This document shows positions 1 to 64,000 of a stretch of DNA of 64,000 bases, in pieces (position 1 is the first letter of the stretch; every line of letters starts with the position of its first letter). The position numbers were made by a program, and so were the translations under genes. A model generated the notes under the pieces. The model was not told where the DNA came from, did no database searches, and worked only from the letters and a program-made list of their open reading frames with translations. This stretch comes from Amoebidium appalachense (Eukaryota; Protista; Ichthyosporea), in the NCBI GenBank assembly GCA_963693365.1, contig CAVNZM010000013.1, positions 7,206,713-7,270,712 of the forward strand, given 5' to 3'.

Positions 1-166
1 CACACACTCACTCACACACACACACACACACACACACAGGCACACAGGCACGCACGCACGCACGCACGCACGCATGCATGCATGCGCGCGCGCGCGCGCC
101 AAAACGAAAATGGATGGATGGATGCATGTTTAGGGGTTAAATGCCAACACACATTTACCTTTGCAG

Positions 167-479
167 GAAGAAGCCGCTCAAGTCGATGTTGAGCATGAAG
201 TCACAGAAGCCAGCCAATGCCCAGTTTGGCTCCCACAAGGTGTCGGCCAAAAAGCTCTACAAGGAGGGCGTGCTGATTGGCATCGAGGGCGTCAACACGG
301 CTATGTATGCACAAACACACACATAAATTCGTACACAAAGACAATACAAAACACATGCACACACGTGTGCCCACGGACGCATAGACACGCATGCTTGCGC
401 GTACACCATCGTGCAAACACACAGGCGAATATGTACACACATACACACACACACACTCACTCACTCACTCACTCAAACA

Positions 480-518
<39 letters not shown>

Positions 519-1110
519 GGACGCACGCACGCACGCACGCACACATGCACGCACACACAAACAGCACCACCACCACCGACAACCAGCCCCTATTGTGTGT
601 AGGTCCTTCTTTGTTTTGACGTGCTCGTATTTAAGGTGCACATTTGTTGATCATGACGTGCATATTCATGCCCCACTTTGCCCCTTTCCTTGGTCCTGTG
701 TTTGTGCTCTTAGACCCACGTCCGCACATGCACTCACTCAACTCACTCACTCACCTACCTAACTCACTCACTCATTGCGTGCACGCACACACGCATGCAC
801 ACGCACGAGCACTGTTTTTCATCCCTCGTTCTATCTCTCCCTTCTACCAGCCGAACCAAAGCTCACCTCCATTTCCTACCCCCACAGGTTCGGTACTATC
901 ACGTTTGTGATTTCGTCGACAGAGGTTGGTGTGTTCCAAATCCAAGGCTATGTGGGTGGCAGGAAGGAAGATGAGATGGAATTGCAACTGAGCGATTTGC
1001 TGCAACTGCAATACGATGGCGTTAAGGTGCACACCATCAAGCCCATTAAAATCAACGTGAACCTCATGATCCACTTCCTTAATAAAAAGTTCTATTCCTC
1101 CGGCCCTTAA
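167..1110 (+). CDS. IQGAP: IQGAP-family RasGAP C-terminal region, last two coding exons (167-304, 888-1110); rest of the gene lies upstream of the window
   Basis: GT-AG intron 305-887 joins AT|G in frame, giving ...SAKKLYKEGVLIGIEGVNTAMFGTITFVISSTEVGVFQIQGY...LSDLLQLQYDGVKVHTIKPIKINVNLMIHFLNKKFYSSGP*. This matches the conserved IQGAP C-terminus pattern (DLLQLQYEG...VNVNLLIFLLNKKF). Confidence 0.92.
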
Positions 1111-2620
1111 AAGAAAATCGAGTCGTTGAGAGGGTGGTGGTGGGGGCGTGTTGTGAGGTTGGGGTTGGCGTTTGTGGGTTTAAAGGAGCGCCATATAGGG
1201 ACTTACCCAAAGGGGGGGGGGGGGGGGGGGATGTGCTGAGTGCTTTAAGCACCGCACGAGTATGAGAATCTCTTTATTATGCAATTTATGCATATCCGTT
1301 GGATATTTTATCTCATCAGTAATCCTTGTGTTCAAATTATTTGAACTTTGATGCCTGTTTTATTAGTAAGCAGATTTTGAAATACAGGTTTTGTTTGTTA
1401 GCGTTAGTAACGATGTCTGTGCTTGCGCTTGTTTTGGAGTCATGGGGTTTTAATAGTGGCTATGTAGGGAGGTAGGTGTCGGGTGTGTTAGACCATCATT
1501 TTCTGAGGCAGCGTGTTAGTTTTATCTCTGAATACTCCAGGCTGCAAGCACCCTTTTGCCTGTGTGTGCAGCTTTGGTACGTAGCCACACTGTAAATACC
1601 ACATACATGCAGTCTGAAAGGGCAAATAAAATACTCGTGCCATTTGCAGGTGTTCAAACCAGGCCCTCCTTTCGATCCCCACCTTTCCCTCCTCCCCCCC
1701 CTCCGATGTATGTGTGAGTGTGCGCGCGTGCGCGCGCGAGCGTGTGGATGCAGATGCTCGTGTGTGTGTGGATTTGCCGGTCAGCCGAACAACCACCCAC
1801 GTGTCCCCCCCCCCCCTCTCTTACAGTAATTACACTTCCTCCTGCGTATCCATTCAGCAGCTTTCCGATAGGCATGTATTTGATTTCAGATTGCAACACC
1901 ATGCAGGAGTTTAGGTTGAAGGGTCGGATTCCGGGTGTTCAGTGGTGGTTGCGGTGTGCGCAATGTCGTGTGTGTGTGGGTGGGTGGGTGGGTGGGTGGG
2001 TGGGTGGGTGGGTGGGTGGGTGGGTGAGACTGGCCCCCGCATACCTGAGACTGGTCTCTCTGTATACCTCGAGTAAACAGTGTAAACCCCGTGGGTGGGT
2101 GTGTTTGTGTTAGTGTACATGTGTGTGTGTCTATATAACTACACGGAGGGGGGGGGGGGGGTTTAGGCTGGCGCGGGGGGGGGGGGGGGGGGGGGGGGGG
2201 GGCTGCAGCTGGGGCATGGGGTCGGCTGGGAAAAGAAATGGGGGGGAAGGGGAGGGAGGGCAGTCAAGAGAGCTCATATGGGGTGCTCGTAAAAATTCAC
2301 TATCAGACGCGTAGGCCATTATCCATGATGATCATGATGGTGCGGATATCGATTCGAAACAGGGTCATAGGGCAGATGATCATATGAGCGAATCCCGAAG
2401 ATTCCATGCATAGGCGAAAGATACTATAGGTGAAGGCTAATTGGTGCAGCTAGACACAACCACTCGAGTCCCGGATCGACGTCGTGAAGAAATACCCGTA
2501 CCACGGGCACAGTCCCGGAACAAATGCTCTCGAGCATGGGGCATTAAGCCACGTGCGGCGGCGGCATTAGCAATGGCCGGCCTGGACAGGTGGGTGGGCC
2601 GAGCGGGCTTCCCGGGGGAA

Positions 2621-2652
<32 letters not shown>

Positions 2653-3545
2653 TGAACAAACACTATATACAGTGACTTTTCCCTCATATATCGATCGTTT
2701 ATATCATGTGACGTCGACGTATACTGTATTGACTGGCATCATGGTAACTTGTTGCCCCCTAGAAGCTGCCAAGAAAGCTAAAACATTTATCTCGGAGGGG
2801 TATTCCTATCATGGCGGCCTCAGTTAAAACCATATCAATTATCAGTGAAATTGCAGGTTGCAAAGAAAACACAATAATATGGTTTACCTGCTAAACTGCT
2901 TTGTGGAATATGCAGCACATGAACATGCACCTTAACAGCCACTTAATGCAATAAACACACAAATTTAAATGCCTTACCATCGATATCCATGGTAGTACCT
3001 TTCTCGGAAGTGATTGGTCTAAAACAAAGACTTGGCCCCATTCGCATCGATATCCGTACGTGCTCATGTGACACACACATTTGCAGCTTATGCTTCGAAG
3101 GTATAAAAACCAGTTCTTTTGAAGGTAAGTATTACACTATATTTACATATCAGTATCATAAAAAACCTTATAAGAGCACTGTGAACAATGTCAATAGCAT
3201 GCAGATCTTATTAGTAAACTCTACCCAATCATATTTCTCACATAAACTTGACACAAAACAATACAGTGGCCCATTGCGCATTTATACATCATTTTAATAT
3301 TACAATTGCATACCAATACACTGCGGCCCTTCCTGCACGCTAGAACAGGGGGGCTACTAGAATGCTCCATTTATCTATATAAAACTCATCATACATCCAC
3401 ATCACCATATATGGTAATTTACTAAAGAAAGTGTTGGGTTTGTGTACAAATACACCGCGCGTATCATGATCAGTTATACCTTTAAGAGCTGAATCCAAGG
3501 GTTATTAACATACACGAGGGGCATGACACACATGCATGGATACTG

Positions 3546-4457
3546 CTAGACTCTCCTTCTCTTTCTGGATTTCTCACTCTGCACGGTGAACACCCTGATC
3601 TTGCCACCATAACGTCCTATAGTCGCTATGGCCCCTCCCGGCGCCACCTTCACTAAATCAAGACACCTCCACCACAACCCATCACCCAGCCTTAACTCCA
3701 TTGACTCTTTCACTTCTACCGTGTTAGGTGCAGAGAACGTTATCGGATACAACCGTAGGCCCAGGTCCGTTGTGGTTGCAAATATATCCTCACCACACAT
3801 GCCTGAAAAGGTGCCCTCATATGCCAATCTAGTTGGGGGCACAAGCACTGCGCCATGTTCATCCCACGACTCAAAGATCACTGCGCTGCTATCGTCAGTG
3901 AGCGTACACAGTTTCATACCAATAAAACAGCTCGTAACTCTCTGGTCTCTGACTTTGACCCTATAAATCTCTCTGCCAGTAGCCAGGTCGCACACAACAG
4001 ACCCGTCTCCGATGGACAACATGAACACATCACGGCCGTGAGCCGGAAGCGGAAATCCGTACACCAACTCACCGGTCACCTGCTCCCACAGCATCACACC
4101 TGCTTCGATGTTCCAAGCAGACAAATAATGATCTGGCGCACTTGCAACGAGGGTGTCCCCGTTAGCAACGAAACATTTAAAGTAGGATGAACGCTGAAAT
4201 TCATATTGAAAAATGATAGAACCATCCTGGGAGCTGTAAACAATTGCCGTTTTTCCTCCGTCATGCTTCATGTATACGCCTAGAATCACTTGGGCTGTAT
4301 CGGCATACCCGTGCATGACCATGGGAGGCATCATCATACCGTGCTCTGGGTCTCTCCCAGGCCACGTGTAAATTTTCTGCCCCGCCGAATATTCTTCATC
4401 ATCATTTTTCGCGACGATAGTGGTCACGCAAACGCAAACAAACGGGGGGTGCGGCAT
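3546..4457 (-). CDS. Uninterrupted 303-aa ORF, probable WD40/PQQ-like beta-propeller protein with a C-terminal basic NLS
   Basis: Non-repetitive ORF with blade-like segments (LSAWNIEAGVMLWE, VVCDLATGREIYRV, GGKIRVFTV), ending KSRKRRRV. The start is uncertain: a polypyrimidine tract plus TAGTAG acceptor-like site sits just upstream (~4469-4490). Confidence 0.6.
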   Translation of the reverse strand: MPHPPFVCVCVTTIVAKNDDEEYSAGQKIYTWPGRDPEHGMMMPPMVMHGYADTAQVILGVYMKHDGGKTAIVYSSQDGSIIFQYEFQRSSYFKCFVANGDTLVASAPDHYLSAWNIEAGVMLWEQVTGELVYGFPLPAHGRDVFMLSIGDGSVVCDLATGREIYRVKVRDQRVTSCFIGMKLCTLTDDSSAVIFESWDEHGAVLVPPTRLAYEGTFSGMCGEDIFATTTDLGLRLYPITFSAPNTVEVKESMELRLGDGLWWRCLDLVKVAPGGAIATIGRYGGKIRVFTVQSEKSRKRRRV

Positions 4458-6155
4458 GCCAGGAGCTACTACTAGAGAGAAGGGGGGGGTATGATTGGAG
4501 GGGGGGGTGTTCAGCTAACCTTATATGGATAAAGCAAAGTTACAAGGATTCAAGCCATTGGTTGGGCAAGACCCCTTTTGCCGAATATGGATAACAGATC
4601 ATACACTGCTGTAGGCGGCGGTCAGGAATTGGCGCGCTCTTTACTGGTCACAACCACCAGTCCGGGAAGGCCATGAGCAGCATTGCCGAGCACACTGGAA
4701 TACGGGAATGTTTGCGGTAACGTAGTCGCACTAGGGGGGCAGGGGGCCAGGCCCCAAGTGTTTAAAATGAAGCCAGGCTGCCCTAAGGGCACAACACAGC
4801 GCCCTGGGCATAAAACAGGCGGAGCTAGGGAGGGAGCTGGGCGCAAAAAAAAAGATGCTGCATTTGTTCAGCCTTTAGCGAACTTTGCAGGTTTTGGGAC
4901 GGCAAACAAAGCTGTTTTGCAGGAACTAAACGTAAACGTACAACCCGAACAGCCCCCTCTATCTAAGGCCGCCGACATAAGGGCCCGTGTAGTTGAGGCA
5001 GGTAGCGTCCATTCGTTACCAAGAGAAATGGATCGGGCCCCTGCTCCACACCCACCAGACATACAGGTGCAACCCGACGAGGAACCTTTGCTAAATGCAG
5101 CAGCAGATGCGTACCGGGTAGACGAGGATGAAGGGGAGGAAGAGGGAGAAGATAATACGGACGGGGATGACGGTGGAGAGGAGTTTTCTGACGCGGCGGG
5201 CGAAACAATCAAGTCGCACCTGCACACAGTGAAAGAGAGTCTCAAAGATGAGAAGACGCCTGTGGGGTGGCATCTTCCACCTCCCATTATAGGCTTTAAA
5301 TTTGGGGGCGATCCAGCGCCTTTCTACAAACCCAGATGTTTTGCCTGGCTTCCGGAAAGGTTGTCTCCCGGTTTCATGGTGCCGTGCCCCTTCGATGATC
5401 ACTACGTGGACCCCCACAACCACCCCAACCCACACCGTACTTCTCGCAATGGGTTCATGAGCAACCCCGTAGGACGGCGTGTTATCGACTTTGACAGCTG
5501 CTACTACATTATCACGGCCCGGTACTTTTGTGACACATGCAAAAAAAACTTTGCCGGCACAAACCCCCAGACAATTAAACGCCTTCCACTCTTCATGCGT
5601 GATCAGTTTCCGGCCTACCTTAGCCACCGCAGTGGGCTCGACCTAAAGGTGGTAACATTGTTGCGTGCACTGGCAGACAAAGGTGTGGGCCCAAACGCCT
5701 TTGCCACCCTCCTCTCGGAGCTCCACAAGCAGCGATACGACGAGCAGCGGCTCCTGTATTACTCGAGGGCGCTGCATTGGACCAAGTATGAACTCAAAAA
5801 GCGTAACGATTTCCGCCCCCACGACCAGCGCCTGACAGAACTTCCCCCAGAGGAGCAGGCGGCTAAGTTCTCGGCGTTTGGTGACAAAAAATGGTTACGC
5901 TGGACATGTGCCTTCAGGCAAGTGTGCACTGCATTTTGGGTGTGTAAATGGTCCCCATTGTTTTGTATGCACGTGCTTGGGCATTTTTTGGGTTGGCTTG
6001 GTAGGGTTTTGTTTTATTATTTTTTATTTTTTTTTAGGGGGGGGGGGACTTGGAAATGGGTTTTGGAAGTGTGGTCAATAAGTTTCTATTATGGTGGTGG
6101 TGGATGTGTGGTGGTGGATGTGCGCCTGTGAGTGTGCGTGTACTTGTGGGTCCGT

Positions 6156-6206
<51 letters not shown>

Positions 6207-6286
6207 GGGGGGGGGAGGGGGACATGGTGATGGATTAGGTGGTGGTGGTGGCAATCAGTCATGGTGGTGGTGGTGGTGGTGGTGGT

Positions 6287-6319
<33 letters not shown>

Positions 6320-6468
6320 GGGCAGAGGGATCATCAGAGGGGTGAAAGCATAACGGTCCATGTACCAGTGAGTGTGCTTGGGAAATCGTGGAGAACTGTT
6401 ATGCCTGAAATTAGATGGTGGGTGTGCGCATGTGTGTCTGTGTGTGTTGGGGGAAAGGAGGTGGAGAG

Positions 6469-6503
<35 letters not shown>

Positions 6504-7425
6504 GGGCACATGGTGGTAGACTGGATCTTGGTGGCGGTACTTAATGGTTATTATAGTAGTGGCAGGAGGGTGTGGGGGGAAGGGCAAACGGACGTGCAGG
6601 GGACAAACTGCAGATGGGGCACAAAGGGGAAAGAAGGTGAAAGTTGGTGCAATGACTTGGAGGGTTTGCGCGCGCCGGGAGGCGGGGGGAGGGGGGGGGG
6701 GGGGGAGGGGGGGGGGGGGGCAAACGGCCGGAGATGGGTGTGTAGCGTTTTTGAGATGGGAAAAGCCATACAGACTTACGAAAATACAGAGAGGTGAGAT
6801 GAACACGAGGGACTAGAGGGAATGGGGGGGGATGGTCCTGATGGGAGGGTGGTGGAGTTCTAACAGTACTTGGGGTTCAGGCAAATACCTGAGTGCCGTG
6901 TATACTGAGTTCAGCGACCGCACGGCAAAGTACCAGAGCCTGGACACGCAGCTCAAGCCCGTAAACAACGTGCTCAAGGCCGACCACACCTTCCAAATTG
7001 GGAAGCTCACCGGCATCAATGGGGAGCCTCTGTACCGAGGCCTATGGACTTGTGTAAACGAGCTTGGCGGTGTGTGGTCCCTCCTCTTCTCCCCCCTCCC
7101 CCCACTCTCCCCCAGGCCCCCTCTCCCCCCTCCCCCCCCCCCACACACGCCCACCCCCCCCCCCCCACACACACACACACACACACGCCCCCCCCCTCCC
7201 CCCCCCCCCCCCCCCCCCCCCCTCCCCCCTCTAGGGCCTTTAAATCTCTTAGGCTCCACATTTAATGAGGTGGCACACTGTGAGTAGAGGTTTGTAGTAT
7301 GTGGGTTTTGGGGACAATTCTTGCCCTGTCGAGCAAAAACTAGGAAGCTCCAGATATGTGTGTATGTGTTTTTGCTGGGTAGAGATTGGGGTGGGCTGGG
7401 GTGGAGCTTTCTTTTGGCGGGGAAT

Positions 7426-7490
<65 letters not shown>

Positions 7491-7664
7491 AGCTTCTGCC
7501 AAGCAGAATGGGAGTAGGGGCCAGTGATTGCAAGGGATGCAGGGGGGGGGGGGGGGGGGGGGGGGGAGAGACACCACCGTCGGGGTTGAAGGTAGAGAGG
7601 GCAAGAGGCCCGGGGTGGGGTGGGGGGGGGGGGGGGGGGGACAGTAGGTGCCATATGGAGGGCT

Positions 7665-7970
7665 GTCCCATGGTTTGGGGGGAGGGGGAGTGGGGAAGGA
7701 TCGTGGGCACATGGGTTTGGGGGGAAGGCAGAGAGGGGGAAAGGATTGTGATCACAAGGGTTTAGGGGGAGGAAGGGGGAAGGATTGTAGGTACATGGGT
7801 TTAGGGGGGAGGGGGGGGGGAAGATTTTGGGGGAAAGGGAGGCCTGGGGAAAGTATGTGGGCACATGGGTTTGGGGGGAAGGAGGGGGAAGGGTTTTGGG
7901 GGAGAGGGAGGGGAAAGTATGTGGGCACATGGGTTTGGGGGGAGGGAGGGGGAAAGGATTGTGTGGGCAC
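7665..7970 (+). repeat. G-rich degenerate minisatellite in transposase intron 2
   Basis: About 6-7 variants of GGGGAA(G/A)G(A/T)(T/A)TGTGGGCACATGGGTTTGGGGGGA in tandem. Confidence 0.75.
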
Positions 7971-8329
7971 TGAAGTCTCGTGAAGGGCCATGTGGTAAGG
8001 GAAGCTAGAACATGCATGGCTGCTCGGAGATGCCCTCTCACACAGTGCGGCACCCCAGAGATCCGGGCGCAGGTATTTACACGGGACTGCAGCCACCAGG
8101 AGATTGAGCCCGTGATCCAGCGCATCTCTGCCACCACGGCGGCGCTCAACAGCAAGGGCCCGGCCTTCTTCTACACAGATCGGTGCTGCCAAGACCGGGC
8201 GTTTGTTGAGCGCATGTTTCCAACCCTAGCCCGGCCAAAATGCCCCGTCCGTCTGAACGAGGCTGCGCTGGTAAGCGTGACGGACGGTCTGCCTGGGCTG
8301 GAGCTGCCGGCCAACTACCCTAAGCCGGT

Positions 8330-8870
8330 GTACACCGACTGCCAGGGGGCGGTGGTGGCTACAGCGGCCATTCGTGCCGACCTGGAGGGGCAGCAGCACC
8401 GCGTGGTGGGGCTGGACTGCGAGTGGGTCTATCGGGTGGGCCAGGCGCGGTCCAAGGTTTGCACGCTGCAGATTGCCACCGCACGGGCCGTGTACATCTT
8501 CCACTTGGCACGCATGGGCCCCAACCACAGCCCGCCCGCGCGGCTGGTGGACGAGCTGATTGCGCTGCTTAGGGACCCCAGCATCATCAAGGTGGGCAAG
8601 CAGATCGGCACGGACTCGGCCCACCTCAACAAGGACTACGGCACCCCTGTGGCCAGCTATCTGGAGCTGGGCCGGTTCTGCTATGCCCGTGCAGCTATCA
8701 CCTCTGCGGCCCGGGGCTTGGCCGACATCACTGCCCAGGTCATAGGCAAGAAGCTGCCCAAGCCGGCACTTGTTCGATGCTCCAACTGGCACGAGCCGCT
8801 ATCAGAGGTGCAGGCCACCTACGCTGCCCTTGATGCATATGCGTCCCTGCAGGTCTACTCGGCCGTGGTC
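8330..8870 (+). other. DnaQ-like DEDDy 3'-5' exonuclease domain inside the transposase (exon 3)
   Basis: ExoI VVGLDCEW (D 8415, E 8421), LQIAT, ExoII KVGKQIGTD (D 8613), SNW..PLS..Q..YAALDAY ExoIII (Y 8820, D 8832). All four acidic ligands and the Tyr are present. Confidence 0.92.
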
Positions 8871-9101
8871 GATAGGCCAAACCTGTCAGGTGTGTATCCC
8901 ACCTGCTTTTTGCCCCAGTGCTTATGTGCTTATGCCAGATATAGAAAGATTTTGGGCCCCCCAGAGGAGAGGGGAGGGGGAGGGAGGGGGGGGGGGGGGG
9001 GGGGGGGGGTGGCTGACCACATGGGCCAGTGTTCCAGTTGTGTTATGCTGGGTGTCGGGTGGCTATCAAAGGAGGGGGTGATTGGTGGTGGTGGTGGTGG
9101 T

Positions 9102-9134
<33 letters not shown>

Positions 9135-10727
9135 CTATAGCACTGTTAACACGTGCAAGTGCCACACAAGCTGGGCACTGGGAGAGGGGGGGGGGGGGAG
9201 GGAGAAGGGGGGGGGGGGGGGGGGAAGGGGGTTGCTAAGGAATATGCATTTGATTTTTGTGGAGCGAAGAGAAAAACGTTGGTGCTGTGGCTTTTTGGCT
9301 GAGTTTTTTGCTTCCCTCTATGACATGCAGCGCGGCTTCATGCAAAGGCACTCGGTGAAGGGGTTGAGATTGTGCCCCGGCGGGGCCCACATGCTGCAGC
9401 AGCCACCGGGGTGGTGCTGGCTGTGCAGCCGGAGCGCTGGGGGGGCATGAAGGTGGGCAAGAAGCATGCAGTGGTGCGGGTGGATCAGGTGCTGTCGCCG
9501 GCCATGCAGGTGCCCTTTGGCCCCGACAAGGGCAAGACCCTGGGAGAGCTGGGCCCGCCGCCCTTTGAGCTGATGGTGCACCTGCAGTGGCTACGGCCCA
9601 TTCAGCCCCCACCGGACCCAGGTGCCGAGGTGCCGGTGGTCCCTGACCCAGCCCCTCCCCCTGCCGAGCAGCAGCAACCCCTTGCCGGCCCACAGGCACC
9701 CCCCCAGGACCCCCAGGCAGCCCCGGGGGCCTTGAGGCAGCCCCAGGGGGACCCGAGGCAGCTCCCAGAGAGGGCATGTTGGGCCAGGCACCGCCTGGGG
9801 AGGTGGTGTGGCAGACTGTGCTGAATGACGCCTTCCACTCCATTGCAAACACGGCGGACGGCACGTACAAGTCACACCCCCGCAGGGCTGAGTACGCACG
9901 CGCACTCAGCGAGGCAATATTTGTGTGGAATGAAGAGGATTACGGACATGTGAAGGTGCCCCCCCCCTCCCCCCCCCCCCAAAATAAAAAATAAAAAATA
10001 AAAATAAAAAAAACGGCAACAACAACATGCGTGACTGACGCGCACACACACATACACTCGTTAGCACACACTCACCATTCCACCCACAACCATGCACACC
10101 TTCGACAAAACTTCTGAGGGAAGAGAGAGAGCCTGAGCCTCAGAGAGAGGGGGGGCAAGGGGGGGGGGGGGGGGGGGGGGGGGGGGGAGGGGGGAGGAGA
10201 GTGGGGGTTATTCATATGCCTAGAGAGAAATAATGTAGGGTTGTGGGGGGAAAGAGCCACATGCATTTTTTACTTGTGTTGGGGGAGAAGATGGGGGGGG
10301 TGGAGGGGAGGGGTCCTACAATAACGGCAGGTATCAAAGTCTACCAAACCCAAATTGCAGTGTGCGTAGTAAATTAATATTGGCATCCTGCCTCACAGGG
10401 GGTGCTGGAGCAGAAGGGCATCGACATTGAAACCGAGCTCAAGGGCGGCGACCTGAGCTACTTCATGGAGCGCATCCGGCGGGTTATTCCCGACCCATAC
10501 ACGCTGGTCTCGCGGCTGGTGGAGTTCAAAAACACCTACAAGGATGTGCCGCCCGGACCGGATGGCAAGCCTCTGTTCAAGAAGGATGGCTTTGAAAGAC
10601 TCGAGGCAACATCCCCCCCCCCCCCCCCCCTCCCCCTGCAGGCGCCCAACAACTCCACCACCACAGAAAAGATTCTTCGCTTATTTGTCATCCTTGGTTC
10701 ATCTGCACACACACGCACACCCTAGCC

Positions 10728-10762
<35 letters not shown>

Positions 10763-10777
10763 ACATACACACACACA

Positions 10778-10833
<56 letters not shown>

Positions 10834-10905
10834 CCCGCACGGCCCTTGCTGCCTAGCCAGTTGTTTTTTGCCTTTCCCTGCTCGTTTTTTTCCTTAGCAA
10901 CCCCA

Positions 10906-10952
<47 letters not shown>

Positions 10953-13066
10953 ACACATACACACACACTACCACCACCACCACCCACCCATCTCTCTGAT
11001 GTTTGCTTGTGCCCCCACAGTCGCTGCTCGAACACGCCCAAAATGGCTGTCTGTCGGACCCCCCCGGCCTGCCCCTCTACTACGAGACCACTGCCGACGC
11101 AGATGGGCTCATGCGCTACCGCTGCATCCGGGGCACCAACGAGGTGGAGGGGGCAGTGCACAACCCCCTGGCCACCCACTTTGGGGCCACACGCATGTCG
11201 CTGCGCCTGCTGGACGCCACCATGTCCAATAGGCGCCACCGCCACAACCTGCGTGCACACTACCGCAACCGCCTGGGCCAGGCATCGGGGCCCCCCACTA
11301 CAGCCCCTGGATTGTTGACGACATGGAGGCACTGGCGCTGATGCTGTACGGCCATCACCTCGACCCCCAGTGGGTACCCGTAGGCTGCTACAAGCTACCG
11401 GAGGAGTACTTCAACTTTGCCCCGCTCTCCTGTGTGGCCAATGCCCCGGCGCAGGAGCCAGTTGCGGTGCCCGCACCCCCACCTCCGTCTGATAACATCG
11501 AGCCTGCAGCCAATGGCGTGATGGGCGGGCCAGAGGACTGTGAGGTCGAGGAGGGTGACGGTGCTGCCATGGGGGGGGGCAACCAGGTGGCGCGTGGTGC
11601 ACCACAGCCGGACCCTGCACTGAGGGGCGACTACAAGTTCCTGGCGCAGAAGCAACATGTGGCCATCCCCTTCCTTCCGGTGCTTACCCCTCAGGAGCGC
11701 AAGCTATTCAGCACGCTGCTCCTGGGCACCTACAAGGCACATGCAAAGCCCAACGGCCAGCTGTTCGAGGCTTTGGCCCAAGACTTCAACAAGGCTGCCT
11801 CTGTGGCTGGGGGAATCTACATGAAGGATGCGGCCTACATCAAGAAGCATTTCGACAAGTGGAAGACCTGGCAGACGGCACATGCACAGCGCTCCACACA
11901 CGAGGGCCTGGCAGATCACCGCAAGCGTATGCGCGAGGAGAGGGCAGACGCTGTGCCAGCAACCATACGGCCTGCCCCCTTGCCACCCCTCCCTGTTCCA
12001 GACGGTGTCGATGCAGGGGCGCAGCGTGAGCGGCCCTTGCCCATGCTAGTGGGCAAAAAGCATCGCAACATTGGCCCTGAGGGGCCCCTGCAGATGGATT
12101 TGCCGGTGCCCCCTCCTATGCAGCCACCCCAGAGAGCCCCCAAGACCTGCAAGACGTGTGGCCGCCAGGGCAAGGGCTGCCTCGGCTCCAATCGGGCCAA
12201 GAGCTGCCCACGTTGGGTTGCAGCCAATCAGGATGCCATGCCACCAGCACCCGCGCTTGACATGCAGCAGGGCCATGTGCCGCACATGCCCCCTGCACCC
12301 CATCCAGGCCCGCACCACCCACATGGCTGGCCCCCACCGTGGGGCATCATGCCGCCTCAGCCCGGCCCTGCCTTCCCCATGCCTGGGCTACTGCCGCAGC
12401 ACGGTCCCCATCCTTACTTGGGCCATGTGGGCCAGCCCTCGGCTGGTGGGCAGTTCCCACCCCCTTCTCGTGCATCTGCTGTGCTGGGCCTGGCGTTGCC
12501 ACCTGCTGGAGAGACGCAGCTGCAATGGCACGATCGAAAGCAAAGTAATCGTGGCCGCAAGTCTGCAGGCAGCCAATCAGGATCTCAGAGTAGTCAGAGT
12601 AGCCAAACTAGTGTCTAATATTGGAATGTACACCAATGTAACGGATCTCATATGTGTTGTAGTGCTTCAAGTTATACCTGTTCTTCGTACAGTCATGTTA
12701 GGGGGGGGGGGGGAGGGGGGGGGGGGGGGGGGGGGGGGGGCTAGCTTTCATTCCGAAGTTTACTGTAAAGAATTAAAATTTAGAATCTGAGTAATAGTAC
12801 AGAGCCTTTGCACTTTTCTCTGTTTGTTAGGAATTCTTTGTGATCGAGAGTATGGTGTGTTAGACTATTGGTGTTAATGTGTCCTGGAAGGTGTATAATG
12901 TCTGCTGGCCGTAGTCAGTATCTATTTTTAGGTATATAGTATATTTTTAAATGTTGGCCGCTGGCCAATAAATAGCAAATAATAAACACACGATAAAGTC
13001 AACAGCGTGCCAAAAAACTAATCCCCAGCGAGCGCACCCAGTGATGTGTGTGTGTGTGTGTGTGTC

Positions 13067-13184
<118 letters not shown>

Positions 13185-14505
13185 CGCGCGCGTGCGTGCG
13201 TGTGTGTGTGTGTGTGCGTGCGTGCGTGCGTGTGTGCGTGTGTGCGTGTGTGCGTGTGTGCGTGTGTGTGTGTGAGTGTGTGTGTGTGTGTGTGTATGTG
13301 TGGTGTGGTGTGTGCGCGGCTTGTACATATGTACGTGTTCATGTGCACCTGTGTCGGACCTACGAAGTACATGAAAGTAAATTTTGACAGCATCGATCTG
13401 CCGGTGTGTATGTGTATGTGTGCCAGTGCAGCAGGTGTGCCTTGTAACTGATAGCTTCGCATTTTACGTGTGTGTATATATAGTAGTACGCATAGACACT
13501 TGCTGATCATTCGGATCGACATTAATATTTAATCTGTCGGTCCTCGGTTTTTTGAGTGAATGATGATCAAGTGTAAGAGCATTCACTTGGCAAGTATTAA
13601 TGTTGCAGAGGCTAGCTGCAGCTGCAAGCGTCGGATGCACACTGACAATTGTCTTTTCAGCGAGTCTAACCTGCAGGCAGCAGCTGCACACATATAGGGT
13701 TGTTATCTTGCGGCACATGCACGGTGATCATTTCAGAGTAATAGAGTTCAGAGCAATGAAAATAATGAAAATAACTAAACTTTGTGACTACTTTAAAGTT
13801 GCTGAGATCATACGTGGTGCAAGCTGCACTATGAACACATGTATAGTGCTAGTAATTAATACATTTTTGTTGCCTTCTGCAGGGTTATCGTAGCTACGTC
13901 ACGGCCTGCACTCAGGGGGGGGGGGAGGGGGGGGAGAGGGGGATGATTCGAAGGGGGTATAAATAAGAACATGCACCTAAAGGTCTTTCCCGTGGATCCT
14001 CCCCCCCTCCCCCCCCCCCACCTCTCCCCCTCCCCCGGGGCCCCATACTATGATATCTAGGCCCAATATTATATGCCCCTTCCCCCCCCCCCCCCCCCCC
14101 CCTCCTCTCCGGATCCCCGGACCCCACTTCCCCTACCCGGAGGCTCAAGAGCTCCCCCCTCCTCCCCTCTCCCCCCCCTCCCCCCCCCCCCAAGGCTTAC
14201 GGGGGCCCTTCTTCATCGAGGGGGAGGGGGTGGGGGTGGGGGGGGGTGGGGGGGTGGGGGTGGGGGGGAGGGAAGTGGAAGGCGGGGGTGGATGCATGTC
14301 AGCCTAGGTGAATTCAATTGTTTAACTCCAGTGTGCAGGACTGGTCTGAAGGCTTAAGAAAACAACGAGGAAATGGGGTCCAGTGGAGGTGGTGGTGGTG
14401 TTCTGTGTGTGTGTGTACACGTGCACGTATGTGTGTGGTTTTTTTAAGGGGTGAGTGGTGGTGGTGGTGGTGGTGGTGGTCACCGTGGTGGTGGTGTGTG
14501 TGTCT

Positions 14506-14577
<72 letters not shown>

Positions 14578-15418
14578 TAGAAAGAAAAACTGCTCGTGGG
14601 TCACTGTTTTTCGTCACTGTATTTGTAACGGGCCGCTCATATTTATATAACTACTTTAATTTAAGTACACGTGTTCATTATCATATACGATGGCCAAATA
14701 TAGAAATTTTGGCGTCGAAGTTCTTGGAGCTAAAAAAACGTTTAAAAGGGGGAAATAATAGCTTGGCCCCAAATTTACCTTGCCGTTTTTAGCGAATGTA
14801 TTTTTTATTCATGAGTTCTAGTGATTCAGTGAGTGCACGTGCCTGCCTCAGGCTGATCATGACAACTGCAACACACCATTCCTACATGGATATCAACCAA
14901 AAGAAAATAGTATATACTGTGGTGGTCTCCTAAACCTTGTGCGGCATGCGCATACATGATATTACAGTGACGCATGTGCATATTATTGTTCTGTACACCG
15001 GAGTGTGCCGGTGCACGTGGCTGTTTTGTGCACATGTTACAATAGCAGCACGATCTCCCTAAACTCCATGTTTACACATCCCTCACCCTGGCTCTGCCTT
15101 GTCGGTGCTCCAAAACACACATACAAATCCCCCTAGACTCAGTGCCTGCACATGGTCGCATTCACGTGCAGGTCACGTGACACATGCGATGCCATACTGC
15201 CGTCTACAGCAACAACCACGGCAGCATGTATACCGGCCCAGCACGAAATATACTTATCGGCAGCCCACTGAACTCGCCCATTTTCTCTTTTTCATGTATG
15301 TCCCTCCTTTTTTGTAAAATCACCCTTTTTGGCCTCCCGGTAGTGGATTTTGCAGGATTTGACTTCTTTGAGGTCCAAAAACCTCAAATTTTCCCCGGCG
15401 GGGCCGGGGAGGGAGAAT

Positions 15419-15931
15419 TCAAAAATTGCCCGCTCCTGATATGGTACCCGGGCCAAGCAGCAAACGCTCGGCACCAATTTGCAAAAAGGTGGCAGTGGGA
15501 TCAAATTTGTACTTCATCGTTACGCTTCGCATGTCGCCAGCAAAAAAATCCAACACCGATGGTGTATCAGTCTCAACCCAGGGCAAACCGTAAAACAGAA
15601 ACTCGTCACGCAGCCGATCTTTTGTGCTTTCGTCGGCCGGGAACAGGGGGCGGCCACCGGGTGTGCGCAGGTAGTCGAGCCCATAGTCGAACAGGAGGGG
15701 CGAGCGGTCGACAAACACCGTGCCGTCAGGGCGGGTCTGGATGGTTTGGCGGCCGCTGAACCAGGCGGCCAGCATAGACCCGGGCACGGCACACAGCGTG
15801 CGGCGGGTGGTGTGGAAGTGGCGGCCGCCCACATCCAGCACTATGACGTCACTGGCCTGCACCCGTAGTAATAGGGGGTGTTTATCCAGCCCGGTAAGGG
15901 CTGCGCATCCATAGTGAGTCCGTGCCATCAT
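15419..15931 (-). CDS. BTB/POZ domain protein (KCTD/K-channel tetramerisation type); C-terminus possibly extends to ~15292 via a homopolymer frameshift
   Basis: VIVLDVGGRHFHTTRRTL...SMLAAWFSG...DGTVFVDRSPLLFDYGLDYLR...LRDEFLFYGL is a textbook T1-type BTB. Removing one base from the A5 run at 15421-25 would continue into ...FEFSLPGPAGENLRFLDLKEVKSCK... Confidence 0.85.
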   Translation of the reverse strand: MMARTHYGCAALTGLDKHPLLLRVQASDVIVLDVGGRHFHTTRRTLCAVPGSMLAAWFSGRQTIQTRPDGTVFVDRSPLLFDYGLDYLRTPGGRPLFPADESTKDRLRDEFLFYGLPWVETDTPSVLDFFAGDMRSVTMKYKFDPTATFLQIGAERLLLGPGTISGAGNF

Positions 15932-16500
15932 GATCCCGCCAGAATGTGTGATTTGCGCAAAAATGGCTCAGTGACGCAGGGCTTATGGTAATCTGGCCAT
16001 TTGGCGGGTCACGGAAGTCAGCCGCTTCCTGCACAAGGCCTCCTACAATGACAGAGTAGGACTCTGTAGGAGGCCTGTCCGCACCCGTGCACTTCCCTGC
16101 CCAGTTCCCCAGCGGCCTCCCCCCCGCCCCCCCCCCCGGGGCGAGGAGGGGGGCGGGGGGCGCAGGGAGGCCACGGGCGGCGGGGGAGTGCGGCCGCCCA
16201 CTCCAGCACTATGACGTCACTGGCCTGCACCCGTAGTAATAGGGGGTGATCCAGCCGTAAGGGCGCGCATCCATAGTGAGTCCGTGCCATCATGATCCCG
16301 CCGAATGTGTGATTTGCGCAAAAATGGCTCAGTGACGCAGGGCTATGGTAATCTGGCCTATTTGGCGGGTCACGGAAGTCAGCCTGCTTCCTGCACAAGG
16401 CCTCCTACAATGACAGAGTAGGACTCTGTAGGAGGCCTTGTTCCTGCACCCGTGCACTTCCCTGCCCAGTTCCCCTAGCGGCCTCCTCCCCCCGCCCCCT
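15818..16500. repeat. ~310-bp direct duplication of the BTB 5' end and promoter (15818-16130 and 16187-16500)
   Basis: The two copies are nearly identical and differ almost only by small deletions. The coding part of the second copy is frameshifted. Confidence 0.9.
16396..16440. mobile_element. 45-bp micro-MITE-like insertion with 14-bp perfect TIRs and an 8-bp TSD
   Basis: TTCCTGCA (16388-95) | CAAGGCCTCCTACA - 17 nt - TGTAGGAGGCCTTG | TTCCTGCA (16441-48). A degraded copy lies at ~16034-16077. Confidence 0.65.
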
Positions 16501-17232
16501 CCCCCTCCCCCCCCTCCCCCCCCCCCCCCTGCCCCGTCTCGTCCTTCCCACCGTTCGCCCTCTACCATACTACATATGCCAACCCCCCTCAAGCAACCCC
16601 CCCCCCCCCCCCCCCCCTTCCCCCCTCCCTCCCGGGCCCCCAAACACTACTAGTACTGTTGCTACAAAAATGACATGTATGAAATAGTGGGTTCGATGAT
16701 ACATGGTTAAAAAAGGGGTAGAGCTTGCTGCCGCCTAAACCTTTGGGCTTTATATTTCATGCAGCCTTCAAGACATGCCCCTCCGCCCATAGTATGTTCT
16801 ACTTGCGTTTTTGCCCATGTACATATTAATATCCTCGTTTGATATTTGCTTACCTCTTGTTGCTGCTTGGTTCAATTGTTTTGGAGAGACCTATGCTCGT
16901 TTTCTCGAAGATAGAGTTACTTCGCTCCTATATAACAACTGCCCGAGCCCTTATAATATTAAAGCTGCCTATGTATATATATATATGATATGGTCCTATC
17001 AATAGCTGCTATCATGGTACAAGGTATCAAACTTTGCACATCCCACCTTGCACCCTATTCCAATAAGCACATCAGCCGCATAAAGAATGTTCGTTGTTGT
17101 GTATCTTTGCCAAAGTGGATGGTATGATACTTATTGATACATTATGGTGGAGATCCAAATAACTATAGGGTGGTACCGTTTGCATGCCACGTGACACAAC
17201 CACAAACACACACGCACCCGCGCCCGCGCGCG

Positions 17233-17324
<92 letters not shown>

Positions 17325-17973
17325 CGCACACACACGCGCGCACACACACACACGCACACACACACGCACACACACACACGTACACACACGAAACAAGGCA
17401 ATTGCCAAAGGAAGCAAGCAGGCAAGTTGATGTATACGTATGTATGCAACATGATGATGACACTGTGGCCATTCGGTCAATCAAATATAATACTAACAGA
17501 CAACTCAGTTTTGCACTTGTCGTCTTCAAGCTTTTTTGTCTTTAACTTGTGAAAACTTGGCATGGCCACACACAAGGAAGCACACAATTTATTCACCGTT
17601 TATTATTCAGCGGGTTATATATATGAAGGTGCCACCATCGATCGACCTGTACTGTACTGCAAACAGCTTGCTACAGCACAGTGCCAAACGTTAGAGTGTA
17701 AACTTGTACTCTTGGCTGCAGGAAAACGATTTGGTGTAGACATATGTACAGGCTAACACAAATCTATAATTCCCACATCGGTTACGGCCTATGCACTTTC
17801 CCCAACATTCTGCACGCCAACTCCGCATTCACAGCTACTTTACATGTGCACAAATTGTACTGACGACAGTTTAGATGATGATCTGACAGAGTTTTACTTT
17901 GAGACCACCCATCATTTAATATATATGGGCATCACCCGGGTAGCCTTGCAGACTACACGAGTCCCATGGGCAC

Positions 17974-18447
17974 CTACATGCACATCTTCTCGACCTGGTT
18001 GTACTTCAGCCCAGTCTCACACTGGCAGTCGGTGGGGAGGATGGGGCGCACACCCTCCTTCTCGTAGGCACGGATGGTCCAGCAGGGGAAACGATAGTCG
18101 GGGTCATTCAGGTCAGGCTTCTCGGTGCCATCAAGGGGAATGCAGTTGGTGGGGTTGTTCACATCGTCAAACTTAAAGCCATAGTTGCACTTGCAGTCCT
18201 CGAGCTTGGTGGGGTAGGTGGCCGTCTCGTAGGCGTTAAAATCGGCGCAGGGGAAGCGGGGGGCCTGCTGGCACATCCAGTCGTCGTTCACCTCAACCCA
18301 GTTGAGGCCCCAGTTGCAGGTGCATGACTTGCGGGGGTCCGTGGAGACAACCCCATTCTCCCAAGCGTTCCGCTCCCAGCACTGCTTCGTGGCGGGGGCA
18401 GCGGCGGCCACGGAAAGAACGGCAACGAGAGGAGCAAACAGCTTCAT
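17974..18447 (-). CDS. Small secreted cysteine-rich protein (157 aa): signal peptide plus three ~40-aa Cys4 repeats
   Basis: MKLFAPLVAVLSVAAAAP signal-like N-terminus, strong GC3 codon bias, 12 Cys arranged as three C-x3-[NR]A[WY]E...CxCxxG[LF]x[WFY]...C units, intronless. Confidence 0.85.
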   Translation of the reverse strand: MKLFAPLVAVLSVAAAAPATKQCWERNAWENGVVSTDPRKSCTCNWGLNWVEVNDDWMCQQAPRFPCADFNAYETATYPTKLEDCKCNYGFKFDDVNNPTNCIPLDGTEKPDLNDPDYRFPCWTIRAYEKEGVRPILPTDCQCETGLKYNQVEKMCM

Positions 18448-19597
18448 GGTGAGTGAACGTATTGAGTAGAGAAACAGAGCAGGTTGATGATTGTGATTGG
18501 GGGGCTAAGAGTGCGTGTTTTTATACCCTTTGGTGCTTGTCTAGGGGGAGACCGATGCTTCACACACGGAACACCACAGCTTCCACGACGTTCTACGTGC
18601 TTCAGAAAGGCCACAGTGATGGGGTAACTGAAGCTAGTGTACGTACGTTTTAGATTTTGCGCATTCCGTGATATCTCGACAACTGGCATAATGATAAAAT
18701 TAACCATGTAGCTCATGTAGCATGCATACGCAATTACGCATACCAGTTGTATACCAGTCTGCAGCGCTGGCCGGGAGCATGCTACATAAATGACGGCCAA
18801 TGCGACACGGTATAATATTGCCTATATGTCATCTACAGTATATAATATCCAAGCTTTCTCGTGCTTGTTGACAGACACGAGCAGCTGCAGGGCTCACGTG
18901 CTGCGGCAGGCCGTGGCGTAGCTGAGTGACGTACGCACCAGGCTGGCCATGTGCGCATGCAACGACCTGGATGTGGCCTGAGGTGTGACCTGATGTGTGC
19001 TTGAAATCATTATGCATGACAAGTAATTGTTATTGTGCATTTGACTCCGAGCGTTGTTAAAGGTGAATGCTAGTACAGAAAAGAGTAACAAAGATCCGTT
19101 ATAAAGAGTCACCCCCCTTCGTATCTAAGATGCCATAACCCAGGAAACGTGGGGGCATGCATATGCGGGCAAATTGTACCCTTGAACGTATGTAGATCAT
19201 GCCGACCAGAAAAATCTATTGACTCGACTTTGCTAAATTTTCCCGCTCTTTTCCGAAAATAAATATGTGATTGGTAGATCTAAAATACCCAACCAGTGCC
19301 AACCAGTAAGATTTATAGTGGATCGCCGAGACGACGCCGACCGTGAGACCGACGGCGTGCACAGTGACGGTGCGGGCACTGCCCGGCAGCCGTGCCCAGC
19401 CCTGGTACCGGTCAGTGGTTGCCTTTAAACGAGCTCCAATAAAAGTGCATTATCGTCGTAGTGTTGCTATAAAACTCTAATTACATTGCATTTAGCAAGA
19501 CATAATAATAATGATAATAGTAATAATAGTAATAATAATAATAATAGTAATAAGCCGCCTGTGACTTTGTGATTAGACCAGCCCAAGGTCCAAGGAC

Positions 19598-19631
19598 TGG
19601 CTCAGTGACGTCACGAGGTTTTCCCGCCAAA
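19598..19631 (+). promoter_or_regulatory. Putative MER3 promoter elements: CRE/ATF palindrome and E2F site
   Basis: TGACGTCA at 19606-13 followed by TTTTCCCGCCAAA at 19619-31, about 1.6 kb upstream of the inferred ATG (5' UTR intron(s) in between). Confidence 0.5.
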
Positions 19632-20258
19632 TTCCTCAAATCTGTGATATCACCAAAACATGAACTGTGTTGTATGCGCCGGCCAGAGCGGCTGCAGAGC
19701 TTAGAACCTGTGTGGGGGAAGCCTTGAGGATAGGAGAAAGGGGGAGAAGGAGTTTTATATTATTTAGTAACAAAGAGTTGATATGCATAGGTTTTAGTGC
19801 TAGCATGACTAAGGCTGTGTAGAGTTGGGCTAACTAGATCTTGGTTTAAGGTGCACAGGACAAGTTGTCCAGTGTAGTGGCAAGATCTACACCAAAGGCA
19901 AAGTGGACGTGCTACGTTTTCTTCTATTATAACGAAGGCACAAACGGAAAAAGCAAGTCGTTTCTTTCTTCCCTATCAGGCAGCCAGATTAATCGTCACT
20001 CAGCTTACAGAAGCGTACAAGCTTGACAGAAGGGCTTTGGCTTCTATCCGAAAGCAACCGTGGCTTTCGTAGCACAAAAAGCGAAAGTAACAAGAAGGAG
20101 AATAGGGCGGGCTAAAAACTCACTTCGGGTGACCGTAGCCATAGGCGATAGGCATTTGGTAAGGGAGCTAGCAATTAAAGGAGACAGGTGGGCAGCAGAT
20201 GGAAGGGGAGGGGGAAAGTGCAGGGGAAGGGGGAGTGGAACGAGGCTGAGGCAGGGGA

Positions 20259-20299
<41 letters not shown>

Positions 20300-21251
20300 G
20301 GGAGGAGGATTAGGGTGTGTGTGTGTGTGTGGGGTGGGGGGGAAGGAGGGTGGAGGGAGGGCACTTGTGTGTGGGGGGGGGGGGTAGAAGGGGGGAGGGG
20401 GGGGGAGGGGGTGGGGAGGGGGGGGGGAGGGGGGGGGGGTCGTGGGGGGTTTGAGGAGGGTGAGGGGTCCGTAGGTACTTCCCCTTCTTCAATTAGCTTT
20501 CTGCTGCTGACAGTTGTGTGCTATTTGAACTGTGTCATGGGCTAGGTCATTCTGAAAGGTTTCAGTTTTGTTGGAGGAGAGAAAAGCACGACAGTGGTGT
20601 TATACCTGTAGGGTGCACAGGCGAAGGTGAACACAAGTGTGATGCTTAGGTGTAAATCTAACACAATCCTAGGCAGGGGCACATCTAGACATGTAGGTTG
20701 ACACCAATACAGTTCTATATTGGTGCACGAAATGGCTGATATCCATGGTTAGATATTTGTGTAGTTCCAGTTGGTGTTTGGGATTTCGTGAAAGAGAGGT
20801 TATGTGCAGGGAAAACCATGCCTCAGTGCTCCTTACAGGCCAGAGTGTATGTTGTGCATGCGCACCAGATATCCTCCTCCCCTTTCCTACTAGTTACACA
20901 AACACTCTTCTAACACACACACACGTCTTTTATACTCCTGAGCGTACACATCCCTCCCTCCAACCCTACTTCTCTGTTTGTTTCTCTGCTGCGTTGCAAG
21001 CACAAAACATTTCGAGTAGGCACAAGCAATGGCAAACGCTCGCACACAGGCACAACCACAGAGCACATGCACGTGCACGAAAATGCACACACACACACAG
21101 GGAGATAAAAACAAACAGATAGTCAGAAAGAGACACCCACACACACTATACGGCCGCACATGCACACACGTACACGTTCCTTCATTTAAGGTTATGACAA
21201 GGAAACCTGCTTATATTTTCTCTTTCTTGCAGAGTCTATGTCCCCTCCAAT

Positions 21252-57861
<36,610 letters not shown>

Positions 57862-58913
57862 GAATACCCAACGGTGCTAAAAATGGGTTTGAAGTGTGCC
57901 GTGTGGTAAGGCTTAGCTGAGGGGCATTAGATTTGCACTTGCATGTTTGTATGGTGTGTGGTATGTTGGTATTATCTCTTGGAATAATGGCTGTAAGCTT
58001 TACAGTGAAGCCCATTAGAGGATGGTTGCGATTCGAGCCTCATTGCCTCACGAGCACCATCTGGAAGTACACAAAGTGCATATACATATATAGCATACGT
58101 ACACGTACACATCCGTCTACAAACAAGAACACATTGACAATGTGACGTGTTCCCCCCCATGCTTGGGGGGGGGGGGGGGGAGGGGGGTGACCCGCTCATA
58201 ATGTTAGCTTACCTTCGAACCATCAATAAAATCCTGTTAAAAATTCGAGCTCGGTAAAAACTCTACATCGATCATTAATGGGCCTACCCTGAGTGACTAT
58301 CTGCTCATATCCAGAATTCTAAAAATTAGATCCTGAATATTAATTTACAGGCGTGCAATAACCCTTACCTCAGTTCGAATTCTCCAACCCATTTTTCTGT
58401 GCACGTACGCATGCAGTCATGAGAAACACCGATGTGGTGGACCTTTTATTTCATTACATTTAAATCCATTTAAGATTTTTATTAAGTCCATAAATTCCAA
58501 AATTGGAATTTTCAAATTTTAGTAGGATGATTTTTGGATCTTAATTGGGTTCTTTAGGACCCTACAGGACGGTCCCAGCAACTCTTTCCTTCTTCTCTCT
58601 TCTCTTCTCATATTTGACTTGGCCCCTTTTTAAAAAGTGCACCCCTCTTTATAACTTCCATGTTTGGTATCAGGTGTGATGTGCCATGTCGCCAGGCACT
58701 AACGGGGCCTATTCGATTTTGGACAGTCTCTGTGTGGTTGGTAGCGTGCCTCCATCGGAGTTAACATCAATTGATTGTGTGCCTGCGTCCGTACATGGTG
58801 GTGCGGGTGCCATTGAGGGTTTTAATTTTTTTTTTTTTTGGGGGGGGGGGGGAGGAAAGACGGGGAAGGGGTTGGGGGAGGGGGAGGTGGGGGGGGAAGG
58901 GGGAGGAGGAAGT

Positions 58914-58951
<38 letters not shown>

Positions 58952-59133
58952 AGAAGGCTCAGAATTAATCTGCATGTTTGGGTGGCACATGTGCGTGTAA
59001 TTTGTACATACGTGCCAAAGGGGCGGTGTGCTGTGTTAAAGTGACTATCGCAGGTGTGTTTGTCTTTTTGAACTCGGAATGATGGGTGATCGGATGGACC
59101 CGGGGTTGGGGCCGTGGGGAAGGGCCGGGGGGA

Positions 59134-59194
<61 letters not shown>

Positions 59195-59324
59195 TGGAAG
59201 ACAGACTCTTCCCCACGGTTTCAAAACATACATAAATTGTCGGCAGCTATTGCACAGGGTCAGGAATGTGCACAGTACAAGTATGGGTGTGTGAGTGCGA
59301 CTGTGCGAGTGTAACACGTGTGCT

Positions 59325-59385
<61 letters not shown>

Positions 59386-59840
59386 CATTTGCAATGCACG
59401 TGAATGACTGTTCCATGTATGTTTTTCTGACGAATTTCACACCAACCTATCTATACCCAGCGAGTGAACGAAAAAGATATCCAAAACACTATCAGGCACA
59501 CACGTGCATCAATGTTTCCCTTGTTTATCCATTTCACATATCTGCTACTGTGCATACAGTGTTGTGCTACAACACATGCGAAACTTTTCTTCCTTCCACG
59601 TACCACTCAATCAAACACACACATGTACATCAGCATGTGTATAGCGTACACACAGATTGGATTCTTCATTCCTCGACCACATTCATCACTAACAACCAAC
59701 CGTGCAATACAAGAGTACATCACAGTTAAGTCATTATTATTATCATTATATATATATATATATATAAGGGCAAACAATACATTCGTTCCTTTTACACTAT
59801 TTCCCTGCCCCGTACATATCATTCTTACATGTTGGTTTTT

Positions 59841-61164
59841 TCATTCGCTCATACCAGCCTCCCATATCTGCCTAACAGCCATATACGTCCCAATTACTCC
59901 ACCCACCACACCCAAACCCACAGAAACTACAGCTAAAAACCACCTAAAGCCCAATGCTACCACACCACCATTATCTTTCATGTTCGGTTTACGCACGACC
60001 AGATCAATCATCGGTGGGAGAATGAGCGATAGACTTGTACTCCCAAACGAACCTATGAGGGAGATAATAAGTCCTAGGTGGGGCACACACACAGCTATGA
60101 GAAATGTCACCAACACCAAGCATGAACGTAAAAAGATCTGACGGGATATTTCAGTGTAGGGTATCCTAAATACCTCAGACATAATTTCTACCGCTGGTGC
60201 AAATTGCAGCGGGTATGTTAACGTTACCGCGCAACACAGCAGAACATTAATTGTGGACACATACCACGAACTAGCACCCAAATGTGCAACTATGCTCCCC
60301 CTCCTTCATCACTCCATATGCAAGATATCCTACTTGGGCCAACAACATAAATACCCCGGTGACGAAAGTTAGCGCCACCCTGAGGGTAGGCACAAACAAA
60401 TCCCGGTTTTCACCCATGGACTTCTCGATTGGCAGCACCACACCAATGCCCTCATATGAGAAAACGGCTGCACCAAAGAAAATCGGGAAAGTGTCCCATT
60501 TCATTTCAGGAATTTCGGCTACCCCATCACTCCCAATGTCCACCAGTGCTTTGATGACGCAAAAAGAAATCCCTGTTGCCATGCAAATGTTTGCAACGAT
60601 TGAAGCCGGTGTCATGTTTTTCACGTGTCTTATGTAGGAAAGAAGCAGGACGACAGGTAGCATTATTAGCATCCAAACTCTTTTCGCAAACGATGGGTAA
60701 AGGGCGTTTGCATTTTCGGCGACAAAGTTGAAAAATATGCAGCATATCCCGAGTTGTGTGATAACCACGAACGTTGACACGGATGCCCCACCCCATTTCC
60801 CAAAGACATGTTCGGCACAACGCTGATACGAGTCCGCAATATACCCCGTTTCCCTCAATGCCGTGTTGGTTTTCACGAGTAATTCCATGTTATAAGTGGA
60901 GAGAAAAGCAACGAGTAGCGTGGAGATGGGGGCAAGGATGCTCCCGGCCTGTCCGTATGCGTAGGGTAGAGAGAGACAGCCGGGCCCAATGTTAGCACGT
61001 AAGAGGTGTATGAACACGTGTACTATGCCTGTTTGTGTGTGTTTCGTAGTCACTATAATTGGGTCGATTTGGGTGTGTGATGGTGTGCACTGAGGGGAGC
61101 CCGCGTGTAATTGGTTGTGGTGGATGCCTCCGGCGGGTGGTGATAGAAGTGGCTGTGTTTCCAT
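59841..61164 (-). CDS. Amino-acid transporter, AAAP/SLC36 (PAT)/AVT3-like, intronless, with one apparent 1-nt frameshift at C5 60297-60301
   Basis: HLLRANIGPGCLSLPYAY, TQLGICCIFFNFVAEN, FFGAAVFSYEGIGVVLPIEKSM, LTYPLQFAP, VPHLGLIISLIGS. Removing one base gives GYLAYGVMKEGSIVAHLGASSW and fuses the 297-aa and 146-aa ORFs into ~440 aa. Confidence 0.9.
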
Positions 61165-61810
61165 CTTAAGTCGTTCTAATAAAAGTGAGTGAGTTTTAGT
61201 GGAAGGAGGCTAGTAGCTTTCATTCAAACGTGAAAATCGGTCTTTTGTACCGCGGTGGCCCAGCGCGCACAGTTACCCCTATGTGAAAAAACAAAAAGAA
61301 GCAATATGTAGTGTCATTGGTACATAAGTTCTACATAAAGCGTAGTTGTTTCTCTTGTTCGCATCTCCACGATTCGGAATGAATAACTTAAATTTTCAAG
61401 CTTATCTCCTTCAGCCTCGGAGTGTGTGTTTTTCCACAGTAGAAGATCTGATAGCGTGGTTCTTCAGGTGAGCACGTGTCCCCCGGTGTGCTTACTATTT
61501 ATTCTTTGGGCCGGGCAACATTCAGCTCCCCTGGAATAACTCCATTTTTGCTAAGGTGACCCTATTGGGCTCAGTTACACCTAGTTCAGGGTCGTAAAAC
61601 ATATGCCCATAACCTTGAGCCTCAAGATAGTTATGAGTAAGCCAGTAGTGTAACGCACATGTTCCGCTTCATTCCACCCTTCCGGTCCTTTTGCAAGGTG
61701 TTTTGAAAGGTGTGGACACTTGCCATGGTGCGTGTTTTGGAATGTAGTGTTCAGTGCCAGAACTAAAGCTGATTGGTGTAAATACCTTCCATAAATGGTT
61801 ACCTATAGCA

Positions 61811-61876
61811 GCCCCCAATCGTAGCAGCTCCGAGTCACGGCACGTGACGTCACCTAAGCGGAGGGAGCGGCCAATA
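61811..61876. promoter_or_regulatory. Motif cluster in the divergent promoter: CCAAT, overlapping E-box/CRE (CACGTGACGTCA), CCAAT
   Basis: CCAAT 61815-19, CACGTG 61841-46, TGACGTCA 61845-52, CCAAT 61871-75, between head-to-head genes. Confidence 0.45.
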
Positions 61877-62103
61877 AAACTGCAATGATCCCCACCGTGA
61901 CGAAGGCCTTGCACCCCGTGATCGACGGTGCTGGGAGCCTGGCAGCAGGCTACATAACCCACGTGGCACATAATGGCCAAAACATCAGCCATAAAAGCCA
62001 CTAAGGTCACAGTGTTCTGTGTAGTGCAAATACGTAAGCTTCAAGACGGTGAAAAAAAAAAGGTGTTGCGTAGTTCTATTTCCCCTTCTGCCCTCCCCCT
62101 CCC

Positions 62104-62166
<63 letters not shown>

Positions 62167-62284
62167 CACACAACCACCATTGCCACTACCACCGGCACCA
62201 ACACTACCGTAACATCACAAACGTTCACACACTTGGGCGGTCTTTCAACTCGAACAACGCATCCAAGTCATAACCGCTTTCAAC

Positions 62285-62544
62285 ATGGCCTTGCCAACAC
62301 AGCTCGGTCCTGTTGAGCACGTTGTAATCTTTGGAATAGACGGTATGGGTGCGGAATATTTCGTCAGAGAAACAGAAAAGGATGTCCTGTTTGCATCGAA
62401 TCTCAGGCGCTTACAGAGGGAGGGGCTGTTTACAGCCAACTGCCGCAGTGTGTTTCCGACCTTGTCCACACCCAACTGGTATGCTCTTATGCGCAGTGCC
62501 ACACCAACTGAGGGTGGTGCGGCTACTAACGGTTGGGACCGGAG
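62285..62544 (+). CDS. Alkaline phosphatase superfamily (nucleotide pyrophosphatase/phosphodiesterase-like) protein, first coding exon; continues beyond the window
   Basis: HVVIFGIDG (first metal-binding Asp), [20 protein letters not shown] (nucleophile loop); donor AG|GTATGC at 62544/5 followed by repeat-rich intron to the window end. Confidence 0.8.
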
Positions 62545-62801
62545 GTATGCTCTTTTTTTTTTCGTCTGTCTGCCTTCTCTCTCTCTCTCCTCAGTGAGGA
62601 GGGGTGGGGAGAGGAGGAGGGGGTGGCGATGATATGGGAAGAGGGGAGGGAGGGGGCCGCGGGGAGGGGGGGGGGGGGAAGGGGGGGACGATCGTGTGTG
62701 TGTGTGTTGGGGGGAGGGTGGGAGGAGGAATTCGAGCACACACACTCTCTCTTACACCACACACGCGCGCGCACACGCACGCACGCACGCACGCACGCGC
62801 G

Positions 62802-62846
<45 letters not shown>

Positions 62847-63252
62847 GCGCGCGCCCCGCGCACGCACACAAACACACGCGCACACACACACGCACACAAA
62901 AACACGCACACACACACACTCTCTCACAGATACACTCCCGCGCTTAAGCATGTGCAGACGCCCGCAGGCACACACACACACACACACACACACATGCACA
63001 CATGCACACATGCACATACATGCACACACGCACACAAGGAGAGGGAGGAGGGTAGGAAGAGAGGGAGGGAGGGGGTGGTGGGGATGAGAAGGAGAGGGCG
63101 AGAAAGATGAGAGATGGAGAGAGGGGGTGGGGAGGGGGGGGGGAGATGTTGAAGGTAGCGAGTCACAAAACAAGGAGAGGCTTGGAAGAAGTATGGGGGC
63201 AGAAACTCTGGAGGAGCAGGAGAGGGCAGTTGTAGGTGTACGTCTAGGCAGG

Positions 63253-63287
<35 letters not shown>

Positions 63288-64000
63288 TGGGGGGGAAGGT
63301 GGGCCGGGGAGGGAGGGGGGGGGGGGGGGGAGGGGGGGGGAGGGGGCTGCAGAGTTTGGCATGTCACTTTGAAGCCTGATTTTGATGGGTCTATGCTGGT
63401 GTGCTTGCATGTGTGTGGGGGTTGGGTTTTATTTTTTGTTGGGGAGGTGAGGAGTGGAGGGGGGTGGGGGGCGGGGGGAGGGGGGTGAGAGAGAGAGGGG
63501 GGGGGTGGGGGTGGAGGGGTGGGGGGAAGGGGGTGGGGGGAAGGGGGGTAGGGATGGGAGAAGGGGGAGAGTGAAGAGACGAGGGTGGTGATGGTGGTGG
63601 TGGGGAGGGGAGGGGTGGGGGAATGATTATCTAACTCAAACCTCATTAATTCTTATCCCCCCTCCCCCTCCCCTCCCCCCGGCCCCTCTTTTTCTCGGGC
63701 TCGAAACCCCTCTCCCCTCACCCCTCCCCTCACTCCCCTTTACCCCATTCACATGCACACCTTCGCGGTCACATATTCCCTCCCTTTAAACACACCCGAC
63801 CTCCCCCTCTACACCAATACCACCATCACCACACAATCACACATAGCCCCCCTCCCCCCCTCCCCGTTCCCTCCCATCCCCCCCCCCCCCCCCCAAAAAA
63901 AACAACAAAAAACACATACACATGCCACCTCCCCCCCCTTCCCTTCCCCTCCCGGCCCACACACACACCATGCCCCTCCCCACACACACGTACACATGCA

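Follow-up and report, generated by a model that had tools for sequence, protein, structure and literature searches.

A spliced, multicopy element of the ichthyosporean Amoebidium appalachense encodes a predicted DDE transposase with an inserted exonuclease and most likely belongs to the Dada transposons

Introduction

In three families of Dada transposons, Dada-1_LB, Dada-2_LB and Dada-1_ES, Kojima and Jurka described in 2013 a DEDDy exonuclease located between the second catalytic Asp and the DxxH motif of the transposase (PMC3706591). The hosts are Laccaria bicolor and Ectocarpus siliculosus; the exonuclease was reported for those families only, and a role in processing cleaved 3′ ends was proposed for it (PMC3706591). 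Many Dada families transpose without an exonuclease, and the families bearing one have no target in their names. Dada elements normally contain introns, and their zinc fingers are of the CCCC type at the N-terminus and of the CCHC type at the C-terminus (PMC3706591).

KolobokD is a further C/DxxH-group transposon encoding a DnaQ-like exonuclease, which was proposed to degrade DNA intermediates (PMC9587614). ISCth4, an IS256-family element with a structurally characterized transposase (TnpA, PDB 6xg8), has 31-bp terminal inverted repeats (TIRs), 8-bp target site duplications (TSDs) and only 21 residues between the second Asp and the CxxH motif (D241 to C262; PMC7780238). MuDR/IS256 elements have TIRs and a duplication of 8–10 bp.

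Here we analyzed a 64-kb stretch of the A. appalachense genome (the window, to which all positions refer). An earlier note had proposed that it encodes a DDE transposase with an exonuclease inside its catalytic core, representing a poorly characterised transposon type with novelty mainly in its mechanism. The claim of an undescribed type does not hold, because the insertion architecture was published in 2013, and neither does that of a novel mechanism, 3′-end processing having already been proposed for Dada (PMC3706591). We conclude that the locus is a spliced multicopy element, very probably an autonomous exonuclease-bearing member of Dada, whose exonuclease would trim 3′ DNA ends arising in transposition.

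Results

Six exons between positions 4767 and 12618, on the forward strand like all features below, encode a protein of 1533 aa, close to the ~1530 aa of the earlier note. The product matches P0006, a full-length transcript ORF from Amoebidium (EukProt label). Exon 1 (4767–5917) encodes a basic AT-hook-like motif (4818–4853), an acidic linker and a DUF6729 region, exon 2 (6881–7069) holds the first catalytic Asp, D418 (LKADHTF, 6982), and exon 3 (8059–8889) contains in a single open frame the second catalytic Asp, D487 (FYTDRCC, 8178), and the whole exonuclease. A small beta domain (~9348–9596), a Pro-rich linker and the DxxH motif (9827–9838) are encoded by exon 4 (9331–9955) and the helical part after DxxH by exon 5 (10399–10605). 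Exon 6 (11021–12618) provides an SDP motif, the RGTNxxE motif with E1044 (11147), a helical domain (~11626–11946), a Cys4 knuckle (12148–12207) and a disordered Pro-rich tail. All features named in the earlier note were thus located where it had placed them, the AT-hook as a resemblance only; the product gave no Pfam match to an AT-hook.

Two of the five introns are GC-AG and three GT-AG introns. The exons are joined in spliced public contigs, one of which connects exons 1–4. Spliced joints are contained in runs X11 and X14, guessed to be RNA. Three homopolymer frameshifts occur in the window, an extra A at 5886 (exon 1), a missing G at 9724 (exon 4) and a missing C at 11290 (exon 6). These are likely assembly errors, since the homopolymer sites are in frame in all four runs compared; this reading stems from collapsed contigs, and the one copy in the window could still be privately broken.

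The exonuclease (8385–8864) is a predicted 3′-5′ enzyme of the WRN/EXD2 type. It matches the Pfam family DNA_pol_A_exo1 (PF01612) with an E value of 5.9e-14, above the curated cut-off, and PDB entry 2e6l with 5e-16. Its predicted fold aligns with the WRN exonuclease over 184 residues (Z 27.9, rmsd 1.7), the next match having a Z of 20.6. The exonuclease domains of WRN and EXD2 share the DEDDy residues and the fold at 28–32% identity, but unlike in WRN, the domain lies inside a transposase and there is no helicase. The WRN exonuclease acts on DNA. The five DEDDy residues D566, E568, D632, Y701 and D705 (8415, 8421, 8613, 8820 and 8832) are conserved, consistent with the intact-looking enzyme that had been noticed after the second Asp, and Y701 is Tyr in 138 of the 140 homologs covering the site.

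Among 269 fetched proteins scanned, 160 possess the D1D2, DxxH and E regions. The exonuclease is present in 158 of these, with the same domain order in all, accompanied by the small beta domain in 123 of the 158. Intronless homolog loci have the same domain order as the Amoebidium protein. In the core-only tree, the two proteins without the exonuclease sit next to one that has it; they may have lost the domain secondarily, or it may be missing through faulty gene models.

These comparisons bear on the substrate. The exonuclease of a Dada transposase might instead work in trans or have RNA as its substrate, trimming host small RNAs, for instance, or clearing transposition by-products, rather than processing the transposition ends. 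RNA-trimming enzymes are indeed among the close structural relatives (EXD2, Nibbler/MUT-7, RNase D and RRP6), many Dada families transpose without the domain (PMC3706591), and 2 of the 160 homologs lack it. We regard such an activity as fairly unlikely, however: WRN is the best match (Z 27.9 versus 20.6), the position inside the catalytic core is fixed in 158/158 homologs, which suggests action near the active site, and the exonuclease-less pair may reflect loss or artefact.

Conservation of single residues was followed in 149 homologs by phmmer mapping, each count giving the homologs that cover the site. D418 is conserved in 126/128, D487 in 139/141, D890 and H893 of the DxxH motif in 108/110 and 111/111, and E1044 in 120/122. 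The other Glu of RGTNEVEG, E1042, is variable, so that the choice of E1044 as the catalytic residue in the earlier note was justified. Both catalytic sets, DDE/DxxH and DEDDy, are kept in 65 of the 76 fully covered homologs. Judged by its retention across the 149 homologs examined, the architecture is not a chance arrangement.

The structure model of the Amoebidium protein aligned with ISCth4, the transposase closest to it in structure, at Z 13.8 and rmsd 3.9 (250 aligned residues, range 7–723), across the insert. For the model of an exonuclease-less homolog, ISCth4 was the best match (312 residues aligned at Z 10.0 and rmsd 5.1; E 3e-4 in Foldseek), with integrases, Hermes, Transib and the P element below it; with the full query model, Foldseek returned exonucleases only, among the matches listed. 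Based on these models, D418, D487, E1044 and the His of DxxH are predicted to make an IS256/Mutator-like RNase H site. The conserved core motifs and the match to ISCth4 support the DDE transposase of the C/DxxH group that had been proposed. The predicted RNase H fold, C/DxxH and a helical insertion are common to this protein, ISCth4 and the MuDR, hAT and P transposases. In contrast to the 21 residues in ISCth4 (PMC7780238), D487 and DxxH are 403 aa apart. Membership in MuDR/IS256 was rejected for the lack of TIRs at the candidate ends. KolobokD was rejected as well: its exonuclease is a TREX/ERI1-like DEDDh enzyme whereas ours is DEDDy and WRN-like, with Y701 being Tyr in 138/140 homologs, and Kolobok elements make TTAA duplications (PMC9587614), while TTAA is absent at the candidate ends.

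DUF6729 (5226–5792; Pfam E 2.7e-17 to 1.7e-18, above the curated cut-off) has the putative zinc ligands C207 (5385), H212, C255 (5529) and C258, of which C207 is conserved in 53/63, C255 in 100/100 and C258 in 91/100 homologs. In the resulting pattern, C-x4-H...CxxC, the putative second ligand His212 has the x4 spacing of C389–C394 in Dada-U6_DR, and DUF6729 is likely the N-terminal zinc finger of Dada. The C-terminal knuckle, C-x2-C-x6-C-x8-C, is placed like the CCHC finger of Dada with Cys for His; within the last 400 aa of the 149 homologs, the Cys4 pattern was found in 33 and CCHC in 4. Weak Myb/SANT-like fold matches of the C-terminal helical domain were seen in a homolog. Pfam includes models for KDZ/Zisupton/Plavaka transposase domains. 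Scanning P0006 at E ≤ 0.01 yielded DUF6729 and DNA_pol_A_exo1 alone and no KDZ or Plavaka transposase domain. Our literature search found no paper naming DUF6729.

The candidate element spans 8.5 kb (4461–13004), delimited by a step in depth at ~4440–4470, by the ends of multicopy contigs at 13002–13005 and by a duplication search. Its length and five introns are within the Dada range of 4.7–11 kb with an intron-containing gene. A tentative 7-bp TSD consists of GCATGCC on the left (4454–4460), after which the candidate 5′ end starts with AGG like those of Dada-U6, and of GCGTGCC on the right (13005–13011), with one mismatch and starting with GCG like the Dada-U6/U1 duplications. It was chosen by a post-hoc test that 487 of 20,000 random places also pass (~2%). 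The candidate depends on this stricter test, since the looser one, any near-matching 7-mer shared by the two end zones, was passed in 965 of 5000 random trials (~19%). One contig of run X14 has 4444–4460 in common but a different upstream flank; the left end could be near 4444 instead of 4461. No exact inverted match of at least 8 nt exists between 4440–4760 and 12740–13010, the candidate ends. TIRs are likewise lacking in Dada-U6, -U1, -tRNA and -5S (PMC3706591, PMC8869645).

The element is multicopy with near-identical copies. Contig depth was ~70–100 compared to 4.8 in the flank in run X1 and ~1500–2900 compared to 43 in run X4, a rough sign of copy number, and 8 variant positions were listed in the element contigs. 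The left flank is at single-copy depth, and no second copy lies within the 64-kb window. The copy is not inserted in a tRNA or snRNA gene: searches of the window, the element ends and the reconstructed empty site of this one copy gave neither tRNA nor Rfam matches, Rfam at E ≤ 10 gave chance-level matches only around both ends, and the fold of the empty site was no more stable than shuffled sequences (41/500 as stable). It resides in single-copy DNA, unlike the target-specific Dada elements, which insert into small-RNA genes (PMC3706591, PMC8869645), and membership in these groups (U6, U1, tRNA, 5S) was rejected on this ground. Among 80 related metagenome loci, mostly short contigs with undefined ends, no tRNA was detected in the 27 scanned and no Rfam match in the 20 scanned, and the exact right-end pattern had no match in metagenome contigs.

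Discussion

With Dada-1_LB, Dada-2_LB and Dada-1_ES the element shares the DDE triad, DxxH, the inserted DEDDy exonuclease, introns and the size range (PMC3706591). Similarity to the published sequences is indirect, through two proteins: the homolog P0057 (E 1.7e-68 to the Amoebidium protein), which at the exonuclease start is identical to Dada-1_LB in 31 of 45 residues, counted by eye from the published figure, and the L. bicolor protein P0260, aligned over 817 columns (E 1e-37). The D1–D2 spacing is 69 aa, compared to 68 in Dada-U6_DR. The element differs from the Laccaria and Ectocarpus Dada by its ichthyosporean host, ~24–29% identity to the fungal proteins, His for Cys at one N-terminal zinc position and the Cys4 C-terminal knuckle, and in being intact, spliced and multicopy. 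Our literature search found no report of Dada for Amoebidium. Word-indexed protein searches, which are nearly blind, returned only three WRN helicases besides the Amoebidium protein itself, and viral contigs gave two exonuclease-only matches and nothing else.

That the element belongs to a separate, unnamed superfamily merely resembling Dada appears very unlikely. In the core-only tree (60 homologs, one trimmed region) it is a long, weakly placed branch, the zinc motifs deviate, no small-RNA target was found for this copy, and the 120 matches listed in the core search included no animal Dada. Yet those who defined Dada included the Laccaria and Ectocarpus elements with the same insert (PMC3706591), and the Amoebidium protein is homologous to Laccaria-type proteins over all core motifs. 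As it has no supported close relative in the core-only tree, we claim no donor or transfer. We give still less credence to domestication as a single-copy host gene or to a copy that is dead, to which the transcription and splicing with five introns and the three frameshifts might point: depth is ~15- to 65-fold above the flank with few variants, a different flank occurs in another contig, the frameshifts lie in homopolymers that are in frame in 4/4 runs, the catalytic residues are all intact but lost in domesticated dDada, and introns are normal for Dada elements (PMC3706591). A mis-joined exonuclease from a separate gene or nested element, for which no supporting point was found, is refuted by the exon shared with D487, the contig over exons 1–4, the full-length ORF P0006 and the same order in intronless homolog loci; the exonuclease thus lies within the transposase transcript, as the earlier note had it.

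For an exonuclease-bearing Dada element, the exonuclease and the small beta domain are predicted to loop out between D487 and DxxH. Binding to the target and to the asymmetric ends would fall to the zinc domain (DUF6729), the basic domain and the C-terminal helical domain, and a duplication of 6–7 bp would remain after strand transfer. Because strand transfer needs the transposon's own 3′-OH, the exonuclease would more likely trim 3′ ends of the flank or target, which would fit reports of Dada duplications that are imperfect or have been replaced. Our literature search found no test of the exonuclease in Dada transposition.

A broader reading, speculative and unlikely as it stands, is a widespread exonuclease-Dada lineage of microbial eukaryotes that avoids small-RNA genes, recognises a short, G-rich sequence whose end reads GC(A/G)TGCC and resects target or flank 3′ ends at integration with its WRN-like exonuclease. 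Its range would comprise fungi, chytrids, aphelids, Plasmodiophora and now an ichthyosporean. If true, such resection would be an integration chemistry that no DDE transposase has yet been shown to use.

The architecture was published in 2013 and would come as no surprise to a transposon specialist; the value of this locus is modest and practical. Exonuclease-bearing Dada appears extended to unicellular relatives of animals, and DUF6729, unannotated in Pfam, is now tied to exonuclease-bearing Dada-type transposases. The host protist can be cultured, and its intact, spliced, multicopy element offers a place to examine the 3′-end-processing proposal of 2013.

Catalytic residues and their conservation

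The candidate Dada DNA transposon (candidate extent 4461-13004) encodes a DDE transposase with an embedded DEDDy exonuclease. Its first catalytic Asp, D418, lies at 6982, the second, D487, at 8178, the DxxH motif (D890xxH893) at 9827-9838 and the catalytic Glu, E1044, at 11147, with the exonuclease residues D566, E568, D632, Y701 and D705 at 8415-8834; all these catalytic codons were found where the earlier note had placed them. A HMMER search of 1.84 billion representatives yielded 4826 proteins at E ≤ 0.001. Conservation was assessed in the best 149 of these matches, with the query's own cluster left out; since the ranking query included the exonuclease, this set is biased toward exonuclease-bearing proteins. 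Among the homologs covering the respective site, D418 was Asp in 126/128, D487 was Asp in 139/141, H893 was His in 111/111 and E1044 was Glu in 120/122, and D566, E568, D632, Y701 and D705 were kept in 120/132, 124/132, 133/142, 138/140 and 134/141, respectively. All ten sites were covered in 76 homologs, 65 of which had both catalytic sets intact; seven retained the DDE set only, three the exonuclease only and one neither. This joint conservation shows that selection acts on exonuclease and transposase together. Named homologs (20 of the 149 were looked up) came from mushrooms, Mucoromycota, a chytrid, an aphelid and Plasmodiophora. Additional protease domains occur in some homologs: OTU in P0019, from the chytrid, and Ulp1 (Peptidase_C48) in P0026.

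Predicted fold

The AlphaFold2 model of isoform P0001, comprising the residues from D418 onward, had a mean pLDDT of 74.7, with the core mostly > 90. It matched the mouse WRN exonuclease (Z 27.9, rmsd 1.7, 184 residues) and the ISCth4 transposase (Z 13.8, rmsd 3.9, 250 residues), the latter match spanning the insert, from model residue 7 to 723. The insert was absent from 2 of 160 homologs; these two proteins group with an exonuclease-bearing protein in the tree and may represent losses or gene-model errors. For the model of the insert-less homolog P0130, ISCth4 was the top match, followed by integrases, Hermes, Transib and the P element. ISCth4, with D175, D241, C262/H265 and E348, belongs to the IS256 family (PMC7780238); the matches of both models therefore predict a C/DxxH-type RNase H transposase core into which exonuclease and beta domain are inserted. 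The RNase H fold with the exonuclease as an insertion, postulated from the sequence alone, thus agrees with predicted models that match ISCth4 across the insert and WRN within it.

Gene structure and transcript

The gene (4767-12618) consists of six exons separated by introns rich in poly-G/C. Introns 2 (7070-8058), 3 (8890-9330) and 4 (9956-10398) are GT-AG, and introns 1 (5918-6880) and 5 (10606-11020) are GC-AG, giving GC donors in two of the five, at 5918 and 10606. A protein search with exon 3 identified a 100% identical EukProt protein labelled Amoebidium parasiticum. It belongs to a cluster of 18, and the 15 members listed are all isoforms of a single transcript component. The full-length isoform P0006 (1533 aa) covers all six exons when mapped. 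In the public run X14, which we guess to be RNA, exons 1-4 were joined in one spliced contig of 2821 nt and exons 4-6 in another of 2113 nt; none of the public contigs aligned to the region contained the whole six-exon span. The spliced X14 contigs together with P0006 place the exonuclease exon in the same transcript as the transposase, as initially proposed.

The window sequence has frameshifts at 5886, 9724 and 11290. Because each lies inside a homopolymer and is in frame in all four runs, they are likely assembly errors, although a defect confined to this copy could be hidden in collapsed contigs. With a start inside intron 1, isoform P0001 is missing 380 aa at its N-terminus, and P0009 has a Pro-rich linker longer by 5 residues; these differences may reflect intron retention or copy variants. 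Two low-complexity spots, 9186-9240 and 9654-9703, showed very high contig depth and many loose ends, likely from unrelated repeats mapping there.

Copies, ends and surroundings of the element

In run X1, contig depth was 4.8 in the left flank and about 70-100 in the element; in run X4 the corresponding values were 43-46 and about 1500-2900. Only 8 variant positions were listed in the aligned contigs. Depth rise and few variants point to many near-identical copies, contig depth not being a copy number. By the same measure the left flank is single-copy DNA. On the right side multicopy contigs end at 13002-13005, and on the left an X4 single-copy contig ends at 4468. One X14 contig matches from 4444 on with a different upstream flank; hence, either the element actually begins near 4444 or insertions have a 17-nt target motif in common. 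No terminal inverted repeats were found at the candidate ends. The top duplication candidate, GCATGCC (4454-4460) / GCGTGCC (13005-13011), yields an 8.5-kb element beginning with AGG, as do Dada-U6 elements (PMC3706591); in a post hoc chance test of this candidate, 487 of 20000 random places passed as well. One transcript-like X14 contig has a 22-nt insertion at 4503 in which a 17-nt stretch from near the left end is duplicated, indicating sub-terminal variation among copies. Also near this end, two copies of ATATGGATAA lie at 4523 and 4585.

An open frame with weak beta-propeller matches (PQQ_2, E 1e-4, below the cut-off) adjoins the element on the left (3546-4457, minus strand). Its first ATG falls within the left candidate duplication, so the element may occupy the beginning of a host gene or one of its introns. 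A BTB/POZ frame (15419-15931; BTB_2, E 1e-13) with an adjoining, apparently degraded second copy (16018-16404), both on the minus strand, might go together with the beta-propeller frame on the element's other side. Further minus-strand frames encode 176 aa (17974-18504), like a secreted cysteine-rich repeat protein with a signal-like start, and 297 aa (60271-61164), the latter presumably resembling an amino-acid transporter exon.

Relation to Dada and proposed mechanism

In Laccaria bicolor and Ectocarpus, Dada transposases have a DEDDy DnaQ-like exonuclease inserted between their second D and DxxH (PMC3706591). The earlier note had suggested a poorly characterised transposon type: the transposase with an exonuclease in its core is real and well supported, but its novelty does not hold, this kind of architecture being already described there. 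The D1-D2 spacing is 69 aa here and 68 aa in Dada-U6_DR, a Laccaria bicolor protein aligned to the query with E 1e-37, and homolog P0057 has 31 of the first 45 residues in common with the Dada-1_LB exonuclease (by eye, from published figure text). Three points speak against a perfect fit: Cys and His are exchanged in the zinc motifs relative to Dada; no small-RNA target was found for this copy, with neither a tRNA nor an Rfam family detected at the insertion site; and the 120 matches listed, out of 144, included no Dada from an animal. KolobokD differs in its DEDDh nuclease (PMC9587614). Dada has been reported from four fungal phyla (PMC5751038). Transposable elements make up about half of the Amoebidium genome according to PMC11244446, the accessible part of which contains no mention of Dada. 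In the literature covered, outside which lie most subscription papers and Repbase Reports, we found no report of Dada in Amoebidium or other ichthyosporea, no paper naming DUF6729 and none on DEDDy in Dada transposases beyond PMC3706591.

In the proposed mechanism, the zinc/DUF6729, basic and helical domains would bind the asymmetric element ends; the helical domain gave only weak Myb/SANT-like fold matches (Z about 4.5-5.5). The DDE/DxxH site is predicted to cut and join DNA, and integration would, tentatively, leave a 6-7 bp duplication. Kojima and Jurka (2013) proposed that the exonuclease likely processes cleaved 3′ ends (PMC3706591). The main rival is that it works on RNA or in trans instead; we lean slightly towards an exonuclease that would trim flank or target DNA at its 3′ ends, close to the active site.
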